Origin: a virus
Taxonomy: Duplodnaviria > Caudoviricetes
Virus record (IMG/VR): IMGVR_UViG_3300031867_000003
Location: 1-64,000 of that record
DNA: 64,000 bases
Strand: one strand, 5' to 3'
In this document: one piece after another, positions 1 through 64,000 of the stretch
How the letters are laid out: every line of letters begins with the position of its first letter
How positions within the stretch are numbered: position 1 is the stretch's first letter
The notes under the pieces: generated by a model
What the model was told of the DNA's origin: nothing
The model's database searches: none
The model's input: only the letters and a program-made list of their open reading frames with translations
Translations under genes and position numbers: made by a program

Positions 1-199
1 CTATGAAACAAATATGACACGACCGCAGCGGAATTTCATGGATAATTCCATAAAAGTAGAAATGCTTAATGCAGATGGTTGGTATAGAAAATTCTATTAC
101 TGGTTGGATAAAGATAATCCAAATAAAAGAATCATGTCACAGGTTAGAATTAAAAATCAGTTGTATGGAAATCGTTAATTATTAAAAGGAGATGACAAA

Positions 200-3055
200 A
201 TGAAAAAATATTGGCCAATGGCGATTATTAAACGTGGTAAAGAGTGGGATATTCAGCACACATACGATGCTGCAATGTCTTATGAAAAGGCAATGGATGT
301 AATAAAGATATGGAGAGATGAGTATAAATTCGAGATTATTTCTTTCTGGATTGATGTTACTGATAACGGAAAGAAAATTGAGAGAAGTACTCCGTATGTA
401 TATCTTAATCTTGTAAAAGAACTCTGGGAAGATTTCGGTGATGTTCCGATGAATCCTGAAACGGAATGCATCGAAGATTTCTGGGGAAGATTTGTTCCAG
501 GTACTCACAGAGAAGAGATCTGGCACTGGTTTGAAGATACATTTCATGTTAGCGTTGCGGAAGATTTGATGTAATAAAGTCGCCTTTGATAGAGAGGAGA
601 TGATTAAATGAAATATGTTGTAACTGCATACGTTGATAAGGACAAGAAGTACGAAGTAAACGTAACTGTAAAGCGTAATGCCAAAAAGAGAACAGTATTT
701 ATTAAATGCATGAATGCGGTTGGTCAGATGTTAGTAAATGATAAAATCCTCACCACAGGCAAGTACGGATTTGAAACACCGTGTTTAAATAATGGTTGTC
801 TTGGTGCGGCATGGTTTAACGATCCATTCATTAATGTGACTATTCAAGAAGAAACTGGTGCTTGGATAGCACTCTAATAAAACTCGCCTTTGATGAGAGG
901 AGAAAGATAAATGAAGAACGAACGTATGATTGTCGAAGGATACGATGGAAATTATTACTTTTTTGATTATCCTGAAGATGATGAAAGGGAAGACGGAATT
1001 GGTGCCGTAGATGTAAACGATGAAATTGGTTATCATCAGTGTAAAAGATCTGCTCTTTATGATGATATGGAGGGATATGTAGATGAATTGCAGAATGAAG
1101 AAAAACTTCCTGATGGTAATTACATCGTAACTTATTTTTTCTTAAATGATGACTTGGATCTTGAACAGAGAGTTGATTTTGGTATTAGTAAAAGTGAGAT
1201 TGTTCAGAATGTTATCAGTCAGAAATATATTGAGGGAGCAGATTATTTCCAGATGAAACAGTTGGTTAGATACTAAAAAGGAGATGACATAATGAAAACA
1301 TACATTATTGATTATGTTGTTGGTAACACATATAAAGTAAAGAAGATAAAAGCGGAAACGGTTGAACAGGCAACTAAGAAAGCAAGAGTTAAATCAATTG
1401 TTGATATTAACATTGAAGAATACATTGTGAAAGACAAATATCAGCTGAGAGACTTTTAATAAAAGACACGTTTAATGAGAGGAGAAAGCTATGATAAAGG
1501 TAAGAGCAAGAGTTGATGACGATTATATGACAATGCACTTCCCGTCACTAAAGGACGCAATCAATTATGTGTCTTTTGAGTATGAGTACTATTCAAAATT
1601 ATATGTAGAAACAGAAAGATACAATGCCGCAGATACAAAAGATTGTGTCGTTTGTTTTGATGATGAAGACCATCATTGTGAATTATATAGTAATAAATTG
1701 AGAATGGCATATATTGATTCGTGGGATATGTATATGGAATGGCAGATAGAAGAGAAATGAAAATCAAGTTTGACGGGAGGAATGCAAATGGAATTCAGAA
1801 GCGCGATTGTAGATGAAACCGGCATGGTGATGTTTTGGGTTGATACTCTCCAGGGTGACGATCAGGTAGAAGCAATTCTCGCCGCTCATCCGGAGTGGTC
1901 ATGTGTAGCAATTGAACAGAGCGATTATTAAAGAAGGGAGCGTGATACAATGAGCAACACAATAGAAAGCTGTGCAACAACCGATGGAAAGATGATGTGC
2001 GAACTGGTAACCGGTAAACATTACGGAGCAACGGTATATGTAGTTCATGTGTACGAAACATCGGACTACGTAGACTACAAAGAAACTCACCGGTCTTATC
2101 CGATAGGCAACAAGGTAAAGGCGAAGACATTATATAAGAAGTACACTAATTTGTACTTGAGAAATCGCAAGTAATTATTAAGGAGGAAAAACCATGACAG
2201 AAATGTTGATTAAAAACGTATCTACCGCAGCAACTAGAGAACTTGCACAACTTAAAAAAGAAATTGCTCGTCTCGAAGAAGAACTTGACATAAAAGATCG
2301 CGCAATTAAAGAGTACCAAAAATCTGTTATTAAAAATGCTATGAAAGTAACCGAAAAGAAACCGTTCGCTCCGGCAACCAAAGTAACACCTGATCAGTTC
2401 GCCGAAATTTATGAAGCGATAGTTTATAATGCGCGTGACTTTGATAAGGAAACTCACGGATACGATTTGGACGACATAACAAATGACAGAATAACTATTA
2501 CCTGGAGAGGAATGGAAACGTCCATTGAACTTGGTGCTGAGGTAAATGAATATTTTATGGAAGCACTGAAGGAAACATACAAACAGCAGATCGGTTATTG
2601 AGGAGAACGGCTATGAGAAAACCAACATGGAGAATCACAAGAGAAAGCTTTGACTACTTAGTAGACAATATCCAATATATTGTTACTCACGCCGAGGATT
2701 ACGATCAGATGTATAACGAACTTGAGGATTTGATTGTCGGCGAAGGATTTATTGAAGAGATTACTGAGGAGGAAGACAAATGAAATTATTAAAAACACTG
2801 AGAGTTAATCAGAAAGCAAGAGTAAAACTTGATTACTTCATGGGAACGGACACTTACAAAGACATCTATCTGCCGATAGTCATCAAGGCAGAATATCCCA
2901 CCTGGTATTTATGCGAGGTTCTCCCTCACATGAATCCTCGCGGTTGGAAAACTTCCGCACCGTATCCCGTAACGATCAGTAAATGGAATCTTGCTCACGG
3001 TTTTGTTAGCGTAATTCCATACAACGAAAATAATCCCGTGCTTTATATGGCATAA
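200..3055 (+). other. Array of small hypothetical phage genes (200-574, 608-877, 911-1276, 1292-1459, 1491-1760, 1788-1931, 1950-2174, 2194-2601, 2598-2783, 2780-3055)
   Basis: Tightly packed ORFs, most preceded by a GGAG/AGGAG RBS; no family recognised. Confidence 0.8.
574..1773. repeat. Gene-junction palindromic sites, left cluster (574-589, 878-893, 1460-1475, 1758-1773)
   Basis: ATAAA-GTCGCC-TTTGA, TAAAA-CTCGCC-TTTGA, TAAAA-GACACG-TTTAA, TGAAA-ATCAAG-TTTGA, each between a stop codon and the next RBS. Confidence 0.8.
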
Positions 3056-3068
3056 ATAATCAACAACT

Positions 3069-3098
3069 AAAGGAACTGGCTTCGGCTAGTTCCTTTTT
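3069..3098 (+). terminator. Rho-independent terminator
   Basis: AAAGGAACTGGC-TTCG-GCTAGTTCCTTT hairpin followed by a T run. Confidence 0.85.
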
Positions 3099-3152
3099 AT
3101 ATAGAGAAAACAATTATTTATTATCAATCAATTATTAAGGAGTGTGCGTATA

Positions 3153-3953
3153 ATGATGAGAAAAAAAGAATTCTTTAGAAGCTATGGAATCGAGTACAGA
3201 ACTAAAGATAGCAAAATCCTTGCACCGTGGGGACAGTGGGTATCACTTCCGCTCACATGGGGGTCCAAAACACATTGCTATGGATGGAGCATGTTAGCCG
3301 GGACAAAGTCATGGAAAGTAGAGTTCAACGGCAAATCTTGCACTATGAAGGGAACTTGCCCACTTCAGTGTGAACATTGCTACGGTTGCAACGGCAGATA
3401 CGCAATGGCTTCGGTATATAACAGCATTGCTTGGAAAACAGTAGCTGCTCGTCAGTATATGGATTGGCTTGAGAACGCTATCACCGCTCAGATTAACTGG
3501 GGAAAGAACGGTAAGCCGCTCGGTTTTGTTCGTGTCCATATCACCGGTGATTTCTTCTCCGAGGAATACATTGCTATGTGGAAACGTATCAAGGCAAATT
3601 GCCCGACCACTCGTATGTGGGCTTACACCAAGAACCCTGTTGCTGAGAACGCTTTCGATGACGTTGAGGGATTCAACATTGTCAAGAGTTTGGTTCCGGG
3701 ATTTGGTCTGAATTACGGTCATTGCGATCATGTGATGGAAATGTACAACGCATTGAAATCCGCCGGAATTGAAACGCACATTTGCAGATGTGCAGTTGAT
3801 GGCGAACAGCATTGTGATACTTGCCGAGCTTGCCAGGATCTGAAGCATGTTCTGTTTCTTGAGCATGGTACTAGCTATGATCCGAAGGTAGATCCGCTCT
3901 GGGATGAGTTTGTAGCATTGGTTGAGAGCGAAGAGAACACCAGACACATTTGA
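3153..3953 (+). CDS. GP88-family (radical-SAM-like) phage protein
   Basis: CPLQCEHCY Cys cluster, VRVHITGDF, WAYTK, C-terminal C..CxxCxxC. Confidence 0.65.
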   Translation: MMRKKEFFRSYGIEYRTKDSKILAPWGQWVSLPLTWGSKTHCYGWSMLAGTKSWKVEFNGKSCTMKGTCPLQCEHCYGCNGRYAMASVYNSIAWKTVAARQYMDWLENAITAQINWGKNGKPLGFVRVHITGDFFSEEYIAMWKRIKANCPTTRMWAYTKNPVAENAFDDVEGFNIVKSLVPGFGLNYGHCDHVMEMYNALKSAGIETHICRCAVDGEQHCDTCRACQDLKHVLFLEHGTSYDPKVDPLWDEFVALVESEENTRHI

Positions 3954-3965
3954 GAAACCTATCAA

Positions 3966-4013
3966 TTAATTATTAAATAAGGTATTGACAAACAGAAAGG
4001 AATGTGGTAATAT
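3966..4013 (+). promoter_or_regulatory. SigA-like promoter with TTAATTATTAAA box
   Basis: Box 3966-3977; TTGACA 3985-3990, 17 bp, TG-extended TAATAT 4008-4013. Confidence 0.55.
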
Positions 4014-4569
4014 GACGAACAAAACAAACAATGAAATTACTCGTACAGCAACCGGTTACAAGCTTTTCGAGATGAGTCCTTCAGGTGAATTATTCCCACT
4101 GTTTATCGACAAAAACACGCCGGTGCCGATCGGCGAGTGGATGAAAGCCGAATTTCATCCCACCAAGGGATTTGCCGCTAGGGGCGGTTGGCACATCGGT
4201 GCGGATGTTCCGGATGCTCCGTGGTTAAAGTCCTATGATGGAACCGACACCGGTTATTACAAACCTCGCTTCAAACATGGAAAGCGAGTATGGTGCGAGG
4301 TTGAGTACAATGCAAGCACCGACTATAATAAGGAAGTAAGCGAGTTACCAAAGAAGTGCTTTACGGACAAAGTTCCCGACAACGGATACTATTTCTTCCG
4401 TGAAGTCGGTAAGGGAGTTTGGGTTATTACTTCTGATATTAAAGTAACCAGGGTTCTGGATGAAGATGAACGCATTGAAATAATGGATGCAATTGGGTAT
4501 AATGAGGTAGAGGCGTTCAGCAAGTACAAGGCAACTTTTGAGAAGCGCATGAAGATTGCGGTAGCGTAA
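4012..4569 (+). CDS. Hypothetical phage protein
   Basis: About 185-aa ORF with RBS; GYKLF...LFPLF...RGGWH motifs, no confident family. Confidence 0.75.
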   Translation: MTNKTNNEITRTATGYKLFEMSPSGELFPLFIDKNTPVPIGEWMKAEFHPTKGFAARGGWHIGADVPDAPWLKSYDGTDTGYYKPRFKHGKRVWCEVEYNASTDYNKEVSELPKKCFTDKVPDNGYYFFREVGKGVWVITSDIKVTRVLDEDERIEIMDAIGYNEVEAFSKYKATFEKRMKIAVA

Positions 4570-4583
4570 GGGAGGTTGATATT

Positions 4584-4733
4584 ATGGGAGCGTTTCTGAT
4601 GTTAATTGTAATCATTTGTTTATTTGGGATTTATGCCGGAGTTCGCTTAACAGGAGAAGGAAGTTCGGCTGGCCCAATACTTGTGTTTGTCTGTGGTACA
4701 CTGGCCGCCGGAATCCTTGGCGCATTGAGATAA
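4584..4733 (+). CDS. Small two-TM membrane protein
   Basis: GGAGG RBS; MGAFLMLIVIICLFGIYAG...PILVFVCGTLAAGILGALR. Confidence 0.6.
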   Translation: MGAFLMLIVIICLFGIYAGVRLTGEGSSAGPILVFVCGTLAAGILGALR

Positions 4734-4750
4734 TAATATAAGAAAGGAAA

Positions 4751-5338
4751 ATGATTATGGGAATTTTAGGAGCATTTTTGGCAGTAGGTTGGCTTGGCGG
4801 AAATTTAGTAAAAGACGCAACAAAGACAGCGAAAATAACTCCGGCTATGAACGCTGGACTTCCGGATAGAATTGAATGGCGTAATGGAAATTATTATGAT
4901 ACTGTAACAGGGAAAAGAGTTAGACGAGAATTTTTCAACGATCCTATTACCGGAATAAAAGGAACTACGGTATGGGTTAATGCAAAAACGGGAAGCGTGA
5001 TTTATGTCCCATCAAGAGAGAAATATTTTGAAAAACAAGAAATCGCTAAAAAAGAAATCGAACGATTAAAAGCGGAAAAAGATGCGGTTTGGCTTCAGGA
5101 GGCGATTGATAATAATGACAGATTTGCAAAAGTAATATTACCTTTCAGAGATGGAGTGTGTAATGTTGCGGAAGGATATTATGACAGAAAACAATTAGTG
5201 GAGAATGAAGAAGATAGAAAATATTACTTCGCCATTCATAATATTATGTTCAAAGCAGTTATTGAGAATGGACGTTGGGTACCATATAAATATGGTTCAT
5301 ATTGGATGCTTTATGAAAGATACAATAAAGATATTTAA
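4751..5338 (+). CDS. Hypothetical protein with N-terminal hydrophobic anchor
   Basis: 195-aa ORF, hydrophobic N-terminus. Confidence 0.7.
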   Translation: MIMGILGAFLAVGWLGGNLVKDATKTAKITPAMNAGLPDRIEWRNGNYYDTVTGKRVRREFFNDPITGIKGTTVWVNAKTGSVIYVPSREKYFEKQEIAKKEIERLKAEKDAVWLQEAIDNNDRFAKVILPFRDGVCNVAEGYYDRKQLVENEEDRKYYFAIHNIMFKAVIENGRWVPYKYGSYWMLYERYNKDI

Positions 5339-5357
5339 ATTATCTAGAGGTGATTAG

Positions 5358-5519
5358 ATGAGAAAACGAACAAACATGTTTACATCATATCTTACATGTA
5401 ATAAATGCGGAAAGCAATTTCCTATTATGCGTAGCAAAGGATATAAACGCGAAAAGGGGCACATTAAGGATTTATGGTGTCCATTTTGTAAGACTGAGAG
5501 TAAATTTAAAGAATTTTGA
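5358..5519 (+). CDS. Small zinc-ribbon protein
   Basis: GAGGTG RBS; CNKCGKQFPIMR...GHIKDLWCPFC, 53 aa. Confidence 0.65.
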   Translation: MRKRTNMFTSYLTCNKCGKQFPIMRSKGYKREKGHIKDLWCPFCKTESKFKEF

Positions 5520-5547
5520 AATATTATCAATAGGAGAAAAAATAATT

Positions 5548-6498
5548 ATGACTGGAAGACAGGAAGATGAAATAAAACTAAAAAATAAAATACAAAAAAT
5601 GTTAATTGACAAACCTATTATATTAAAAAAATATTATGCGTATATGGGGGAGAATAAAACAGAAAAAACAAAAAATTTGTATATATTAGGTCTTATAAGA
5701 TATAATAATTTTTTAATTATAAATAATCATACCGTAGAAGATTTTGATTATTTGCAAAATCAGAAAAAAACAGATATTAACGAATACATAGAAGAGTTAA
5801 AATATAGAAATGTTAATGGGAAAATAATAAATAACAGCAGAAGTAATATTAGGACTAATTTATATGCGGTAAAATCTTTTTTTGAGTTTTTGGAGGATGA
5901 GGAATACATTACGAAGAATCCATTTTATAACTTTAAGTTCCCAAAATTAAATGAAATTATTGAAGTTCGTCCGATAGAAAAGTCTGATATTAGAGAAATC
6001 AAAGCAAATATCCGAGCTTTTAGTAAAAATCCAGAAAGAGACGAGGCCATATTTGTTATAGGTATTAAAACTGGTTTGCGAGCATCTGCCATAACAGAAA
6101 TAAATATCTCGGATATTAATTGGGAAGATCATACGATAAAGGTAACAGAAAAAGGTAACGTAACTAGATTAGTTTATTTTGGTGAAAATACTGAAACTGC
6201 TTTGATTAAATGGCTTGATGTTAGAAAAGAAACTCCAAATTGCGACGCGTTGTTTATTAATAATAGGGGGCAAAGAATTAATTATAGTATTATCAATAGA
6301 ATGTTAAAAAAATACGGACTGGGTAATGTTCCACATAATTTGAGAAAAACATATGGCACAAATCTTTATGATGAGTCTGGGGATATTTATTTAACCGCAG
6401 AAGGGCTAGGACATAAAAATATTCAAAACACGAAAAGATACGCTCGAGTATCAGAAAAGAAGAAATTACAAGCAGCAAGATTAGTAGATAAAATATAA
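5548..6498 (+). CDS. Tyrosine recombinase/integrase (XerC-like; YopP/SroD position)
   Basis: TGLRASA (R), VTEKGN (K), PHNLRKT (HxxR), LGHKNIQNTKRY (H, Y); catalytic set intact. Confidence 0.9.
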   Translation: MTGRQEDEIKLKNKIQKMLIDKPIILKKYYAYMGENKTEKTKNLYILGLIRYNNFLIINNHTVEDFDYLQNQKKTDINEYIEELKYRNVNGKIINNSRSNIRTNLYAVKSFFEFLEDEEYITKNPFYNFKFPKLNEIIEVRPIEKSDIREIKANIRAFSKNPERDEAIFVIGIKTGLRASAITEINISDINWEDHTIKVTEKGNVTRLVYFGENTETALIKWLDVRKETPNCDALFINNRGQRINYSIINRMLKKYGLGNVPHNLRKTYGTNLYDESGDIYLTAEGLGHKNIQNTKRYARVSEKKKLQAARLVDKI

Positions 6499-6515
6499 TA
6501 ATAGTTAAAATGCGC

Positions 6516-6544
6516 TTGCAACTAATACAATTATGTTGTATTAT
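6516..6544 (+). promoter_or_regulatory. SigA-like promoter
   Basis: TTGCAA-17bp-TATTAT, the -10 overlapping a TATTATTAAA box. Confidence 0.55.
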
Positions 6545-6568
6545 TAAATAAGAGAAAGGAGACTTATC

Positions 6569-7810
6569 ATGATAAACGGCGAAGCAAGCAGAGCTGAACT
6601 TAATAATTATCTCAATGAGAAGCTGACAGAAATTACCAACAGAAAAGAAAGGATGGAACTGTATAAACAGATATATTCCAAATTCAACATTCCGATTGAA
6701 GTTGCTACCGACTACTTTACTTTCAAAAGAGATATAGCTGAGGCGTCAACATTTGAGGTATTTGCATTTTTATATTTTATTAAAAGAAGTCGTCTCAGTT
6801 TATATTTCACTGACAATGAAATAGAAGTACTGAGCAGCGAAAAAGCAGAAGAAAAAACAGTTACATTTCCGCTTGTATTTAAAGACATTGTTCAAATAAG
6901 CGAGGATCAATGGATTGGTCGCACATCATTTCAAGAACTTATGGCGATGAAGGACGCTCGATTAATTAACTATGACGAGAACGAGCAGCGAACATTCCGC
7001 CACATCAAATCCGGCAATACGGAAATCCTAAGGGTATATATAAATAAGAAGTCTGTCCAGGAAATAAAGGAGTCATTCAAAAATGGACGCTATATCCCGG
7101 ACGATATCACACTCAATATTCCACAGGGATCGGAATTCAGTTTTAGCAATAACACCCTCAAGATATATAGCCTGGTAAACGACAAATTCAACATTATTGA
7201 CGGCTATCATCGCTGGCTCGGCATGGCAGAAATATATAATTTTGACAAGGATTTCGATTACCCGATGGAGATTAGATTTGTTAACTACTCTACGGAAAAG
7301 GCAAATCAGTTTATCTTCCAGAAAGATCAAAAAACTCAGATGAAAAGGACTGATTCCGCATCTTACAATCAGTACAATGTCGCCAACCGAGTCGTTAAAA
7401 GATTAAACGAAGATCCGATGAGTAACCTTCAGGGAATGATTGCTCGTAATGACGGATTAATTAAAGAAGCCGATCTTGCAGCTGTGATTGATTCTTTCTA
7501 TGTTAAAGGCAAAGAATTTGGAAACGAAACTTCGGCAGTTGTAACTATCAAAAATGATATCCAAAAGAAATTCAATTCTTTATCTGAATCAAACCCAAAA
7601 TATCTCAATAAAAAATACACTGTCAAAGATTTAATAATTATGATGTACGTTTTTACATTGCCAGACGTTAGCGTAAATGACTATAATGAACTGATTAATT
7701 ATTTATATAATAGAAATATAGAAAATAGATGTTTTACATTCAATAGAAATTACGTAAGAAGGAAAGCTATAAACGAATTAAATAATGCACTATCAGAATG
7801 GAGGCGTTAA
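6569..7810 (+). CDS. DGQHR/DndB-like (ParB-superfamily) protein, YopQ/SroE-like
   Basis: IIDGYHRW motif, ITLN strand, QFIFQ; lies between two recombinase-fold genes. Confidence 0.75.
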   Translation: MINGEASRAELNNYLNEKLTEITNRKERMELYKQIYSKFNIPIEVATDYFTFKRDIAEASTFEVFAFLYFIKRSRLSLYFTDNEIEVLSSEKAEEKTVTFPLVFKDIVQISEDQWIGRTSFQELMAMKDARLINYDENEQRTFRHIKSGNTEILRVYINKKSVQEIKESFKNGRYIPDDITLNIPQGSEFSFSNNTLKIYSLVNDKFNIIDGYHRWLGMAEIYNFDKDFDYPMEIRFVNYSTEKANQFIFQKDQKTQMKRTDSASYNQYNVANRVVKRLNEDPMSNLQGMIARNDGLIKEADLAAVIDSFYVKGKEFGNETSAVVTIKNDIQKKFNSLSESNPKYLNKKYTVKDLIIMMYVFTLPDVSVNDYNELINYLYNRNIENRCFTFNRNYVRRKAINELNNALSEWRR

Positions 7811-7812
7811 TT

Positions 7813-8706
7813 ATGTATAATGCAGATCGCAAGCTCCAGTTTTTGAAAGAACGCAAGAGTGAGGTGGAATTATCTCCCAACACGGAAATTTGGTTTGAGT
7901 CAATGGAGTACTTTGAGAAAGAATATGACCGAGATATTTGCGAATGGACATCTACGGAAATTATTCGATATATGAAATACATGAGTACACCACGGATACA
8001 GACGTTGATTATTTTAAAAGGATCAATGAGTATATACACCGATTGGTGCATAACAAATCGCTTGGTTAACGATAATCAAAATCATTTTGCTGAGCTTACC
8101 ACGGAAACACTCTGCCAATGTATTGATTTTACAAAGCTAAGAACATTGATTCTTACCAGAGAAGAACTGATGGAAAATATCCGGACATTGAATAACTACT
8201 CGGATCGGTTTATTTTTCTCGGGCTATTTGAGGGGATTAATGCGCAGAATTTAGTCAATGTCAGCGTCTCCGATCTTGACGGAAATGAATTACGCCTCCA
8301 TGATGGTAGAACCATTACGATTAGTAAGGAGCTTTGCCACACTATCTTGATGGCAGCCGAGGAAACAACGTGGGTTAGTACTAAGATCCGCCAAAGAGAA
8401 TATGATTATATTCCTTCTGATAAGATAATCCGGTCTATTGATGTTAAGAATCCGCAGACAAATATGATGTTACTTATTGGCGGAAGGTTTAGGAGCGCAC
8501 TTAAGTATATGGGATTACCGAGCGAAATCTCGCGGAAAGATATTATGGAAGGAGGACGGTTAGATTATATCAAACAAATTATGCAAAAGAAGGATCTACC
8601 ACTAGATAATGTGTTGCGTAGTGATATTCGCAATGCGATAGAAACAAGATATGGTAAAATCCAGAACTTAACAATCTACGAAAATATATATGGGAAATTT
8701 ATTTAA
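7813..8706 (+). CDS. MrpR/YopR(SroF)-like repressor with degenerate tyrosine-recombinase fold
   Basis: MYNADRKLQFL N-terminus, FEKEYDRDICEW, FLGLFEGI; HxxR and Y catalytic motifs absent; synteny with the SPbeta yopPQR triad. Confidence 0.65.
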   Translation: MYNADRKLQFLKERKSEVELSPNTEIWFESMEYFEKEYDRDICEWTSTEIIRYMKYMSTPRIQTLIILKGSMSIYTDWCITNRLVNDNQNHFAELTTETLCQCIDFTKLRTLILTREELMENIRTLNNYSDRFIFLGLFEGINAQNLVNVSVSDLDGNELRLHDGRTITISKELCHTILMAAEETTWVSTKIRQREYDYIPSDKIIRSIDVKNPQTNMMLLIGGRFRSALKYMGLPSEISRKDIMEGGRLDYIKQIMQKKDLPLDNVLRSDIRNAIETRYGKIQNLTIYENIYGKFI

Positions 8707-8714
8707 ATGCGGCC

Positions 8715-8770
8715 TTGCAAATTGAGTCAAGGTGTGCTATGATTACTTCAGTGAATCGAACAGATGTTCG
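8715..8770 (+). promoter_or_regulatory. SigA promoter with Gram-positive LexA (SOS) box
   Basis: TTGCAA 8715-8720, 17 bp, TG-extended TATGAT 8738-8743; CGAAC-AGAT-GTTCG at 8757-8770 matches CGAACRNRYGTTCG. Confidence 0.85.
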
Positions 8771-8838
8771 ATAAATTGTTCGTTAGCTTCCCCGATAGGG
8801 AGACACTATTGGGGAAGACCTTATGGAGGAGAATTTAT

Positions 8839-9117
8839 ATGATGGACACAAGAGAAGCGCTGGTAAAAAGACTCGAGGATGTTTGTTATAACGAAACCAC
8901 TATTACAATGGAAATGAAAATGAATCCCGATCTAGGTGTTGGAATGAGTCTGGATGTAGTTCTGAGGGATGTGTCGAACGATGAAAATATGATATACATC
9001 GACATAGATGAAGGTTCCTTCACTATTGATGCTACTAACGTTGAGCATGATGAGTCTGCTGATTATTATGAATGTTATGGAAATGACGCAAATGTTATTT
9101 TTGGATTTATGTTTTGA
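8839..9117 (+). CDS. Small acidic protein under SOS-box control
   Basis: GGAGGA RBS before ATG 8839; directly downstream of the LexA box. Confidence 0.7.
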   Translation: MMDTREALVKRLEDVCYNETTITMEMKMNPDLGVGMSLDVVLRDVSNDENMIYIDIDEGSFTIDATNVEHDESADYYECYGNDANVIFGFMF

Positions 9118-9186
9118 AAAATTATTAAAAAAGGTATTGACAACAGAAAAATTCTGTTGTACAATCCTAATAGATTAATTATTAAA
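9118..9186 (+). promoter_or_regulatory. Strong SigA promoter flanked by two AATTATTAAA boxes
   Basis: TTGACA 9137-9142, 17 bp, TACAAT 9160-9165; boxes at about 9118-9129 and 9175-9186. Confidence 0.8.
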
Positions 9187-9222
9187 TGCAAATTAGTTTA
9201 ACTAGTAAAGGGGATATAGATT

Positions 9223-10217
9223 ATGGCAAAACCGGGAAAAATGAAAAAGAAATGTGAGAAGTACCGTAACCAGGGACGCAAGGAAACTAATAAAGAACTT
9301 CGTGCAAAACGCCACGAGGCTCGCATGAAGAAATTTGCCGACCGTCGAGAAGCCGGAAAAACTTATGAGTATAAACCAAATCCTTACAAGGAAGGAACTA
9401 ATGAATATAACCGCGAGGTTCTGGAACGTGCCGAGAAGAACGGATCTAAGAAAACGCAATTTGATAAAATGAAGTCTATTATGCGTAAGCTTCAGAATGA
9501 AATCAACGCACAGAAAAAAGCGGCGAAAGCCGCGGAGAGTAGTACCGCCGAAAAGAAATCAGGTGGGAAAAATAAAAGGAGGAAAAATGATGATTAAATG
9601 GTGTCATTATTATAGTAGCGAATGGAGAAGAATTTTGAAGCCCGCTGTTTTGCATGCGGAAACGAATTAAATATTAAATGGGATGAGGACGGATATGGTT
9701 ATTCAACTAAATTGGGAGTATGTCCTGGCTGTGGTAAGGTCATCATCCTACAAGTTATAGAAGACCGATGGATAAGAGAATGGGAGCGAGAGTTATTTGA
9801 GTACGATAAAAACGAACTTTGATGTGGTAAAGGAATTCGACGCTGAGAGAATGGCAGCTTTCTTAGCATCAATAGAATCTGATTTCTGCGAAGACCACAA
9901 TATTGAAGTAAGTGAATTCGACTTCGAAATGTTGAAGATAAAGTACTATAAATTCTTACTCACTCCATGTCCGGAATATTTGGGAGTTGTCGATTAGAAA
10001 GTCAGGTAAGGCAAATCTAATGTATTTGGTGGTGTTGATATTTGGGATTTGCATAGGGGTTATGGTAGTTGGCGGAGCAACGATATTATTTATTATTTCG
10101 ATCACTCCGCAGAAAGAGTTATACGAGTTATTAAAGGAGAACTACAATGACAACAGTAACAGTAACGTCCAAAGAAGCAAACAATATACTTCGAAAGCTG
10201 TACGAAGAAAAAAGTAA
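9223..10217 (+). other. Small hypothetical genes (9223-9597 very basic; 9622-9822 Zn ribbon; 9797-9997; about 10020-10217 membrane)
   Basis: ORF track, RBS motifs, overlapping stops and starts. Confidence 0.7.
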
Positions 10218-10653
10218 TTTCCGCAATAAGGAAATAGACGGAATGGAATTCCATGCGGCTGTCGGCGAAAAGCTTGATGATGTTCGCCCGGATTACAACT
10301 TTGAAGATACAAAATCTTGTATTGAAATTATAGACGACCAGATTCTCGCTATCAAACATGCGATTAACTTGTTCAACAGTTCCAGGATTGTCGGAGATAC
10401 CGGGCTAACGATTGACCAGGTGCTGATTAAGCTCGGCATGTTGACCGAGCGAAAACAAAAATTTGCCCGTATGAGAAGTATGCAAGAGAAACGCAGAGGT
10501 CAAATTACGGGAAACGTAATTGATTATATATATGCCAACTTCGATATTGACACTGCCGATATGGCGTATGAAGAGGCCGACGCCGAATTAAAACATCTCC
10601 AGACTGCACTTGATCTGGTGAATAACACAGTAACATTCGAAATTAGTTATTAA
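10147..10653 (+). CDS. Coiled-coil protein, DIP1984/DUF6847-like (copy A)
   Basis: EA..LRKL N-terminus, IKHAINLFNSSRIV..LTIDQVL, LQTALDLVNNTVTFEI; same layout as 13028-13660. Confidence 0.55.
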   Translation: MTTVTVTSKEANNILRKLYEEKSNFRNKEIDGMEFHAAVGEKLDDVRPDYNFEDTKSCIEIIDDQILAIKHAINLFNSSRIVGDTGLTIDQVLIKLGMLTERKQKFARMRSMQEKRRGQITGNVIDYIYANFDIDTADMAYEEADAELKHLQTALDLVNNTVTFEISY

Positions 10654-10670
10654 AGGAAACGAATTTCCCG

Positions 10671-10845
10671 TCATCCGGTAGTGTTCAAATGATATTTTAA
10701 CAATAAATCTGTGGTTGTACATGGTTATAATTTATATATGTTATTAATTTTAATTATTTGTTATATGTATTAGTCCACGGTGCTAAAGTATTCAAGTTCT
10801 TTAGGGATGAACATTATTACAGTAAATTCTGGTTCTACTGGATGA
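10671..10845 (+). ncRNA. Candidate structured RNA downstream of coiled-coil gene A
   Basis: Nested stems TCATCCGGTAG/CTACTGGATGA, TGTTCA/TGAACA, CTGTGG/CCACGG around an AU-rich low-complexity tract. Confidence 0.55.
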
Positions 10846-10896
10846 AAAAACTTCTTCGGCAACGGAAGTACGGTTATAAGTTACCGCCTGGAGGAA

Positions 10897-11478
10897 ATGA
10901 TTATGATTAAGGCAAATGTAAGCAGAAGAAAATGGAGGAGCAAATCAGTGGAAAGAAAAATGAATAATGAAACAGTAGCAGTAACAGCGGAAAATATGGC
11001 AGTGGCTCCGACTATGTCTCCACCATGGATGAATTACTATAAAGAACTTAATGAATTGTTTAAAAGAGATCCCGAGGTAAAAGTAGAATACAATAAGGAA
11101 GATCATACAATTTCAATTTATGTAGAAACTAATACCAAGGCAGAGGCACTTGCAATTCTTCTTCCTCAGGAAAAAAGATTTGGCAACGTTGCGGTAAAGA
11201 TAAAGATAATTCCGGCAAATGACAACAAAAATATGGCAAGTATTTTCCGTAGTGCATTTGAGGGAAATGGAGCGTTTAAATATATTGATTTAGATAGCGA
11301 CAGTACTTATTTAGTTTTTGATAATAAGGTAGTTCAGTATTATAGCGATAATCTGGCAGACGTTAATAGAAATACAAGTACTCTCTACCAGGATATTGCA
11401 GATAGAGTATTTAAAGATACTCCACATAATGGAATTCATTTTTGTACTTATGATCCAGAAAAGGATTTTCAGTTCTGA
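10897..11478 (+). CDS. Hypothetical phage protein (true start may be downstream)
   Basis: SPPW..Y, VVQYYSDNL, STLYQDIA motifs; a paralogous fragment occurs at 60530-60673. Confidence 0.75.
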   Translation: MIMIKANVSRRKWRSKSVERKMNNETVAVTAENMAVAPTMSPPWMNYYKELNELFKRDPEVKVEYNKEDHTISIYVETNTKAEALAILLPQEKRFGNVAVKIKIIPANDNKNMASIFRSAFEGNGAFKYIDLDSDSTYLVFDNKVVQYYSDNLADVNRNTSTLYQDIADRVFKDTPHNGIHFCTYDPEKDFQF

Positions 11479-11553
11479 TAACAAATAATATGTTTATATA
11501 GTGAAACTCAACTTATGTGAGTGATCCACATAGCCGTGATAGGCGGTAAACTT

Positions 11554-11951
11554 GCGGATATGTCGGAATAGGCAGACGAAGCGGACTTTCTTCTTAGCGG
11601 ACGTTAAAGGAGAGCCTTATATTGGAAACGATATAAGTGGAGATGGCTAATTCGGCGAAAGGCTAAGACAACGCCGAGCTAAATTAAACAGAGGTGCTAC
11701 GAAAACCGGAATTAGAAATATTCCTTTGAATGGAAATTATCGAAGCGCTGTAGTTAAATGGAGTTTGAAGAACAGCCTTTGTTTATAAATGTGTAGAGAC
11801 CATATACCATCTACCTAAATCAAGATATTAATTTGACATGGTAAAGACATGGTCCAGACTACAACATGATTCATCATGGCTATGGAAACATAGAGTAGTA
11901 TGAAAATCCGCTGATGGTTTCATCATGTGGGTTCAAGTCCCATTATCCGCA
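11554..11951 (+). tRNA. tRNA-Leu(UAA) interrupted by a group I intron (exons 11554-11588 and 11903-11951)
   Basis: Spliced exons give acceptor GCGGATA/TATCCGC, anticodon stem GCGGA/TCCGC with loop CTT^AAAA, long variable arm and T arm GTGGG-TTCAAGT-CCCAT. Confidence 0.9.
11589..11902 (+). ncRNA. Group I self-splicing intron (314 nt, no ORF)
   Basis: U-G wobble in P1 at the 5' splice site, terminal G 11902, P3 AGATGG/CCATCT, P4-type TTCGGCG/CGCCGAG, P7 GACCAT/ATGGTC in R and S elements. Confidence 0.88.
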
Positions 11952-12086
11952 TTATGTGTTATATCGCGAAATAACACAGAAAGGTTATCCAGAGAATAGC
12001 ATTGAGGGAAAGAATTAGCAAAAGTGTGAGGGTGGCGATGGTGTAGCTAACCATAGTACAGATGTGAAGGTATGGAATAACTGAAA

Positions 12087-12168
12087 AGCGGTGTGTTGTA
12101 AAAGGTAGCATACGCCCGTAGACATGGGAAACGTGGGCGAGGTATTGGTTCGAATCCAATCATCGCAA
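12087..12168 (+). ncRNA. tRNA-like RNA with 17-nt anticodon loop
   Basis: GCGGTG/CATCGC acceptor, D arm, CGCCC/GGGCG stem, T arm ATTGG-TTCGAAT-CCAAT. Confidence 0.6.
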
Positions 12169-12381
12169 TCAGAAATAAGTAAAGCATCCTATATTGCGAA
12201 GAAAAGGATGGAATAAGTTGAAACGATATACACTTATTCACTTATGATGACTGACGCACCAGAATTTACTAATATATTACGAACGCAACAGTGTAACAAG
12301 TATCGGTTGATTGGTTCTGCCCATCGTGCGTGATGGTGGTCTGACTGTTGGGGCTGAGAACAGGACGAGTCAATACGGACA

Positions 12382-12578
12382 AATCAATACCAATTCAAAT
12401 CGCCGATAATGAGGTGAGGATGTTAAGGATTAAGTAGCGAAAACCATGAAAATTAAGAATATCTGCCGTGGATATGAACTTAAAAGAGTAATGAAAGAGT
12501 AACGAAGATGGCAACGCAAACCAACTAAAAGCGTTTCGGCGGTTGAGTAATTATTGACGAGGCGAATTGGTATTGATT
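12382..12578 (+). ncRNA. Candidate 197-nt long-hairpin RNA
   Basis: Perfect 15-bp terminal inverted repeat AATCAATACCAATTC/GAATTGGTATTGATT; no ORF; strand assumed. Confidence 0.5.
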
Positions 12579-12584
12579 ATGTTT

Positions 12585-12658
12585 GGAACATTGGCGCAAT
12601 TGGTTAGCGCAACCGGCTCATAACCGGTCGGTTCCAGGTTCGAGTCCTGGATGTTCCA
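12585..12658 (+). tRNA. tRNA with CAT anticodon (Ile2- or Met-type)
   Basis: Canonical cloverleaf GGAACAT/ATGTTCC, ACCGG-CTCATAA-CCGGT, CCAGG-TTCGAGT-CCTGG. Confidence 0.92.
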
Positions 12659-12680
12659 CTGTAGAAAATCAAACCTACAT

Positions 12681-12763
12681 TATGTGGTGGCGGAAAAGGT
12701 AAACGCATGGAAAGGCAGTTCAGATGAGGATGTCATGTAAGGTGCAAATCCTTACCCACATAA
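12681..12763 (+). ncRNA. tRNA-like RNA with 7/6 acceptor/T geometry and no canonical anticodon arm
   Basis: TATGTGG/CCACATA, D arm GCG..CGC, GTAAGG-TGCAAAT-CCTTAC. Confidence 0.6.
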
Positions 12764-12890
12764 ACAAAAAACTCTATATGAGTTTTTTATCAGAAGTGGT
12801 GCTTGCACCAAGTCTGGATTTTTTATTCGTTGCCGGTGTGTTAGTGAGCATTAAAGTGCGGTCGAAGGCCAAGACTGCCGCCGGCAATAC

Positions 12891-12981
12891 TGGAGCGTAG
12901 TTTAAGTTAATTGGCAATATTGTGGAAAAACATCCCCGGCGCCAATCGAGGAAGATGCATGTTCGAATCATGCCGTTCCTG
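12891..12981 (+). ncRNA. tRNA-like RNA with expanded D loop and irregular anticodon arm
   Basis: GGAGCG/CGTTCC, GTTT..AAAC around an enlarged loop, GCATG-TTCGAAT-CATGC. Confidence 0.55.
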
Positions 12982-13027
12982 CTTGAGAGATTATGTAAAT
13001 TAATTTATTAAACAAAGGAGAACCATT

Positions 13028-13660
13028 ATGAGAAAAATCACAGTAACAGAAGCATTGAAAGAACTGAAACTCTATGACGACAAAATTTATAAGGCAATCG
13101 GTCGTGCCGAATTTGTCGGAGCAGCTAAAAAGAACTCAGAATTAATCGGCCACAAAAAGAAATCTACCTACGAAAATGATGCAAAGTCATCGTTCGATTC
13201 TATCACGGCTATGATTGATAACCGAGACGCTCTCAAAAGTGCAATTGTCAATTCTAATGCGATTACCAAGGTAGAAATCGGCGGAATAACGATGACTGTC
13301 GCCGCTGCTATAGAAAAGAAGTCATCAATCGAGTATGACAAGAGATTTTTATATGCAATGAAAGAGCAATTTGATTCGGCTGTTTCCACCGTTGCCCGTG
13401 AGAACGCAAAAGTGGACGCTCAGTGCGACAGATTGATCGAAACACAGCTTTCCGGCGATAATAAGACAAAAATCGATAAAGTTGACATAGAAGCCTTTAC
13501 AGCGCCGTATAGGAAGCAAAGGGAATTTGCCATTGTCGATCCTCTCGATATTGAGAAGAAAATTGCCGAGTTGGAGTCCAGAATTGATGCGTTTGAAGCT
13601 GAGGTCGATACGAAGCTGAATGTGTCGAATGCACTGACGACAATAGAAATTGATTTTTAA
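13028..13660 (+). CDS. Coiled-coil protein, DIP1984/DUF6847-like (copy B)
   Basis: ITVTEALKELK, LKSAIVNSNAITKVEIGGITMTVAAAI, VDTKLNVSNALTTIEIDF. Confidence 0.6.
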   Translation: MRKITVTEALKELKLYDDKIYKAIGRAEFVGAAKKNSELIGHKKKSTYENDAKSSFDSITAMIDNRDALKSAIVNSNAITKVEIGGITMTVAAAIEKKSSIEYDKRFLYAMKEQFDSAVSTVARENAKVDAQCDRLIETQLSGDNKTKIDKVDIEAFTAPYRKQREFAIVDPLDIEKKIAELESRIDAFEAEVDTKLNVSNALTTIEIDF

Positions 13661-13681
13661 TTATTAAATAGCTAATAAATA

Positions 13682-14045
13682 TATTGCGACTATATCGAAA
13701 TTCGCAAACTTAAGCCCCTCGCCGGAAGGGTTATCCCGGCTCCATTTAAAACATAATATCGAGATGAAGCGATATGATATTATACAGTGATTTCTCATAT
13801 GAGCAGCATCAATGTTGCAATGCTGACGGGGTGAGAAACTAAGTGTAAATTGGATTAAGCGCTCAGTTATCATTGATCATTGTTTAGTGGATGCCACTGT
13901 GGAAGTGGCGATTTAGAATTTAGAATTCTTTTTATGTAGGGCTTAGGGAACTTAATTATTAATTTTCGATAAAATCCTCAACTAAAGTTTATGGGTATTG
14001 CTTATTCGACCTTGCGAATTGTACGAGGCTGATATAGTCGCAATA
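13682..14045 (+). ncRNA. Candidate 364-nt structured RNA downstream of coiled-coil gene B
   Basis: Perfect 15-bp closing stem TATTGCGACTATATC/GATATAGTCGCAATA; nested AATTCGCAA/TTGCGAATT and TTAAGCCC/GGGCTTAG; several internal hairpins. Confidence 0.65.
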
Positions 14046-14049
14046 ACAA

Positions 14050-14141
14050 GGGAACGTAGTTTAATAAGGTGCCAAAAATAAATCCTTAAGGCAAAACACT
14101 TTTGCGCAAAAGAGATGCAAGTTCAAACCTTACCGGTCCCA
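14050..14141 (+). ncRNA. tRNA-like RNA with D-loop hairpin insertion and minimal anticodon loop
   Basis: GGGAACG/CGGTCCC, GTTT..AAAC with inserted TGCC..GGCA hairpin, CTTTT-GCGC-AAAAG, GCAAG-TTCAAAC-CTTAC. Confidence 0.6.
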
Positions 14142-14207
14142 TTAGCCGGAGTAACACAGTTGTGTACAGGCTGCGAAGAAACGGTGAAAGCACATGTGTA
14201 ATTGGTT

Positions 14208-14280
14208 ATCTGTATCGTATAATGGTAAATTACGCCCGTCTTCCACTCGGGAAATGGTTGTTCGAATCGGCCTACAGATA
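14208..14280 (+). tRNA. tRNA-Gly(UCC)
   Basis: ATCTGTA/TACAGAT, CCCGT-CTTCCAC-TCGGG, GGTTG-TTCGAAT-CGGCC. Confidence 0.8.
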
Positions 14281-14723
14281 TAATGGTTGTCCAGGATTCC
14301 GGCTTATCTGATTGTGGATAAGATAAGCGAAAGCAGAAAGGCAAAATGACATATTCCACACATGTCTGATGCCCGTGGCAGAATAATATGCGAAGGACAT
14401 AGCTGTCAAAAACTGGTGACACTAGGGAAAGACCTGGAAGTACGTACTTGTAACTATGTGATTGATCAAATCAACTTTTTATCCCGTAACTTTCGTTACA
14501 AACCCCCGGCGGCTCGGAAAGACGAGCAATGCAATCATTTACTTAACAGAAACAGAAATGAGTAACTATAGTAGGTTTTGTGGTGAGGAAGTTCCTCGCC
14601 ACACCGTTCTTAAACAAGGTGTCACAAGACGGATTTCTGGCTTAATCAACTCCGCACGATGCGCAAATTAATTTCGTGGAACACGGCCTTGTTTGAGAAA
14701 ATAAAAAAAGGAGGTTTTTATTC

Positions 14724-15731
14724 TTGGCCAAGAGTAAAATAGAAGAATTAGGTAGGGATGAACTTTAGAAATTATTGGATGAATCCAGTAGTTATGCTGA
14801 GGTTCTTGAAAAATTAAAAATGTCTCAACACGGTGGTAATCATACAACGCTTAGGAAAATAATTGATAAGTGGAGTCTTGATTTAACCAAGATAAATGAA
14901 AATAGAAAACTAATACAAACAAGAGGTTTAAAAAGAGTAAATAAAGCAATTCCACTGGAAGATATTTTAACTGGGAAATATAACAAACCGTATAAAGGCA
15001 GTAATTTTAAAGATCGATTAATAAAAGAAGGATATAAAGAATATAGGTGTGAAAGATGTGGATTAACAGAATGGTTAGGCAAACCTATTCCGTTACAAAT
15101 CCATCATATAGATGGCGTTCACAATAATAATCTTTTGGAGAATTTGGAGTTGCTTTGCCCTAATTGTCATACGTTGACAGATAATTTCGGAGGTAAAAAT
15201 GTTAAACATCCGAAGATACTTAAAAAGGAAGACGCAAAAAGAGTAGCTAAAAAAGGAATCTCAGAAGACGGGTAGAGATTATATGACGGATACGGTAATT
15301 ATAAAATACTGTGCCCTATTTGTAAAACAAACTTTATGACTAGAGGTGCAGAAAAATGCAAAGAGTGTTACACAATAGACCATATAACTCCAAAAATACC
15401 TAAAGACGAGTTATATCAAGCAATAAATGAAACAAATAATTATGCTGAAATTGCTAGGAGATATCATTATCATGAAGATACAATTGCAAAATGGCATAGA
15501 TATTACGCAAAACAAGATAAAGAAAACGGTATAATAACTATCGCAAGTGAAAATGCTCCAGATAGAGAGACATTAAAAAAAGAGCTTAGAGAATTATCCT
15601 TTAATGAAATTGGAAGAATTCATGGAGATGTGAATGGAAATACTGTTAAAAAATGGTGTATATCATATTCACTTCCATATTTAAGATCTGAAATTGAAAA
15701 AATTAGTGAGGATGATTGGGTGGCTATCTAA
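14724..15731 (+). CDS. HNH endonuclease with two in-frame TAG codons (14766, 15273)
   Basis: GGAGG RBS before TTG 14724; CERCG..LQIHHIDG..NN..ENLELLCPNCH; track ORFs 14775-15275 and 15336-15731 share one frame. Confidence 0.75.
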
Positions 15732-15745
15732 CCATCCTCCATTAC

Positions 15746-15821
15746 AGGGCGTTCGCCAAGCGGTAAGGCACAGCATTTTGATTGCTGCATTTTTTCATCA
15801 GTTCGAATCTGATACGCCCTG
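15746..15821 (+). tRNA. tRNA-Gln(UUG)
   Basis: AGGGCGT/ACGCCCT, CAGCA-TTTTGAT-TGCTG, ATCAG-TTCGAAT-CTGAT; 9-nt U-rich variable loop. Confidence 0.88.
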
Positions 15822-15870
15822 CTCTAGTAATTACAACAAAAAATAATTTATTAAAAGCGAGGTAAACCAA

Positions 15871-16491
15871 TTGATTAAAGTAGAAAATATTGAAGTGTTT
15901 AATTTTGAAGGAGCGATTAGGGGGATGCGTAATCCTCTAAATAGTTGGTCTAAATCCGATAGCCATATGGAAACTGATTATGCTAATAACACAACAAAGT
16001 TTGTAATCGGAGAGAAAGATCTGGATTTAATGAGGAGATTATACAAAGCTGGTTCGGAACATCGCAAGTATTTAAGAATGATTCATGTAAGTATGGATAT
16101 TATTGCTCCAGATTATTTTTTCAAGGAATTTGATACTTATCGCGTTGGAGTTACGGAGAGTTCCACTTCTACTATGCACAAGCTGACGAGTAAACCGCTA
16201 ACAATTGATTGCTTTTCGCTGGAAGATATGAATCGGGAAGAAGCAAATGCAATTGTAGAACATAATGAAAAACGTAGACTAAATTATCTCGAGGACAAGA
16301 CTGAGGAAAACTGGAGATCTCTTATACAAGGGTTACCTATGTCATATAATTATCGAAGAACAATTGATATGAACTACGAAAATGTTATTACAATGATACA
16401 TCAGCGTTCCGGGCATAAACTTTCTGAATGGAGAAACTTTGTAACCATCCTCAAAGACCTACCATATATTAAGGAGATTATCAATGGATAA
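15871..16491 (+). CDS. ThyX-like (flavin-dependent thymidylate synthase fold) phage protein
   Basis: HRKYLRMI, EFDTYRVG..SSTSTMH, LPMSY..RTIDMNY, R..HKLSEW. Confidence 0.5.
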   Translation: MIKVENIEVFNFEGAIRGMRNPLNSWSKSDSHMETDYANNTTKFVIGEKDLDLMRRLYKAGSEHRKYLRMIHVSMDIIAPDYFFKEFDTYRVGVTESSTSTMHKLTSKPLTIDCFSLEDMNREEANAIVEHNEKRRLNYLEDKTEENWRSLIQGLPMSYNYRRTIDMNYENVITMIHQRSGHKLSEWRNFVTILKDLPYIKEIING

Positions 16492-19182
16492 AGTAGAAGC
16501 GCTCCGCGTCCTTACAAGAGAAATTGAATGTCAGATATATCGAATGGATAGCTGCGAAAAATATGATAACTGTGTCAGATGCCCGGTTGCATACGCAGAA
16601 GATTTGGATGCTATGAATAAGCTATTAATCCAAGCACTGGGCGTTGCTTCATGTGCGTTGAAGGATGCCATCAGATTGGAGGACGACCTGAAATAATGGA
16701 TATTGACGACACAACAAAGGTAAAAATCTGGCAAGACATGTATAAACAAGCTGCATGGGAACGAGATGTGGCAATTAAGCAACTTGAACAGTTAGGGTAC
16801 GAACTCGGTGATAATTATATTCGTGCGTCCACGAAATTGATAACAGAGGGTGAAATAATGGACAAAATTGAAATAGCCGCGAGAAACTACTCTAGAGAAG
16901 ATTGTGATGTAAATATGCTGAAGCGTTTAGCCGAGGATATTTACATTAGCGGATTTAAACGAGGAGTAGAAAAAGAGAAATTGGCAAAATCAAAAACCGT
17001 GACAAATAGTCACGATTTCGACCAGTGGTGGAGTGATTATATAACATCACATACCACGGAGAAAGATACTGACGAAAATGCCAGTAATAAAGTAGTCAAT
17101 TTTAAGCCTGGAGATAAATTTATTCTGGAGTTAGGGCAAGAGCGGAAAATGTTTGATGAGTTTGAGATCAAGGGGACGGACTTGTACGTTAGAACAGACT
17201 TGTTGGATAAATTGACGAGGTATGAACCGGAAGAGAAGACGGAAGTGAAGTCGGAAATCATATGTAATACTAATTGCGAGGGATTCATTTGCCATAAAAA
17301 CGGCATATATGGTTGGTGTCCGAAAGCGGAACGTTGGGGATGTGAATATTTTTATGAACTGGAAAGGCGAAATGATGGATAATCTGCTAAGTCGAGAAGA
17401 AGTAATCAAAGCACTTGATGCCGAATACAGATGTACGGATAAGGTAGATGATTGGGATGGCTTGAGCTTGGCAATATCAATCGTTGAGAATCTTCCATCA
17501 ACACAGCCAGAAATCATCCATTGCGAGTTTTGCGAACACTGGAAAAACAATCACTTGTGTGAATGTCTGAGCAGATACGGGACGTTTGAGACACCGAAAG
17601 ATTTCTTTTGTGGGTATGGAGAGGAGAAATGATGGATGACAACGGCTATGTAGCATTATCAGAAAAGGTGACTGCTACGTTTTATGATGATGAACACGAA
17701 GAGTGGACGCAGAAAACAATGACTATTGCAGATATTTTGGATAGCGTTTGCGATGATTATACGACGATACCATCTGCGCAGCCCGAAACATACAAAGAAA
17801 AATTGAAAGAAATTGCAGACGCATTATCAGAGAAATTCGCCTATATGAACACTTGTCTCAATGAAAGAGACATTATACTTGGCTATTTAGGCGTTAAGCG
17901 TCCTAGTAAAACTCATTGTAATACTGATTGCACAAATATTAAATGTGAAAGCTATCGTTACAACAAAAGGTTGCCCTCTGCACAGGCCGAAATCAATACA
18001 GACGAGGACACGATAAGTAGACAGGATGCAATCGAATCAGTGCTAAAGCTGACATACGCAGATGGGGCATATGGTTATGCGGACGCGAAAGAACTTGTTG
18101 ATTCGCTCGAAGCATTGCCCTATGCACAGCCGGAACGGAAGAATGGGAAGTGGATTGGATATGATGGCGATTGGCTTAAAACTATGTGTAAGTGTTCGGA
18201 ATGTGGAGCGATGATAGATATCAATGAGAAATACAGAAATTTTTTCTGTTATCATTGCGGTGCAAAAATGGAGAGGTGAATTTATGAGTGACACAATAAG
18301 CAGACAGGCAGCGATTGATGCCGTAAGCGATGCGTGTTTTGAATTGCGAGGCGTTTTTGGGCGGTGCGAAGATGCCATTAAAGCCTTGCCATCTGTACAA
18401 TCCGAACGCAAGACGGGGCGGTGGATACGTAGTGACAATAAATTGGTGCCGTATTATTGCTCTTCGTGCACAGGAAGATTTAATTATGAGTGGAAATTCT
18501 GCCCGAACTGCGGTGCGAAGATGATGAAGGACGGTGAGTGATGAATGAAAGATATTACATTTAACGATGTTCTCGACCGATTTAATGACACTTTTCCGTT
18601 TGCTCATGTTGCTGATTACAGACCGATATGCCATGAATTATTTACGGACGGGAAACCTGGAATAACTATTTGGTTAGATAACGGAGATGTGATCGAATAC
18701 TATCCGAATCTGAAGGAAGGTGAATTGCGATGAAAAAAGTAGGAGACATAATCATCAATCCTTACGTTCCAAAAATATTTAGTGGCGAGCTAAATCCGAA
18801 TTATGCAACAATCTATATCGGCAATAATAGATCATTAGACTATAGAGGTAAAATTCATGAATGGTGTGACAAGGTATATAAAGACGATAGATGGAAGGTA
18901 ATTGGGCATCACGATTTTAATCTGCGAGGAGTGATAGAGAAAGCGGTAAAGGACGGTGAAGGGTAAATGAACGAACCATCATGTACAAGTTGTGAGCATA
19001 TAGCTGACTTTGCGGGTAATTATACCGAATGCGTTTTATTGCATAGGTTTGTTGATTGGTACTATTGGAAGAATTTATCTCCGGATGATTGTCCAAAACT
19101 GAACTGTGATAATGAGAGAGAATATGACTGCAAGAATTGCGATTTTATTGATTGGCTTATCAAGGAGGAGAATGAGAAATGA
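16484..19182 (+). other. Cluster of small hypothetical genes, many Cys-rich, several built from SRQ.AI..L..LPSAQPE and CxxC modules
   Basis: ORFs ending 16696, 17382, 17632, 18279, 18541, 18733, 18966, 19182 with ATGA/TAATG coupling. Confidence 0.7.
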
Positions 19183-19361
19183 TTTATAAGTATGGAATGA
19201 GATTGCGCGGGTTTTCGCCTGGATGCCAACCAAAAGATGGTTTCATCGGTAGGGAAGATGATCCGAGTGGTCGGTATTATGATATTCTCGTTTACGAAAG
19301 ACCATTAACTATGGAAGAGATTATGAATTACGAACTGGATTATTTAAAAGAAAATAATTAA
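19179..19361 (+). CDS. DarA C-terminal-like small protein
   Basis: YKYGMRLRGFSPGCQPK..GRYYDILVYERPLT.EE..YEL pattern. Confidence 0.5.
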   Translation: MIYKYGMRLRGFSPGCQPKDGFIGREDDPSGRYYDILVYERPLTMEEIMNYELDYLKENN

Positions 19362-19430
19362 TTATTAAATTTAGTATTGCAAATGTATAACCGATGTGCT
19401 ATACTCACAGAGTAGCAATTAATTATTAAA
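19358..19430 (+). promoter_or_regulatory. SigA promoter flanked by two TTAATTATTAAA boxes
   Basis: Boxes 19358-19369 and 19419-19430; TTGCAA 19377-19382, 17 bp, TG-extended TATACT 19400-19405. Confidence 0.8.
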
Positions 19431-19563
19431 TGCAAACGGGAGGAATCCACCATGGGAGTAATTGTTATCACAACTATGGGATTGTTGTTATTTGGGTTGG
19501 TCCACTCGAGCGTAACCGGCGGAGAATTAGAATTACTTAGGAGGAGGTTGACCGATAACACTG

Positions 19564-20556
19564 ATGATTAAGATATTAATAGTAATCACAGTCTTATGTG
19601 TGATAAACACAATCGGGATGTACTGTTTACTGATTGTAGCTAGTAATGCGGATGACGCAGCGGATGCATACTGGCATCCAAATTGCCGAGGTTGCTTTGG
19701 AGCATCAAATGAAGATTGTGACAGATGCTGGGCGGAGCAGCGTAAACGATGGGGAGTGCCGGATGATGAAGAGCCTAATGTCGATATTAATTAATCCAAC
19801 AATGATTATACTGATAGTTCTATTACTGGTAGATATTACGGCAATCATATGCAGTTTAGGACTTAGTTCGCTGATGGTCTCATCAGTTATGATGTTTGCA
19901 GCGGCACTTGTACTTGGCATGTTAATGTTTTTATGTGATGAGTATGACGAGGAGAGATTATGATTTATCTGGGGGCTGGCGCTATTGGACTTATTGTCGG
20001 GTCTGTGTTTACATTCTTTATGATGTATCCGAGTTATAGGCGAGGATATTATGACGGAAAAGCATCCAAAATTAAAAAAGATGTATTGAATCAAATATAT
20101 AACGAAGCGTTCGATGATGTTATGCAAGGCGTATATAAGGCGATCGACAACATTAAACCGGAGGAATATGATTATGACGGTGATTAAGTTTGCCGGGATA
20201 TTGATATTAACAGTTGCAATTTGGAGTGGAGTTTATGTTGGATAACGAGGTAAAAGTTATGGAAATTACTTGCGGTAACTGTGTAAATAACGAGTGTGGA
20301 CTTTGCGATCTGTTGGGGTACTTCGTGGAAGATGATGATAAGCCCTGGTGTCGTAATAAATATGAGGGCAAGCATGACTGGAATAGCGGAAAACAAGATA
20401 AACGAAATGGAAATGGAGTTAGGTAGAAGGCAAGCGCTATATGACAAAATTATTAAATATGATGAGAGCATCTCCGATAGTGAGCGAGATTTTTATTGGG
20501 GCAAGGCTGCTTGTCTAAGTGACATGATGTATCTGTTGATTAAGTATAGTAAGTAA
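19564..20556 (+). other. Small membrane and hypothetical genes (stops at 19794, 19963, 20187, 20426, 20556)
   Basis: ORF track; hydrophobic segments in the first three. Confidence 0.65.
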
Positions 20557-20570
20557 AGGAGAATGATTAA

Positions 20571-21491
20571 ATGGCTGGTTTTGTAAAAGCTGTAAGAGAA
20601 GATGTTTGGTTAAAGATCCAGTTTGGTGGACCATCTGGGGCTGGAAAAACGTATACAGCACTTCGTGTTGGTACAGGAATAGCAAAAAAATGCAATAGTC
20701 GTATTGCATTTATTTCATCGGAGAAGTCAAGAACTTTGTATTATGCTGATAAATTTGATTATGATGTTCTTGAACTTGATGATTATTCACCGGAAGATTA
20801 TATTCGTGCTATTGAAATGGCAGTAGATGCTGGATATAAAGTAATTATTATTGATTCAACTAGTCATGAATGGCAGTGGTTGAATGATGTACATGGGAAA
20901 ATGCCTGGTAATAGTTTCCAGAACTGGGGGAAGCTCAAGCCGCGCCATGCAAAATTCATGTCTAAAATTCTTCAGTGTCCGGCTCATGTCCTTACATGTG
21001 CGAGAGGTAAAACAGAATGGTCTCTTGAGGATCGTGACGGCAAAAAAGTCCCCGTAAAGCTTGGATTAGGTAATGAAGGCGATAAACAGGCAGATTTCGA
21101 GTATACCGTCTCTTTCGCAATTGCTCAAGGTACTCATATTGCTTCAGTTGACGCCGGTGGCAAGGACAATACAGGATTATTTGATGAGAAATATGAAGTA
21201 CTCACTGAGAAACATGGTGAAATGCTTTATGATTGGGCAAACTCTGGTATTAGACCTGCTTCTATTCCTAAAGATATTCCGGAGCCGGGAGATGCCATTA
21301 CACAGGCTGCCGATGACCTCAAAGCCGTCAAGACCGAAATCATTAACGCAGCCAAGGCAGCCGGTGGTTCCGGTAATGAAGCCGTAATGACCACGATTAA
21401 GGAATATGCTCCGAGTGGTAACCCAAATGCCATTCGAGATATTAATAAAGCTCGAGAGCTTCTGACTAAGCTCCAGGCTCTTGCGCAGTAA
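20571..21491 (+). CDS. AAA-family ATPase, Sak4-like single-strand annealing recombinase
   Basis: Walker A GPSGAGKT, Walker B VIIIDS; directly upstream of ssb. Confidence 0.8.
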   Translation: MAGFVKAVREDVWLKIQFGGPSGAGKTYTALRVGTGIAKKCNSRIAFISSEKSRTLYYADKFDYDVLELDDYSPEDYIRAIEMAVDAGYKVIIIDSTSHEWQWLNDVHGKMPGNSFQNWGKLKPRHAKFMSKILQCPAHVLTCARGKTEWSLEDRDGKKVPVKLGLGNEGDKQADFEYTVSFAIAQGTHIASVDAGGKDNTGLFDEKYEVLTEKHGEMLYDWANSGIRPASIPKDIPEPGDAITQAADDLKAVKTEIINAAKAAGGSGNEAVMTTIKEYAPSGNPNAIRDINKARELLTKLQALAQ

Positions 21492-21570
21492 CTGTTAACC
21501 ATTACCATCACTCACATACGGGCGGAGCAAATCCGCCCAACAAATTAATTATTAAAGGAGAATAGATATT

Positions 21571-21990
21571 ATGAATAAAGTTGATCTTGTTGGTAGACTT
21601 ACGAAAGACGTAGAAGTGAGATACTCTACTGGAGAGAACGCGAATGCAAATTGTCGTTTCACGGTAGCTGTTAATAGAAAGTTTAAGAATAAAGAAACCG
21701 GACAGTATGACGCTGATTTTATCAGTTGTGTTGCCTTCTCTAAAACAGCTGAGTTTATCTCCAAGTGGTTCCACAAGGGCGATCCTATCGGAATCAGTGG
21801 AAATATCAGAACCGGTAGCTATACAAACAAAGACGGTATCAAAGTTTATACCACAGATGTATATGTTGACGATGCCGAGTTTGTTGCCAGTAAAGGCGCA
21901 ACCGCTGCGACTCCTTCTCAGGCATCCACTCCGGATATGAACGGTTTTATGAACATTCCGGACACTGTTGAAGAAGAACTTCCGTTCTGA
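21571..21990 (+). CDS. ssb: Single-stranded DNA-binding protein
   Basis: MNKVDLVGRLTKD, ADFISCVAF, acidic EEELPF tail. Confidence 0.95.
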   Translation: MNKVDLVGRLTKDVEVRYSTGENANANCRFTVAVNRKFKNKETGQYDADFISCVAFSKTAEFISKWFHKGDPIGISGNIRTGSYTNKDGIKVYTTDVYVDDAEFVASKGATAATPSQASTPDMNGFMNIPDTVEEELPF

Positions 21991-22010
21991 GATAACTACG
22001 GAGGCTGGCT

Positions 22011-22559
22011 ATGGCTAAAAAACGACCGCCTAAAATGGTGAATTGTAGATACCCCAAATGCCGTAAACTCCATGAGAGTACTCAGCTACTTAAAGATGAG
22101 GCGGTTCAGGGTGGTAAACAGAAACATTACTACCACCCCGACTGCTATCACGTCATGCAGACGGTCAATGAAATTAGGGATTTATTCTATAAGAATATTA
22201 ATCCGACATTGACCGGAAAGCAGATCGGCGGTCTCGTATCTACTATAAATTACTTGGTTTTAGACAAACATGTGGATGTAGACTACTTAAAGTTTGCACT
22301 ACAGTATTTTATTAACTATAAACCCGGCAAGCTGAACCATCCGCCCGGACTTCATTACATTATCCAGGATAAGGACGTTAAGGACGCTTGGGATAAGGAA
22401 CAAGAGTGGAAGATTCGCAACCAGTTGAAACAACAAGAAGAGGTGTTTTTAGCAAATGAGTTTGAGTTAGATTTACCCGATTTGGATACGGAAAAAATTC
22501 CGGAACCTAAAACAACGAATAACAAAAAGTCAAGATTTTCAAGTGTATTGGGGGTGTAA
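22011..22559 (+). CDS. Hypothetical replication-module protein (possible helicase loader)
   Basis: C..C..H/HPDC metal motif; between ssb and the helicase. Confidence 0.55.
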   Translation: MAKKRPPKMVNCRYPKCRKLHESTQLLKDEAVQGGKQKHYYHPDCYHVMQTVNEIRDLFYKNINPTLTGKQIGGLVSTINYLVLDKHVDVDYLKFALQYFINYKPGKLNHPPGLHYIIQDKDVKDAWDKEQEWKIRNQLKQQEEVFLANEFELDLPDLDTEKIPEPKTTNNKKSRFSSVLGV

Positions 22560-23921
22560 TTGTTGGCAAGAAGTATATCGGAGTTAGTGGATAATTCGGC
22601 AGAGGGTGGCGTAATTGCCTCATTAATCCATCATCCCGAATATCTTCTTAGTGACAACAATTTACGCCCTCGTTTTTTTTACAATCAAGAAAATCAACTC
22701 CTGTTTTGGGGAATTGAAGAACTAGTAAAAAGCGGAGTTACTAAAATTGATAGTTTAAATCTGCACAATGTTATTTATAGTAGTCCGGGTTGCCAAAAAA
22801 TTGCAGACAAATACGGACTGACAAACCTTCAGGAATATATTGAATTATCTAAGATTGCGGCTAGGGGAACGTATGAGGAGTATAAATTATTAGCTAACAC
22901 CGTTGTCGGTTTAGCATTTCGGCGTGATCTATGTGGGTTTTCGGTCGATATTGGAAAAGAATGTTTTAATAAAGAGATTACGCTAGATACGCTGAATGAC
23001 TATGTTAATAATGGAATCGATAAAATTGCTGAAAAGTTTATCTTTGGCGGAGACAGCGTCCAGCTTGGTGAAAAAATCGATGCTATCTGGGAAGAAATTT
23101 GTGAAGATCGGAATGAGGACGGTAGCATCGGCATACCAAATTTAATTCCGACGTTAGACGATTATTTTACATTTGGTAAGGGCGAACTTGTACTCGTTGC
23201 CGGGGCAACCGGTCGAGGTAAGTCTAGTTACTTTATGAACCAAGGATTATATGCGCTAAAAAATGGAATCCCAATTGTAATTATTGATACCGAGCTAACC
23301 GATAAAGTGTTTTTGCCAAGAGCGATTGCATGTTTAAGTGGGGTTACGGTCAAAAAGATCAAGTCTGGTAAATACACCAATGAGGAATTTGACCGTATCC
23401 AAAAAGCGATGGAATTTATTAAAAAATCTCCCGGATTTGTCCATGAATATCAGCCAATTTTTAGTCGGACATTAGTAGAGCAGACATTCCGTAAATGGTA
23501 TAACAAAAATCAGTTAGGTTTTGCAATTTATGATTATATAAAACCTTCCGAAATGAGAGGGGCAGCTGAAATATCTCAGAGTTTGGGATTAATGGCCGAT
23601 TTTCTTAAGTCGATAGCCGGAACATTGGAAATACCAATACTAGCCGGTCTTCAATTAAACAAAATGACTGGAAATGTCTCAGATTCGCAAAAACCAGAAA
23701 GATATGCGGATGTCCTAATGTACTGGAAAGACAAAACTGTTGAACAACTTAAACAAGATGGGATTGATTGTGGCAATTATTGTATTCAGGTCGCTAAAAA
23801 CCGTAACGGAAGTATTCATGGCGGCGAGGACGATTACGTTGATGTACAGTTTGTCGGCGACTTGATGAATATAAAAGAAGCAAAGAAACACACTAAGAAT
23901 ACAACACCATTTGACACATAA
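22560..23921 (+). CDS. dnaB: Replicative DNA helicase, DnaB family
   Basis: AEGGVIASL N-domain, GATGRGKS, IDTEL, IYDYIK, QLN, KNRNG. Confidence 0.9.
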   Translation: MLARSISELVDNSAEGGVIASLIHHPEYLLSDNNLRPRFFYNQENQLLFWGIEELVKSGVTKIDSLNLHNVIYSSPGCQKIADKYGLTNLQEYIELSKIAARGTYEEYKLLANTVVGLAFRRDLCGFSVDIGKECFNKEITLDTLNDYVNNGIDKIAEKFIFGGDSVQLGEKIDAIWEEICEDRNEDGSIGIPNLIPTLDDYFTFGKGELVLVAGATGRGKSSYFMNQGLYALKNGIPIVIIDTELTDKVFLPRAIACLSGVTVKKIKSGKYTNEEFDRIQKAMEFIKKSPGFVHEYQPIFSRTLVEQTFRKWYNKNQLGFAIYDYIKPSEMRGAAEISQSLGLMADFLKSIAGTLEIPILAGLQLNKMTGNVSDSQKPERYADVLMYWKDKTVEQLKQDGIDCGNYCIQVAKNRNGSIHGGEDDYVDVQFVGDLMNIKEAKKHTKNTTPFDT

Positions 23922-23936
23922 TAAGGAGAAAAAAAT

Positions 23937-25988
23937 ATGTTGAACTTCAAACTGATAAAAGACGCGATAGAGAGCCATTTTTCGGCTATGGCAGAGAAGT
24001 ATAATTGTTTGTATGAAGTCCATCTTGACAAGGATGAACTTTGGAATACCTACATGGAAGCAATTCCGCCACAGCACAACAAAATATATCGTGTTCGCCG
24101 CGAACATGATTGCAGTTGTTGCCGACATTTTATTAAACAGATTGGTGCAGTTATCGGAATCAAAGATGGCAGAGTTGAGTCTATCTGGGATGTAACAACC
24201 GGAGATGATGATTGGGATGCTGTTTGTAAGACATTATCCTCATTCGTTAAATCGCACGGAATCATGAGTGTGTATTATTCGCCGAGCGCTAATGTCGGTA
24301 CAGACTATAACATGGACACAGACGAAGACGGGAATCCGATTAGATGGAATCACTTCTATCTTAAGCTTCCGCAGAAGTATGTTAAAAGTGGCACTTACTT
24401 AAACACTGCGATCGGAACATCTAGAGATAATAAGAATGTATTCAAAAGAAGTCTTGATGAGTTAACAATGGATTCGATTGACTCCGTACTCGAACTTATT
24501 AACCAGAAGTCACTGTACCGTGGTGAAGAATACAAAGCAAATCTGATTGATTTCCGAGCTCATAAAATTGCTTATGATAAGCTGAAGGATGAGACACAGA
24601 AAGACATATATGCTTGGGAGAAATCTCCGAGCCTTCGTGAGTCGGTGTCTAAAATCCGAAATACTGCAATCGGCACATTGCTGATCGATATTAGTAACGG
24701 TGTTGGACTGGACGAAGCTGTCCGCAAGTATGAAGCGGTTGTTGCTCCAGCAAATTATAAGCGTAGTAAACCGATTTTTACGCAGCGTATGCTGGAAGAA
24801 GCACAGAAAACAATAACAGAACTCGGATATCTCGATTCGCTCAAGAGAAGATATGCAAATCCCGATGATATTACGGTTAATAACATTCTGTTCAGTAACC
24901 GTGACGCATCAAAACGTATTCAGGGTGCGGATGATATTTTTGCAAGCCTTGCGAAGGAGACCAAGAAATCCGCAAAGAAATTCTCTAAGGTTGAAGAAAT
25001 TTCTATTGAGGACTTTATTAAAAACGTTCTTCCCACCACTACAGAAGTTGAAGCATACGTAGAAAATAAACATGCTTCAAATTTTGTATCGCTAATTGCT
25101 CCGGTTGACAAGAACAGCAAGACGATGTTTAAGTGGGGCAACAATTTTAGTTGGGCATACTCCGGTAATGTGACTGATTCTATTCTTAAGCAGAATGTTA
25201 AAAATGCCGGCGGTAAAGTTGATGGTGTTCTTAGATTCTCGATTATGTGGAACGATAATGGTGAATGGAACCAGAACGACGAAGACGCTCATTGCATTGA
25301 ACCGGATGGCACCCATATTTATTATGCGGATAAGCGTAGTGCTTCCGGAGGTAATCTTGATATAGATATTACACATCCTGGCAAAGGAGTCCCGGCAGTT
25401 GAGAATATTACATGGCCGAGTACAAACAGGATGAAACCCGGGACTTATAAGTTTTTTGTTCATACATATGCCGGACGTGGTGGTCACGGTGGATTCAGAG
25501 CCGAGGTTGAGTGTAACGGTGAAATTCACTCCTATGATTATTCTTTTGATACTCGTGGCGGGAAAAATGTGGATGTTGCCGAAGTCATACTTGATAAGAC
25601 CGGTAACTTTACCGTCAAGGATGTGATTCAGTCAAGTATTAGTAACCGAGATATTTGGGGCATTACAACAAATGATTTTGTCCCAGTTAATGTAATTTGT
25701 TACTCACCGAATTATTGGGATGAGCAGCATGGTATCGGCAATAAGCATTATTTCTTTATGTTGAAAGATTGTGTAAATCCGGAAATGCCGAACGGCTGGT
25801 ATAATGAATTCTTAAACAGCGACCTGTATCCGGCTCACCGCAAGGTTATGGAAGCTATGGCAACTAAGGCTCATGTTGAAGAGTGTGATGATCAGCTTAG
25901 CGGACTGGGATTCAGCTCCACAGTGAGAAACGATTTGGTAGTCAAGGTCAAAGGTTCTACTGAGAGAATTCTCAAGATTAAATTTTAA
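23937..25988 (+). CDS. Large conserved phage protein with YfaP/DUF2135-like domain
   Basis: HDCSCC motif; LRFSIMW..DEDAH..EP..LDID..VENITW. Confidence 0.6.
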   Translation: MLNFKLIKDAIESHFSAMAEKYNCLYEVHLDKDELWNTYMEAIPPQHNKIYRVRREHDCSCCRHFIKQIGAVIGIKDGRVESIWDVTTGDDDWDAVCKTLSSFVKSHGIMSVYYSPSANVGTDYNMDTDEDGNPIRWNHFYLKLPQKYVKSGTYLNTAIGTSRDNKNVFKRSLDELTMDSIDSVLELINQKSLYRGEEYKANLIDFRAHKIAYDKLKDETQKDIYAWEKSPSLRESVSKIRNTAIGTLLIDISNGVGLDEAVRKYEAVVAPANYKRSKPIFTQRMLEEAQKTITELGYLDSLKRRYANPDDITVNNILFSNRDASKRIQGADDIFASLAKETKKSAKKFSKVEEISIEDFIKNVLPTTTEVEAYVENKHASNFVSLIAPVDKNSKTMFKWGNNFSWAYSGNVTDSILKQNVKNAGGKVDGVLRFSIMWNDNGEWNQNDEDAHCIEPDGTHIYYADKRSASGGNLDIDITHPGKGVPAVENITWPSTNRMKPGTYKFFVHTYAGRGGHGGFRAEVECNGEIHSYDYSFDTRGGKNVDVAEVILDKTGNFTVKDVIQSSISNRDIWGITTNDFVPVNVICYSPNYWDEQHGIGNKHYFFMLKDCVNPEMPNGWYNEFLNSDLYPAHRKVMEAMATKAHVEECDDQLSGLGFSSTVRNDLVVKVKGSTERILKIKF

Positions 25989-26000
25989 GGAGGTACGATT

Positions 26001-26387
26001 ATGAGTGAGAGAAACATTTTTAAGGAAGCCACTAAGAAGAAATATAGATGGAATTTTCGCGGTATTTGCACCGTTGAAGATCTTTGGGATTTGGATGTCG
26101 AGCATCTCGACACCATCTATAAAGCACTGAAGAAACAGCAGAAAGACGCTGACGGAGAGTCACTTCTTACTACGGTAAGTAAAGAAGACGTAGTACTGGA
26201 AGACAAGATTGCAATTGTTAAGGCGATTGTGGCTGATAAACTTGCAGCAATCGAGGTGGCTAAAAACGCTGCGAAGAAACGCCGTGAGAATCAGCGCATT
26301 CTGGAAATCATTGCGGATAAACAGGACGCAGCTCTTAAGGAGAAATCCCTAGAAGAACTTCAGGCAATGTTAACTACGGAAGTGTAA
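26001..26387 (+). CDS. Hypothetical coiled-coil phage protein
   Basis: TVEDLWDL motif, helical; adjacent to the 683-aa gene. Confidence 0.75.
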   Translation: MSERNIFKEATKKKYRWNFRGICTVEDLWDLDVEHLDTIYKALKKQQKDADGESLLTTVSKEDVVLEDKIAIVKAIVADKLAAIEVAKNAAKKRRENQRILEIIADKQDAALKEKSLEELQAMLTTEV

Positions 26388-26400
26388 GGTGAGATAGACA

Positions 26401-27399
26401 GTGAAGTATTCCCAGGATGCGTTAAATGAAATGGCGGCGAAAGTCGATTTGCTAACCTATATGGAGCGGACAGTTGATTTCACAAAGCATTCCGGGAATA
26501 CTCATTATTGTCTCTGTCCGTTTCATGATGAAGATACTCCATCATTGGCAGTTAATGAGGATGAACAATTCTGGCATTGTTTTGGCTGCGGCAAGTCCGG
26601 CTCGATATATACCTGGATTCAACTTACTGAGCATCTTTCGTTCCCACAGGCAGTGCAAAAAGTCGCGGAATTAACAAATTCTGATATTAACGAATATGTT
26701 GAGTCTGAGTCTCTTAATTTTTTTAAAACATTGAGTAAACTTAAAAAGACGAATAAAGAAGTTCCTCTACGAGTTCCGCTTGATATGGATAAAGATTACA
26801 TTCAGCGATTTAAAGATGAAGTGCCGCAAGAATGGATTGATGAGGGGATATCTCCGGAGACAATGAAAAAATACGAAATTAGAATCGATCCTATGAGTAA
26901 TAGAATTGTATATCCGGTAAAAGATAACGACGATAATCTTATTGGGATTAAGGGGCGCACTCGCTTTAAGAATTTCAAGGAACTAAAGATTATGAAATAT
27001 ATGAATTATGTTCGTATAGGCATTCTTAATTACTTCCAAGGTATGCAACAAGCTAGGGAATCAATCAATAGTTCCGGAGAAATAATTATTGTCGAAGGTA
27101 TTAAATCAGTCATGAAACTTGACCAGTGGGGATTCCATAATACTGTATCAGCGGAAACATCTAAACTGAACGAATACCAAATTGAATTACTAATCCGAAT
27201 GAAGGTTCGAGACGTGGTTATTGCATTCGATAAAGACGTTCAGATGAAAAAAATACATGAGTGTACAGAATTATTAAAAAGATTTACTAACGTATATGTT
27301 GTTTATGATAGATGGGGATTGCTTGACGACAAAGATAGCCCATGCGATAAGGGCAAAGAAGTATTTGAAGAGTTATATGAAAGGCGTATAAGACTTTGA
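26401..27399 (+). CDS. dnaG: DNA primase (CHC2 zinc finger + TOPRIM)
   Basis: CPFHDEDTPS..WHCFGC, IIVEG, AFDKD. Confidence 0.9.
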   Translation: MKYSQDALNEMAAKVDLLTYMERTVDFTKHSGNTHYCLCPFHDEDTPSLAVNEDEQFWHCFGCGKSGSIYTWIQLTEHLSFPQAVQKVAELTNSDINEYVESESLNFFKTLSKLKKTNKEVPLRVPLDMDKDYIQRFKDEVPQEWIDEGISPETMKKYEIRIDPMSNRIVYPVKDNDDNLIGIKGRTRFKNFKELKIMKYMNYVRIGILNYFQGMQQARESINSSGEIIIVEGIKSVMKLDQWGFHNTVSAETSKLNEYQIELLIRMKVRDVVIAFDKDVQMKKIHECTELLKRFTNVYVVYDRWGLLDDKDSPCDKGKEVFEELYERRIRL

Positions 27400-28457
27400 A
27401 AAAAAGGTATATAGATGAAGATTATATTGGCAAAACATTTGGTAGATTAACTGTGATAAGCGTAGCGGATAAGCCAGATTATTGGGTCTGCGAATGTAAA
27501 TGCGGAACAATTAAAGAAATAAAAAAATATGGTATTATTAATGGTTCTGTACTTTCTTGCGGATGCTTAAAAAAAGAAAAAGTTTCAGAAAGAAATAAAA
27601 AAGTAATACCAGAAGGTACAAGGTTTGGTAACTTGACTGTTAAAAATATTTACAATGGAACAGATAAGGATGGTATATGGTATAACTGCGAATGTGATTG
27701 TGGCGTAGAAACGGTAGTTAAAGGAACCTATCTAAGAGCTGGAAAAATAAAATCATGTGGTAAATGTGTCCAAAATACAATGGTTGGGAAGAAATTTGGC
27801 AGATTAACAGTTTTATCTGAACACCATAGAGATAATAAAAAGATATATTATGATTGTGAATGTGAATGCGGCAATCATACAATCGTAGAAGCGAGTAAAT
27901 TACGTAGTGGATGGACAAAGTCGTGTGGCTGTTTAAGTATAGAAAAATTAATAGAGCGTTCCAAAAAGTATAATAAATATGATTTAACTGGAGAATACGG
28001 TATAGGGTATGGTTCTGGTGGTAGCTTTAAATTTGATAAAGAAGATTATGATATTATTAAAGATAGTTGCTGGTATATTAACAATGATGGATATGTGGTT
28101 AATAGTTATGATGAGTACTTGCACAGAATAATTATGAATGCTCTGAAAGATATGGAAGTAGATCATATTAATCATGATCCAACGGATTGTAGAAAGAATA
28201 ACTTGAGAATTTGCGAACATTACAATAATTTAGCAAATACCAAATTGTATAAGACTAATACCTCTGGCTTTAAGAACGTTTATTATAATAAATCTAACGA
28301 CAAATGGTATGTATCAATTATAAGAAAAGGAGAAGAATATCGAAGTAGGGACTTTGATGATAAAACTGATGCTATAAAATATGCATATAATTTAGACAAA
28401 AAATTAAGAGGGGAATATTCTTATTATAATTCTATGGGGTTAAACTATGAACAATGA
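27396..28457 (+). CDS. HNH homing endonuclease with CxCxCG repeats and AP2-like C-terminus
   Basis: Three FG.LTV..C.C.CG..SCG repeats, LHRIIM..VDHINH..RKNNLR. Confidence 0.85.
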   Translation: MKKRYIDEDYIGKTFGRLTVISVADKPDYWVCECKCGTIKEIKKYGIINGSVLSCGCLKKEKVSERNKKVIPEGTRFGNLTVKNIYNGTDKDGIWYNCECDCGVETVVKGTYLRAGKIKSCGKCVQNTMVGKKFGRLTVLSEHHRDNKKIYYDCECECGNHTIVEASKLRSGWTKSCGCLSIEKLIERSKKYNKYDLTGEYGIGYGSGGSFKFDKEDYDIIKDSCWYINNDGYVVNSYDEYLHRIIMNALKDMEVDHINHDPTDCRKNNLRICEHYNNLANTKLYKTNTSGFKNVYYNKSNDKWYVSIIRKGEEYRSRDFDDKTDAIKYAYNLDKKLRGEYSYYNSMGLNYEQ

Positions 28458-29235
28458 TTTTATTATTGATACAATGAAATGGTCATTTTCGCGATTAAAT
28501 AGCTTCGACGCATGCCCATATGAATGGTATCGACACTACGTTGAATGTGAAGAACCAAAAAATAATTTTTTTGGTGCCGCTGGCGGATTTGTCCATAGTA
28601 TCCTTGAGCGCTATGAGAAGGGCGAGTTTGATGTCTGGGATTTATCTCCATATTTTGAGGAGCATTTTACGGAAGAAGTTCCGTATGATGCTCCGCCAAA
28701 TAAGTACAAGGACTTGAAGCAAGATTGGTATGATAGTGTTCTAGATTACTTTGATAATATAGACTTACCGATTGATAAATACGAAGTGGTCGGCGTAGAA
28801 AAACAAGTTAACTTCAATATTGATAAATATCCGTTCATAGGATTTATTGATTTATTATTACGTGACCCGGCAGATGGTAAGCTGATAATGTGTGATCACA
28901 AAACAAGTAATCTCAAAATTCTTAAGAGCGGAAAGGTTAGTAAGTCCGATAAGCAACATTTCCTTGAGTTCAAACGCCAGCAATATTTATACGCGAAACC
29001 GTTAATCGAAGATGAATTTGGCGAAGGTTGTATAAAGGAATTATGGTGGAACTTAATAAGACAAAAACAATTTATCAAAATACCGTTTGATTATGAAGAA
29101 TACTATGAGGCTCAAGTGTGGGCGCTCGATACTATTCATCGTATTGAAGCTGAGACAGAATGGCTGCCGAATCCGCAATTTTTCTACTGTTTGAATTTGT
29201 GCGGTCAGTCGGATTGCTGTCCGTATAAACCGTAA
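28447..29235 (+). CDS. PD-(D/E)XK nuclease (RecB/Cas4/AddB-like exonuclease)
   Basis: WSFSRL..CP, GFIDLL, DHKT, QQYLY, three C-terminal Cys. Confidence 0.85.
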   Translation: MNNDFIIDTMKWSFSRLNSFDACPYEWYRHYVECEEPKNNFFGAAGGFVHSILERYEKGEFDVWDLSPYFEEHFTEEVPYDAPPNKYKDLKQDWYDSVLDYFDNIDLPIDKYEVVGVEKQVNFNIDKYPFIGFIDLLLRDPADGKLIMCDHKTSNLKILKSGKVSKSDKQHFLEFKRQQYLYAKPLIEDEFGEGCIKELWWNLIRQKQFIKIPFDYEEYYEAQVWALDTIHRIEAETEWLPNPQFFYCLNLCGQSDCCPYKP

Positions 29236-29255
29236 ACTAGTATAAGGTGATATAA

Positions 29256-32200
29256 ATGAGTAATAATTATACCGTGCTTCATTTACATAGTATGGATTCC
29301 AACCCTAAAAGTGGTTTAACAATAGATTCAGTAACACCGTTTCAGGATTATATATTAAAAGCAAAAGAATGTGGTATGACAGCTATCGCTTTTACAGAAC
29401 ATGGCGCGGTACTACATAACGTTGCTAAAAAGCAGATGTGTGAAAAGAATGGGATAAAATACATCCACGGTCAAGAATTTTATATAACCGAAACAATCGA
29501 TAAAGAAAATTTAGTGAGGGATAATTATCATCTTATAATGCTTGCTAAAAATAAAGAGGGTGTTAGAGAGATTAATTATCTCTCATCAATAGCCAATAAT
29601 CGAGAGGATGGACATTATTATTACACACCGAGGATTGAATTATCTGACGTCCTTAATACTTCTGATAATATTTTAATACTTACTGCTTGTTGTGCCGGCA
29701 TTTTATGTAGAGGGACATCTTCAGTAAAAGAGAAATTTCTTACATTTATAATCAATAATAAACATCGTTGTTGGTTAGAAATACAACCGCATAAGTTCGA
29801 TACTCAAATTCAGTATAATCAGTATCTTTATAAAATATCACAGGAATTTAGTATCCCTCTTGTTGCCACAAGTGATGTGCATGCGGTATCTCAAGATCAC
29901 TTAATGGGAAGAGCCGTCATGCAAAAATCAAAAAAAATTGTGTTTCATGATGAGGATGAATGTGATTTAAGCTGGCATGATTATAACGAAATAATTAATG
30001 CTTTTAAAGCACAGGATTCTCTTCCGGAAGAAGTTTATCTTGATGCTATAGCTGAAACAAATCATATTGCAGAGTTAATTGAGGATTATAAATTAGATTA
30101 CAGTAATAAATATCCAAGAAGAGAAAATGCGGAAGAGGAATTTAAAAAACGTATCAAGGATGGAATTGAAGAGCATAAACTTAAAGAATTGCCAAATTAT
30201 GAGACTGATTATCTTCCGAGGATAAAAGAAGAATTCGACACATATAAGCATAATGATGCTATAGATTTTATGTTGCTTGACTCTGATTATAAAAATTGGA
30301 TGAGAGAACAAGGCATGTATTATGGACCATCAAGAGGATCTGTATCGGGCAGTTTAATTGCATGGCTTATACATAGCACTGATGTCGATTCTGTAAAATA
30401 TAATTTGAATTTTTCTCGATTTATGAACCCAGACCGCCAATCGTTGGCCGACGTGGATACCGATATTTATGCCGAAGATAGGTATAAAGTACGAGAATAT
30501 TTTTTTAATCGTCCTGACGTATATTGTTGCAACATTCTTACTTTTAATACAATAAAAATGAGAGGCGCCATTAAAGACGTTGCAAGGGCATTTGATATGC
30601 CAATTGATGAAGCACAAAAAATTTCTAATACCGTCTATGAGGATGACAAAAAAAATGAGTTTGTTCCAGATGAAATAAGAAAAAAATATCCAGAACTATT
30701 TTTTTATGTGGATATGGTCATGGGAACAATAGTATCGCTTGGGCGACACGCAGCCGGAATAGTAGTTTCCCCAACTGATTTAAGATATGATTTTGGGACT
30801 CTTACGGTCGATACAGACCCTCGTCCTGTTAGTCAGATTGACATGCATGAAATTGATTCTTTAAATTATGTCAAGATGGATCTTCTTGGATTAAATGCTG
30901 TCGGGTTAATAAACAAAGCATGTAAGTTGGCTGGGATACCAAATCTTACTCCGGATATGGTTGATTTCACGGACGAGAATATTATTAAATCAATTGCTGA
31001 AGATGCAACAATGATATTCCAGTTCGAGTCTGATTATGCTGGAGAAGCATTGAGCAAAGTATTTAGCCCAAAGACTGTTGATAAAATTAAGAAGAAAAAT
31101 AAAAACATATCATATTTGGATATTATGGCAATGGCGTCAGGTGCAATTCGACCGGCTGGTGAATCATATAGAGATGCATTATTCAATGGTGAGTATCACG
31201 ATAACGGTGAAGAAGCCCTAAATAATTTTTTAGTTTCTACGCTGGGGTACCTCGTTTACCAAGAGCAGATTATAGATTTTTTACATGATTTCTGTGGTTT
31301 TACAATGGGTCAAGCCGATATTATTAGAAGAGGATTTGCAAAAAAAACTGGTACTGAAAAATATATCCCTATTATTAAAGATGGTGGATATATGGATGAT
31401 ATTCACGGTAATAAAGATGATAGATATGTTCCTGGATATATACATATAGCACAAGAAAAATATGGTATGACAAAAGAACATGCTGAAAAGAGTATTGAGT
31501 ATTTTCTTGGTGTAATAGAGGATGCCTCGTCGTATATTTTTTCAAAAAATCATTCGGTACCTTACAGTATGATTGGATGGTATATTGGATATTTACGCTA
31601 CTATTATCCGCTTCAGCTTTTTACTGCTGCTTTAAATGTATATAAAGCGAATGAATCCAAGATGATAGAGATAAAAACATATGTAAAATCAAAAGGTATT
31701 CAGATTAGACCTATTAGATTTGGGAAATCTCGTGCGGATTATTTTATGGATGTAGATGAGAATTGTATTTACAATGATATTGAATCTATCAAAGAGTGCA
31801 ATGCAAAAATGGCCGAAGAATTGTATGAGCTGAGTAAAAATAACTATAGTAATTTCGTTGATCTATTATTTGATATAAAAGAAAAAACATCCGTGAATAA
31901 AACACAGATAGATATTTTAATTAAGTTAGGATTTTTTAGTGATTTTGGTGATATAAATCAATTATTACTGATTACAAAATATTTCAATCAGTTATACGGC
32001 AAAAAATCCATCAAAAAAGATTCACCGTTCGTAAAGTTACTCACCGAGGAAACACTCCGTAAATTCTGCGATTCCGAAACACCGACTCATATTGACGAAA
32101 TCGACTATAATCTGTATCTACGTTCCCTCGGAATAGTTAATATCGAGGAAGAACTCCAGGATTGTATTAAATACAAATATGAAAAACATGATGACGGCAC

Positions 32201-32741
32201 TAAGAATAAAATCCCCAACGGCTACAGCTTTACAAAGATATTTAAGAAGTACGAAATAACCGACGAAGAAAAACAGAAGTATGCTACCAAAACCGTATAC
32301 GGCAAATTTGACGGTATCCATACTCGCCGATTACTAAAGTATTTATTAAATGTATGTCAGTATCCTCCGTGCCCGGTTAAACAGAAAATCAAATATGAGG
32401 AAGAACTTCTCGGTTACATTGATTACAAAGATCCAAAACTGCCAAAGAACTATTTCGTAGTCACGCAGCTTGATGATAAATACTCGCCAAAGTTTGTGGC
32501 ATACTGCTTGAATAATGGTTCAACCGTCGAGATGAGGGTGCGTAAAAAGCGTAATCCTAAAAATCGCAATGACAAATGCAAAAAATCGTTTACCGATCAG
32601 CCGTTTGCGAATGGAGATATTTTATATCTGATATCCTGGGGAAAAGAACCAAAGATGAGAAAGACAGATACCGGTTGGGAGAGTGATCCCTCGGTTATGT
32701 ATACTTGGATGTATGATTACGACATGATCGACAATTTATAA
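29256..32741 (+). CDS. dnaE: DNA polymerase III alpha subunit (phage DnaE)
   Basis: PHP domain LHLHS/TEHG, GPSRGS, DVDTD, HAAG, KMDLLGL, FSKNHS. Confidence 0.95.
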   Translation: MSNNYTVLHLHSMDSNPKSGLTIDSVTPFQDYILKAKECGMTAIAFTEHGAVLHNVAKKQMCEKNGIKYIHGQEFYITETIDKENLVRDNYHLIMLAKNKEGVREINYLSSIANNREDGHYYYTPRIELSDVLNTSDNILILTACCAGILCRGTSSVKEKFLTFIINNKHRCWLEIQPHKFDTQIQYNQYLYKISQEFSIPLVATSDVHAVSQDHLMGRAVMQKSKKIVFHDEDECDLSWHDYNEIINAFKAQDSLPEEVYLDAIAETNHIAELIEDYKLDYSNKYPRRENAEEEFKKRIKDGIEEHKLKELPNYETDYLPRIKEEFDTYKHNDAIDFMLLDSDYKNWMREQGMYYGPSRGSVSGSLIAWLIHSTDVDSVKYNLNFSRFMNPDRQSLADVDTDIYAEDRYKVREYFFNRPDVYCCNILTFNTIKMRGAIKDVARAFDMPIDEAQKISNTVYEDDKKNEFVPDEIRKKYPELFFYVDMVMGTIVSLGRHAAGIVVSPTDLRYDFGTLTVDTDPRPVSQIDMHEIDSLNYVKMDLLGLNAVGLINKACKLAGIPNLTPDMVDFTDENIIKSIAEDATMIFQFESDYAGEALSKVFSPKTVDKIKKKNKNISYLDIMAMASGAIRPAGESYRDALFNGEYHDNGEEALNNFLVSTLGYLVYQEQIIDFLHDFCGFTMGQADIIRRGFAKKTGTEKYIPIIKDGGYMDDIHGNKDDRYVPGYIHIAQEKYGMTKEHAEKSIEYFLGVIEDASSYIFSKNHSVPYSMIGWYIGYLRYYYPLQLFTAALNVYKANESKMIEIKTYVKSKGIQIRPIRFGKSRADYFMDVDENCIYNDIESIKECNAKMAEELYELSKNNYSNFVDLLFDIKEKTSVNKTQIDILIKLGFFSDFGDINQLLLITKYFNQLYGKKSIKKDSPFVKLLTEETLRKFCDSETPTHIDEIDYNLYLRSLGIVNIEEELQDCIKYKYEKHDDGTKNKIPNGYSFTKIFKKYEITDEEKQKYATKTVYGKFDGIHTRRLLKYLLNVCQYPPCPVKQKIKYEEELLGYIDYKDPKLPKNYFVVTQLDDKYSPKFVAYCLNNGSTVEMRVRKKRNPKNRNDKCKKSFTDQPFANGDILYLISWGKEPKMRKTDTGWESDPSVMYTWMYDYDMIDNL

Positions 32742-32753
32742 GGAGCAATCGTT

Positions 32754-33284
32754 ATGGAAATAGATGAAATATTAAATGAAATTAATAGTCTTTCCGATGA
32801 ATATAAACAAAAAATATTAGCCGAATTAAGAAAAGTAAGCGAAGAAAAATACAATAGCCAAATTCGAGAAAATGTCAGCGCTAATAGGAAATATGTTGGA
32901 AAATGTTATTGTGAAGATAAGTGCCCGAAAAATGGTATGTTCCCTAAAATGAAAAAATATTACAAAATAATTTCAGAAAGATCAAACAATGATAATTATG
33001 TTTCGGCACTTATATTCTATGAGCATCCATTATATTGGTTTGATTATAAAAGTTCGGCCATAGGTTGTCCCGGAGATTATTTTTTAGGTAACTTTGATTT
33101 TTATGGGTTTTATGTAGATGATATATGGAATAGAACTTTAAATACAATGGAAGAAATTACGAATGACGAATATAATACCGCGGCGCGAAAACACACTGAC
33201 GAATTATTAGAATTAAAATGGAGTGCCGATCATTATCGATTTGGTGGAAAATTACCTACTGATTCAGATTGGGAGAAACAATAA
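32754..33284 (+). CDS. Hypothetical protein
   Basis: 176-aa ORF with RBS. Confidence 0.7.
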   Translation: MEIDEILNEINSLSDEYKQKILAELRKVSEEKYNSQIRENVSANRKYVGKCYCEDKCPKNGMFPKMKKYYKIISERSNNDNYVSALIFYEHPLYWFDYKSSAIGCPGDYFLGNFDFYGFYVDDIWNRTLNTMEEITNDEYNTAARKHTDELLELKWSADHYRFGGKLPTDSDWEKQ

Positions 33285-33286
33285 AA

Positions 33287-33331
33287 TAATTTATTAAATC
33301 CATTGCAATCACTGAACTATAATGCTATAAT
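33287..33331 (+). promoter_or_regulatory. SigA promoter with upstream box variant
   Basis: TAATTTATTAAA 33287-33298; TTGCAA 33303-33308, 17 bp, TG-extended TATAAT 33326-33331. Confidence 0.8.
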
Positions 33332-33344
33332 AGAGGAGTAATAA

Positions 33345-34043
33345 ATGACAGAGTTTAAACAACCGATTAAAGTACTGGAGTTATTCTCCGGCTTCGAGTG
33401 CATGAGTAATGCATTTAGAGAACGAGGATGCCAGTGCTTTACCGTGGATTATGACGAACGTTTTCCGAGTGACCTTCACAAGGACATTCGGGACATAACC
33501 GCCGAAGAGATACTTAATGTTTTCGGCAAACCAGATATAATTTTTCTCGGCACTGATTGCACCACATACTCCGTGGCTGCAATCGGTCGCCACAGAACCA
33601 AAGAACCGAGCGGTAATCTCGCACCTAAAACTGATAAAGCCCGTCTTGCTGATGAACTTAATATCCATTGCATTGAGTTGGTTAGACAATTAAATCCCAC
33701 AATCCAGATTTGGGAGAATCCTGTCGGCGCTCTCCGAAAGATGGATTTTATGAAGTGTATTCCGTATATCAACACTACCACGTATTGCCAGTATGGTTTC
33801 AGCTACCGCAAGGCTACGGACTTTTTTAGTAACATCGACCTTCATTTAAAACCGCCTTGCAAAAATGGCGATCCGTGTCATGAGAAAGCAAGTCGAGGTG
33901 CTAGAACCGGATTACAAGCGATTAAAGATCCGGCACTAAAGGCTATATATCCGCCGGAACTTTGCAAAGATATTGTTGATGAGTGCTTGAAGGTTATTTC
34001 CAGTGGTGAGAAACCGCCACTTTTTAAAGAACCTATTGATTAA
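33345..34043 (+). CDS. Compact phage C5-cytosine methyltransferase-like protein
   Basis: VLELFSG (I), GTDCTTYS (IV variant), WENP (VI), YCQYG..RKAT (VIII variant). Confidence 0.7.
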   Translation: MTEFKQPIKVLELFSGFECMSNAFRERGCQCFTVDYDERFPSDLHKDIRDITAEEILNVFGKPDIIFLGTDCTTYSVAAIGRHRTKEPSGNLAPKTDKARLADELNIHCIELVRQLNPTIQIWENPVGALRKMDFMKCIPYINTTTYCQYGFSYRKATDFFSNIDLHLKPPCKNGDPCHEKASRGARTGLQAIKDPALKAIYPPELCKDIVDECLKVISSGEKPPLFKEPID

Positions 34044-34061
34044 TTATTAAAGGAGAGTATA

Positions 34062-34595
34062 ATGATATTGGAGAATTACCGATACACATAGAAAGAGCAG
34101 GATGAGTTACTGAGGAGTATTACGATTGTCTGCGATACTCGGGAACAAAAGAATGAACATATCACTTCGTACTTCGACAGCAAAAAAATCCCATGGATAA
34201 GTAAGAAATTACCATTCGGAGATTACACATTTTTGATTCCAAAGAACGAGGAACTCGGCATATCTCGCGACTTGTGGTTTGATAAAGTGTGTATTATAGA
34301 AAGAAAAAATTCGCTTGATGAGATAAGTTCCTGTTTTACTGGGTCCAGGGATAGGCTTAAAAAGGAATTTGCACTTGCTCCTGAAAATAAGATGATGATC
34401 ATTGAAAACGCATCATACTCCGACATGGTACTCGGCAACTATGATACGAAGTATGATGCTAAAAGCTTCTGGGCTAGTTACCATAGTTTTTGGAGTGAGT
34501 TCAATTTGCCGATTATGTTTATCCCGGATAAAAAATATACCGGAATGTTTATCAGAGGACATTTTTATTATTACGTGAGGAATATTATTAAATAA
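34062..34595 (+). CDS. ERCC4/XPF-domain nuclease (resolvase-like) with in-frame TAG at 34089
   Basis: AGGAG RBS before ATG 34062; DTREQ, GDY, IERKNS motifs; the DTRE motif lies upstream of the track ORF. Confidence 0.8.
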
Positions 34596-34606
34596 GGAGA
34601 AAGACT

Positions 34607-35062
34607 ATGACGATTAATTTTATTAATGCAGATATTAAAACTGCACCACAGGGTTATACAATGGTTACAGCATTTTCAGCAGACTTCAACTGCGATGTTG
34701 GTATCAATAAAGTAATGGATCAGATGTTTAATATTGAGAAACGTAAATCCAATATTAAAGTATTTAAGGGCAAAAAGCTTGCCCGACTTGATAATTTATA
34801 TATGCTGCTTGTAAAAGACAGTAGTTATGATAAACCGGTATTTGACAATCTTATTGCTTGCCTTGAAGAATTCAAGACCAAGTGTAAAAAGAACGGTATC
34901 ACAAAAGTTGCCATGCCGGCAATTTGTACTGGGAAAAATGGTTTTGCTGTTGATGACGTGATTCAGGCAATTGATGAGATATTTTTCGACACTGATATTA
35001 GTATTGTAATGTATGTAGGTGATGAAGTATTTAGGTATGTTTGTTCCGCATATGAGGGTTAA
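34607..35062 (+). CDS. Macrodomain protein (TARG1/DarG-like, divergent)
   Basis: FSADFNCDVGI, VAMPAICTGKNG; paralog of 60037-60489. Confidence 0.65.
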   Translation: MTINFINADIKTAPQGYTMVTAFSADFNCDVGINKVMDQMFNIEKRKSNIKVFKGKKLARLDNLYMLLVKDSSYDKPVFDNLIACLEEFKTKCKKNGITKVAMPAICTGKNGFAVDDVIQAIDEIFFDTDISIVMYVGDEVFRYVCSAYEG

Positions 35063-35064
35063 TT

Positions 35065-36324
35065 ATGAGCGATTATAAGCCTGTATATTTAGTGATGGTA
35101 TCATCTAACAATAACAATAAATACTATCGTATGCTGGCGAATACCGATGGCGAAACTTTTACGGTTCAGTATGGCAGAGTAGGGGCGAGTTCTCAAACGA
35201 GGACTTACCCTCTGCGAGACTGGGATAAGAAATACAACGAGAAAATCCGCAAAGGTTACGTAGACCAAACACATCTGATGGAAGATTTAATATCGGTGGT
35301 GGATACGAAGCCGGATACTCCGGAGTATAAAGCAATCGAGAACGCTGCTATAGCAGAGATTGTTGACCGCTTAATGAGTATGGCTAAAAAGAAGGTCCAG
35401 CAGAATTACCGTGTGGAATCAAATCAAGTTACTCAGGCGATGGTTGACGAAGCGCAGAAAATAATTGATAGCCTTACAACTATAACAACGATTAAAGCGT
35501 TTAATGAGGAATTGATGAAACTGTTTACCACAATTCCGCGAAAGATGGGTAATGTTAATGATTATCTGGCTAGGTCAACTGATGATTTTGCCCGTATTAT
35601 TAAAGACGAACAAGATCTGCTTGATGTTATGCGAGGCCAGGTAATCACTCACTCGGCTATGGATGATAAACAGACGGCTTGGGATGATAGCGTTGAAAAT
35701 TCTCCGAAGAATGACAAGACCATTCTTGAGGCTATGGGTATTGTGATGAAACCCGTTAACGATGCCGAAGTTGAAGTCATTAAAGATATGTTGGGCGACT
35801 GCAAGGATAAATTCTATCAAGCGTGGAGAGTAACCAATTTGGCTACTCAAAAACGATTTGATGATTTTGTAGATAAAGAAAATATTAAAGATGTTAGGTT
35901 GTTTTGGCATGGGAGCAGAAATGAGAACTGGTGGTCAATTATTAATAATGGTTTGATGATTAGACCTACAAATGCTGTGATTACAGGAAAATTATACGGA
36001 TACGGTATTTACTTCGCCCCTAAAGCAAGAAAATCATTAGGGTATACAAGTTTAAGTGGCAGCTATTGGGCGAGAGGTGATTCATCATCTGGATTTATGG
36101 CATTAATGGAAGTTGCATATGGAGAACCATATGATGTTTATTCTTTTGACAGCAAATACAATTCATTAACTTATGATGAACTTCAAAAGTTTAAAAGAGG
36201 GGCTAATGCATTACATGCTCATGCCGGAGCCGACATGGGTTATGGCAATCCATTAAGAAATGATGAAGTAATAGTATATAAGGAAGATCAAGTAAGTATT
36301 AAATATTTAGTTGAATTGAGGTGA
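35065..36324 (+). CDS. PARP-family ADP-ribosyltransferase (WGR + regulatory + catalytic domains)
   Basis: NNNKYY..QYGRVG (WGR), FTTIPR, WHGS, GYGIYFA..KSLGY, NDEVIVY (H-Y-E triad). Confidence 0.88.
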   Translation: MSDYKPVYLVMVSSNNNNKYYRMLANTDGETFTVQYGRVGASSQTRTYPLRDWDKKYNEKIRKGYVDQTHLMEDLISVVDTKPDTPEYKAIENAAIAEIVDRLMSMAKKKVQQNYRVESNQVTQAMVDEAQKIIDSLTTITTIKAFNEELMKLFTTIPRKMGNVNDYLARSTDDFARIIKDEQDLLDVMRGQVITHSAMDDKQTAWDDSVENSPKNDKTILEAMGIVMKPVNDAEVEVIKDMLGDCKDKFYQAWRVTNLATQKRFDDFVDKENIKDVRLFWHGSRNENWWSIINNGLMIRPTNAVITGKLYGYGIYFAPKARKSLGYTSLSGSYWARGDSSSGFMALMEVAYGEPYDVYSFDSKYNSLTYDELQKFKRGANALHAHAGADMGYGNPLRNDEVIVYKEDQVSIKYLVELR

Positions 36325-37055
36325 TTTATATTGTAGAACCTAATCAAAAATATGGAAGACTAACCACAATTTGTGTTGTTGGCAAGACAAAAGACAGAGC
36401 AAATATTTGGAAATGTATTTGCGATTGTGGCAATTACGTCAATGTTAGATCTCAGAGTTTGACGAGTGGTAATACAAAGTCATGTGGATGCTTGCAAAGA
36501 GAAAGGGTTGGAAAGAAATCTACTGAAAGTCGATTATTAAATAAGTATGATCTTTCTGGTGAATATGGCATTGGATACGCTACAAATGGAGAGGAATTCT
36601 ATTTTGATTTAGAAGATTATACGTTAATAAAAGATTATACATGGTCTATAAATGACACTGGGTATGTAACATCTAATCCATTCGGAAAACATTTAAGAAT
36701 GCATATGCTTGTAATGAATAAAAAAGACAGGTCTGACGGTAAAGATATTGACCATATAAATCATAATACCAAAGATAATAGAAAAGGAAATCTTAGAATA
36801 ATAGAATATTACCAAAACATTACACATTGTATAACTTATTCTAACAATACATCAGGAAGAAAAGGTGTATCTTGGGATAAATCAAGATCAAAATGGATGG
36901 CGACAATTACATATAATAAGAAAACATATCATTTAGGTAGATATGATAATTTTGAAGATGCAGTTAAAGCAAGAGAAGACGCAGAAAAAAGGATTCATAA
37001 AGAATTTCATTATGATGAATCACAAAACGAAGAAAGGGATAAGGCTATATCATGA
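36321..37055 (+). CDS. HNH/AP2 homing endonuclease
   Basis: YGRLT..CICDCG..SCGC, IDHINHN..DNR..NLR, SGRKGVSW..W.A.I..LG.Y. Confidence 0.85.
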   Translation: MIYIVEPNQKYGRLTTICVVGKTKDRANIWKCICDCGNYVNVRSQSLTSGNTKSCGCLQRERVGKKSTESRLLNKYDLSGEYGIGYATNGEEFYFDLEDYTLIKDYTWSINDTGYVTSNPFGKHLRMHMLVMNKKDRSDGKDIDHINHNTKDNRKGNLRIIEYYQNITHCITYSNNTSGRKGVSWDKSRSKWMATITYNKKTYHLGRYDNFEDAVKAREDAEKRIHKEFHYDESQNEERDKAIS

Positions 37056-37426
37056 AGGTTTACGTAATAGAAAAAGGAGTCTATTCCGATCGCCATATAA
37101 TCGGCGTTGTTGAGTCCGAAGAAGAAGCAAAAAACATTGTCGAGGCTATTAAATGCGGAGATTATAATGACAATTCAATTAGTTATGAGGAGTATGACAC
37201 TCGCCAGTTTTTAGATAAGCGATTAAGATATAATGTCACTAGATATAGCGACGGAGACTGGCAAGTGAAATATGATGATTATGACTTGTATAAGGAATTT
37301 AAAGAGAATATTTGTGTTTATTCAGATTACTACGTCATATATGCCAATTCTCCCGATCAGGCTATCAAAATCGCCCAGGACATGAGAGCGGAAGAGTTAG
37401 CTCGTAGGAATGGACTAACAGAATAA
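37052..37426 (+). CDS. Hypothetical protein
   Basis: MKVYVIEKGVYSDRHIIGV; ATGA coupling. Confidence 0.75.
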   Translation: MKVYVIEKGVYSDRHIIGVVESEEEAKNIVEAIKCGDYNDNSISYEEYDTRQFLDKRLRYNVTRYSDGDWQVKYDDYDLYKEFKENICVYSDYYVIYANSPDQAIKIAQDMRAEELARRNGLTE

Positions 37427-37520
37427 TCATAACACAATATATAGTGCTTGGATAACAACATAAACCACAATATATAGAGGAGAATATCCAATGAAAAGAA
37501 TTTTTGATTGGATAAATAAA

Positions 37521-37566
37521 TTAATTATTAAATATGCTTGACGTAATAAATAATCTGTGATAGTAT
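37521..37566 (+). promoter_or_regulatory. SigA promoter with TTAATTATTAAA box, heading the MTase operon
   Basis: Box 37521-37532; TTGACG 37538-37543, 17 bp, TG-extended TAGTAT 37561-37566. Confidence 0.7.
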
Positions 37567-37592
37567 AGTCAACATAAGCACCAACTAAATAT

Positions 37593-37820
37593 TTGAGGAA
37601 GGAGTTCATTATGAATTATCGGACATGTCCAATCTGTGGAAGAGCAATGATCCTGTGCAGTACATACGCACACGGTCAAGTACCTAAAAGGATTTTTAAA
37701 TGTAGCTGCGGTTTCCGGACAGATGTGGATATGTCCGGTTTGTCGTATAGCGACTTTCTTAATCGATATCACTTTGGTGATAGCAACACAAATAACCATA
37801 ACAAACCAATTAATTATTAA
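37593..37820 (+). CDS. Small zinc-ribbon protein
   Basis: CPICG..CSCG; likely start ATG 37611. Confidence 0.6.
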   Translation: MRKEFIMNYRTCPICGRAMILCSTYAHGQVPKRIFKCSCGFRTDVDMSGLSYSDFLNRYHFGDSNTNNHNKPINY

Positions 37821-37830
37821 AGGAGCAATA

Positions 37831-38682
37831 ATGATAACAAACAAAATTAGACTGATTGAGCTATTCGGCGGCGTGGGATGCCAGTCGATAGCATTGAGGG
37901 ATTTGGCTATTGCTAATGGTCTTAATCCGGATGACGTATTTGAACACTATAAATTGGTCGAGTTCGATAAATTTCCGGTCAAAAGCTATAATGCGATTCA
38001 TGGTACGGATTTTGTACCGATGGATATTCAAGAAATTCATGGCGAAGACATAGATGTTGAGGAACCGGACAAATATACGGCAATCTGGACGTACTCGTTC
38101 CCATGTCAAGATCTTTCAGTGGCTGGAAAACAAGCTGGGATGGACAGAGACAGCGGAACTCGTAGTGGATTACTTTGGCAAGTAGAACGTTTATTAAACG
38201 AAGTACATAATCTTCCGAATATCCTTATCATGGAGAACGTCACACAAGTCCATAGCAAAAAGAATCTTCATAACTTTGAAGAATGGTGCCAGTTCCTCGA
38301 ATCCAAAGGATACTACAACTATTGGCAAGACCTTGAAGCCAGTGAGTATGGTGTACCCCAGCACCGCAACCGTTGTTTTATGGTAAGTACCCTCGAAGAA
38401 ATCAACTTCGAATTTCCGCAGCCGATTCCGCTCCATGAGGTTATGAAAGACCGACTCGACCCAGTTGTAGATGAGAAGTTCTATATCAACAATGAAAAAG
38501 CGGATGCTCTCATTCAGCAGCTTATTGCCGACGGTAAACTTGATGAGGAGACAATCCTCGAAGCTGTTGATTTATCAGTTAATAACCCAGACACTCTTGA
38601 TATTGCGAATTGTGTCAGTGCGAGAACAGACCGTGGAATCAGCAACCGCAGATCTGAGGGATCGGGAGTTGTGCAATGTTGA
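37831..38682 (+). CDS. C5-cytosine methyltransferase, N-terminal catalytic part (motifs I-VIII)
   Basis: IELFGGVG, YSFPCQDLS, MENV, PQHRNRCF; motifs IX-X absent; ends in one TRD-like segment. Confidence 0.9.
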   Translation: MITNKIRLIELFGGVGCQSIALRDLAIANGLNPDDVFEHYKLVEFDKFPVKSYNAIHGTDFVPMDIQEIHGEDIDVEEPDKYTAIWTYSFPCQDLSVAGKQAGMDRDSGTRSGLLWQVERLLNEVHNLPNILIMENVTQVHSKKNLHNFEEWCQFLESKGYYNYWQDLEASEYGVPQHRNRCFMVSTLEEINFEFPQPIPLHEVMKDRLDPVVDEKFYINNEKADALIQQLIADGKLDEETILEAVDLSVNNPDTLDIANCVSARTDRGISNRRSEGSGVVQC

Positions 38683-38871
38683 AGAATGAACTAACCTCAA
38701 CAATGCCAATTGTTCTCGGCAGAGTACTTCCTTTGACTTCTGATAAAATACACCAGAATCAGGAAGTATACTATGAGGGGGGTCATCTGTACGATTAAAG
38801 CTACACACTACAAAGACCCTCCAAAAGTATTGGTTAAGGAGATAGTAACAAATGAAGAAAGCAACAATTGA
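38676..38871 (+). pseudogene. TRD-like mini-gene frameshifted at G6 (38777-38782)
   Basis: HQNQEVYYEG then, in the shifted frame, VICTIKATHYKDPPKVLVKE. Confidence 0.7.
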
Positions 38872-39035
38872 CCAACTCGGCTGGCTAGAGCGCGGTAACG
38901 GCAAAACTCAATCTAATGTTGTATACTCTGTGGGGGGTCGCGCCGTGTGTTTGCGCCGGCTGTGGAGTAAAATATTGGATTTACATAATAGATAGGGTAA
39001 AAAGCGATGAAGAAACAAATCACGGCAATTTTTAG
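38852..39035 (+). pseudogene. TRD-like mini-gene frameshifted at G6 (38932-38937)
   Basis: GKTQSNVVYSVG then, in the shifted frame, VAPCVCAGCGVKYWIYII. Confidence 0.7.
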
Positions 39036-39183
39036 AAACATGGGGAGTACTAACGAGGATAGAATACCATCATATAGATTAACCGATGTAGCTGAAGCTA
39101 TATTAGCCAGGGATTATAAAGGATGGGGAAATTATTTTGCTAATGGAGTTATTGAAATTGAAAAACTTGAACCAACCGATTAA
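39007..39183 (+). CDS. TRD-like mini-protein
   Basis: DVAEAILARDYKGWGNYFANGVIE, 58 aa. Confidence 0.7.
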   Translation: MKKQITAIFRNMGSTNEDRIPSYRLTDVAEAILARDYKGWGNYFANGVIEIEKLEPTD

Positions 39184-39346
39184 AGTCGGATTTATCGATT
39201 ACTCCGGTTCGGGCAAAGCCCACCAGTCCAATACTGTATACTCGGCGAATGGCATTTGCCCATGTATTTGTAGCTATGCCAATCGGTATGGCGGAGTACA
39301 ATCCAATATATTAGTACGTGAGAATAATTATGGAAAAAATCAGTAG
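39137..39346 (+). CDS. TRD-like mini-protein
   Basis: GKAHQSNTVYSANGICPCICS..GGVQSNILV. Confidence 0.7.
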   Translation: MLMELLKLKNLNQPIKVGFIDYSGSGKAHQSNTVYSANGICPCICSYANRYGGVQSNILVRENNYGKNQ

Positions 39347-39500
39347 TATTTTTATCGGCAATATTTACGGTCACAAAGATGCCTATGCCGGCGCAGTGTT
39401 TGGAGTGCAAGGGCTGTGTCCGGCAATCAAGGCGAACTCCGGCGGTAATACTCAGCCGATAATAGTGGTGAAAGACAATGGTAACAAATCAGTTAATTAG
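39330..39500 (+). CDS. TRD-like mini-protein
   Basis: IGNIYG..YAGAVFGVQGLCPAIKANSGGNTQPIIVV. Confidence 0.7.
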   Translation: MEKISSIFIGNIYGHKDAYAGAVFGVQGLCPAIKANSGGNTQPIIVVKDNGNKSVN

Positions 39501-39678
39501 ATTAGGTAATATATACGGTTTCACAGGCGGATCGTTTGCCGGCAATGTATATTCTCATCGCGGATTATGTCCTGCGATTAACACTGCCGGCGGTGGCAAC
39601 CGTGAACCGATAGTGATTATTAAGGAGATAAATTATAAAGCTAATCAAACAAATAATATGCGCGTCGAGGGGACGTAA
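39478..39678 (+). CDS. TRD-like mini-protein
   Basis: LGNIYG..FAGNVYSHRGLCPAINTAGGGNREPIVII. Confidence 0.75.
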   Translation: MVTNQLIRLGNIYGFTGGSFAGNVYSHRGLCPAINTAGGGNREPIVIIKEINYKANQTNNMRVEGT

Positions 39679-39820
39679 CCCGAATAATCCGAGTGACCGC
39701 AGTAGAACCGGTGGCGGTATTCTTGTGCAACGTCTGGAGCTTGCTGAGGATGAACTCGCACATACGATTACCTCAGTAGCTAAGGATAATTGGGTGTTCG
39801 AAATATATGGAAAAGAATGA
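39632..39820 (+). CDS. TRD-like mini-protein with non-ATG (ATT/ATA) start
   Basis: AAGGAG RBS; ICASRGRNPNNPSDR..QRLE..AHTITSVAKDNWVFE. Confidence 0.6.
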   Translation: MIKLIKQIICASRGRNPNNPSDRSRTGGGILVQRLELAEDELAHTITSVAKDNWVFEIYGKE

Positions 39821-40016
39821 AAAGCTATTAGATTCTCGCTGTCTTGTGCCAAAACGTACCGAGTATGGTAAGCGTATACGCAAAGATTATGAGGCACATC
39901 GATTATATGAGCATCGTTCCAACATGATGATGTTACATCCTCGCACAGACGGATGCATAAATACATTAACAACAATACTAAAGGATAACTACATCCTGGA
40001 AATATATGAGAGATAG
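39807..40016 (+). CDS. TRD-like mini-protein
   Basis: RTEYGKRIRKDYE..PRTDGCINTLTTILKDNYILE. Confidence 0.75.
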   Translation: MEKNEKLLDSRCLVPKRTEYGKRIRKDYEAHRLYEHRSNMMMLHPRTDGCINTLTTILKDNYILEIYER

Positions 40017-40212
40017 TAATAAAGATAATGATAACAAACTAGTGCCGATTTGTCTCGGCGGAATCGGCGAAATTAATTATGGCAAGCAATATCGCCTCGG
40101 TAACCGTGTTTATGACAGCAGAAGTGTTGCCATGGCACACTGTGCTAATCCTGTCGGTAATCTCGGCGGTTATACATATTTATATTTAGTAGTAGAGGCT
40201 AATAATGAGTAA
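40006..40212 (+). CDS. TRD-like mini-protein
   Basis: LGGI..QYRLGNRVYDSRSVAMAHCANPVGNLGGYTYLYLV. Confidence 0.75.
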   Translation: MRDSNKDNDNKLVPICLGGIGEINYGKQYRLGNRVYDSRSVAMAHCANPVGNLGGYTYLYLVVEANNE

Positions 40213-40630
40213 ACCACTTTTTAAACTTGACAATCATTTATTATATTTTGATTATATATTGGAATACTTTGACTTATTTCATCCGATGTTTTACGTGTGC
40301 AGGGACGATAATGATGAACGTTTTTTGGTTTTGAGGATGGATTTATGTGAGAAGGAATCATACTTGATTACCGAAATCAGCCTAAACGATTTAAATAATA
40401 TGCTATTAGGGAATATCACTATAAGATCGGCATTTCTTGATCGATCATCATTCTACGAGGTTCACTGTTTAACGGAGAACTACTCAGATGACGTAGTAAC
40501 AAAACGTGAAATATCAGAATTCCCTATAGAATACTTACCGGGTAAAGATTATAAATATGTTCTATATGATGACGAGCATAGAGAGTATCAAAAACGAATT
40601 GCAAAAGAATTGGAGAAAACCAATAGTTAA
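40205..40630 (+). CDS. Unrelated hypothetical protein inside the TRD array
   Basis: 141-aa acidic ORF with no TRD motif. Confidence 0.7.
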   Translation: MSKPLFKLDNHLLYFDYILEYFDLFHPMFYVCRDDNDERFLVLRMDLCEKESYLITEISLNDLNNMLLGNITIRSAFLDRSSFYEVHCLTENYSDDVVTKREISEFPIEYLPGKDYKYVLYDDEHREYQKRIAKELEKTNS

Positions 40631-40632
40631 TT

Positions 40633-40854
40633 ATGCAAGAAATTGGACTAATATTTTTAGGAGGTCTCGAGAGTAGCCTGTGGCTAGATAACGGCAAGAG
40701 ACTATCTCGGAATTTCCGCCAAGGATACAGAGTATATGATAGCCGAGGATTAGCTAATACACTACCGAGTAGTAGCATTGGCGGTCTCGGCGGTAACAGT
40801 GGATTATATTTGGTAATTGAGGTAGATAATGAGTTCAGTAATAGCGGAAGATGA
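40633..40854 (+). CDS. TRD-like mini-protein
   Basis: LGGL..NFRQGYRVYDSRGLANTLPSSSIGGLGGNSGLYLV. Confidence 0.75.
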   Translation: MQEIGLIFLGGLESSLWLDNGKRLSRNFRQGYRVYDSRGLANTLPSSSIGGLGGNSGLYLVIEVDNEFSNSGR

Positions 40855-41055
40855 CCCTTTCAATATTATTAAAAATAACCGGTATGGGGGGGGAGATATA
40901 AGATGTTTTACGAAAAACATGGATATATTCCCGGAATTTTTCACCCATATAGTTTACAAGACACTTCGCAGATAGCTTGTACACTGTGTTGTGATTGCGG
41001 AGCGCCGGGACATGCAAGTAATATGATGGTGATAACTAAGGAAAGGATTGATTAA
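40829..41055 (+). pseudogene. TRD-like mini-gene frameshifted at G8 (40886-40893)
   Basis: NNRYGG then, in the shifted frame, RYKMFYEKHGYIPGIFHPY..IACTLCCDCGAPGHASNMMVI, ending 2 nt before the C-terminal MTase gene. Confidence 0.7.
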
Positions 41056-41057
41056 AT

Positions 41058-41348
41058 ATGAGTAGTGATAATATGACAGAAACAAAATACCGTTACAGAA
41101 TTCGCAAGCTTACGCCAAAGTGTTGTTGGCGTCTGATGGATATAGCCGGTCCAAATGATGAATACTTTAATCGGGCTGAACAAGTCAATTCGAATTCACA
41201 ATTGTACAAGCAGGCCGGCAACGGCATCGTCCGCTCAGTGCTGATGGGCATTTTCTCGCAGCTTGACATCGCCGGCATCCGCAAGTGGAATGACATGAGC
41301 GATGAAGAAATTAACCGTATGTTACATTATCAAGAAATTACCTCTTGA
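41058..41348 (+). CDS. C5-cytosine methyltransferase, C-terminal part (motifs IX-X)
   Basis: RIRKLTPKCCWRLM (IX), SQLYKQAGNGIV (X). Confidence 0.9.
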   Translation: MSSDNMTETKYRYRIRKLTPKCCWRLMDIAGPNDEYFNRAEQVNSNSQLYKQAGNGIVRSVLMGIFSQLDIAGIRKWNDMSDEEINRMLHYQEITS

Positions 41349-41397
41349 TTAATTATTAAATGTGTGGTAATGTATAGATAATCAATTAATTATTAAA
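41345..41397 (+). promoter_or_regulatory. Promoter with two TTAATTATTAAA boxes
   Basis: Boxes 41349-41360 and 41386-41397; TTGATT-17bp-TAATGT (TG-extended). Confidence 0.6.
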
Positions 41398-41410
41398 GGA
41401 GGCATCCCAC

Positions 41411-42227
41411 ATGGCAGAACCCGGAACCCTAACCCAGGAGCATGTACTCCAGTGGACGAATACGATGATGGATTTGTACACGGACAGACGACTGATGACG
41501 TTCGGACTATTCCGAGATTTGTTTAACCACATCGAGTGGTACTACTGTAAGTATCCGGACGGTACAGTGGTGAAACTGTCGGGGAACGTCCACGTAGCTA
41601 TTGATGAGTTTAATAAGCGGTCGCCGAATAGTACCGCAATATAAGGTGGTGATTATCATTAGCAAATATAGCGGGAAATGCGATCTATACGATGTTCTTG
41701 TAGATATCCGTGAAATCACTGACTTCTCTAAAGTAAAAATATACTCGGCTAACAATTCTATTATCCCGTTACGAATTGATTCTCAGAAAGATTTAATGCC
41801 GTACTACCCATATATAGTCGCAATAAGCGTTGGGGATAGTGACGGCACTCAAATTATCCACTTGAGTGATAAATCTTACGTTGACACCGAAGAAGAAGAA
41901 CATCTCATCTGGGATCTTGATACTCTTAAGCGGTATTATCGCCGCCAGAAGCGCAAACATCAGCCGTTTGATAGCGATGAAGCGCTGAAGAAAATAAGTT
42001 TTTTTGACGACCCTGCCGAGTACAAGAAAGAACTTGTTAATCGTGTCATAGAACTCGGCGAAAAAGCTACCATAGAAGATATACATATCCCATTCATGGA
42101 TACCATGAGACAGCGACTTTATGAAGATATGGTTGCTGCTGGATGGAATGACGATAGAGCTTATGAGTGGTGCTTCGGCTGGAAGAGATTGTGGGATAGG
42201 ACGAAAAACACCTTGTCCAAAAGCTAG
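41411..42227 (+). other. Two hypothetical genes (41411-41644; about 41601-42227)
   Basis: ORF track, GGAGG RBS. Confidence 0.7.
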
Positions 42228-42289
42228 GAAAACACTAGAAAATAAATTATTAAAAAATGCAATGAAAATTGAATTTTATTGGAAGATAT

Positions 42290-42478
42290 TAGGCTTCCTA
42301 CCGGGCGAGGTATTATCCCACGCCCAATAATCACGGATATTCCGCGAGGGATATTTCGTGCGGGTTATTTTGGCCCCGAAAGCTGAGGGAGTATATTTTG
42401 ATGATGGGTTATACACCGTTACGATGTATTCCGGAGAAATATATTACCACTCGGCAAAACCGATGTAAATTTTATACA
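42290..42478 (+). ncRNA. Candidate tracrRNA with anti-repeat (5' end approximate)
   Basis: ACCGATGTAAATTTT (42459-42473) pairs over 15 bp, with G-U, to repeat AGGATTTACATTGGT, plus 4 bp after a bulge; upstream hairpins. Confidence 0.65.
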
Positions 42479-42498
42479 GTGCCGAATGTGAATTTGAG

Positions 42499-43059
42499 GT
42501 TGTAGATGTGAGGATTTACATTGGTACAAAACCTTTGCCAATCGTTCTACGTCCGAATACTTGTTTTATAGATGTGAGGATTTACATTGGTACAAAATCT
42601 TAGCCATCAAAATCCCTCATTTGTAACTGTTTTGTAGATGTAAGGATTTACATTGGTACAAAACCTTATCTGGAAGATATGTCAGTGAAGGAAGTTTTGG
42701 AAATGTAAGGATTTACATAGGTACAAAACTTCAAGCCAGCTTGATTTAAGTTTACGCTTGTTTTGTAGATGTTAGAATTTATATTGGTACAAAACCCACC
42801 GGATCCGAACGATACTGATTGACATGTTTTGTAGGTGTAGGGATTTACATTGGTACAAAACTAGAGCCGACAAGGGGAATGCATAAGTTTCGTTTTGCAG
42901 GTGCAAGGATTTACATAGGTACAAAACCATAAAGACAAAGCCCGAAACGCCATCAACGTTTTGTAGGTGCAAGGATTTACATAGATACAAAAACTCGGCA
43001 GTTTCGAAGTTCTATAGACTTCTACTTTGGAAGTGTAAAGATTTATGTGGAGATATAAT
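42499..43059 (+). CRISPR. CRISPR array: 8 repeats plus a degenerate terminal repeat, 8 spacers of 29-30 nt
   Basis: Consensus GTTTTGTAGATGTAAGGATTTACATTGGTACAAAAC (36 nt); starts at 42499 (34 nt), 42563, 42629, 42694, 42760, 42826, 42892, 42958, degenerate 43024. Confidence 0.95.
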
Positions 43060-43061
43060 AA

Positions 43062-44408
43062 ATGATTACGAGAAAAATTCAGTTATATCCTATTGGAGAT
43101 GAAAAAGAAGTTGATAGAGTATACACATATTTAAGAGATAGCATTAAATCGCAGAATAAAGCGATGAATCAATATATGTCTAATCTGTATGTGGAAGAAT
43201 TATTAAATGCGTCCAAAGAAGATCGAAAAGAATTAAATGCATTATATACTAGAATTCCGACCAGTAAAAAAGGAAGCGCTTATAGTCTGGATTTGGAATT
43301 CCAAAAAGGACAGATGCTTGGTTATATAACCAGAGCAATAGATTCAGATTTTAAAAAATCACTAAAAGACGGGTTGATGTATGGGAAAGTATCTCTCCCG
43401 GTTTACTCAAATAGCAATCCGTTATTAGTTCATGTGAATTATTGCAATTTGCGTAGTAAGGTTCAAAAACAAACAGGCACTAACACTGGTATTTACCACA
43501 ACTACGAATCTCATCAGGAGTTTTTATCTCATTTGTATAAAACAGATATAGAAATATATCTTCAGTTCTGCAATAATATTTTGTTTAAATTAAATCTCGG
43601 TGATAGCCTCAGAAAATCTCGCGAAATCCGTTCAGTAATACAGAAAATATTTGAGGAAGAATATATTATCCACGGTTCGCAGATCCAGTTAAAGAAGAGG
43701 AAAACTGGCAAGGGCGAAGATATATTCTTACTGCTATCAATCGAAACTCCGGTTGTTAAGCATGAACTTGATGAAAATATTGTTGTCGGCGTAGATCTCG
43801 GCGTGGCAAATCCGGCAGTATGTGCAGTAAACATTAACGGCAATTATAAATTCCTGGGCGACGGAGAAACATTCCTTCATTATAAACAAAAATCCAAAGC
43901 CGAAAGACGCAGACTTCAGAGAGCTCTAAAGTATACAAATGGCGGTCACGGAAGAACCAAAAAACTGAAAGCACTCGATAGATTGAAAGAACGTGAGAGC
44001 AACTTTACTACAACGTATTCTCATAAGCTCTCAAAAGATGTTGTAGATTTTGCCATTGAACAGCATGCCAAATACATCAACCTCGAGGATTTAACCGGAA
44101 TAGATGACAAAGATGGTAAAAAACTTCTCGATTGTTGGAAATACTACGAACTTCAGCAGTTTATTATCTACAAAGCTACTCATCATGGCATAGTAGTCCG
44201 CTTTATTAATCCAAAATATACATCTCAGACTTGTTCCAAGTGCGGAAATCATGCCGAGGGGCAGCGTGACGGTCATAGTTTTACATGTAAAGATTGTGGC
44301 GAAGAGCTTGATGCCGATCTTAATGCAGCCAGAAACATTGCTATGTCAACAAATTTTGTTGAAAGAGGCAAGAAGAAAAAGAAAAAGAATAAAACCGATA
44401 ATAAATAA
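43062..44408 (+). CDS. cas12f: Cas12f-like (TnpB-superfamily) RNA-guided nuclease
   Basis: RuvC GVDLG, INLEDL, DADLNAARNIA all intact; GGHGR..K, TSQTCSKCG..CKDCG; 448 aa; abuts the array. Confidence 0.85.
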   Translation: MITRKIQLYPIGDEKEVDRVYTYLRDSIKSQNKAMNQYMSNLYVEELLNASKEDRKELNALYTRIPTSKKGSAYSLDLEFQKGQMLGYITRAIDSDFKKSLKDGLMYGKVSLPVYSNSNPLLVHVNYCNLRSKVQKQTGTNTGIYHNYESHQEFLSHLYKTDIEIYLQFCNNILFKLNLGDSLRKSREIRSVIQKIFEEEYIIHGSQIQLKKRKTGKGEDIFLLLSIETPVVKHELDENIVVGVDLGVANPAVCAVNINGNYKFLGDGETFLHYKQKSKAERRRLQRALKYTNGGHGRTKKLKALDRLKERESNFTTTYSHKLSKDVVDFAIEQHAKYINLEDLTGIDDKDGKKLLDCWKYYELQQFIIYKATHHGIVVRFINPKYTSQTCSKCGNHAEGQRDGHSFTCKDCGEELDADLNAARNIAMSTNFVERGKKKKKKNKTDNK

Positions 44409-44409
44409 T

Positions 44410-44546
44410 ATTTTGCCTGAGACGGCATTGTTACTACCGAAGAAATGAATTCGGTAGCTAATAACTGACCAATTAAGCGGTGGGTTGGGGTTAGCTCCGA
44501 AAGGTGATTATGTCCAAGGATGAAGTAACTACCGCATCTACTAAGA
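44410..44546 (+). ncRNA. Second scaffold-like RNA downstream of cas12f
   Basis: Hairpins TGCC/GGCA, CTACCGAA/TTCGGTAG, GCGGTGG/CTACCGC; CCGAAAGGTGA; GCATCTAC complementary to the repeat 5' half. Confidence 0.45.
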
Positions 44547-44570
44547 GATAAAATATAATAGTTGGAAGGA

Positions 44571-45668
44571 GTGATTACTATAGATATTGATGTTAGTGAA
44601 TTACGGGTGGGATAGGTTTATAGTTATAAAGAATTGTGTGAACTGATAGGTGCTGAGTATAAAAAAGGCGCTGGCAAAACTTATCAACTAGAAAAATTTG
44701 GAGAAACAGGATTTCAGAGATTTTTTAATTTTGAAAAAGTAGGACGAGGAAAGTATGAGGTTCTTGAAATCTATGATGAACCGCTCCCTATAGAAGATGA
44801 AAGACATAAAGGTAATAACAAAGTATACAAACATTACATAGAGCTGGTATTAATGAATTATCTGGCGAAGAAAGGTACTCACGTTGAAACATTTACTATG
44901 AGAGATCTGTGGCAGCTCCTCGGAATGATAAATGAAAAATATGGGAAAGTAGATAACGATAAACTACTTTCTATGAATAGCTGCATTACGTCATATGAAA
45001 TTAATAATTTCTATTTTAGGAGTGATAAAAAGTTACGTCAAATATTATTATCCGCACTTAAAAATTTGCGCAATAGAAGATTAATAGACTGGCAATTACA
45101 AACAGTTGTCTGTAAAGAGAAGAACGGCAAGGAAGAATGGTTTGTAGCTAATGATAGCGAAATAGAATTAATTCTTGATGCAGAATACGAGATACTTCAT
45201 CGAATGGGATTTACAAAAATGTTTCAGGTGATTTCTTCTTTTAAAACAAAAGAATTTTATACAGCCGTCGAGAATCTTTTATATAAGAAGAAAAAATGGA
45301 AAAATTATTATAAGCGATATAAAATTATATTCAACGCCAACAACATAAAAGAATCCGTTCCCGACGTCGAAGCAGAGCTAAAAAGAGCATTATTAAATGC
45401 AAAAATCATATTATACTTAAATAACGAAGCAGAAACGGCATATAATTCAAAACTAAAAGAATACAATGGCAATCTGGCGCATGAAGTTTACGTTCAAGGA
45501 AATATTATTGAAGCACTACATGCTTTCAAATATCCCGATGATTATGTAGTTGCTCAGAGGATGTTGTCAGATGAACTTATTAATACGCATGATTACTCGC
45601 CCGAAATTATTAATGAGTTACTTAATACAGAAGCGTCAGATAAAGAATTGGATATGATGTTTCCTTGA
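44571..45668 (+). CDS. Hypothetical basic protein with in-frame TAG at 44613 (possible DNA-binding/initiator protein)
   Basis: AAGGAG RBS at about 44566-44571; frame continues ELRVG*VYSYKELCELIG into the track ORF. Confidence 0.65.
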
Positions 45669-45680
45669 TGGAGAATTTTT

Positions 45681-45745
45681 TTACACAATTTATAATTTCA
45701 TACTATATAATTCCTTAGTATAGTATACCGTTTTAAATTGTGTAA
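45681..45745. repeat. AT-rich nested inverted repeat
   Basis: TTACACAATTTA/TAAATTGTGTAA enclosing TACTATA/TATAGTA. Confidence 0.7.
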
Positions 45746-45892
45746 TCGGAATTATATTACTGTCTACCTCAACAAAGCATTGTTTCGGTAGAAAAAATCT
45801 TAATTTATTAACTAGCCCGCATCGGCAAATACTTTTGTCGGTGCGGAAAATATAAACTAATAACCATATATATTCCCAAAGGAGGACACCTT

Positions 45893-47282
45893 ATGTACGC
45901 AGAATGCATCAATCCACCAAATGAACTATTTACTAGCGGAGAATTATACCAGTATTCACAACCTGGCGAAGATTACGAAGTCTACGTAAGCGACTACTAT
46001 ACGTTGCTGTTATCTGATGAACAATTTGATTATTACTTCCGACAAGTATAAGGAGATTTTGCCATGGAACGATTATCTGGCGAATACAATCGCGGTTTTA
46101 CACAAGGGATTCTCGCAGTTCAGGGCGTACTCAAATACATACAGCCAGATTTATCCCATCACCACAAACGACTAACTCCAAAGTTGATAGATGAATTATT
46201 AAAATGTTGTATAGATAACCGTGAAAATCTGCGAGAGAGTGTTAATGGCTTCATTAGATATAATGGTACTACTAAATCATTTGAGTTTTATGAGCCGAAT
46301 ACAAGGAGGTAATCACTATGAATGAATCAAAATTTGCTGTAGGAGACAAGGTTGTCCTCGGCTACCGTAGGGTTTTAAATCCTGCTATCGGCATAGTCAT
46401 CAGAGTTACCGATAAGCGGAAGGATGTGATCGTAGATTTTGACGGATTCCAACAAACATTTGATTGCTATGGTCGCAGTAAATCCGTTGACATATGGTAC
46501 AGTAGCTACATTGAGTTACTTACCCCGGCTATGGAACAAGACATCGAGGATAACTTGGTAATCGCCAAGTGTAAAAAGATGATGAAAGATACCACATTGA
46601 TCAATGCCGATCAGGCAGCCAGAATAATTGCAATTCTTGAGGAGGAATCCAATGAACATTGATATTATTAATAATAATGGTAACACTACCGACAAAGAAC
46701 TCCCCGACATCTATCCCCTTACCATAGTTCGCGATCGATATAATGGTACGTATTCCGGTGGTTATTTTACCGCATGGAATCTTTATCCCTGGGGTATTCC
46801 GGAGGAAGTTTTTGGCGATGATAATTCATGTTGGAGTTATTTCAGAACTACTCGTGATATATATGGATGCGGAGCCACTCCGGATGAGGCAATTGCGAAT
46901 TTAGCAAAAAGATTAAAGGAGAATATAGATGATGAGTAAGGATAATCACAAAGTAACCGCCACTTGGTCTGGGAATTACCCGTGTTTATGCATCGGTACC
47001 TGGACACTGACTATTGACGGTGTCGATTATACTGACCATATACCCCGGGAAATTGTTAATGAACCGATGTACACCTTCGGCACTTATACTGAGTGGTACT
47101 TTGATGACGAATGGCAAGAGCAATTTAATGACTACGAAGACGGTTTATCCTCTGTCGATTGGATCGCCGCTAATGATGAATGGCTGAGTACGATAACCGA
47201 TGATTATAACCTCAAATCCCAGATTTACTTCGCATTTAATAAGAACGATTTCCGCTATGGTAGTTGTGGCGGTTGTATATGA
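45893..47282 (+). other. Small hypothetical genes (stops at 46051, 46312, 46662, 46939, 47282)
   Basis: RBS-led, coupled ORFs. Confidence 0.75.
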
Positions 47283-47306
47283 TGAGATGATTAAGGAGAA
47301 TTCTCT

Positions 47307-47705
47307 ATGGTAAGAATTATTATTTGTGGTTCACGAGAGTTTAATGATTATGCCAAACTTTGCCGAGTAATGGATAATATCGGCATCCATGCTATTGCCA
47401 ATAACGATTATGTCGAAATTATCAGCGGTCATTGTCGGGGAGCAGATATCTGTGGCGAAAAATTTGCCACCACGTATGGCTATCCGCTCAAGGTGTTTAA
47501 AGCCGATTGGGAGACTTACGGTAAAGCTGCCGGACCGATCCGTAATCGCCAGATGGCCAAGTATGCCGCCCAGGCTGATGAGGGCGTTGTAGTTGCATTT
47601 CCGATTGGATCAAGCCGTGGAACTCGCCATATGGTAGACATTGCTAATCAGTATGGACTTGAGGTTTATGTAATTGAGGAGAACGATGATGTCGAAGCCG
47701 ATTGA
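47307..47705 (+). CDS. SLOG-superfamily (YspA/DUF2493-like) protein
   Basis: IIICGSREF, IISGHCRGAD, ADW..YGKAAGPIRN..M, SRGT.HM. Confidence 0.85.
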   Translation: MVRIIICGSREFNDYAKLCRVMDNIGIHAIANNDYVEIISGHCRGADICGEKFATTYGYPLKVFKADWETYGKAAGPIRNRQMAKYAAQADEGVVVAFPIGSSRGTRHMVDIANQYGLEVYVIEENDDVEAD

Positions 47706-48489
47706 AACAAGTGATAGCAAACCTAAATTTCTTTCATTAATAGACGAATTGGAAGAATCCGGCAAATTCCCAAGCTATGAACAGTTTTTGGAACTTTATG
47801 ATTGTGCTTATAATGAGGGATACAAGAGAGGGCACGATGATGGTTACAAGGTAGGGCTAGCCGTAGGAAAATATTCTAAGTGGCTGGAAGCACACGAAGA
47901 GGATAACCCTATGGACAATACGAAAAATCGCAACTGTCACTCGTGTAAGTATGATAATCAGTATAACGTACATTGGTCATGCTGCTTGTGTCGTGCCGGA
48001 AGTCAATGGGAGAGCGCCGATGAAGAACAGAATTAAACGATTTATTAAACAGTTGTTTTGTCACCATGAGTATCATATAATCCGTTGGCATTATACTCAT
48101 GGTCCGATAAATAATGATCCGCCGTTTATTGAAGGTCTCAAGATGTGTGCCGAATGCGGTAAAAGGAAGTATTTTTATTGTTCCCAAAGTAGTGAACTCG
48201 GAAAATATATTATGACTTGTCTGCAAGGACGACAGTGGTAAGGAGAATTAGTATGAAAATAAAGGTTAAAGATTTATTTGCGAATGTTCTATTACCGAAT
48301 GCTATTGTCCTATTACTCATTGAGGACGGCGGTTTTGTCGGTATATTTGAAGCAGGAAGTTATCCGGTACAATATGCGTGGTGGGAAGTAACCGGTGTAA
48401 CCAGCGATTACTTCGAAGGTGATGGACCGTTTGATGGATCGGTAGTTAAGGTATGGATTAAAGAATCTGATGATGATGAAGAAGGTTAA
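47674..48489 (+). other. Three small hypothetical genes (stops at 48036, 48241, 48489)
   Basis: ORF track. Confidence 0.65.
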
Positions 48490-48501
48490 TGGATAATAAT
48501 C

Positions 48502-48711
48502 TCGGCGGTAGACAAGCACAGAGTTACGTTAGTAACCTCAAAGTCGAGAAGACAATGTTAGCCTCGGGAAAGGGACACAGGGGCGAGACACCCCAGAGGG
48601 CATAGACTAAAAATTGTATTTGCGAATACCCCTCGAACTATGGTGCAACCCGGAAGAGGATGCGTGTGATTGAGGAGTGGGGATAAACCGATCCGACTGC
48701 ACACCCGCCGA
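48502..48711 (+). ncRNA. Candidate 210-nt GC-rich structured RNA upstream of the Thg1-like gene
   Basis: Closing stem TCGGCGG/CCGCCGA; hairpins TTAC-GTTA-GTAA, GGGG-CGAGACA-CCCC, GTATT-TGCG-AATAC. Confidence 0.6.
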
Positions 48712-48739
48712 ACCAGATAAATATAAAAGGAGAAGAGAT

Positions 48740-49588
48740 ATGCCTATACATGATGAAATTGGAACAAGAATGAAAAAGTATTACGAAGAAATCCCCAAGA
48801 CAAGATTGATGAGGCGCTGTCCCGTGATTATTCGACTTGACATGCGCGCAGGACACTCATATACGAAGGGATTTAAAAGACCGTTTGATGATATATTCAT
48901 TAAATCAATGCAAGATACTGCGAAGTATTTATGCCAGAATGTACAAGGGGCGGTTATGAGCTATCAACAGAGTGATGAGATTAGCTTATTGCTTATTGAC
49001 TACCAAACACTTAATTCTCAGGCATTCTTTGATTACGAGGTACAGAAAGTTTGTAGCATTACTGCCTCGATGGCGACACTTGCGTTTAATGAAGCATTTG
49101 AAAAAAATGTGTATAATTTAATGCATAAAACAACTGAAAACAATCAAGATGACTCCGATGAGTATAAAGAAGCTCTTTTAAAGGCAATGACAAAAGGTGC
49201 GATGTTCGATAGTCGTTGCTTCAATCTGGTGAAGGAGGAATGCGCAAATTATTTTTATTGGCGTCAACTCGATGCTACTCGCAACAGCATCCAGATGGTA
49301 GGTCAGGCGAATTTCTCACACAAAGAACTCCAGGGTAAATCTTGCAATGCTATCCAAGATATGTTGCACGAGCAGCGCGGAATTAACTGGAATGATTTGC
49401 CAACTTATCAGAAGCGCGGCTCTTGTTGCATTAAGATTGAGGAACTTGCCGACGGAGCTATAAAAGAACTCGGCGATGGGTCGGGAGTTTATAATGAGGG
49501 TGACGTAATTCGTCGTAGATGGGTTATTGATAATGATATCCCGATTTTTACAGGCGACTGTCGCCAGTATATTGAACGATTTATTTGA
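48740..49588 (+). CDS. tRNA(His) guanylyltransferase Thg1-like protein
   Basis: RMKKYYE, IIRLD, QSDEISL, FDSR, WRQLDATRNS. Confidence 0.9.
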   Translation: MPIHDEIGTRMKKYYEEIPKTRLMRRCPVIIRLDMRAGHSYTKGFKRPFDDIFIKSMQDTAKYLCQNVQGAVMSYQQSDEISLLLIDYQTLNSQAFFDYEVQKVCSITASMATLAFNEAFEKNVYNLMHKTTENNQDDSDEYKEALLKAMTKGAMFDSRCFNLVKEECANYFYWRQLDATRNSIQMVGQANFSHKELQGKSCNAIQDMLHEQRGINWNDLPTYQKRGSCCIKIEELADGAIKELGDGSGVYNEGDVIRRRWVIDNDIPIFTGDCRQYIERFI

Positions 49589-49597
49589 GGATGTATT

Positions 49598-50140
49598 ATG
49601 ATTAGAGGATTATACAAATTCGCCGAGCGATGGTCAGAGTGTGGCTCGGTATACATTGTTTCGGATACACATTTTGACGATCCGGATCGGGAACTTATGG
49701 GGTATACGATATCTACACAAGACCATGTTGATGTTATCAAACGTACTGTTCATAAATCCGACACCCTCATTCATTTGGGGGACGTCGGTAATCCGGAATA
49801 TTTTAAATTGATCCGAGGATACAAAGTTCTGATTATGGGAAACCATGATGAATCAGCTACTCGATTTAAACCGTATTTTGATGAAATCTATGAGGGACCG
49901 GTGATAATAGGTCGCAAGTTGATTCTGTCCCATGAGCCGGTAGATGTCCCCTGGGCATTTAATATACACGGACACAACCATAATGCCGAGAGCATGTTTA
50001 GCCCATATCATCTAAACGTTGCGGCGAACGTCGCATCATACGATCCGGTGAACCTCGGTAAACTAATCAAAGATGGGTGGTTGGCTACGGTCGAAGATAT
50101 CCATCGCATAACTATTGATAATGCTATTAATAAAAAATAA
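49598..50140 (+). CDS. Calcineurin-like metallophosphoesterase
   Basis: SDTH, HLGD, GNHD, SHEP, HGHNH. Confidence 0.9.
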   Translation: MIRGLYKFAERWSECGSVYIVSDTHFDDPDRELMGYTISTQDHVDVIKRTVHKSDTLIHLGDVGNPEYFKLIRGYKVLIMGNHDESATRFKPYFDEIYEGPVIIGRKLILSHEPVDVPWAFNIHGHNHNAESMFSPYHLNVAANVASYDPVNLGKLIKDGWLATVEDIHRITIDNAINKK

Positions 50141-50154
50141 GGAGGAAAAATGAT

Positions 50155-50842
50155 ATGACGATTTTAACAACTGCAATGGAGTTACTTGCAATTCAGGACG
50201 ATATTCTTAGACGAGAGAAAATTTATAGTATTGATTATGACATTATTATGTTTGAGCAGATCTGGGGAAGTACAGCTCTTGGATTTCCGGGAGTCGGCGG
50301 TAGTGCAATGACAGAAGCTACCACATATGTGCTGATTCCGAAGAAAGAGGCTGATTGCGCCCATGTATATTTTGGTTCGCAGTTCGCATACAAGGTTAAC
50401 GGTCTTACACAAACGTTTATGGATGATTTAAACAATCATTCTATGGCGAGCGTGATGGAAGCGAGCAGTCGATATGGTAGTTTAGAGAGTGAGGAGACTA
50501 CAGATGAAGATAGCGCTGACTGAAGAGCAATACGCCGAGTTGAGAAAAGATCATTATCTTGAAATAATTATTAACGAAGCTACTAAACAGAATTTGTATT
50601 TTGAATTTAATGATGCCGGTGCATTCAACTACGGCGAAATTAATCAAAAGGGTGTTCCGGGGTATCCGAGGGGATTTTATTTTGACGATGGGGATTTGAA
50701 AAAGATAATTCCCGCCAAACCCACCGACCCGTCTTGGTACCATAATGAACCTCTGTGCCCTAACTGTGGCGCATATATGTTGTATCATTATGAATGCTGT
50801 CCTAAATGCGGTCAGACGCTAGACTGGAGAGAGCGTGATTAA
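50155..50842 (+). other. Two hypothetical genes (stops at 50523, 50842; the second with CxxC pairs)
   Basis: ORF track. Confidence 0.7.
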
Positions 50843-51362
50843 TATGATGAGTAACGAGGTAGCTACTAGCATTATATTCTTAGATGTTGACGGCGTTCTA
50901 AATTGCGATTCTGCTAAAGCACTGGCACCGAGTGGGGCACTAGGCGTGATGGATTCCAAGGTCAAGTTACTGAGAACAATTATTGATCTTACAGATGCCA
51001 AAGTTGTTCTCAGTAGTGATTGGAGACTATGTGAGCCGGGGAATCGTGATTATAAGTATCTAGAGAATAAACTGTGGTACAAAGGCGGTATCAAAATCTA
51101 CGGTAAAACTCCGGATATTGACTGGCGACGTCGCGGACAGGAGATACTTGCTTGGCTCGGGCAGCATCCGCAAGTTACTTCGTGGGTTGTGTTGGACGAT
51201 ATTAGGTTTGATGATTTTTCTCGCCCGGAGTTTGTCGGTCATTTGGTAATTACTGATTATAAGATTGGACTCATGGATCTTGATGCTCTCAAAGCTGTCA
51301 AAATATTGCGTGGCGAGTATATTGAAGAAGGTGAGGATTATGACCCAGACGAACTGCCCTAA
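50835..51362 (+). CDS. HAD-superfamily phosphatase (RNA-repair-associated HAD type)
   Basis: FLDVDGVLN, VLSSDWR, RGQEI..WL, VVLDD. Confidence 0.85.
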   Translation: MINMMSNEVATSIIFLDVDGVLNCDSAKALAPSGALGVMDSKVKLLRTIIDLTDAKVVLSSDWRLCEPGNRDYKYLENKLWYKGGIKIYGKTPDIDWRRRGQEILAWLGQHPQVTSWVVLDDIRFDDFSRPEFVGHLVITDYKIGLMDLDALKAVKILRGEYIEEGEDYDPDELP

Positions 51363-52724
51363 TTGTGGAGCGCCGATTGAACCGTACAAGATTAGGTGCG
51401 ATTATTGCGGAACTTACTACCTAGATTTGACCGCTTTCGATATGAGTGAGAATAAACCATACTATGTAAAGTTTCGCATACCAGGCGGAACTATTACCAC
51501 AAGAGCGATTCCCGAGGTGAAGAATGTGGATGTGTACGAGGATTCGTTTAATGCTCTGGATTGTATGGGGAATACGGTTGCAACATTTGTTAATTCTCGA
51601 AGCTGCGATATTGGAGTAATATTCCACTCGGTGGTTAGTCCGGAAGATAATACGCTATACAAAATTGAAATAAATAATTAATTATTAAATACATATTGAC
51701 AATGAATACACTATGTGCTACCATAAGACAGTAGTTAATTATTAAATATATGAGGGACATATATATGAAAATAAAATACAGAAAAAATGATGTAGTCCAG
51801 TTTACCGAAGACCACAAGTGGATGGCTTCGCTAGGGATTATATCTGACATTCGAGAACAAGATGGCGATATTTCCTACATGATTGGAGTACCAATTCCGC
51901 AGCAGGGTATTGCATATATTTGGTCTAGCGAACCTGATATTGAGTTTGAGTATGTCGGCAGAGCAATACTTGGAGAAGCGGAGGATTAATTATGCTTATA
52001 TGCAATAATACGGATCAAATGTTATATGTTTCCGGTCACCAAATAAAACCTCGAGAGTTCGATGAGGTCATTGAAAGTTGTTTTGATATGATTAGTATTC
52101 ATTGTGATTTAGGCTCCTCACAAATTATATGTGAGTACGGTCAGCGAGAAATCAAAAACTTCGGAAATATTATTGCTGAAGAATCAGATGGTCTAGACCC
52201 TGATAATAAGAAAATTATTATAGTTAATAGCAAATAAAACAAAATTTTGATTGGATATATAATATGATTGATAAAAATAATTCTGTTCCCAATACGCGAG
52301 AGCTGCTTCATATTCATAATGAGCAGAAAGAAGAATGTCGAAAAGAACATGAGAAGAAGCGCCTAAGAAATTATATTCTTAGCGATACAATGTATGTTGA
52401 TTCAATAAAACCGGAGTGCCTTCGCCAGGAAATAGTTGAAGAGATTGGTAGTGGCAAGGAAGTCATATTTAGTATATATCATGGCGGCAGAAAATTTTTA
52501 GAATATCCAATTCAGCTAATTGATAAGGAGGCATGATTATGTTTAACGAAAAAGACGCAATGCCAGAAATGGACGTTGAAGAATATAAAGAAGCGTTGCT
52601 ACGGTCAATTAATGTGGAATTGGGATTGGAATACGGGGAGAACGATAATTATCACGTTGGACTTAGGAACGGATTAAGAATTTGCAGGGCTTTTATAGAT
52701 GGGAAAACTCCGGATTATGAATAA
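51340..52724 (+). other. Small hypothetical genes (stops at 51681, 51989, 52237, 52536, 52724)
   Basis: ORF track, RBS motifs. Confidence 0.7.
51678..51746 (+). promoter_or_regulatory. SigA promoter flanked by two TTAATTATTAAA boxes
   Basis: Boxes 51678-51689 and 51735-51746; TTGACA 51696-51701, 17 bp, TG-extended TACCAT. Confidence 0.8.
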
Positions 52725-52730
52725 TGAGTT

Positions 52731-52901
52731 TCTGCGGTGGCGGAATAGACATCCACAATCGGGGTAACCGGGAGGATGGTAAAGAAGTGGCGGAACGCCC
52801 TTCATTTGTAGACGCTTATACATAAGGCGCATACTCAGAACGACCAATGACGAGTTGTTATACAATGGCGCCATATGTGGTGCAAATCCACATCCGCAGA
52901 A
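52731..52901 (+). ncRNA. Giant (171-nt) tRNA-like RNA
   Basis: TCTGCGG/CCGCAGA acceptor, TGGCGGAA..GTAGACGC D arm with a large insert, ATGTGG-TGCAAAT-CCACAT T arm. Confidence 0.65.
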
Positions 52902-52912
52902 TTGGAGAATAT

Positions 52913-53894
52913 ATGAAGTTAGGAATTTTAATTATTACTATTGTGATATTAACGGTTGTAATTTTAATATATGTCGCTAACGCTTCGAGCTATTATGAAT
53001 GCATAAGCGACGAACAAACAATAACATTTGATGAATTTATTAAACTTGAAGCGGTTGCACCGGAAAAATGGATTATATCTGATTGGGTATATTACTGTGT
53101 ATATTATGGCAGTACAAGGATTTTTATGAAGACTTATTTTGATGAATTGAGATTGGCTCATGCGGCGAAAAAACTTGATAAACTAGAACTTCAATCAGCT
53201 ATGGATAAAAAACGAGCAGAGTTGATAAAATCCTGGCAATCAGACATCGATAATTATCGCAGCGAATATATGGACGCTATCAAGACATACTTCAATGAGG
53301 GTAAGATACTATGAAACGGTATAAAGTCTGGGTTAGGCTTGAAGAAGAATATGATGATATAGTCGCAAACTCCAAAGAAGAAGCATTCATAGTTGCTAGT
53401 GATGCAGCAATTAGCGGTGGCAGTTGGTATTATTCAGTAGAAGAAATTGAGGATTACGATGAAGATAGTGAGAAATAATCATGCTAAGCCATATATTATA
53501 TACCTTCGGGACGAACAAATCACGGAGAATCCTCATTATAATTGTGATGCTGTAAGTATAAGATGGGATGATGGAGGAATGTCATGTAGCACTTTACAAA
53601 CCCTGCATCCGATTACTAGCGAGCAAGCAAATGCAATAAGGAGTGATAATCGTGACTAAAAACATATCTTATAAACAAGTTATATGTGATATCTGCGGTA
53701 AAGAAGAGAGAATCGATCAATCAAACGATTTACCTCCTAAATGGGGAGAATTAAAATGTGGATGGCATTTTAAATATGATTGCTGCCCGGAATGTATACA
53801 AAATCTCAAGACGACAATAGAGGAGATAAAAAAGAATAACACTCGTCCCAAAATAGTAATAACAAAGGATGGATGTATACGTGTTGAAGATTAA
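52913..53894 (+). other. Small hypothetical genes (stops at 53314, about 53480, 53659, 53894)
   Basis: ORF track; the first has an N-terminal TM segment. Confidence 0.65.
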
Positions 53895-54180
53895 AGAAGC
53901 TGAGTTATATCAAGAAATCGAATTATTCGACGACGATAAAAAAATAGGTGAAGCCGAGGTTGATATTAATAACAAAATGTTATCCAGACTAAGTATTTTT
54001 CCGCCGTATCAAAATCGCGGCTACGGGCAGCAAGTAGTTAAGATGTTGTGTGAAAAGTATGGATGTAATAATCTATGGGTTAATGCCGATAATGATATGG
54101 CAATTCATGTTTATGAAAAATGTGGATTCAAAATGGTAAAGCCCACAATGTATATGATGGAGTTAAATACCGATGACTAA
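53869..54180 (+). CDS. GNAT-family acetyltransferase
   Basis: PPYQNRGYGQ acetyl-CoA motif, N..AIHVYEKCGF. Confidence 0.85.
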   Translation: MDVYVLKIKEAELYQEIELFDDDKKIGEAEVDINNKMLSRLSIFPPYQNRGYGQQVVKMLCEKYGCNNLWVNADNDMAIHVYEKCGFKMVKPTMYMMELNTDD

Positions 54181-54847
54181 TTTTGATAGAATTCGCCAGA
54201 TGACGGAGGAAGAATTTGCCGATTGGCTCGAGGATTTTGCCGAAGCATATGTGGAATTTTGGCTGCTAGGCACATGTAAGAGTGTTAGAGAAGACGACAA
54301 AAGAATTCAGTTGGGTATGTTAAAATCAGAATATATTGGAGATAAGATGTTTGAATTCTGAGAAGGAGAAAATAATGGTTAAAGTATTTACAACAAATAG
54401 CAATGGTAAAATTGAATTTACCAAAGATGAACTTGAGAAGCTACTCAACGAAGTATGGCGAGATGGATATGATTCTAATAAATCGCTTTGGTGGCCATCG
54501 TCGCCGACTACTCCTGTGGGTAGACTTAGCCCAGGCGAAGAATCGATGCAGCTTACGTGCTGAATCGGTGGTGATGCGTAATGAATAACTATAGTGATGA
54601 AGAAATAAAATCAATACTTGTATGTCTTAAAACTCTTGCGCAAATGTCTACGGCACTCGCCAGACCTGTTTGTAGTCAATGCGAACTTTATGATTATAAT
54701 GAGATGTCCGATGAAGGATATTGCGCAGCTAAGGATTACGAACCGATTAAACTATATCGAAAACATCGCCCTGATTGGTGCCCGAGATTAAGGGGGGTAA
54801 TGACTGATGGAAGAAACCACGAAGTTGATACAAAAACTGCGGAATAG
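54173..54847 (+). other. Small hypothetical genes (stops at 54361, 54563, 54847)
   Basis: ORF track. Confidence 0.65.
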
Positions 54848-55346
54848 AGAACATATTAGTAGGGAAGAAGTTGGTCTTACGGCTAATAATGAAGGATATT
54901 ATCCGAGATTGGAGAGTAAAATCATGGAATTAAAATGTTGCCCATTTTGTGGTAGTACTGTTGAATTAAAGAAGGAGCCTATCTGTGGATATGGCGGATG
55001 TTATTCATATTCGATCCGATGTGATAACTGTGGATGTGAACTGGATTATGAGAAAAATGATACTGTATATCGCTCGGACGAAGAAGCGATTAATAATGTC
55101 ATTCCCGTATGGAATAAGAGGGCATCAGCCCCTATAGAAGAAGCACAAGAGATCAATGAAATAATCAATCAAGCTTTTCTCAATGCTTGTAAATATCTTC
55201 AACGTAATCCACCGGCAGAACTAGAGGATTATTCCATAGAGGAACTTAATGCACTTGCAGGAGCCGGAAGTTATGAGGATGGTTATAAACAGTGGGCGAA
55301 TTACTTTATTAATAACGCAATTAAGAATTCGAAGCATGAGGACTGA
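54807..55346 (+). CDS. Protein with Lar-like (restriction alleviation) zinc domain
   Basis: LKCCPFCG..IRCDNCG..EEAI..WNKR. Confidence 0.6.
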   Translation: MEETTKLIQKLRNREHISREEVGLTANNEGYYPRLESKIMELKCCPFCGSTVELKKEPICGYGGCYSYSIRCDNCGCELDYEKNDTVYRSDEEAINNVIPVWNKRASAPIEEAQEINEIINQAFLNACKYLQRNPPAELEDYSIEELNALAGAGSYEDGYKQWANYFINNAIKNSKHED

Positions 55347-56031
55347 TATGCGAATAATAGATGCAAATACAGATTACTATGATTACCTTCAGAATATATA
55401 CCGAGATAATTCTTTGGTGTTTGATCGGAGAGATTCATTTGTACTAACTAAGAAACTTCTTTGTGAGAGTTTAAAAGTTAATAGCTGGCAATCTACTGAT
55501 TATAGCAATAAAAATTATCTATTACTTCAAATTTGTAATTCCTTTTGGTTATTTGGTGTAGATATAATCAAATTCGATGGATATCGCGCAACTGATTATA
55601 ATATAAAATTGCTAAGATCATGGAAAAACTACGATAAGACCAGAAAGCTGATTAGTTTAGACGTTATATACTTTGGATTTATTCCCGGATATTATAAACT
55701 TAAAGATTCGGAGAAAATGCTTGATTCACAAATTCAGGCAATCGATACTAATAACTATCGAGTTTGGAAGAGTATAAATAGATTTTTTATTTATCCTGGT
55801 GATGATCTGAGCAGAAAAATAGAGAAACATATTCCACTACTGAAAGCATGTGGGATTGCTGAATGGGTTGATCCGCTTGATGTGTATCTAGCATTCGAGG
55901 AATATTTTTCTTTAGAAAAAAGTTCTTCCGAGAGGAGAGAACCAATTGGTAATACTGATATTGATAAAATTAAAAGCCATGGGTTTGATGTTAAAACATC
56001 TTTTAGAAGGAAGAAAGGGGTTGTTTTATGA
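55249..56031 (+). CDS. Hypothetical phage protein (likely start 55348)
   Basis: MRIID..DYYDY...KIKSHGFDVKTSFR. Confidence 0.75.
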   Translation: MHLQEPEVMRMVINSGRITLLITQLRIRSMRTDMRIIDANTDYYDYLQNIYRDNSLVFDRRDSFVLTKKLLCESLKVNSWQSTDYSNKNYLLLQICNSFWLFGVDIIKFDGYRATDYNIKLLRSWKNYDKTRKLISLDVIYFGFIPGYYKLKDSEKMLDSQIQAIDTNNYRVWKSINRFFIYPGDDLSRKIEKHIPLLKACGIAEWVDPLDVYLAFEEYFSLEKSSSERREPIGNTDIDKIKSHGFDVKTSFRRKKGVVL

Positions 56032-56426
56032 GAACCATTTTACTGTACGCCATGGTATTCCTCCATATTGTAGATGACTATTATCTTCAAGGGATTCTGG
56101 CGCAAATGAAGCAGAAGTCCTGGTGGGAGAAAAATGCACCAGATCCGCTTTATAAAAACGATTACAAGGTTGCGTTAATTGAACATACTTTCAGTTGGAC
56201 GTTTATGATTATGCTGCCAATAACTGTAATGATGGTGATTAACAATAATATATTGATAATTCCATGGAGTATAGCATTTGTTGTTAACTGGATTATCCAT
56301 GGATGGGTAGATCACTTAAAAGCTAATGTCCATAATATAAGTCTTGTGGTTGATTAAATAATTCATATCTGTTAGATTATTGGGACATGGTGCGTAATGA
56401 CAGAGTTAATGGGGGTTGTCGGATGA
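56028..56426 (+). CDS. DUF3307-like membrane protein interrupted by TAA (56355) and TAG (56373)
   Basis: HIVDDYYLQ, H.WVD..K; frame continues VVD*IIHIC*IIGTW to a TGA that overlaps the next ATG at 56423. Confidence 0.6.
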
Positions 56427-57866
56427 GTGTAGTGGTTAAAGGTATAAAAATGCCACGGTCGTGTTCTGATTGCCAATTGAACCTTGAACAGATGGCATGT
56501 TCTGTCACGGGGACAAGATGGTGGAGCGACACAATGGTTCTAATGGATTTCGATTGTGACAATGAAAGGCTTTACGATTGTCAAATAGATGAACTTCCGG
56601 AGCATCATGGTAGATTAATTGATGCCGACAAAATGAAACAGTGGTTTTTCCGACCATATTCAAATGAGGAAAGTTATTCCAATATTGATATTGCAAGGAT
56701 TATAGATAGTCAAGCTACTATTGTTGAAGCAGAATGAAAGAGGTTATGGAAATGATTAAATTAAATATAGAAATGCCAGAAAGTTGGTTAGATTGTCCAT
56801 TTATGGAAGAAGATGCAGACGATAATACGCCATGGTGTTATTTTGAACCGTATGTTGACGGACGATGTACTGGATTGTTCCAGGGCAAATGCCCGATAAT
56901 TCGGGATGAAAATACAGAATGAAAGGGTTATTCTATGGGGGATAATATATGAGACTGATTGATGCTAACGAATTATTAGAACACGCGTGGAGAGATAAAC
57001 TCGACAGTAGAGAATTAATAGCAAACATGATTGAAAGCGCTCCAACGGTTTATAATCGAGAAAAATGTGGCGAGGCTAATATCATAATGGGGGATAGAAG
57101 TTACAGCGAGGGATGTGTATCTGACTTTGTTTCTATTCTTCTAGCGAATGGATATGAAGTAAATATTAAACGAAATTGTAATAAATTTAATATCGAGTAT
57201 TATAAACAACATGAGTCTATGTTTGAATTTTAATAAAAGGATTTCTTAATGAACTATAAAGAATTTGCAAAAACACTTTTTGATTCTGAAGGCCAAATGT
57301 TTCCAAATGGCACAGACGCGCAGACTTGTTTGAATATTTTGGCGGATCATTTCTTGGGAAAAGATTTGGTACTAAATTATCCTGGTCATATAACTCAATG
57401 GAATTCTGAAGTTACTCATGAAATTTTGAGAAAATATCCATCTGGAAAAATTAGAAGAATACACAAATAATAAATGGGGGGTTATTTAATGGATATAAAA
57501 AGAGTTAATCATATTGAATTACATTTTAATCATAAGGATAATTTGGAAACATTATTATTTATGAATAATGATTGTGAAATTGTTATTAGAAACCTAAAAC
57601 GAGACCATATTATAGTTGGCGGAGAAGCAGTAAACAATTACACTTATGATTTTATGAGCTTGTGGTTTAAGACCGATGACGATGATTATTATAATCATAA
57701 TTATGAATCGTTAAAAAAATTAAAAACCATTAAACTAGATGATCTTTGCTCGATAGTTATTAAATATACCGATGGTACGGAGATGATGGTGCATCCAACT
57801 GAAGATATTACATATATAGCCATGAACAATGAAAATGAATATTTACATGTGATGTATCAGAAATGA
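56423..57866 (+). other. Small hypothetical genes (stops at 56737, 56922, 57233, 57470, 57866)
   Basis: ORF track; RLIDAD/RLIDAN phage modules. Confidence 0.7.
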
Positions 57867-57904
57867 AACAGTACTTTGATAAATATTAAATATGGTAATA
57901 GAAT

Positions 57905-58468
57905 ATGGTAATAGATTTAGAAAACTGTAATAACAAGTATGGAATTATTTACACGGATCCGCCATGGCAACAATCAAAAGGCGGTAAAAAATCTGTAAGA
58001 CCAAATTCTAGTGGGGGGGAGTTATCGTACCCAACAATGAGTATAGAGGACATCTCTTCACTGCATGAAAATGTTTTTAATAAATTAACAGAGAAAAAGC
58101 ATGATGTCTTTATGTGGACAATTGACAAATATTTAATAGATACAGAACAGTTTATGAAAAAACTTGGGTACACAAGACATGCTAGGATTATATGGGATAA
58201 GATTACTGGTCAAGCTACAGCATTTACTGTCAGATTTACACACGAATATTTGTTATGGTTTTATAAAAAAGGGAATATCTTAATGCCAGCAGATAGTACT
58301 CGCGGAAAATATTCAGATGTAATAAGAGAACAAGTAAAACGGCATTCGCAAAAACCGCAATGTGCATATGAAATGCTAGAAGATATGTTTCCAGATACTA
58401 AGAAACTAGAATTATTTGCGAGAAACAAACGACCTGGCTGGGACTGCTGGGGCAATGAAGTAGCATAA
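57905..58468 (+). CDS. MT-A70-family N6-adenine methyltransferase
   Basis: IIYTDPPW, YPTM, FMWT, HSQKP, KLELFAR..GWDCWGNE. Confidence 0.92.
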   Translation: MVIDLENCNNKYGIIYTDPPWQQSKGGKKSVRPNSSGGELSYPTMSIEDISSLHENVFNKLTEKKHDVFMWTIDKYLIDTEQFMKKLGYTRHARIIWDKITGQATAFTVRFTHEYLLWFYKKGNILMPADSTRGKYSDVIREQVKRHSQKPQCAYEMLEDMFPDTKKLELFARNKRPGWDCWGNEVA

Positions 58469-58480
58469 AACGATTCTTTT

Positions 58481-60040
58481 ATGGAGACGGCGATAATGAC
58501 AGAAGAAAAGGCTCTTGAAGCATTTAAAAATATATATAACGAAATAGATAAAGATAACCATCTGTTTGTTGGAACGATTAATCCAGAGATGATTATGATT
58601 GCTATTGAAGCATTGAAATATAAGATTAGCACAAGAATTATTACAGATAGTATAACGATAGAATGAGTTTTTTATATGGATGATAATAAAGAAAAAATAG
58701 TTGACGCTTTAAGCCAAGTGGCGGAGGAATATTTAGTTCCAGTCGAAGAAATTGCTGAGGCATTAAAAATAGTGAATAATAGGATGAAAGAATTTTTAGA
58801 TTCCGGTAAAAAACTTTCGGAAAAAGACTGGGAAAGAATGTTCAATAATTTATAAAAAGATTATTTAATTGGAGTAATAATATGGATTTTAAACTTGGAA
58901 ACATACCAATTCGTAATGCCAGAAATATAGAGTGGGAATCAAATGATGATGGCACTGGACAACTTTGGTTCAATGCCATGTTTGTAGACAAAGATGGCGA
59001 AGAACAAATTGTGAGATTCCATATATTTCGATTAAAGTTTGATGATCCGCTGATATCTATGGAATCTGTCAACAACAAGTTATATGAGGTTGAAGTACTA
59101 TGATTGGTAAGTGTTCAAATGTATGCAACAATAAAACATCCGAGGGTTATTGCAAAACGACAGGATGCATCAATCCTCGCTATCAGCAGTATTTATTTAC
59201 CGGGGTCGAAGACGGATGGATTAAGGTTGATAAAAAAACATGGGACGAATATCAGATGATGAAAAATCCTGATTATGGAGTTGGAAAATATAGTTGATAA
59301 AAAAATATTTGATGAGGTGTTAAATGCACTTGTATGAAATCGAGGCAGATTATAGACCGAAGAATCCAAACAAGCCTAAATATTATGTCTGGGCCGATAC
59401 AGTTAAAGAGGCAAAATTGGTTTTTAGCAACATAATCAGTTGGCTTACAATTTATAATGTCACTACGGTGGACGAAGAAGCTGCTTGCAAAATATGTAAT
59501 GAGCCAAATAAACATATAATCATATAAAAACAGTGGAGATAAATATAATGTCACGACATAAACGAAAAGGTCGAGCCATCGATCATTGCTGGAAATTTTG
59601 TAAATATAAAGGTGATATATCATTTTACGCCAAGTGTAGCTGTGGATTTCTATATCCTTGTTATAAAAATATTCCCCCTAATCCGATACATATTGTTCCG
59701 GCTCCTGAGAAGTTATTTAATTATTGCCCGCATTGCGGAGCGAGAAAAACTAGATATTATGAAGAAACAATTTATATAGATCGATATTTATTTGAGAATT
59801 GACGTTATTAGGAGGTATAATATGGATAACACACAAGAAGCATTAAACAGAGCCAAGACACTTCTTAAAGCTACCGGGAAATTACTTAAAAAACAAGAGG
59901 ATTCATATTATGTATTAAATATTTTAAAAGAAACTGTTTATTATGATGGGGCCGAATGTGACGGTTTATGTTTGTTGGATGATATTAGATATTGGCTTGA
60001 TGAATTTACAACTGATAATATAGATGAGGAAGATTTATGA
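58481..60040 (+). other. Small hypothetical genes (stops at 58666, about 58848, 59103, 59297, 59527, 59802, 60040)
   Basis: ORF track, RBS motifs. Confidence 0.7.
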
Positions 60041-60489
60041 CGTACAAAGAAGAAAAACGTGATTTATTCACTGTCGATGATAGCTATTACTTGGCACATT
60101 GCATCAGCGCGGATTTTAAACTTGGCGCGGGAATCGCAGTTGAATTTGATAAACGATTCAATTGTCGCAAGAGATTATTCGAAATGTATCCGTCATCAAG
60201 AGTTCCTTACTGGGATAAGCTCCAAGATAGATTCAAGGGATTATGTACTATTACGGATCCCGTCTATAATCTAATAACCAAGCGCAACTATTGGAATAAG
60301 CCGACATTAACAACTATGGAAAACGCGCTACTTTGGATGAAAGAAGATTGCGAAATTCGCAAGATTGATAAACTGGCAATGCCGAAGATTGGCTGCGGAT
60401 TAGATAAATTACACTGGGAAGATGTGTCTGCATTAATTAAAAAGGTATTCGATGACACTGATATAGAAATTTTGGTTTGCGTCCAGTGA
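60037..60489 (+). CDS. Macrodomain ADP-ribose hydrolase (TARG1/DarG-like)
   Basis: DLF, LAHCISADFKLGAGIA..F, NLITK, AMPKIGCGLDKL.W. Confidence 0.9.
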   Translation: MTYKEEKRDLFTVDDSYYLAHCISADFKLGAGIAVEFDKRFNCRKRLFEMYPSSRVPYWDKLQDRFKGLCTITDPVYNLITKRNYWNKPTLTTMENALLWMKEDCEIRKIDKLAMPKIGCGLDKLHWEDVSALIKKVFDDTDIEILVCVQ

Positions 60490-60498
60490 TAGGAGTTT

Positions 60499-60673
60499 AT
60501 GATGGCTAAAGGAACAAGAGAATGCCCGGTTTGCTCCGAAGATTGTTCAGTACTATGATGATACGCTTTTTGATCTGAACGGTATTCATACCACAATTTA
60601 CCAGGATCTTGCCAAAGAGGTATTCGGCACTTTTGATGGAGTTTGCTATTGCACTGAAAAGGTTGAGGAGTAA
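60499..60673 (+). pseudogene. Chimeric remnant: short Zn-finger start joined out of frame to a 3' fragment paralogous to 10897-11478
   Basis: FAPKIVQYYDDTLFDLNGIHTTIYQDLAKEVF vs FDNKVVQYYSDNLADVNRNTSTLYQDIADRVF. Confidence 0.6.
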
Positions 60674-63600
60674 TGCACACTGTTTGGGCGGTTACCTATT
60701 TAGATGAATATGATCACTCGCAAATGCTGATATTTGATAATCCATTAGCAGCATATGCTTGCCGCCGTTACTTCTATAATATTTATAGGGGTAACGTGCA
60801 AGTTGATCAGCACGAAGTTTATGGTAGCTTTATGGCGGCTGGGAATGAGGACGAATAATGTGGAATCCAGAGACTGATGCTTGTGATTACTGCTATGAAT
60901 GTGAATATTTTTTACATGAGTACTGGAATTGTCAAGGCGAATTAGAACCTTGTTTGGAATTCATACCAAAGAAGGATTCTAAATATAAGAAAGTCGAGGT
61001 TGTTGTTACGAAGGAGAAATAAATGTTAAACGATTCATATTGGAAAGAACACAATGATGGCGAACGTGCTTATTTATATTCCATGGATGGTAGAACAATA
61101 GCTTTTATCCAGAGAAAAAATGATATATGGAGTTGTTCCATATACGAGGAGTTTATTAGTGAAGATTTTTATTGGAGGGGGATGGATTCAATTAAAGAAG
61201 TTGAATGGCAAGTAACTCTTTATATTAGTAATAAGTGTAATAAGATAGCTAATCAACTTCATAAAATTCGGGATCATCTTCCGAGTATTCATGATCTGGC
61301 TGAAAAAGCAGGAGTTATAAAATGATCTATTTAGCAATTGGGAATGTTGTTTTTATGTTGGGATATATAGTTGGTAAAATATGTGCTACATACGAATACA
61401 ATAAAACAAGTCTTTGACGGTGGTTAATATGGACAATATAAAATACGTTACAAAAGAAGAAGTTGATAAAAATAAATATGGGTATGCAGTATGCGAATGC
61501 ACGGTTTTTGGTCCAGACTATGGTATACAAGTACCAAGAAAAAAGTATAATGATTTTGTTAAATTTAAATGTCCAAGATGTGGTATGGAACTCGGATTAT
61601 TTGTAAGAGGTACTGATCCGAATTGTGATTATTTTAATGTATGTTAAATATTAGATTTTATGAGGAAGATCACGATGAGTTGGATGGATGAATTGTATTA
61701 TATAATTACCACGCCTGTAATTAAACAATTTGGTGTTAATGCTCTATTATCGAAGGATTTATGGCTTCAAGTGATTGAGTTAATGGCAGATGAGCTGACA
61801 ACAAAAAATTCTATATTGTTTGAAAAGTATAAGATTTGATGATGCAGAGTAACATTTACTTTGATTGGAGAAAAATATGAGCTATAACGAGAACGGTATT
61901 TGTAAATTCGCAATAGAACGAGAAGATAGTCATGGTTCGCAGCAACGTCATCCGCTGCAATTGGTGGCTTGAAGATTATAAACCGGAATTTTTGGAGTAT
62001 TTTGAGGAGATATGAGGAACATGGTTAAAGTATTTACAACAAACAGTGATGGCAAAATTGAATTTACCAAAGATGAGTTGGAAAAATTATTAAACGAAGT
62101 GTGGGAAGACGGACGTAGTTCTTGCTACTGGTGGTCATCGCAGACGATTACGAGTGATAAAATAACAACGCCACTTTACGTCAATAAAGGCGCTGAAATT
62201 ACTTGTATAGCAGGCGAATGAAATTAAGGGATAAGGATATGTGTGGGACAAAAGATAAACCGTGCTGTACTTGCTTTTATGGTGATGGCGGATGCCTTGC
62301 TTCTATGAGAGAGGATTTTTATATGTCTGCTACGGAAGAACAGGTACGGGAACGATTAGAAAATGGTTCGTATTCGGAATACCAGGATGTTATGAAGACG
62401 TATTTGAAAGCATTTGAAATAGCAGCTAAACAAACAATACCACCATTAGAAGATATGAGTCGGATGAACCAAATTTTAAGAGAGCGATTATATTGCTGTG
62501 TAGATAATTAATAAATGAAATTGAGGTTTCATAGGAGAGATTAGTAATGGCTGAATATATTAACAGTGATGTTAAAGTAGTCGGTATTGGCGATAATATA
62601 GAAATTGACATTCCAGAACCAATCGCATCAATAAACTTTGACGCACTTCATGCTGGTACATATGTGGTGGATGTCAAACAAGATGGGTCTTATTCGGCTG
62701 TTTTTGTTGGAACAATGTATGAAAACTAAGTTTTACTGGAGAAAAATGATGGAAAATAATATTAGAACAGTCAAACAACTATATGACGAGTGCGTTAAAA
62801 ATAATATAGAGAATTATGAAATTAGGTGTTTATTTAAATCCTGGGATAATGAAGGATATATCGGCGAGTTGGTGACGGCTCCATATCCTTATACACATAA
62901 CGATCAAGATAAATGCATTAATTTGTATTTTAATCAGACATATAAGATGTTGTAATAAAATTAAGTTTTGTTGGGGAGTAATATGGATATATATGAACTA
63001 ATAGATTACTACATTGATAAATATCTAGAAGAAAAGGAACATCAAACAGATGGATATACTCTTGCTGGGATGTTACAGGGATTATTATGGATTTGTCGCT
63101 TTGGTGGCGTAACAGATGAGAATCTTGGTGATGATAGATTAATAAAAATATCTGGCAAATGAAATAAACGATTGGAGGCACTATGACAAATTTTGAAAAA
63201 TATGTGAGCAGCTTAACACAGGATCGATTTATTAATTCGATGATATTGAATTGTGACGGCTGTCCTGTATATCCATGCTGTGAAGATGGAACTGAAGACA
63301 ATGGAATTGATTGCAAAGAAAGACTTCGTGATTGGTGTGAAGCTGAGAATTGAGGTACAGTCCAGTTATGAGAGAAACTAGAAGAATATGATTATTAAAC
63401 AACGAAAGGAGAGAGTTCACGATGAATAATCAAACAACCACTACCTTCGTGAACGAATATGATAAGTATGATTAATTTAGGAAATATTGTAATAACTGAA
63501 TTTACGAATGCGGAACTTTATAGAAACTTAGATACAGATAGCGACACGCTGTATTTTGAGGGTATAGCCGAAGTCGATGATTCTGACGAAAAACAAAAGA

Positions 63601-63878
63601 TGGTATTGGGTAGAATTCCAAATTTTGGTACAAAATCTCATTCCCCGATAAATAATTGTGATTTGCAGAGGCTACAAATAAAAAAAGAATATGAAAAGTC
63701 TATCGGCATACAGTACGATAATGAGGAACTTTTATATACTTTAGAGCAATTGAGCTCTGCTACACTAAACATAGACGAAATAAATAATAAAGAATTGCCA
63801 GATAATATTTCAATAATAAAGACTAAATATAATGTTATTGAGAAGAATGGGCTCCATAAGGTTCAAGGAGTATCGTGA
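60673..63878 (+). other. Array of small hypothetical genes (stops include 60858, 61325, 61647, 62221, 62511, 62729, 62955, 63162, 63878)
   Basis: ORF track; many bounded by the palindromic junction sites. Confidence 0.7.
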
Positions 63879-64000
63879 CTGCCAATGAAATTAGGAGAAC
63901 ATAAAATAGACCGTGTTGTTATATAACAATGATGATTATTATCCAGCCAATATAATTATTAAAAATAATGATACAAACAATAAGGAGCAAATATGGCAAT

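Follow-up and report, generated by a model that had tools for sequence, protein, structure and literature searches.

A conserved two-part unit of large phages: a helical protein gene and the pseudoknotted RNA that follows it

In the 64,000-nt stretch of viral DNA analysed here (the window), a gene for a helical protein is followed by a large, pseudoknotted RNA, and the two form a conserved, dedicated two-part unit that hundreds of large phages carry, relatives of the model phage T5 among them. This pair is referred to as copy B, and a distantly paralogous pair in the same window as copy A (Table 1). A sequence-only reading of the window had placed the RNA within 22 nt of the gene; indeed, ORF 13028-13660 is present and the 5' arm of the RNA begins after a gap of 21 nt from its stop codon. 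No open reading frame was found in the gap 3' of the gene under table 11, TAG=Q or table 4.

Table 1. Positions of the protein genes, RNA elements and neighbouring tRNA-like gene in the window.
Feature	Position	Strand	Basis or remarks
Copy B protein gene, 210 aa, helical, acidic; phrog_1491 family	13028..13660	+	ORF present, profile match
Structured RNA, whole element, 364 nt	13682..14045	+	homologous RNAs downstream of homologous genes; covariation
P1 5' arm	13682..13696	+	pairs with 14031-14045; A4 covariation in 12/12 pairs, 96.7% of cells paired, many G-U
P2 5' arm	13700..13707	+	pairs with 14012-14019; compensatory changes in 6/6 counted pairs
5' H-type pseudoknot	13716..13740	+	A4 helices 3 and 4: 3/3 and 5/5 pairs covary
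Variable region	13741..13853	+	hairpins lineage-dependent; A4 columns 85-320 mostly gaps; site of a tRNA in one relative, L018
Single-stranded repeat tract	13854..13950	+	U-N-A cores every 7 nt; interrupted by lineage-specific hairpin 13893-13909
Invariant AAAUCC and P3 5' arm (13976-13980)	13972..13980	+	P3 on A4: 98.4% paired, 4/5 pairs covary
P4 hairpin GGGU...ACCU, conserved loop GUUGnnUAAUUG	13993..14012	+	3'-domain model and A4 (helix 6)
3' strands	14012..14045	+	P2 3' arm 14012-14019, P3 3' arm 14024-14028, P1 3' arm 14031-14045
tRNA-like gene	14050..14141	+	Rfam tRNA, 33.1 bits; starts 4 nt after P1 end
Copy A, whole (gene and RNA)	10147..10890	+	168-aa DIP1984/DUF6847-like gene 10147-10653 and its own RNA
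Copy A RNA	P1 10672-10681 / 10835-10844	+	GUUAU-type repeats; AAAAACUU at 10845; hairpin loop GGAAGUACGGUUAUAAG at 10864

The linkage between gene and RNA holds in both directions. The sequence-only reading had staked its proposal on homologous genes generally being followed by such RNAs, and they are: among loci ascertained via the protein, the RNA lies directly 3' of the phrog_1491 gene in 25 of 26, including phages of Salmonella, E. coli (T5-like), Klebsiella, Vibrio, Pseudomonas, Bacillus and Clostridium. Conversely, 19 IMG/VR pattern matches had the true geometry of the RNA; in two of these the retrieved DNA stops short, and the gene stands upstream in all 17 testable loci. RNA homologues follow immediately after genes for homologous proteins with identities as low as about 31%. 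A covariance model built on the 3' domain recovered members on which it had not been trained, at the expected place and on the expected strand, in L008 (54 bits), C. botulinum phage D-1873 (39 bits), Bacillus phage BCP8-2 (38 bits), L016 (30 bits) and L005-7 (19-24 bits). Covariance model R1 gave no match in the T5-like and phiPsa374 loci, even with filters off, and these members were recognised directly rather than model-scored, by a 21-bp P1, CGAAA, the heptads, AAA(C/U)CC...GGCUG and a covarying P3. The homologue in Aeromonas phage LAh_6 is followed by a 600-nt gap without the hallmarks of the RNA. The window's own DNA sequence had no match among GenBank phages, and the relatives were found via the protein. 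Among the 441 matching records of T5-like phages, 440 share at least 90% identity over the RNA region, and nearly all leave it unannotated. Such tight linkage is equally compatible with a shared pathway or with cis-regulation.

The RNA is closed by a perfect 15-bp inverted repeat, the sole perfect 15-mer pair of its kind in the window. Its arms enclose 334 nt, and the RNA therefore measures 364 nt, so that both the closing helix and the length claimed from the sequence are borne out. The minimum free energy of this segment is -106.8 kcal/mol (z = -2.9), and none of 100 shuffled sequences folds as well. Homologous RNAs from 25 members were aligned by MAFFT on sequence only, with no fitting to a structure (alignment A4). 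Over the full length, six helices, two pseudoknots included, are 88.8% paired on A4, versus 60% when shuffled and ~40% when slid; compensatory (double) changes occur in 33 of 35 pairs, and G-U pairs are many. The 3' domain is 94.8% paired, a value reached by none of 500 shuffles.

P1 varies in length from 9 to 21 bp or more in relatives, and a conserved junction, (C)GAA(A) at 13696-13699, follows its 5' arm. In the 5' pseudoknot, the loop GGG (13728-13730) of hairpin 13721-13725 / 13736-13740, with loop consensus (G)UUAU, pairs with the upstream CCC (13716-13718). The second pseudoknot arises because P3 (13976-13980 / 14024-14028) crosses P2, the distance from the P3 5' arm to the P2 3' arm being only about 35 nt. 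The 3' strands come in the order P2 3' arm, a conserved UUGUAC, P3 3' arm, a nearly invariant GGCUG (14027-14031) and P1 3' arm. About 50 conserved positions of the RNA are unpaired. Covariation backs the closing helix and P2 among the nested helices described earlier. The four internal hairpins fared unevenly: the pseudoknot hairpin (13721-13740) and P4 are backed by comparison, 13893-13909 is lineage-specific, and the rest are seen at the level of minimum-energy folding only. The two pseudoknots were absent from that description.

The short repeats first noticed in the sequence, ATCATTG (at 13869 and 13876) and TTTAGAA (at 13912 and 13919), were found as described, and both belong to the 7-nt periodic tract. 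Its lag-7 autocorrelation (identity) is 0.48 versus 0.31 in shuffles, and in-phase U-N-A chains have a mean of 6.4 units versus 2.8. The number of units per RNA ranges from 2 to 13, with about 5-13 in most members, and therefore implies no fixed stoichiometry. Heptad units read GUUCAAA or GCUCAAA, and the repeat consensus is common to phages of Gram-positive and Gram-negative hosts. Seven nucleotides is also the length of an anticodon loop or a T loop. L018, which has few repeats, carries a tRNA-Leu inside the RNA (L018:3334-3408), where the repeats would be expected.

The copy B protein is a full-length match to the phrog_1491 profile (E 4.7e-63; its residues 1-209 align with positions 2-210 of the 211 in the profile), a family of 3,758 clusters at 50% identity. 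Its AF2 model has a pLDDT of 90.8, and the top PDB match in Foldseek is 3kdq (prob 1.00, E 0.008, TM 0.42/0.56), which we take to be DIP1984. The same entry is matched by the profile of the protein at E 0.023, and it is the sole sequence-profile match in the PDB not explicable by generic coiled-coil similarity. In the Atlas, the closest named cluster is DUF6847 (0.88, TM 0.53/0.64). The label 'DIP1984/DUF6847-like' used in the sequence-only reading holds at most remotely, on fold and profile links, and not by Pfam or NCBIfam: the protein has no hit in either and does not reach the curated cut-offs of DIP1984/DUF6847 (PF20935, NF038048), and one of 28 copy B family members matches the DUF6847/DIP1984 model, at E 0.042. 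Judged by these profile and fold comparisons, the copy B protein is probably a remote relative of DIP1984/DUF6847. Members of the DIP1984 family are sometimes annotated as 'septicolysin'.

An oligomeric protein had also been proposed, and structure modelling agrees: a homodimer is predicted with an ipSAE of 0.75, versus 0.00 for the best control, with agreement in 3 of 3 runs and a partner pLDDT of 90. Of 30 solved homomers, 20 reached the mark, as did 1 of 23 proteins whose structures were solved as single chains; these counts apply only roughly here because the copy B prediction used a custom alignment. The copy B protein is therefore predicted, on modelling grounds, to self-associate as a homodimer. 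Searches of Pfam, NCBIfam and the PDB recognised no known RNA-binding domain in it. The proteins of the two families are acidic, with a median pI of 5.5 and a net charge of -3 for the B family and of 5.1 and -6 for the A family. An acidic pI is unusual among RNA-binding proteins, although proteins that bind triplet repeats in a sequence-specific way do not have to be basic. The label 'tail fiber protein' carried by phrog_1491, which derives from similarity to hypothetical proteins, was considered and rejected: the loci all lie in tRNA arrays among early-type or RNA-metabolism genes, not in the virion module, and the predicted fold is a helical bundle like 3kdq and not a fibre.

Neither blastp nor phmmer found a sequence paralogue of the copy B protein in the window. 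At the profile level, hhalign aligned the A family with the B family over 109 columns (prob 62%, E 7e-5), and 5 of 16 A-family members match DUF6847/DIP1984_fam (best about 2e-6). Homologues of the A family carry their own conserved downstream RNA, the repeats of which differ from those of B. The copy A RNA alone folds no better than shuffles (z = -1.0); it is taken as real because it is conserved in A-family homologues, not because of its folding energy. Judged on profile comparison, copy A is a true, distant paralogous pair of copy B, linked at the profile level only, which agrees with the diverged parallel pair suggested before.

The neighbourhood of the unit abounds in RNA functions. tRNAs lie near the module in 20 of 30 loci, and neighbours with RNA functions across loci include a Pnkp/RNA-ligase-type gene, an RNase J-like beta-CASP, PhoH-PIN and a ProQ-like gene. 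The spacing of 3-6 nt between the RNA and a tRNA recurs in L015, L017, L033 and L067, and the 3' end of the RNA in the window is probably set by RNase P cleavage at the tRNA-like gene; in L021, L023 and L024 terminators lie 3' of the RNA. The RNA starts 8-30 nt past the stop codon, and in L018 the P1 arm overlaps it. No promoter or terminator was found between the copy B gene and the RNA in the window. Gene and RNA would thus be co-transcribed, and the RNA then processed.

Searches against Rfam 15 (4,227 families, including ROOL, GOLLD, RNase P, tmRNA, group I intron, drum and LOOT) returned nothing overlapping 13661-14049, whether at gathering scores or with the limit relaxed to E 10, and the homologous RNAs of 14 loci had no match over the RNA at gathering scores. 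The literature covered on DIP1984/DUF6847, on septicolysin, on non-coding RNA of T5 and on structured phage RNAs close to tRNAs does not describe the pair. The RNA may be listed without comment among the 10,006 unnamed viral RNA candidates of a published catalogue (PMC10690425).

The explanation that we favour, tentatively and with somewhat less than even confidence, is a dedicated phage protein-RNA pair made from tRNA-operon transcripts, in which protein oligomers would recognise the U-N-A repeats of the RNA and the ribonucleoprotein would act in RNA/tRNA metabolism. The gene for an acidic, helical, self-associating DIP1984-like protein would be co-transcribed with a stable RNA of about 320-430 nt, in or beside a phage tRNA array, and the 3' end of the RNA would be made by RNase P cutting at a tRNA 3-6 nt downstream, or by a terminator. 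The long terminal helix P1 closes the RNA, the 5' H-type knot and the P3-over-P2 knot shape a compact core, and this core displays a single-stranded array of about 5-13 U-N-A triplets at exact 7-nt spacing. Dimers or higher oligomers of the protein may recognise the periodic triplets, by analogy with TRAP on (G/U)AG and HutP on UAG-N4, and the resulting ribonucleoprotein may act on RNA or tRNA metabolism during infection. We infer that the copy B protein binds its RNA; the paralogous A proteins go with different RNA repeats, as a cognate pair predicts and a common host target does not.

It is possible, though rather unlikely, that the RNA acts without the neighbouring protein, as an RNA-only particle or as a decoy or sponge for a host factor, the protein being linked to it via co-expression or a shared pathway. 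The periodic single-stranded repeats would then titrate that factor, which might be an RNA-binding protein, an RNase or a defence nuclease that attacks tRNA. The acidic proteins without an RNA-binding domain would fit this explanation, as would the heptad units of anticodon-loop or T-loop length, the location of the module in tRNA arrays and a repeat consensus shared by phages of such different hosts. Moreover, ROOL and GOLLD, which are large phage RNAs near tRNAs, assemble without protein according to a cryo-EM study (PMC12286853). An RNA acting alone would, however, leave unexplained a gene-RNA linkage that is almost absolute over very distant phages, and a paralogous protein family that pairs with a different RNA bearing different repeats.

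A bolder form of the ribonucleoprotein proposal, which we consider unlikely, would make the unit a near-universal accessory of tRNA-carrying large phages, with an RNA that shows a row of heptads of anticodon-loop or T-loop size and a particle that acts on the tRNA economy of the infected cell, for instance as a decoy or inhibitor of tRNA-targeting host nucleases or modification enzymes, or as a scaffold for the maturation or repair of phage tRNAs; its knotted core would have converged independently on the P1/P2/P4 topology of RNase P.

It is distinctly improbable that the RNA is a cis-acting 3' UTR that shields the mRNA 3' end after processing of the tRNA operon and/or lets the protein feed back on its own mRNA. 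Such a role would suit an RNA that starts so close to the stop codon, or over it, has no promoter of its own and lies in transcripts that RNase P and other enzymes must cut. However, a hairpin alone would suffice as a 3' stabiliser, whereas here two pseudoknots, about 50 conserved unpaired positions and the repeat array are kept from Clostridium to T5-like phages, and the near-complete conservation among T5-like records also speaks against it.

We consider it very improbable that the RNA core descends from, or imitates, either of the universal RNAs RNase P RNA and tmRNA. Covariation establishes the strand order P1-P2-X-P3(5')-Y-P2'-P3'-P1' and the crossing helices; we take this order to be that of P1/P2/P4 in RNase P, and AAAAUCC...GGCUG presumably resembles the P4 strands AAAGUCC...GGCUUA. 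The tRNA-array context is also consistent with such a relationship. Nevertheless, identity with RNase P RNA was rejected since, despite the shared strand order and crossing helix, no Rfam model matched even at E up to 10 and none did at gathering scores in the 15 sources (the window plus 14 loci), and the stretch from the P3 5' arm to the P2 3' arm leaves too little room for the catalytic elements P5/P15/P18. Identity with tmRNA was likewise rejected: ARAGORN finds none, P1 is 9-21 bp long, and the RNA sequence has no T arm or CCA end. Finally, an element acting as DNA (an iteron origin, a MITE with terminal inverted repeats or a recombination site), as the terminal inverted repeat and the A/T-rich short direct repeats might suggest, has next to no likelihood, given helices kept paired by G-U wobbles, which on the opposite strand or as duplex DNA would turn into C-A mismatches, two covarying pseudoknots, a fixed orientation relative to the gene and a single copy in this phage genome.

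With its two pseudoknots, strong covariation and periodic repeat array, the RNA family would be a new RNA class, and the protein family that accompanies it runs to thousands of clusters. The RNA has been overlooked, being unannotated in hundreds of genomes of T5-like coliphages and of Bacillus, Pseudomonas, Vibrio, Klebsiella and Clostridium phages, while the 'tail fiber protein' label has spread widely across the gene family without support and needs correcting. Since culturable model phages carry the module, it is experimentally tractable. Its constant place in phage tRNA arrays ties it to the purpose of such arrays with their 'extra' stable RNAs, and to the ongoing debate over whether phage tRNAs counteract tRNA-cleaving host defences.

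Among known systems, ROOL and GOLLD are alike in being large, highly structured, pseudoknotted phage RNAs by tRNA genes. The copy B RNA differs from them in matching neither Rfam model, in its smaller size (about 320-430 nt) and in its obligate linkage to one upstream protein gene, with a periodic single-stranded repeat array. With DIP1984/DUF6847 the likeness is on the protein side, 3kdq being the best fold match and the A family matching the family models directly, although the copy B protein is about 60 residues longer. DIP1984/DUF6847 has no established function, and therefore membership explains nothing of the mechanism. Phage tRNA clusters also hold T4 species 1 and 2 (rnaC/rnaD) and the small T5 stable RNAs, of about 80-140 nt and with no linked protein. 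These are likewise non-tRNA stable RNAs within phage tRNA operons, matured by the tRNA-processing machinery, but the copy B RNA is about 350 nt long and has a linked protein gene.

TRAP, which binds (G/U)AG repeats, and HutP, which binds UAG-N4-UAG-N4-UAG, are Bacillus oligomers with one site per subunit. They share with the present case a trinucleotide core at fixed short spacing in single-stranded RNA, and the period of HutP is also 7 nt. Their folds are beta-rich or alpha/beta and they act on attenuation in 5' leaders, whereas copy B comprises a helical, DIP1984-like predicted dimer and a closed 3' RNA element with pseudoknots, the binding of the two being only inferred. No homology of the copy B protein to TRAP or HutP appeared in Pfam/NCBIfam, PDB profile or fold searches. 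OLE RNA, of about 600 nt, is chromosomal in extremophilic and anaerobic Bacillota and associates with the membrane; it resembles the copy B RNA neither in sequence nor in structure and works with different proteins. Like the copy B RNA, it is a large, conserved, ornate RNA, and its dedicated partners, OapA/B/C (PMC12054373), were reportedly first deduced from gene linkage.

RNA B, the 364-nt element that follows the protein B gene, belongs to a new RNA family that combines a knotted core with a periodic single-stranded array and is linked to a single protein family in phages only very distantly related. The sequence-only reading had described a gene for a helical protein followed by a closed RNA, and indeed the 210-aa ORF is separated by 21 nt from a perfect 15-bp inverted repeat, which forms the closing helix P1. 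RNA B folds better than 100 of 100 shuffles (z = -2.9), and the short repeats it had listed were found in the RNA B sequence. No ORF is present in the gap at 13661-14049, whether it is read with table 11, TAG=Q or table 4.

The IMG/VR phage record totals 202 kb, the window being its first 64 kb, and all genes of the window are on the + strand. The gene-RNA pair sits within a run of tRNA and tRNA-like genes, the latter exceeding normal tRNA length. A further closed RNA element of this tRNA stretch may be formed by the inverted repeat just 5' of tRNA-Met. Reading TAG as Q, a single frame with two in-frame TAGs merges an HNH-endonuclease ORF with the following ORF; this could be a recoded early-region gene.

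Features of the window around the two gene-RNA pairs
Feature	Position	Strand	Details
Copy A protein gene	10147-10653		168 aa
Copy A RNA	10654-10890
LOOT RNA, weak match	11812-11912		25.3 bits; gathering score 46.4
tRNA, weak Rfam match	12087-12168		35.8 bits; 82 nt; not called by ARAGORN
Inverted repeat	12382-12410 / 12550-12578		29 nt; 83% complementary; 139 nt enclosed
tRNA-Met	12585	+	tRNA search
Protein B gene	13028-13660	+	210-aa ORF
RNA B helix P1	13682-13696 / 14031-14045		15 bp
Lineage-specific hairpin of RNA B	13893-13909
tRNA, weak Rfam match	14050-14141		33.1 bits; 92 nt; not called by ARAGORN
tRNA-Gly	14207	+	tRNA search
Possible recoded frame	14697-15731		344 aa
HNH-endonuclease ORF	14775-15275
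ORF	15336-15731
tRNA-Gln	15746	+	tRNA search

Close relatives retain RNA B at about 93% identity, and iterated nhmmer carries it to loci whose proteins are just 35-55% identical. Every metagenomic locus fetched by protein has 500-1,000 gene-free nt 3' of the protein B gene, and cultured phages of unrelated families have gaps of 340-1,230 nt there in genomes otherwise tightly packed. A covariance model of the 3' domain, made from 12 sequences, newly detected the element in C. botulinum phage D-1873, Bacillus phage BCP8-2 and two fetched loci (L008, L016), and weakly in L005-L007, in each case 240-400 nt beyond the stop and on the same strand as the gene. In phage D-1873 (L020), a drum RNA (RF02958) lies at 3907-4014 (47.7 bits; gathering score 43), about 430 nt 3' of the RNA B homologue within one gene-free stretch. 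The anatomy was seen directly in seven divergent phages considered beyond the model's reach (T5-like chee158, Klebsiella KB57, Pantoea AAS21, Vibrio JSF10, Salmonella 7-11, Pseudomonas XD2 and phiPsa374); the two tested, chee158 and phiPsa374, were missed as too divergent. There, P1 reaches up to 21 bp and is followed by (C/U)GAAA, the heptads (U-N-A triplets every 7 nt) and AAA(U/C)CC...GGCUG, in which a helix covaries. The sole exception is Aeromonas phage LAh_6, with a 600-nt gap that lacks these hallmarks, and thus RNA B is present in 25 of the 26 loci ascertained via the protein. In LAh_6 a ProQ-like 'RNA chaperone' gene lies immediately 5' of the protein B homologue, and the downstream gap holds CUAAAGAAA(G/A)G twice.

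The association also holds in reverse. A 21-base RNA B pattern retrieved 27 IMG/VR loci, 19 of them with the true 61-64-nt geometry; 17 of these have the gene upstream, and in the other two the fetched DNA stops short of it. The remaining eight, with spans of 69-79 nt, are geneless and equal in number to chance expectation. In 440 of 441 matching records the T5-like RNA B shows 90% identity or more, and most of the records leave it unannotated.

To examine the structure, 25 full-length members were aligned with MAFFT without fitting to any structure, and six helices were placed on this alignment. P1 spans 12 alignment columns and P2 is nested immediately within it. At the 5' side an H-type pseudoknot is formed by a hairpin loop pairing with a C-rich run just 5'. 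P3 joins an invariant AAAUCC to a nearly invariant GGCUG, crossing P2 as a second pseudoknot, and encloses the small hairpin P4. Paired cells amount to 88.8%, versus 60.2% after column shuffling (none of 500 shuffles as high) and 37-42% with slid partners; 33 of 35 pairs change on both sides, and the 3' domain is 94.8% paired in the alignment based on the covariance model. The repeat tract separates the variable hairpins from the 3' domain and has U and A two bases apart at a period of 7 nt (typically GUUCAAA, GCUCAAA or GUUUAGC). Its lag-7 identity is 0.48 against 0.31 when shuffled, and most members have in-phase chains of 5-13 units (mean 6.4 versus 2.8). In RNA B itself, five units are followed by a lineage-specific hairpin and further units.

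Protein B has no match in Pfam or NCBIfam. It is covered full-length by phrog_1491 (E 4.7e-63), labelled 'tail fiber protein'; this role finds no support, the label deriving from likeness to hypothetical proteins and the gene never being located among virion genes. There are 93 word-indexed homologues, and an exhaustive profile search gave 3,758 clusters at 50% identity, of which the 150 listed are nearly all 200-217 aa long. With tblastn, homologues were found in 747 GenBank phage records, every match below 60% identity, from T5-like Salmonella and E. coli phages to those of Vibrio, Pseudomonas, Bacillus, Klebsiella, Erwinia, Lactococcus, Aeromonas and Clostridium. The most divergent protein examined (locus L018) has a 25-aa insertion, and a 474-aa cluster representative (P0125), which has the domain at residues 270-473 and is matched in two stretches, could represent a tandem or a fused form. 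The AF2 model (pLDDT 90.8) predicts long helices with short-strand caps and a duplicated SNAxT motif. The top PDB match by profile (E 0.023) and by fold (E 0.008; TM 0.42/0.56) is 3kdq from Corynebacterium diphtheriae, an uncharacterised protein taken here to be DIP1984, and DUF6847 is the closest named Atlas cluster. Homodimer prediction gave an ipSAE of 0.75 against 0.00 for the best of three controls, with concordant runs and partner pLDDT 90, a mark attained by 20 of 30 solved homomers and 1 of 23 single-chain-solved proteins (rough counts, a custom alignment having been used); this supports a homodimer but does not prove it.

Copy A, the paralogous gene with its own downstream RNA, has no pairwise similarity to protein B. 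DUF6847/DIP1984_fam matches 5 of 16 members of its family (best about 2e-6), and hhalign relates the two families with E 7e-5 (probability 62%, 109 columns). The RNA 3' of copy A homologues is itself a conserved family (the window and L053-L062) located 3' of DUF6847-like genes at 10 or more loci, in two of them with tRNAs 3' of it. Its closing stem is preceded by UUCCG, and its other features are GUUAU-type repeats, AAAACUU and a hairpin whose loop reads GGAAGUUCGGUUUCAAG (consensus GGAAGU(U/A)CGGUU(U/A)(C/U)AAG). Thus, the phage encodes two protein-RNA pairs that belong to a single superfamily but have diverged and carry different repeat types, which is the strongest indirect argument for a cognate partnership. 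A somewhat less likely reading, in which the RNA acts alone, without the neighbouring protein, draws on the acidity of the protein B family (median pI 5.5) and on the failure to find any RNA-binding domain.

RNA B starts 8-30 nt past the stop codon, which in L018 is contained in a P1 arm, and no promoter or terminator was found between gene and RNA. A tRNA or tRNA-like gene lies 3-6 nt past P1 in the window, L015, L017, L033 and KB57, and other loci have an intrinsic terminator 3' of the RNA. This arrangement fits a presumed release of RNA B from tRNA-operon transcripts by tRNA-processing enzymes. That RNA B is a cis-acting 3' UTR seems improbable. In L018, a tRNA-Leu(AAG) (3334-3408) lies inside the variable region of the RNA. 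In L033, from another IMG/VR phage, the tRNA array adjoining the module includes a tRNA with a CUA anticodon (6079-6165; 'Pyl' according to ARAGORN), likely an amber suppressor.

Rfam has no family for RNA B, and none in Rfam 15 matches it at E up to 10; the region is unannotated in hundreds of records. A catalogue of unnamed viral RNA candidates may contain it (PMC10690425). No published description of the protein-RNA pair was found by a search that covers subscription journals little. An RNA core of RNase P-like or tmRNA-like origin is very improbable, as topology is the sole lead and every model test failed. A DNA element is excluded in practice by the frequent G-U pairs, the fixed strand and the knots.

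Tentatively, we favor a dedicated ribonucleoprotein in which dimers or oligomers of the protein would read the triplet array, and which might act in RNA or tRNA metabolism, as its neighbourhoods suggest. TRAP and HutP likewise read triplet arrays, and it is in their manner that protein B is proposed to read that of RNA B.

Follow-up and report, generated by a model that had tools for sequence, protein, structure and literature searches.

A putative split multispecific cytosine-5 methyltransferase with separately encoded target recognition modules in a rumen phage

The window under study, the first 64,000 nucleotides of the virus record IMGVR_UViG_3300031867_000003, belongs to the 202-kb genome of a rumen phage, and at positions 37831–41348 it carries the parts of a DNA (cytosine-5) methyltransferase (C5-MTase) on separate genes. 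An N gene (37831–38682) with motifs I–VIII and a C gene (41058–41348) with motifs IX–X flank 12 modules that resemble the target recognition domain (TRD) of M.HhaI, together with one unrelated gene of 141 aa. We read this locus as a split multispecific C5-MTase whose translationally coupled TRD peptides would be added in trans to complete the small domain, and we put the probability of this inferred arrangement at roughly 55%. The separation of motifs I–VIII from motifs IX–X, already recognized in a first-pass annotation, is borne out by Pfam matches for both parts and by PHROG matches for the C part. It had also described 11 overlapping mini-ORFs of about 55–75 aa between them; the array as such stood, while the count was corrected to 12 TRD-like modules distributed over 15 ORF pieces of 32–73 aa. 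These modules lie in tandem between motifs VIII and IX, coding between the N and C parts is entirely on the + strand, and the frame switches at nearly every module boundary. The assumption that every interposed ORF is a TRD module did not hold, as the ORF at 40205–40630 is DUF6575-like. The features of the locus are listed below.

37807..37825, + strand: 19-nt intergenic motif CAATTAATTATTAAAGGAG, ribosome binding site (RBS) included, immediately upstream of the N gene; repeated exactly downstream of the C gene
37831..38682, + strand: N subunit, motifs I–VIII plus a C-terminal TRD of ARTDRGISN type; PF00145 2–209, E 8e-40; pN/pS 0.04–0.12
38676..38871, + strand: module 2, pieces 38676–38798 and 38773–38871; frameshift at G6 (38777–38782)
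38852..39035, + strand: module 3, two pieces; frameshift at G6 (38932–38937)
39007..39183, + strand: module 4, ARDYKG type, own ATG; pN/pS 0.16 versus L023 in its own frame
39143..39346, + strand: module 5, Q.N.VY...G..P type; ATG 39143 or TTG 39137; missing from L023 and L002
39330..39500, + strand: module 6; ATG 39330 (GTG 39318); pN/pS 0.03–0.08 in its own frame
39478..39678, + strand: module 7, IRLGNIYGFTGGSFAGNVY type; own ATG, GGTG RBS-like site; pN/pS 0.06–0.08; 43 stand-alone homologues
39632..39820, + strand: module 8, RGRNP...TITSVAKDN type; open frame, ATA here, ATG in L002 and L023; pN/pS 0.08–0.09
39807..40016, + strand: module 9, TEYGKRIRK...NTLTTILKDN type, own ATG; cleanly absent from an X2 contig (39817 joined to 40033) and from L023
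40006..40212, + strand: module 10, GNRVYDSR...GG..YLYLVV type, own ATG; pN/pS 0.12
40205..40630, + strand: non-TRD gene, 141 aa, DUF6575-like; Atlas feature score 0.92, structure TM 0.90 to DUF6575 clusters; pN/pS 0.08
40633..40854, + strand: module 11, QGYRVYDSRGLANTLP...GG type, own ATG; pattern nearest M.HhaI; pN/pS 0.04
40829..41055, + strand: module 12, two pieces; frameshift at G8 (40886–40893); entire module absent from L023, X2, and X4
41058..41348, + strand: C subunit, motifs IX–X only, without a fused TRD; PF00145 263–322; PHROG methyltransferase families 1e-15; pN/pS 0.09–0.17
41383..41401, + strand: 19-nt motif again, identical to the first copy; closes the unit

The observed layout is real. 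The likely source run was also assembled independently in Logan, and that assembly (depth 21) agrees with 37700–41400 at every position. Relatives at about 90% occur in other ruminant samples, and the remaining long genes of the window are intact. The split layout was reproduced in this second assembly and in relatives. It is exceedingly improbable that homopolymer or chimeric errors in sequencing or assembly produced false frameshifts: three shifts do fall on G runs, a known error hotspot, but the second assembler gave an identical result, the junction shifts lie away from homopolymers, and the layout recurs in contigs of many independent studies and samples. We also set aside a shufflon or inversion system, since all modules lie on one strand and flanking inverted repeats are absent. 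Stop-codon reassignment was likewise discarded, as the frames change at junctions and the other genes are intact under table 11.

The whole locus would form one expression unit of an enzyme taken apart into genes. Exact copies of the 19-nt motif start at 37807 and 41383 and none is found within the array; approximately ten looser copies precede other genes of the genome. A promoter and terminator scan was uninformative, and the junction word GAAATATATG was rejected as an array-specific signal with 29 matches in the window versus 16.5 expected.

With regards to the catalytic parts, the N part carries ELFGGVG, SFPCQ, ENV, and QHRNR in C5-MTase order and at invariant alignment columns, i.e., motifs I, IV, VI, and VIII of a DNA (cytosine-5) methyltransferase, and its closest solved structures are M.MpeI and M.HhaI. 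A search of the GenBank phage collection returned a single match, a distant one to the N part. The C part, a short piece, matched PF00145 with an E of 8e-4 and a score of 19.3, below the Pfam cut-off of 22; its motif IX region reads RKLTPKCCWRLM, and motif X (QAGNGIV) is intact. It had previously been missed that the N part ends in its own TRD and that Cys takes the place of an almost invariant Glu in motif IX of the C part (41121–41123). This exchange is found in this genome only, with Glu in 90% or more of the relatives, and could weaken this copy of the C part. The distribution of motifs I–VIII and IX–X over two genes is the layout of the M.AquI type. Among 80 bacterial-genome relatives, the two-part N/C split was the commonest form, which indicates that non-covalent assembly is normal in this clade.

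Each TRD module is built from a strand, the pattern Q..VY...G..P(T/I)(L/I)...GG, and a hydrophobic strand. Searches with the modules against Pfam and PHROG gave no match, and modules 11 and 8 found no related sequence in the PDB, even at an E of 10. The modules represent different sequence types, as would be compatible with a different target for each. The 141-aa ORF likewise matched neither Pfam nor PHROGs, and its AF2 single-sequence model (pLDDT 40) was too poor for a fold search.

Nearly all modules have their own frame and their own ATG. The earlier statement that most of them possess a start codon and an RBS was upheld for the former: in 13 of the 14 downstream units, an ATG stands 1–12 codons past the final in-frame stop, ahead of any conserved residue, a placement with an estimated chance expectation of roughly 15–20% per unit. 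The Shine–Dalgarno-like sites upstream of the modules, on the other hand, are frequently weak. Neighboring modules are between 2 nt apart and 41 nt overlapping, and such short stop/start junctions suggest that the mini-genes are probably translated by termination–reinitiation coupling.

Alternatively, recoding could bridge the frames. In this case, ribosomal +1 or −1 frameshifting, transcriptional slippage at G runs, or stop read-through would yield long multi-TRD polypeptides, and the fragmentation would only be apparent. The frame step at the junctions is indeed +1 in 10 out of 13 cases in the window and in 8 out of 9 in L082, and the three intra-module frameshifts (modules 2, 3, and 12) fall exactly on poly-G runs (G6, G6, and G8), with just 8 runs of G6 or longer in the entire genome. 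Moreover, module 8 is without an ATG in this genome, and the N part of L002 is interrupted by an in-frame TAG with both halves still under selection. We nevertheless regard recoding as improbable, since no conserved slippery sequence was present and the linkers between the same two modules are wholly different in the window and in L002, with stop and ATG retained. A shift at the stop of module 7 would lose conserved residues of module 8, which are located upstream of that stop, and about 12 successive shifts would be required to reach the C part. The genome encodes four ordinary tRNAs, among which no suppressor, quadruplet-reading tRNA, or odd anticodon loop was found. A stop is present at each of the 13 junctions where the array changes frame, and this pattern is kept in the relatives.

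Each shared module, when read in its own frame, had a pN/pS of 0.03–0.16, as against values above 1 in both other frames (for module 6, the other frames showed zero synonymous changes), matching the values of the N and C parts. Purifying selection on the modules was also seen when L002 was compared with L023. In the overlap of modules 7 and 8, the changes are synonymous for the frame of module 8 and non-synonymous for the tail of module 7, and the linkers between modules diverge while the stop/ATG overlap is retained. These data bear on the possibility of a decaying pseudogene, in which frameshifts would have piled up in a formerly continuous multispecific methyltransferase gene and the small ORFs would be incidental. 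Such decay would account for the three intra-module frameshifts, the lost ATG, and the motif IX exchange of this genome, and distant relatives are single ORFs of 400–950 aa. Damaged relatives exist as well, with shifts inside modules in L026 and L027, a TAA in the ENV motif of L124, a stop in the TRD of L004, and several L003 modules without ATG, which shows that the family does decay at times. We still hold decay of the present locus to be a poor explanation, because selection acts on every shared module in its own frame on par with the catalytic parts, and the frame changes coincide with module boundaries and start codons in several lineages. In addition, the module DNA is more conserved (93–96%) than that of the N part (83%), and dozens of stand-alone TRD clusters below 50% identity have their boundaries in common. 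The claim that the array is not simple decay is thus supported by both the conserved split layout and purifying selection.

Beyond this genome, the split layout was found in L002 (4 modules), in L008 and L023 taken together (8 modules), and in L003, L080, L082, L083, L146, and L161; relatives with 4, 8, or 12 modules keep identical module boundaries. A comparison of module content, as proposed earlier, revealed that whole modules come and go: other samples lack module 9, module 12, or the 141-aa gene with precise ends, the last of these in an X2 contig. The comparison shows that related phages gain, lose, and swap modules as cassettes. The family of module 7 was recovered as 43 small stand-alone proteins and 14 proteins of 138–207 aa that combine a TRD with motifs IX–X, and a word-index search returned no full-length protein. 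In an exhaustive profile search with clusters mutually at most 50% identical, 71 of the best 150 protein clusters were stand-alone TRDs of 45–120 aa. A scan of genome contigs with the module-7 profile gave no confirmed relative. The TRD mini-gene family is large, with hundreds of metagenome clusters, and appears to be undescribed.

The assembly of N part, C part, and a free module was predicted for one module, module 7. The three-chain model reached an ipSAE of 0.88 versus 0.00 for the best control, with at least 84% of contacts shared between runs and a partner pLDDT of at least 64; in the calibration of the tool, 58 of 80 solved complexes attained this mark, as did 2 of 110 mismatched pairs. 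In this prediction, the N and C chains pack together, and the free module occupies the canonical TRD site, where it lies next to motifs VIII and IX. Residues 2–14, 24–36, and 43–53 of module 7 are in contact with residues 171–180 (QxRxR of motif VIII) and 201–258 of the N part and with residues 9–18 (entry to motif IX) and 50–54 (motif X) of the C part. The result may partly reflect a memory of monomeric C5-MTase structures; nonetheless, the modules alone have no PDB sequence match.

A further explanation accepts that the mini-genes are translated and selected, but denies them the role of specificity subunits in trans. Only TRDs tethered to the N part or, in relatives, fused to the C part would then direct methylation, and the free modules would serve as a recombination cassette reservoir, as competitive regulators of the enzyme, or as DNA-binding peptides. 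Relatives often do fuse one to several TRDs to the C part (the 14 proteins mentioned above; L003, L082, and L146), modules move as cassettes, and a reservoir would likewise show purifying selection. Silent cassettes, however, need no ATG 1–9 codons after the opening of the frame, as is seen in nearly every module and lineage of the relatives, where each module also has its own frame. The window, L002, and L023 keep 4–12 free modules despite a C part without any fused TRD, and the model places the free module in the canonical site with high confidence. We therefore consider this explanation unlikely. A peptide of ~60 aa would, in the trans model, have to compete with the TRD tethered to the N part.

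The frameshifts at poly-G in modules 2, 3, and 12 and the ATA of module 8 had been missed earlier; part of the array may thus be silent. The tract length at modules 2 and 3 varies between contigs of different runs. At module 3, one extra G (38931) in runs X2 and X4 would restore a single frame, and at module 2, run X4 has a +GGG variant at 38776, while the region in L023 has neither G run nor frameshift. For module 3, the tract length thus differs between populations with a predicted change of frame, and a switching function, which would turn some modules off or on according to the tract length of the population, is what we infer from it. Under such switching, modules 2, 3, and 12 would represent the off state in this genome.

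Taken together, the preferred reading of a split enzyme completed in trans can be formulated as follows. The N gene would provide the AdoMet-binding and catalytic large domain and one tethered TRD, the C gene motifs IX–X, and each of about twelve mini-genes of 45–75 aa one HhaI-like TRD. N and C parts would associate in the fashion of M.AquI, as the family and its many two-part relatives suggest. According to the model, TRD peptides would take turns in filling out the small domain, each adding its first strand and its last strand to the tail of the N part close to motif VIII and to the strand that runs into motif IX. The outcome would be a set of ternary enzymes with differing target sequences, which would shield the phage DNA from many host restriction systems.

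Sequence specificity of C5-MTases is generally assigned to the catalytic chain itself or to no more than one half of a two-part enzyme. If correct, ~60-aa peptides that plug into a common core would constitute a new DNA methyltransferase architecture, phages could rapidly broaden or alter their anti-restriction methylome by acquiring or dropping cassettes and through homopolymer switches, and programmable cytosine methylation could draw on a scaffold that is both minimal and modular. Automatic annotation currently calls the mini-genes hypothetical proteins or the locus a pseudogene. More tentatively, and at somewhat below even odds, free TRD peptides of ~50–70 aa may be interchangeable specificity subunits of the C5-MTases of many gut and rumen phages, i.e., a C5 counterpart of HsdS. 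They would program an N–C core combinatorially, be switched by poly-G tracts, and be traded as start-to-stop cassettes, and in one lineage the catalytic domain would even work when split after the PCQ motif.

For comparison, multispecific MTases of Bacillus phages consist of one core with 3–4 short TRDs between motifs VIII and IX, one target per TRD, and they presumably protect the phage from many restriction systems. M.SPRI, M.Phi3TI, M.H2I, and M.Rho11sI of temperate Bacillus phages are described as multispecific with tandem TRDs in the account of PMC12707154, citing Trautner et al. 1996. The rumen phage locus shares the phage origin and the tandem short TRDs in this position with the SPR/Phi3T type. 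In contrast to these single polypeptides of TRDs and core, each TRD here has its own ORF and frame, the core itself is split into N and C parts, and the array is larger with 12 modules. M.AquI has motifs I–VIII and IX–X on two jointly active polypeptides (PMC3404938, in the part citing Karreman and de Waard 1990 and Pinarbasi et al. 2002), and this division of motifs between genes recurs in our locus and in many two-part relatives. However, M.AquI consists of two pieces that divide one variable region between them, whereas the TRDs here are separate and the C part is TRD-free. In M.EcoHK31I (alpha/beta), a small second polypeptide supplies the missing motif (PMC3404938), namely motif IX with the TRD on the large chain, while in the rumen phage it is the TRDs that form the small chains. 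Engineered M.SssI, M.HhaI, and M.BspRI split within the variable region reassemble non-covalently (PMC3404938); these are artificial systems of two fragments. Our literature search found neither a natural or engineered free TRD joining two other C5-MTase fragments nor a published description of the rumen phage split array. Finally, type I HsdS systems translate neighboring genes in a coupled manner (PMC3510504). A separate specificity subunit, coupled translation, and repeat-tract switching, as in HsdS systems and phase-variable MTases, follow the same logic as proposed here. Nevertheless, HsdS serves N6-adenine MTases with a protein of ~400 aa and two TRDs, whereas the rumen phage would rely on non-homologous peptides of ~60 aa for C5-cytosine methylation.

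The C5-methyltransferase unit at 37831-41348 comprises two genes for the conserved motifs, between which small target-recognition modules (TRDs) and one further gene are arranged:

37831-38682, + strand: N gene, motifs I-VIII, 283 aa; PF00145 positions 2-209 (E 8e-40)
40205-40630, + strand: 141-aa gene within the array, DUF6575-like (ESM Atlas feature score 0.92, structure TM 0.90)
41058-41348, + strand: C gene, motifs IX and X, 96 aa; PF00145 positions 263-322 and PHROG methyltransferase families

A strong AAAGGAG site precedes the N gene start, and motifs I, IV (PCQ), VI (ENV) and VIII (QHRNR) lie at invariant alignment columns; the closest solved structures are M.MpeI and M.HhaI. The last ~25 residues of the N gene are themselves a TRD of the ARTDRGISN type, a type with which many relatives also close their N subunit. 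The C gene lacks a TRD, and a three-base change at 41121-41123 (GAA to TGT), also present in a second assembly, replaces the nearly invariant motif IX Glu by Cys (LTPK-C-CW versus LTPK-E-CW in relatives). Directly before the unit, a 75-aa zinc-ribbon ORF (37593-37820) is conserved in the related contig L002; about 0.4-1.5 kb upstream lie an HNH-AP2 homing-endonuclease-like gene (36321-37055) and a DUF7336 gene (37052-37426).

Reading the array in three frames revealed 12 modules, where the first-pass annotation had counted 11. All are patterned like the variable region of M.HhaI: an initial strand, for example (I/L)RLGNIYG, precedes a recognition part, and a hydrophobic strand with a terminal Glu closes the module. 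The middle part reads Q/G..(R)VY...G..P(T/I)(L/I)...GG, or belongs to the ARDYKG or RGRNP...TLT..KDN variants. At 13 junctions the frame shifts to another with a stop at each, and nearly every new frame reaches an ATG within 1-12 codons of its opening; the stop and the next ATG are between 2 nt apart and overlapping by 41 nt. Two features had been overlooked: modules 2, 3 and 12 each have one additional break that coincides exactly with a poly-G tract (G6, G6 and G8), and module 8 has no ATG, the window reading ATA at the position where the related contigs L002 and L023 read ATG. ORF 40205-40630, moreover, is not a TRD. It was matched by neither Pfam nor PHROG searches, occupies the same position in L023, and is missing from a contig of another ruminant run (X2) and from other arrays. 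Between consecutive mini-genes the frame moves by +1 at 10 of the 13 window junctions (38852-40829), at 8 of 9 in the related contig L082 (3557-4749) and at nearly all in L003 (6722-7791), so that the ATG that follows is read from NAT-G; neither common ATGA or TAATG overlaps nor a bias to 1-nt deletions accounts for this.

The parent IMG/VR record is 202,175 bp long and rated complete, the window being its first 64 kb, with almost all genes on the + strand; it probably derives from a bovine gut metagenome. As other long genes in the window (1161, 683 and 453 aa) are uninterrupted, general assembly quality is not the cause of the fragmented layout. The stretch 37700-41400 is identical in an independent Logan assembly (depth 21) of the run that contains the whole stretch. 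Relatives of ~90% identity are present in three other ruminant samples, and the same layout recurs in IMG/VR contigs of other metagenomes, in Logan contigs and in MAGs. An assembly or sequencing artefact is excluded for the layout, and as an account of the unit it is hardly credible. A continuous ORF in raw reads or relatives had been named as evidence against a split enzyme; in the comparison, which covered contigs, the second assembly was identical and the closest relatives shared the layout.

Decay would be a further explanation of so many stops. For its assessment, the window was compared with L002, whose N part is 87% identical at the protein level, and with L008 and L023, which hold the locus at the end and the start of one 189.8-kb contig (IMGVR_UViG_3300021387_001709), a division implying a circular or circularly permuted genome. 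Shared modules showed pN/pS values of 0.03-0.16 in their own frame, while the other two frames gave values >1 or zero synonymous changes; values like those of the modules' own frames were obtained for the catalytic parts (N, 0.04-0.12; C, 0.09-0.17) and for the 141-aa gene (0.08). Successive modules lie in different frames, and since this frame pattern is common to all three phages, the split predates their divergence, with each frame still under selection afterwards. At the DNA level, the modules (93-96%) are more conserved than the N part (83%). Simple decay is rejected by these values for the array as a whole, as the first-pass annotation had argued, although damage is seen in single modules and in some relatives; overall, we consider decay improbable.

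Linkers between the same two modules are wholly different, yet the stop and the overlapping ATG are kept. In the module 7/8 overlap (modules at 39478-39678 and 39632-39820), changes are synonymous in the module 8 frame and non-synonymous in the module 7 tail, a pattern compatible with a separately started module 8. Recoding of the frames into fusion proteins seems about as doubtful as decay. Altogether, the comparison shows the modules as separate, individually selected reading frames with starts of their own.

Three modules (2, 3 and 12) are frameshifted off in the window, and together with module 8 lacking its ATG and the Glu to Cys change in motif IX, this counts against full function in this genome. 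Among relatives, L026 and L027 carry shifts inside modules, L124 a TAA in ENV and L004 a stop in a TRD. L026 (5400-6200) and L027 (5150-6190) represent a higher-GC phage lineage with a similar fragmented array; their shared shift lies in a GGGG run of the IRQATKSG...DLSYP module. Immediately downstream of PCQ, the N part is broken at 6270-6300 of both L002, by a 6-nt insertion with an in-frame TAG and no start (CAA TAG CAT GAC), and L008, by an 8-nt insertion giving a TAGTG stop/GTG overlap (CAA TAGTG CAT GAC); a contig of another run (X4) is likewise 6 nt longer in this region. Between L002 and L008, both N halves (pN/pS 0.05-0.13), the modules and the C part are under purifying selection (0-0.17 throughout), and the interruption may be a functional split in the catalytic domain or a stop that is read through.

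G runs of six or more number only eight in the 202-kb genome, and C runs of that length are absent. Three of the eight sit in the 2.4-kb array (38777-38782, 38932-38937 and 40886-40893), each at an intra-module frameshift. In contigs of different samples, a comparison between populations only, the second tract has one G more in two samples, which would restore module 3, and the first has an additional GGG in one; module 2 of L023 has neither a G run nor a shift at the site of the first tract, its shift lying farther downstream at a CCC run. Between populations, the G tracts appear to vary in length and would turn individual modules off or on. Runs outside the array include a G7 (58013-58019) in ORF 57905-58468, a G6 (57476-57481) where ORF 57474-57866 begins, and a G6 (54792-54797) in an RBS-like site ahead of 54807; of the eight runs in all, five are located within or beside methyltransferase genes.

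The array of the window holds modules 2-12 and the 141-aa gene, that of L008 and L023 modules 2, 4, 6, 7, 8 and 10, the 141-aa gene and module 11, and that of L002 a different ARDYKG-type module followed by 6, 7 and 8. Contigs of other samples lack exactly module 9 (39817 to 40033), the 141-aa gene (40196 to 40647) or module 12 (40815 to 41124). From these differences and precise absences, the suggested comparison of relatives shows that content varies by whole units. A word-index search of a 90% clustered collection with module 7 returned 43 small proteins (38-109 aa), nearly all beginning 3-10 residues ahead of the first conserved strand, 14 longer ones (138-207 aa), all TRD plus motifs IX-X, and no full-length enzyme. 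Across 1.84 billion cluster representatives, a profile search run exhaustively yielded 1521 matches at E ≤1e-3 (330 at ≤1e-10); the best 150 comprised 38 of ≤80 aa, 33 of 81-120 aa, 53 of 121-350 aa and 26 longer. Among 80 N-part relatives in bacterial genomes, mostly gut Bacillota MAGs, ~35 had the two-part N/C form, ~20 were single ORFs and ~9 had mini-ORF arrays between N and C. By these counts, the two-part form is the norm in the clade and full fragmentation a recurring derivative.

The modules probably form a single unit whose translation is coupled by termination and reinitiation. Identical copies of a 19-nt motif found at gene starts, CAATTAATTATTAAAGGAG, bracket this unit exactly, before the N gene (37807-37825) and after the C gene (41383-41401), and none lies inside the array. 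The motif could represent a promoter/RBS element of the phage or mark the boundary of a cassette. It also recurs before gene starts at 21542, 34037 and genome positions 76385 and 194933.

Multimer models with every module had been proposed; the prediction combined the N and C chains with module 7, an alignment being supplied for each of the three, and placed the module where a TRD sits in a monomeric enzyme. The ipSAE was 0.88 in three runs versus 0.00 for the best control; the runs had at least 84% of contacts in common and partner pLDDT of at least 64. When the tool was calibrated, 58 of 80 solved complexes attained this mark, as did 2 of 110 mismatched pairs. In the model, the first strand, recognition loop and last strand of module 7 contact QxRxR (motif VIII), the N tail, the entry strand of motif IX and motif X. 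As the score may partly be due to solved monomeric C5-MTases, it indicates structural compatibility, not binding; modules 8 and 11, searched alone at E up to 10, had no PDB sequence match. Translation of the modules for another role is unlikely, if less so than recoding or decay. With selected separate frames that have starts and the modelled docking in the TRD site, the most likely reading, at a probability of roughly 0.55, is that the modules act as TRDs supplied in trans.

Among C5-MTases, M.AquI and M.EcoHK31I are cited as two-polypeptide exceptions, and complementation between engineered fragments is described for M.SssI and other enzymes (PMC3404938). The multispecific MTases of Bacillus phages array several TRDs in one polypeptide (PMC12707154). 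A full-text literature search turned up no description of a C5-MTase whose TRD subunits are encoded separately. The unit described here resembles a multispecific C5-MTase but, unlike the Bacillus phage enzymes, is not a single polypeptide, and it goes beyond the two-subunit form of M.AquI.

Follow-up and report, generated by a model that had tools for sequence, protein, structure and literature searches.

Organization of the locus

The locus belongs to a phage from the cattle gut, whose record is 202 kb long (202,175 bp) and has a CheckV completeness of 100%. We analyzed a stretch of 64,000 nt of this record, hereafter called the window, and all coordinates refer to it. A tracrRNA-like scaffold, a CRISPR array and a nuclease gene follow one another there on the same strand:

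about 42290–42476, + strand: tracrRNA-like scaffold (conserved in 10 aligned loci; RNAalifold and pair counts)
42459–42472, + strand: anti-repeat (RNAduplex; helix 3 of the consensus structure; covariation)
42492–42498, + strand: leader end ATTTGAG (agrees with the leader-anchoring motif of type II-A group 1)
42499–42532, + strand: repeat 1, shortened to 34 nt by the loss of TT from its GTTTT start (comparison with the sister locus L138 and run X2)
42533–42891, + strand: spacers 1–6 and repeats 2–6, leader-side, unique to the window phage (compared with the L138 spacers)
42892–43023, + strand: repeats 7–8 and spacers 7 and 8, old units in common with the sister phage (compared with L138)
43024–43059, + strand: degenerate terminal repeat containing GGAG (43049–43052; same arrangement in the related loci L137 and L138)
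43062–44408, + strand: gene of a 448-aa Cas12f-type (TnpB-derived) nuclease, as judged from Pfam, NCBIfam and PDB sequence matches
44409–44633, + strand: structured intergenic region 3′ of the nuclease gene, of uncertain membership in the system (fold z-score −1.8)

The array (42499–43059) consists of eight clear repeats, which start at 42497/42499, 42563, 42629, 42694, 42760, 42826, 42892 and 42958, and a degenerate ninth at 43024. Its period is 65–66 nt, its repeats measure 36 nt and its spacers are, in order, 30, 30, 29, 30, 30, 30, 30 and 30 nt long. This confirms the 36-nt repeats and 29–30-nt spacers of the preliminary description, which had also correctly placed ATTTGAG directly before repeat 1. 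Repeats of 36 nt, spacers of about 30 nt and an ATTTGAG leader end flush with GTTT are all features of type II-A array design.

As described earlier, repeat 1 lacks two Ts of its GTTTT start. The full start is present in L138 and in run X2 (TT inserted behind 42499), so the missing TT is a strain-specific deletion; since repeat 2 is full length, the deletion must be younger than the last acquisition. The preliminary description took it as a sign that acquisition may now be frozen. At the other end of the array, the idea that the degenerate last repeat supplies the ribosome-binding site of the nuclease gene holds in the sense that its GGAG, 9 nt before the ATG, is a plausible Shine-Dalgarno site.

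Pairwise, the window repeats differ by 2–5 nt, whereas active host arrays have uniform repeats; this sits uneasily with the array being filled by host machinery. Their variants occur in contiguous blocks (GTGAGG only in repeats 1 and 2, GGTG in repeats 6–8, GTGC in repeats 7 and 8), as expected if repeat 1 is copied at each insertion.

The absence of cas1, cas2 and cas9, first noted for the window, extends to the entire phage and to csn2 as well. Profiles of Cas1, Cas2, Csn2 and Cas9 gave no match across the whole 202,175-bp record, in which the sole match to a Cas9 model was an HNH-like stretch scoring 21 bits. Given that all four genes are absent from the whole phage, the locus is not a type II-A system. 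For those related loci whose genes we listed or examined, the 3–4-kb flanks contained none of them either.

The nuclease

The open reading frame at 43062–44408 is intact and encodes 448 aa. In an alignment of 12 proteins, the RuvC residues D245, E342 and D419 and a CxxC...CxxC zinc ribbon are invariant. Pfam recognized Cas12f1-like_TNB (3.7e-24) as well as OrfB_IS605. By sequence, the best solved relative is PDB 8hr5 (E 4e-62), which we take to be CnCas12f1, although the N-terminal half of the nuclease is barely alignable to it; further PDB matches were 9nzo, 8j1j, 7wju and 7l48.

Among the NCBIfam models, guided_TnpB was passed with 176.6 bits against a cut-off of 100. The Cas12f2 model reached 131 bits, under its cut-off of 450, which is uninformative on Cas12f1-like membership because that model is specific to Cas12f2. 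Judged by its sequence, the window nuclease is a Cas12f-type protein, in line with the intact RuvC nuclease of a miniature type V kind proposed before, and it presumably cleaves DNA. Casδ (Cas-delta; PMC12721324), which we considered as an identity for the protein, is an unrelated family of larger proteins.

Predicted pairing of the scaffold with the repeats

The conserved core of the scaffold, at about 42358–42472, could be aligned in 10 loci. It is closed by a helix between 42361–42366 and 42373–42378, and its GAGGG/CCACTC helix holds an insertion of about 60 nt in the window phage. The GAGGG...CCACTCGGCAA element resembles the Cs1Cas12f1 tracrRNA among the entries listed in PMC10090079. The anti-repeat (42459–42472) pairs with positions 16–28 of the repeat, in its 3′ half (ACATNGG region), with a duplex energy of −22.8 kcal/mol (RNAduplex).

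In the consensus structure of the 10 loci (RNAalifold, pair counts), 96.6% of cells are paired and 9 pairs have changed on both sides. None of 500 shuffles was as good, and slid controls had 32–45% of cells paired. Three scaffold helices covary, the anti-repeat:repeat helix among them; its variable N position is T:G in the window, A:U in the related locus L002 and G:U in L004. Since the anti-repeat pairs with the repeat and covaries with it across 10 loci, the nuclease very probably uses the crRNAs of the adjacent array. The preliminary description had allowed for a nuclease that ignores these crRNAs, and the computed covariation of the tracrRNA-like scaffold with the repeats argues against that.

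The same result bears on a reading in which the nuclease is a TnpB with an omega RNA of its own, for example one from the structured stretch behind its gene, with the array as an independent neighbor. The protein does pass the guided_TnpB model, and the region after the gene (44409–44633) is structured and contains a short scaffold-like motif. However, this motif is a 17-nt match, all that the region shares with the upstream scaffold, and conservation of the region does not extend across the family: L137 retains it at about 90%, and it is absent in the related locus L003, in which the next gene starts 26 nt past the nuclease stop. The anti-repeat covaries with the repeat across loci, and scaffold, array and gene are linked in all relatives, with the array on either side of the gene. 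Moreover, neither transposon ends nor a second copy came to notice; the other TnpB-like gene of the phage is only 22–23% identical to the nuclease. We regard this reading as extremely improbable.

An Rfam search at E up to 1 gave no match, and a promoter and terminator scan stayed at shuffle level. Among the sequencing runs listed, there was no RNA dataset holding the locus.

Related loci and spacer turnover

The same scaffold-array-nuclease layout was found in at least 15 related phage loci, and such recurrence indicates that the arrangement of array and gene is not due to chance. The junction (A/T)TTTG(A/G)G-GTTT is kept in at least 15 loci of the family, with nucleases down to about 23–45% identical to that of the window. 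Without any mismatch, ATTTGAG is present in 11 family arrays; 4 further family loci and the IscB-like loci L085 and L115 have it with one base changed. The 20–40 nt upstream of it are not conserved. In the repeats, positions 1–7 and 21–36 carry about 1.75 bits and the middle 1.07 bits. Spacers of the family are mostly 30 nt (30 spacers) or 29 nt (16), with a few of 31 nt (4) and 33 nt (2).

In the relatives L006–L009 (55% identity), the scaffold is fused to a single guide, followed by one more repeat. In L012, repeats of three flavors lie in blocks, a pattern for which recombination between phage arrays is a simpler explanation than insertion alone, the mode that host-driven filling would entail.

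One relative is the sister phage L138, with a nuclease 97% identical to that of the window, a gene 94% identical at the nucleotide level and a leader identical in 81 of 83 positions. Its last two spacers match spacer 7 (42928–42957; 27/30 identical) and spacer 8 (42994–43023; 29/30) of the window. These two trailer spacers are the only ones in common: L138 has four other leader-side spacers versus six in the window, and window spacers 1–6 resemble none of them (at most 15/30). The sisters share the oldest spacers and differ at the leader end, which shows that the array grows there. The array thus gains spacers at its leader end.

Phages of this kind occur in gut samples of cattle, sheep and goats (runs X1–X24). 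Further array variants were present in other ruminant runs (X2/X3 and X4); in X2/X3, spacer 7 is gone and spacer 8 is kept. A scan with a 30-nt leader word detected no further sister loci among the records available, a single-protein search of IMG/VR found no relatives, and blastn of the locus against the phage collection gave no match.

Comparison with type II-A arrays of bacteria

ATTTGAG-GTTT is the published leader-repeat junction of type II-A group 1 (PMC5382924). Together with the csn2-linked arrays that we fetched from gut Firmicutes, this upholds the earlier statement that the ATTTGAG leader end is typical of type II-A. No class of bona fide II-A array among those fetched was without the motif. 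It flanks an Erysipelotrichales cas9-cas1-cas2-csn2 array as well as an orphan array of that genome. Of 14 csn2-linked arrays from the family of a Butyrivibrio MAG, 10 have it and 4 have it with one base changed. Read in reverse, it is also present in 22 of the 26 Lactobacillales arrays (the other four are slightly different).

The Lactobacillales arrays are reversed, as CTCAAAT comes after their last repeat, so we used them only as a control for the leader motif and rejected them as sharers of the 3′ end of the phage repeat. Single matches in Bacteroidales genomes proved to be unrelated palindromic elements. Cas9 had no match in two Butyrivibrio MAGs carrying related cassettes, both of them incomplete.

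The junction also speaks to the possibility that another integrase inserts the spacers, either host Cas1-Cas2 of a different CRISPR type or an unrecognized phage enzyme. Repeats of 36 nt with spacers of about 30 nt occur in type II-C and V-A arrays too, so the geometry would suit such a source, and many phage genes have no known function. The 7-nt leader end, though, is a specific motif of II-A group 1 and stands flush with GTTT, while no Cas1 or Cas2 profile matched in the phage. We therefore hold the involvement of another integrase to be very unlikely.

The preliminary description proposed matching the repeat to host type II-A arrays, and its ends did match among the arrays sampled. The last 13 nt of the family repeat are 94% identical to the repeat of the orphan II-A array. 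At the 5′ end, the first 17 nt of the L003 repeat are identical to csn2-linked host repeats, and the L012 and L139 repeats have 17 of their first 20 nt in common with them; only 8–12 of the first 20 nt of the window repeat match any sampled host repeat. Over its whole length, the window repeat reached 28/36 against the sampled II-A repeats, which was not above the shuffle control (19 of 300 end-keeping shuffles reach it). For the relatives L003, L012, L002, L139 and L004, the whole-repeat match to II-A repeats was significant.

Such 5′ ends raise the question of a dual use, in which a host tracrRNA would also take part in processing the array transcripts, and host Cas9 would be loaded with them (as spacer plus the 5′ part of the downstream repeat). 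The 17 nt of L003 that are identical to csn2-linked host repeats constitute the part that pairs with a Cas9 tracrRNA, and the 17 of 20 nt in L012 and L139 point the same way. A dual use also fits a proposal of Al-Shayeb et al. (PMC7162821), in which a phage whose repeats resemble those of its host may draw on the Cas proteins of that host. Against it stand the mere 8–12 matching positions of the window repeat and the repeat middle, which is the least conserved part in the family. We consider it distinctly unlikely.

A wider version, which we judge quite unlikely, treats the repeat as a two-handled adaptor: its 5′ part together with the leader would serve insertion by the host II-A machinery and its 3′ part the phage Cas12f, and in phages whose repeat has a host-identical 5′ part, this part would also pair with the host tracrRNA and load Cas9. 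If true, two unrelated nucleases would draw their spacers from one and the same phage array, and the virus would write its own immune memory with host enzymes.

Spacer targets

The searches for protospacers yielded one uncertain candidate, a 27/30 match of spacer 7 in a bacterial polysaccharide deacetylase gene, which gives no PAM side. When the spacers of the whole family were compared by local BLAST with the phage genome and every fetched locus, only self matches came back, and INPHARED searched with the array at E up to 10 returned none. Exact 22-mers of spacers 1, 2 and 5 were absent from IMG/VR, as was that of spacer 1 from JGI metagenomes. The L139 array had only two borderline matches in 401 genomes, both overlapping repeat sequence.

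How the array may be filled

Taken as one co-oriented unit, the scaffold, the array and the nuclease would make up a self-contained type V-F interference module. Because it is the 3′ half of the repeats that the anti-repeat pairs with, a guide would start with this half and continue into the adjoining downstream spacer, which is also the guide form of other Cas12f systems. Matching DNA would be cut by the complex.

The array gains spacers and yet the phage has no insertion genes, so host machinery most likely fills it. On balance, we lean towards a phage-borne type V-F (Cas12f) module whose array is filled by the type II-A machinery of the host. The repeat would then in effect be a chimera: its 3′ half would serve as the Cas12f handle, and the leader end (ATTTGAG), the repeat termini (GTTT at the start, CAAAAC at the end), the repeat length (36 nt) and the spacer length (30 nt) would be of type II-A. 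New spacers would be added at the leader end by Cas1-Cas2(-Csn2-Cas9) of a Firmicute host bearing a type II-A system, during infection or lysogeny. The integrase acting on the phage array would accordingly be the host type II-A one.

The preliminary description had put forward this same route. The junction, the turnover at the leader end and the lack of adaptation genes in the phage speak for it; on the other side stand the two (incomplete) Butyrivibrio MAGs with related cassettes and no Cas9 match, and the chance-level whole-repeat similarity of the window repeat to the sampled II-A repeats. The strong divergence of the window repeats implies that insertion must be rare. In addition, spacers selected by II-A machinery carry a 3′ PAM and Cas12f enzymes need a 5′ PAM, so that only a fraction of the spacers acquired in this way would be usable by Cas12f. 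Import of whole repeat-spacer units from host arrays was considered and rejected, as the repeat 3′ halves in all phage arrays are of the phage type.

Alternatively, the II-A look may be inherited: an ancestor would have captured or mimicked a II-A-type array, no host II-A integrase would be in play now, and the arrays of today would change mainly by recombination between co-infecting relatives, along with deletion and duplication. The three blocks of repeat flavors in L012 agree with this, as do the loss of spacer 7 with retention of spacer 8 in X2/X3 (a deletion or recombination event), the strong divergence among the window repeats and their chance-level whole-repeat similarity to host II-A repeats. 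However, recombination only reshuffles and new spacers need a source, and no integrase lies in the examined flanks of related loci. Selection maintains ATTTGAG while the leader sequence beside it drifts, and the sister differences are strictly at the leader end. We find this reading unlikely, though still credible.

Comparison with known systems

Adaptation genes are nearly always missing from the CRISPR systems of phages, which raises the question of how the arrays of such systems acquire spacers. Filling of the window array by host type II-A machinery would bring together traits of several known systems.

The first is type V-F. Like Cas12f proteins, the nuclease belongs to the 400–500-aa TnpB-derived proteins with RuvC and a zinc ribbon, and like theirs, its tracrRNA has an anti-repeat for the 3′ part of the repeat; adaptation genes are missing from many such loci. 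The GAGGG...CCACTC element is common to the scaffold and a Cas12f1 tracrRNA among those listed in PMC10090079. Further type V-F relatives are OsCas12f1, RhCas12f1, Al3Cas12f, AsCas12f and Un1Cas12f1. Ordinary bacterial Cas12f1 repeats, as represented by 14 entries of Supplementary Data 1 of PMC10090079, are 29–32 nt long and have other termini. The window repeats, in contrast, have 36 nt, a GTTT start and a CAAAAC end, with 30-nt spacers and an ATTTGAG leader end. They are unlike these 14 entries, which argues against the clustering with ordinary type V-F repeats that had been named as an alternative at the outset. The window system is also phage-borne, and its array lies upstream of the gene and co-oriented with it.

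The locus resembles type II-A group 1 arrays (S. thermophilus CRISPR1 type; PMC5382924) in its repeat length (36 nt), spacer length (30 nt) and leader-repeat junction; like them, it grows at the leader end and closes with a degenerate repeat. It differs in that the phage has no cas9, cas1, cas2 or csn2, the 3′ half of the repeat is a type V tracrRNA handle, and the repeats diverge inside a single array. Phage arrays with host-like repeats have been described before by Al-Shayeb et al. 2020 (PMC7162821).

Adaptation in trans is the third point of reference. An array without adaptation genes of its own relies in such cases on co-resident Cas1-Cas2, and its leader and repeat ends match those of the donor, as would be the case here. 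In Flavobacterium, type VI-B arrays are filled by a type II-C module. Unlike in the known cases, the borrower here would be a virus whose own effector belongs to a different CRISPR type, and the resemblance to the donor is confined to those parts of the repeat that matter for integration.

Finally, the system recalls TnpB/omega RNA elements and TranC, as the transposon-to-CRISPR intermediates are named, in that the nuclease passes guided_TnpB and L006–L009 have a scaffold fused to a single guide. It differs from them in its full array with turnover, its separate anti-repeat and, as far as seen, its lack of transposon features.

New here are the tracrRNA-like scaffold, the family-wide II-A junction and the spacer turnover at the leader end, which natural sister phages display and which is relevant to how phage arrays acquire spacers. 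The family offers a concrete, testable answer to that question: a II-A leader anchor of 7 nt and II-A repeat geometry grafted on a Cas12f guide handle. If confirmed, adaptation would here cross both CRISPR types and genomes (from host to virus). The repeat could then be divided into the parts that serve the integrase and those that serve the effector, and compact Cas12f variants would become available with arrays programmable by a well-studied adaptation module.

The array and its nuclease

The 202,175-bp virus record, of which the window covers the first 64 kb, is complete according to CheckV. Its source is a bovine gut metagenome; sheep and goat gut runs contain relatives. The locus is laid out as follows:

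about 42290-42476, + strand: tracrRNA-like scaffold, a structured stretch richer in GC
42492-42498: leader end ATTTGAG, abutting repeat 1 without a gap
42499-43059: CRISPR array with 8 clear 36-nt repeats and a degenerate ninth, period 65-66 nt
Ninth, degenerate repeat: holds GGAG, nine bases 5′ of the nuclease ATG
43062-44408: nuclease ORF, 448 aa

The spacers are, in order, 30, 30, 29, 30, 30, 30, 30 and 30 nt long, and repeat 1 has only 34 nt, two Ts being gone from its GTTTT start. When the phage was searched for the window repeat, no repeat-like sequence was found elsewhere. These observations agree with the preliminary description as regards the geometry (36-nt repeats, 29-30-nt spacers, ATTTGAG flush with repeat 1), the two missing Ts and the degenerate last repeat as the plausible source of the cas12f ribosome-binding site.

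In the 448-aa protein, Pfam recognized Cas12f1-like TNB and OrfB_IS605 domains, and the protein passes the NCBIfam guided_TnpB model. By sequence, the nearest solved structures are Cas12f enzymes (8hr5 first, 4e-62, then 9nzo/9nzr, 8j1j, 7wju, 9i8y and 7l48), ISDra2-type TnpB being much more remote; the N-terminal half is hardly alignable to 8hr5. When the protein is aligned with 11 relatives, RuvC residues D245, E342 and D419 and the four cysteines of the zinc ribbon do not vary, as the earlier claim of an intact RuvC nuclease would have it. Because of these residues, we treat the protein as a presumably active Cas12f-type nuclease.

A second TnpB-family gene lies outside the window (74514-75662 of the whole record, G000; L135). 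It scores 187 bits on guided_TnpB, has two in-frame TAG codons and no adjoining array, and shares only 22-23% identity with the Cas12f-type protein. Directly 3′ of the nuclease gene, at 44409-44633, a structured intergenic region shares a 17-nt match (..CCGAAAG.TGA) with the upstream scaffold. The sister phage locus L137 has this region at about 90% conservation, and L003 lacks it; it could be a remnant resembling omega RNA, or else an unrelated small RNA.

A conserved scaffold predicted to pair with the repeat

Scaffold, array and homologous nuclease gene follow one another in every relative fetched. Nuclease identity to the window's protein is 97% in the sister locus L138, 71% in L013, 67% in L139, 66% in L002, 64% in L003 and 57-59% in L004, L010 and L012. 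Further cases, with the array on the opposite side of the nuclease gene, come from IMG/VR contigs L111-L120.

Alignment of ten scaffolds gave a consensus with three helices, in the third of which a CCNATGTAAA-type anti-repeat (42459-42472 in the window) pairs with the first repeat at ACATNGG. In these helices 96.6% of cells are paired and nine pairs are altered on both sides. None of 500 shuffles did as well, and sliding the partners by 1-3 columns lowered pairing to 32-45%. At the variable N, repeat and anti-repeat covary: the pair is T:G in the window, A:U in L002 and G:U in L004. Such pairing is the arrangement of Cas12f tracrRNA:crRNA pairs, and the GAGGG...CCACTC element of the scaffold also occurs in one published Cas12f1 tracrRNA. 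It is very probable that the 3′ half of the repeat, with the spacer downstream, guides the nuclease.

Other layouts were also seen. In an IMG/VR phage (L119:5831-7881), a 510-aa TnpB-like gene has an array on either side, both equipped with an anti-repeat of their own and a GATTTGAG leader end. In relatives of 55% identity (L006:2800-3000, also L007-L009), the scaffold hairpin runs straight into a single 29-nt guide, after which comes another repeat-like unit; ATTTGAG is absent. Annotation labels these loci a Roseburia 'transposase', yet their context is phage; the arrangement is a minimal array or else the remains of a decayed one.

Type II-A features of the array

In group 1 type II-A loci, whose repeats have 36 nt, leader and repeat meet at ATTTGAG/GTTT (PMC5382924). 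Eleven phage-family arrays have a leader whose last seven bases read exactly ATTTGAG, and four others deviate from it by a single base. The preceding 20-40 nt vary freely in sequence and length, which argues that the leader end is under selection. The motif was likewise present in bacterial controls. An Erysipelotrichales genome carries cas9-cas1-cas2-csn2 and then an array preceded by ATTTGAG, as well as an orphan II-A array of 15 repeats, the leader of which is duplicated (L090:6067-7026). In the family of a Butyrivibrio MAG, csn2 occurs in 20 of 201 sampled genomes; the 14 csn2-linked arrays examined have 36-nt repeats, 30-nt spacers and ATTTGAG at the leader end (10/14) or a motif one base off (4/14). 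Lactobacillales arrays read backwards show its reverse complement after the array, exact in 22/26 and with small deviations in 4/26. The Erysipelotrichales orphan repeat differs from the cas9-linked one (L122:9685-10514) only in its last ~10 nt, and its 13 terminal bases equal the phage-family repeat end.

In 14 entries of PMC10090079, ordinary bacterial Cas12f1 repeats have 29-32 nt and other ends, so the phage repeats do not cluster with these type V-F repeats. Conservation of the family repeat is ~1.75 bits at positions 1-7 and 21-36 and 1.07 bits in the middle. This fits a 5′ end kept for an integrase and a 3′ half kept for tracrRNA and nuclease.

As a control for whole-repeat similarity, ends were fixed, the interior was shuffled and the product was compared, with gaps, to the best of 14 host repeats; this already reached ~25/36 identity. 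The window repeat scored 28/36 against the best of the 14 sampled host repeats, a value equalled by 19 of 300 shuffles. The L003 repeat, which scored 30/36 and agrees with host repeats throughout its first 17 nt, is clearly above chance; likeness is also significant for L012, L002, L139 and L004, but not for others. The II-A style proposed earlier for the window array thus holds, at the sequence level, for junction, termini and geometry, but not for the repeat as a whole. Alternatively, host Cas9 might additionally use array transcripts where the 5′ part of the repeat equals the host's, as it does in L003.

Arrays of phage-family design (36-nt GTTTTAC...GGGTACAAAAC repeats, leader end CTTTGAG or CTTTGGG) also adjoin genes for an IscB-like protein of 463-476 aa with RRXRR and HNH, on a Butyrivibrio MAG contig (L085:3323-5829) and an IMG/VR contig (L115:1187-2575). 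The L115 array lies at the other end of the contig from the gene region; L085 has three leader-plus-array cassettes in tandem. Bacteroidales matches to the repeat-end pattern (L015, L023, L034, L045, L057, L036, L052, L065, L084) were rejected as chance matches unrelated to CRISPR, produced by a short, palindromic, many-copy element of TGTACAAAAGAA...TTCTTTTGTACA units.

Spacer turnover and its likely source

Leader-end acquisition typically leaves arrays with old spacers in common, new spacers private to each and nested variants of the repeat, and this pattern was seen here. Sister L138 (leader 81/83 identical, gene 94% identical) ends in window spacers 7 and 8 (27/30 and 29/30), and its four leader-side spacers are unrelated to the six of the window. 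In other ruminant runs, a third array variant retains spacer 8 but has another spacer in front of it, and in a fourth all spacers are different; L004, L010 and L012 have near-identical scaffolds and no spacers in common. Repeat variants along the window array form contiguous blocks (one is confined to repeats 1-2, others to 6-8 or 7-8), as expected if each insertion copies repeat 1. Turnover could instead proceed mostly through recombination between phage arrays, some of which is hinted at by the three repeat flavours of L012. The TT deletion of repeat 1 is absent from L138 and run X2; since repeat 2 has its full length, the deletion must be younger than the most recent insertion. Two adjacent spacers in L139:812-907 are ~87% identical; they may stem from two acquisitions that sampled variants of a single target, or from a duplication with later drift.

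Cas1, Cas2, Csn2 and Cas9 had no match in the complete phage genome, so that the absence of cas1, cas2 and cas9 reported for the window extends to the whole phage. No adaptation genes lie within 3-4 kb of those related loci whose genes were listed or examined. Given these absences, the host would be the simplest source of the spacer-inserting enzyme, and the junction motif points to a type II-A integrase; insertion by an integrase other than the host type II-A one is a less probable alternative.

The searches run found no convincing protospacers. The sole candidate target lies in a genome of the Butyrivibrio MAG's family:

L156:1501-1530 (G038:C2:10376-10405): candidate protospacer of spacer 7, within the 5′ portion of a polysaccharide deacetylase gene on the chromosome

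It matches at 27/30, the first 16 exactly, in A-rich sequence; the E-value is 1.5e-5 per genome and ~0.006 for all 401 genomes together. The match could reflect targeting of a host gene or be due to chance. With that E-value and composition it is insufficient for a PAM call. Adjoining genes are nrdG-like, a histidine phosphatase and a GGDEF response regulator. Type II-A machinery picks spacers by a 3′ PAM and Cas12f requires a 5′ PAM, so only part of the insertions would be useful; this mismatch may be a reason for short arrays and for time for repeat drift.

Comparison with known systems

Cas12f and V-U variants that lack adaptation genes have been described in phages before, and it has been proposed that phages whose repeats resemble the host's could make use of host Cas proteins (PMC7162821). 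No paper in the searched literature links ATTTGAG with Cas12f, TnpB or phage arrays. The mechanism is of interest as it can be tested directly by a standard adaptation assay. What is new is the combination of a viral type V-F effector and tracrRNA with an array bearing type II-A integration signals, together with its conservation across a phage family and the natural evidence of polarised turnover.

Follow-up and report, generated by a model that had tools for sequence, protein, structure and literature searches.

When phages exchange small accessory genes, counter-defence genes among them, this is usually ascribed to random illegitimate recombination and selection, and to our knowledge few systems are known in which defined sequence elements sit at such joints. 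A 202-kb metagenomic phage raises the question of whether it carries such an element. In the window, meaning the whole stretch of 64,000 nucleotides that was analysed, a short A/T-rich motif recurs between small genes, and the original prediction regarded it as the recombination site of an integron-like cassette array. We ask here what the motif is, whether genes are exchanged at it, and what might act on it.

A mirror-symmetric motif between small genes

The motif is real and mirror-symmetric. It has the stop codon of a small gene on one side and the ribosome-binding site for the following gene on the other. Its strict form, T[AG]AAA-N6-TTT[GT]A, occurs 12 times on the plus strand and twice on the minus strand of the window, compared with 3.3 expected from dinucleotide shuffles, which provides the enrichment over shuffled background that the original prediction depended on. 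The relaxed pattern with one mismatch is enriched about twofold (19 copies, 9.3 expected). The enrichment is specific to a spacing of 6 in the window, the whole genome, and close relatives: the window has 12 copies at this spacing and 0–5 at others, and relatives have 8, 10, and 6 copies and 0–3 at others. The refined motif is the 18-bp dyad ATnAAA-N6-TTTnAT, whose flanks mirror each other with A at −1 in 78% of sites and T at +17 in 86%. As had been predicted, most copies have the in-frame stop codon as their left arm, and the right arm adjoins the Shine-Dalgarno sequence, with GGAG located at +19 to +22. The left arm is retained at 62516 and 62720, although it is not the stop codon there.

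Fifteen copies had been claimed between 56920 and 62970. Four of the strict copies lie in this region (57864, 58466, 61402, and 62720). Allowing any base at position 4 of the right arm adds 58853 and 62516, giving six perfect copies against 0.6 expected from block shuffles, and copies with one mismatch are found at about five to six gene junctions (56920, 57234, 58659, 61645, and 62956). The motif is hence present there, but in about 11–12 copies. Among the four copies proposed at 574–1773, those at 878, 1460, and 1758 were recovered, while the fourth, near 575, has a spacing of 5. The isolated copies at 37492, 42263, and 52235 are all present, and the replication genes from 13359 to 37492 are free of copies, in agreement with the prediction for that operon. 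The sites and associated features are listed in Table 1.

Table 1. Dyad sites and associated features of the window.
Feature	Position	Strand	Remark
Near copy of dyad, spacing 5	575-589	+	
Dyad junction site, perfect	878-893	+	Order and near-identical cores kept in relative G001 (L019)
Dyad junction site, second copy	1460-1475	+	Core near-identical in G001 (L019)
Dyad junction site, third copy	1758-1773	+	Core near-identical in G001 (L019)
YopP-like Xer-type tyrosine recombinase, candidate binder or enzyme	5548-6498	+	
YopQ-like protein, candidate binder	6569-7810	+	
MrpR/YopR-like recombinase-fold repressor, box-I arginine missing	7813-8706	+	
Dyad junction site, then promoter-associated palindrome	37492-37507	+	
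Dyad junction site, left border of variable slot with Cas12f/array module	42263-42278	+	
Variable insert	42279-45868	+	Absent from G002; other insert in G001
Repeat array in variable insert	42503-42668		
TnpB/Cas12f-like gene in variable insert	43062-44408		
Further gene in variable insert	44634-45668		
Sigma-70-like promoter between two copies of 12-nt palindromic element	51678-51746	+	
Dyad junction site	52235-52250	+	21 nt kept in G001, both flanking genes different
Dyad junction site, one right-arm mismatch	56920-56935	+	Core shared by window, G003, G005, and contig L031
Dyad junction site, one mismatch; right arm overlaps start codon of Tad8-like gene	57234-57249	+	
Dyad junction site upstream of MT-A70 gene	57864-57879	+	In G003 same core is downstream of MT-A70 gene
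Dyad junction site, perfect 7-bp inverted repeat	58466-58481	+	Core in four genomes, neighbours differ
Dyad junction site, one mismatch	58659-58674	+	
Dyad junction site	58853-58868	+	
Dyad junction site inside 3' end of 31-codon ORF; ORF stop from right arm	61402-61417	+	
Dyad junction site, one left-arm mismatch	61645-61660	+	
Dyad junction site behind double stop	62516-62531	+	G001 homology breaks within site
Dyad junction site; stop codon of upstream gene inside core	62720-62735	+	Identical 16-mer in three relatives, other neighbours
Dyad junction site, one right-arm mismatch	62956-62971	+	

The operon that includes the array and runs to about 68.5 kb of the genome likely starts at the promoter at 51678. 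Within this operon, neither promoter-like sites (55 compared with 61.9 expected) nor terminator-like sites (4 compared with 4.6) are in internal excess, which rules out a promoter-terminator cassette. The predicted RNA folding energy of the sites averages −1.3 kcal/mol, compared with −0.7 kcal/mol for shuffles, a negligible difference, and there is no pairing covariation between mirrored half-site positions. An RNA hairpin or processing site is ruled out by these two results, and the motif reads as a protein-binding DNA site. The cargo of the array includes a Tad8-like anti-Thoeris gene, a methyltransferase, and a macro-domain protein, and a Cas12f-type module lies at one site.

Gene exchange between close relatives

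We compared the phage with five close relatives; in a wider search, an anchor at 65.6 kb matched only G002, and a metagenome scan added only four short contigs. The comparison demonstrates that the site marks points where related phages swapped accessory genes. The five close relatives yielded 37 pairs of 16-mers with the same core, compared with 1.1 expected, and 24 of the 37 have no homology in their flanks, even when translated, so that an identical 16-mer joins unrelated genes. Short orphan matches sought without bias were likewise mainly dyad sites. As had been predicted, homology breakpoints of the relatives coincide with the sites, which stand in a strongly mosaic array of small accessory genes. 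The breakpoints map to one or the other spacer edge or to the outer ends of the invariant arms, and insertions and deletions run in register between neighbouring sites. Specifically, one core precedes the MT-A70 gene in one genome and follows it in another, and the core of site 56920 is joined to three different downstream genes across the genomes and the contig that share it. The right arm and the Shine-Dalgarno sequence together form direct repeats of 11–16 nt at many junctions. The 6-bp cores had been taken as tolerated heterology; they are instead conserved position markers. Two further features of the cores were dropped as signals: their uniqueness within a genome equals chance (0.07–0.4 duplicates expected), and their collinear order between genomes reflects orthologous positions.

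We then inspected the junctions that carry no site. In the variable operon (51–66 kb), these account for 36 of the 51 junctions, and they are broken in relatives nearly as frequently (86%) as the site-bearing ones (94–99%). Cassettes are thus not generally bounded by sites. The suggestion that site 42263 bounds the CRISPR module fared better: the 3.6-kb Cas12f/array module has the site as its left border, and in a relative another insert begins at the same base beside it. The Cas12f module has a site on one side only, and so does the gene at 62239–62511 in G001.

Known systems and the SPbeta group

As with an integron attC, the site is found at the 3' ends of single genes that lack their own promoter, and one promoter upstream serves the array. 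However, attC is 57–141 bp long, has paired R and L boxes, and acts as a folded single strand, whereas the present site is 16–18 bp and unfolded. An IntI integrase with attI and Pc next to the array is absent as well: the only tyrosine recombinases in the window are 45 kb off and belong to another family, being YopP- and MrpR-like. The integron rule that every cassette ends in a site is broken by the site-free junctions. Hence, site size, fold, integrase placement, and junction coverage all go against the proposed integron-like cassette system; nothing found here shows that the sites work in an integron-like way, and catalysed exchange at them is at most a candidate function. The Tn916-type analogy fails on tract order, since the Tn916 target is T-rich, 6 bp, A-rich and the present site is an A tract, 6 bp, and a T tract. 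The predicted resemblance of the inverted arms and 6-bp centre to a tyrosine recombinase site is confirmed at the level of core-site architecture, with spacing fixed at 6. The Xer core site dif (11-6-11) likewise has two inverted A/T-rich arms around a 6-bp centre, and an Xer-like gene is present in the same genome; but dif is one site per replicon with a fixed centre, and here there are tens per genome with differing centres.

The promoter-early stem-loop (PeSL) cassettes of T4-type phages (Arbiol 2010, PMC2839356; Comeau 2014, PMC4122927) are similar in being repeated intergenic elements that reach from a stop codon to the Shine-Dalgarno sequence of the following gene, in being concentrated in hyperplastic regions of small accessory genes, and in that insertions, deletions, and replacements between close relatives start and end at the element. 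They differ in having a strong sigma-70 promoter and a stable G+C stem-loop terminator and in being several-fold longer, while the element of the window is a 16–18-bp dyad with a variable centre and lacks promoter, terminator, and stable fold. The stoperators of cluster A mycobacteriophages and the SPBRE/MrpR (SroF) system of SPbeta also place many copies of a short site in intergenic spacers of temperate phages (PMC3029335, PMC10516654, bioRxiv 10.1101/2025.11.27.690993). Those sites often touch stop codons or Shine-Dalgarno sequences and are tied to a phage-encoded repressor module, of which the window has a homologous one. In contrast to the symmetric site with a free 6-bp centre, they are asymmetric or fully specified, 13–24 bp long, and read by a monomer, and no role in mosaicism is described for stoperators or SPBRE.

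The same element is found in SPbeta, with 43 copies compared with 8.7 expected and a dyad form of 11-6-11. Its outer half-site positions mirror each other, though the left one is coding sequence, and the Shine-Dalgarno sequence lies 10–25 nt further from the site at a looser distance. In SPbeta, phi3T, Goe13, Goe14, and SPbetaL1, the element behaves as in the window, giving 95 same-core pairs between unrelated genes compared with 1.07 expected. The laboratory phi3Ts-SPbeta hybrid Hyb2 is uninformative: its crossover lies somewhere within 1.4 kb of identical sequence, and a site is found only at the end of this interval. Judged from these genomes, the dyad element is a family trait of SPbeta-type phages, apparently undescribed so far in SPbeta.

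The window's only tyrosine recombinases are encoded at 5548–8706, 45 kb from the array, in a yopP-yopQ-mrpR-like module. The YopP-like protein matches XerA, XerC, and XerD and has the motifs TGLR, HNLR, GH, and RY. The recombinase that the original prediction proposed for the sites is this protein, the YopP homologue of an SPbeta-type lysogeny module 45 kb away. The module is also present in G001 and G002 (G002 MrpR, 87% identical). The complete distant relatives G006 and G008 have neither module nor motif, G007 has distant module homologues and only a weak motif signal, and the motif is absent from distant relatives of the same gene style; the apparent co-occurrence of module and motif rests on few genomes. 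MrpR in SPbeta bound only about ten promoter sites, all SPBRE (PMC10516654), an element whose sequence we derived from six SPbeta promoters. At the positions corresponding to SPBRE, the window phage has another palindrome, which flanks sigma-70-like promoters. Given these two observations, the dyad is unlikely to be the operator of the MrpR-like repressor. Among SPbeta-like phages, YopP is a conserved protein to which no enzymatic role has been assigned (PMC10516654, PMC8612738), and DNA targets of YopP and YopQ are not given in the accessible literature.

Candidate readings of the dyad

The reading we tentatively put first, at a little under an even chance, is that the dyad is a distributed binding site of the yopP-yopQ-mrpR module and also a crossover point, as PeSLs are. 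A phage protein would bind the dyad (ATnAAA-N6-TTTnAT here, 11-6-11 in SPbeta) inside long operons, with a stop codon on one side and a ribosome-binding site on the other. The most likely binder would be YopP or YopQ, not MrpR itself, and its role would be operator-like, comparable to that of stoperators or SPBRE. Recombination between sites of co-infecting relatives would then swap, insert, or delete gene cassettes in register, because the site is the only sequence common to unrelated neighbouring genes. Protein binding, the identity of the binder, and exchange driven by short homology rather than catalysed are all three inferred from sequence. Copy number, position, and presence of the module fit a distributed operator, but the published binding of MrpR itself does not extend to such sites. 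The variable 6-bp centre, unusual in a classical operator and typical of recombinase sites, counts against the operator part, and a length of 16 to 22 bp, short for homologous recombination, counts against homology-driven exchange. The fixed place of the right arm beside the Shine-Dalgarno sequence in this phage could alternatively reflect a role in translation.

The original prediction had the YopP-like Xer-type recombinase cut the sites as core sites and thereby insert, excise, and exchange promoterless cassettes; refined so that sites of co-infecting genomes pair when their spacers agree, as heterospecific lox sites do in cassette exchange, this is somewhat unlikely. It would account for the inverted arms and fixed variable spacer, the dif-like form in SPbeta, the breakpoints at spacer or outer arm edges, the two independent inserts beginning at one base beside 42263, and the core flanking the MT-A70 gene on opposite sides, and YopP would supply an enzyme. 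Against it stand the predominance of site-free junctions among the shuffled ones, the gene units with a site on one side only, and the need for a heterology-tolerant enzyme in exchange between different spacers; moreover, YopP (SroD) was reportedly described as an auxiliary repressor by Brady et al. in 2023. Its more specific form, in which YopP would use ordered dif-like sites with identical arms and site-specific spacers for in-register exchange of accessory and anti-defence cassettes between co-infecting SPbeta-type relatives, is unlikely. The observations are explained no less well by plain DNA binding of an operator-like kind combined with homology-driven exchange. A stop-restart mRNA spacer with no dedicated protein would combine a strong stop context, an A/U-rich unstructured stretch, and a Shine-Dalgarno sequence; its fixed length would follow from descent of all copies from one ancestral spacer, and exchange would use microhomology such as the 11–16-nt repeats. 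The usual stop codon in the left arm, the Shine-Dalgarno sequence touching the right arm, and the location of copies on the coding strand within one long operon agree with it. It is nevertheless quite improbable, as SPbeta half-site symmetry reaches coding positions irrelevant to stop or start, the SPbeta Shine-Dalgarno sequence is more remote, distant relatives of the same gene style lack the motif, and the left arm persists at sites where the stop codon lies elsewhere. That the motif is a meaningless by-product of A/T-rich composition is barely credible: the 63% A+T of the genome and the merely twofold enrichment of the relaxed pattern would suit it, but the spacing controls contradict it, and the spacing-specific peak, the strand bias, and identical 16-mers in unrelated contexts are all repeated in an independent phage group.

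A compact dyad hence marks gene-swap joints in a metagenomic phage and recurs in SPbeta; as SPbeta is one of the best genetic models, binding, silencing, and recombination are directly testable. The dyad is a candidate target for the conserved lysogeny-module proteins YopP and YopQ. If exchange were driven by YopP, the sites would do in nature what heterospecific lox sites do in recombinase-mediated cassette exchange. As the array carries anti-Thoeris, methyltransferase, macro-domain, and Cas12f cargo, the element may shape the movement of counter-defence genes.

Gene array and its junction element

The virus record is 202,175 bp long; the window covers its opening 64 kb, where every gene is on the + strand. 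The run of small genes holding the junction sites lies downstream of a sigma-70-like promoter at ~51.7 kb, and the following sigma-70-like promoter is at ~68.5 kb of the genome. As promoter-like and terminator-like sites between the two show no excess over shuffled expectation, the array probably forms a single long operon; a promoter or terminator reading of the junction site itself was rejected on the same ground. Gene calls are our own rough ones, and few array products are recognisable. They include an MT-A70 methyltransferase, a Tad8-type protein and a macro/phosphatase-like protein (Table), which gives the array the look of an island of accessory and counter-defence genes. At its start, the MT-A70 gene carries a perfect 13-bp tandem duplication (57889-57915); this produces a short ATG ORF, out of frame, immediately 5' of the true start. 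The segment 60490-60672 has no long ORF, yet is homologous to a coding stretch in the close relatives G001 and G002; as its ORF at 60502 stops after 18 codons, it is probably a disrupted gene. Elsewhere, three clear tRNA genes (Met, Gly, and Gln) are accompanied by two extra weak tRNA-like matches.

The original prediction counted 15 copies of an inverted-arm motif within 56920-62970. Of its strict form, T[AG]AAA-N6-TTT[GT]A, the window has 12 copies on the + strand and two on the other versus 3.3 expected, only four of them in that interval. When position 4 of the right arm is freed, the interval has six perfect copies versus 0.6 expected, and about six further junctional copies have one arm mismatch. 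Hence, the enrichment stands while the number 15 does not. The 6-base spacing is specific, with 12 copies in the window versus 0-5 at other spacings. The whole genome has 21 forward and 8 reverse copies, compared with 5 and 5 for a reversed-pattern control. A profile was built from 51 junctional sites of this phage and five close relatives. It reads A at -1 (78%), T-R-A-A-A, six free bases, T-T-T-N-A, T at +17 (86%), and GGAG at +19 to +22. The junction element is therefore an 18-bp dyad, the right arm of which abuts the Shine-Dalgarno sequence. At 62720-62729, a junction site supplies the stop and last two codons of gene 62547-62729, the G002 homologue of which ends differently and overlaps the next gene.

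Features of the phage genome and SPbeta (window coordinates unless stated)
Feature	Location	Strand	Remark
Xer-like recombinase gene	5548-6498	+	aligns with YopP; catalytic motifs retained
YopQ-like gene	6569-7810	+	E 7e-24
MrpR-like gene	7813-8706	+	matches solved structures of MrpR/YopR; box-I arginine missing
Weak tRNA-like matches	12087-12168 and 14050-14141		Rfam 35.8 and 33.1 bits
Tad8-type Thoeris inhibitor, 73 aa	57249-57470	+	Pfam Tad8 (type II Thoeris inhibitor), E 8e-11, above family cut-off
MT-A70 methyltransferase	57905-58468	+	
Macro/phosphatase-like protein	60037-60489	+	
Palindrome copies	3966, 19358/19419, 37521, 41349/41386, 51678/51735; genome 68519/68579 and others		
Example SPbeta junction elements	AF020713 86074, 115044, 117535, 132747		11-6-11 dyad overlapping stop codons

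Mosaic breakpoints and shared centres

Protein-anchored searches found relatives of this phage among metagenomic contigs: five close ones (G001 to G005), whose shared blocks are 80-93% identical in nucleotide sequence, and distant ones with ~40% protein identity. The spacing-6 peak recurs in the close relatives and is absent from the distant ones. Compared with the close relatives, 52-64 kb is mosaic: its blocks are the size of genes and partly reordered, and homology begins and ends at gene borders. At site-bearing junctions, breaks fall at the left edge of the site, at one or the other boundary of the 6-base centre, or immediately past the right arm. The site at 56920 follows the same gene in three genomes and precedes three different ones. 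In contig L031 it is joined directly to the Tad8-like gene, as though an in-register deletion from one site to the next had taken out gene 56949-57233. One core precedes the MT-A70 gene in the window but follows it in G003. The suggestion that the site at 42263 may bound a CRISPR-type module finds support: different 3.4-3.6 kb inserts in this phage and G001 start at the same base, three bases past the right arm, and G002 has no insert. Here the 3.6-kb insert (42279-45868) contains a repeat array and a TnpB/Cas12f-like gene, replaced by another module in G001; no dyad site marks its right border.

The 72 sites include 37 pairs with the same 6-base centre versus 1.1 expected, and 24 of these pairs lack homology in the 450 bases to each side, translated comparison included. 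Distinct centres within one genome follow the chance prediction. When short exact matches outside aligned blocks were searched for without bias, most hits were junction sites, a palindrome associated with promoters, or the generic right arm with Shine-Dalgarno sequence. Site order is preserved between genomes, which we read as conserved positions between which genes were gained, lost or replaced. The proposal that the sites delimit cassettes is supported by the breaks at sites and the cores shared between unrelated genes, but does not extend to the 36 of 51 junctions in 51-66 kb that lack a site. Over genome comparisons, which are not independent, site-free junctions are broken in 86% and site-bearing ones in 94-99% (odds ratio 4.5). 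Junction sites are favoured crossover points, not required for shuffling.

The same element in SPbeta

At spacing 6, the SPbeta genome (AF020713) has 43 copies of the element versus an expected 8.7 from shuffles, which reach 18 at most. Most copies lie between genes, and the left arm forms the stop codon. Across 73 distinct contexts, the half-sites mirror each other out to 11 bases, the left one within coding sequence, and no pairing covariation was found in SPbeta-group sites. This combination is the signature of a protein-binding dyad at the sequence level. For the junction site of our phage and its close relatives, too, a hairpin reading was rejected because the mirrored positions vary without covariation. 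The fold is also weak, with only 22% of sites reaching -2 kcal/mol or better and a mean of -1.3 kcal/mol, near the shuffled mean of -0.7. Among SPbeta, phi3T, Goe13, Goe14, and SPbetaL1, 95 pairs share a centre versus 1.07 expected, with adjacent homology on neither flank in 41, left only in 23, right only in 18, and both in 13. A second phage group, independent and in culture, thus shows the same linker behaviour and keeps the dyad at mosaic junctions. Literature searches found no published description of the element.

A yopP-yopQ-mrpR-like module and a proposed role for the dyad

The gene order at 5548-8706 is that of yopP-yopQ-yopR, which serves SPbeta-like phages as a core lysogeny module (PMC10516654, PMC8612738); MrpR/YopR is the recombinase-fold master repressor of SPbeta. 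According to PMC8612738, the operon is confined to arbitrium phages of B. subtilis that are SPbeta-like; here a module resembling it lies in a 202-kb metagenomic phage. The MrpR site (SPBRE), derived from six SPbeta promoters, has one copy upstream of the -35 element and recurs immediately ahead of the Shine-Dalgarno sequence. In our phage this layout belongs to another element, a perfect palindrome of 12-14 nt bracketing promoters. Allowing up to one mismatch, it has 33 forward and 15 reverse copies. The first of a pair sits immediately 5' of a sigma-70-like -35 element and the second ~60 nt on, directly before the Shine-Dalgarno sequence. Because the layouts are equal, the palindrome, rather than the junction site, is likely the operator of the MrpR-like repressor. 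A stretch of >50 nt ending in this palindrome and a Shine-Dalgarno sequence recurs at window 135-190 and genome 201633-201690, preceding two diverged paralogous genes, one at each end of the record.

The original prediction had a recombinase, with 5548-6498 as the candidate, inserting one-gene cassettes at the sites. In its favour, Xer-type core sites share the arm-6-arm form, 11-6-11 in SPbeta, and no enzymatic role is assigned to YopP; with sites absent from most shuffled junctions and several mobile units having a site on one side only, we consider such catalysis the less likely reading. Still less probable is a translation spacer involving no protein, since the symmetry extends to positions that do not matter for stop or start and the motif is absent from distant relatives. 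Our tentative preference, judged from sequence, is a dual role. YopP or YopQ, as a protein of the conserved module, would bind the junction site in an operator-like manner. Short-homology recombination would join cassettes there, because the site is the sole sequence common to unrelated neighbours, much as it does at the promoter-early stem-loops (PeSLs) of T4-type phages (PMC2839356, PMC4122927).
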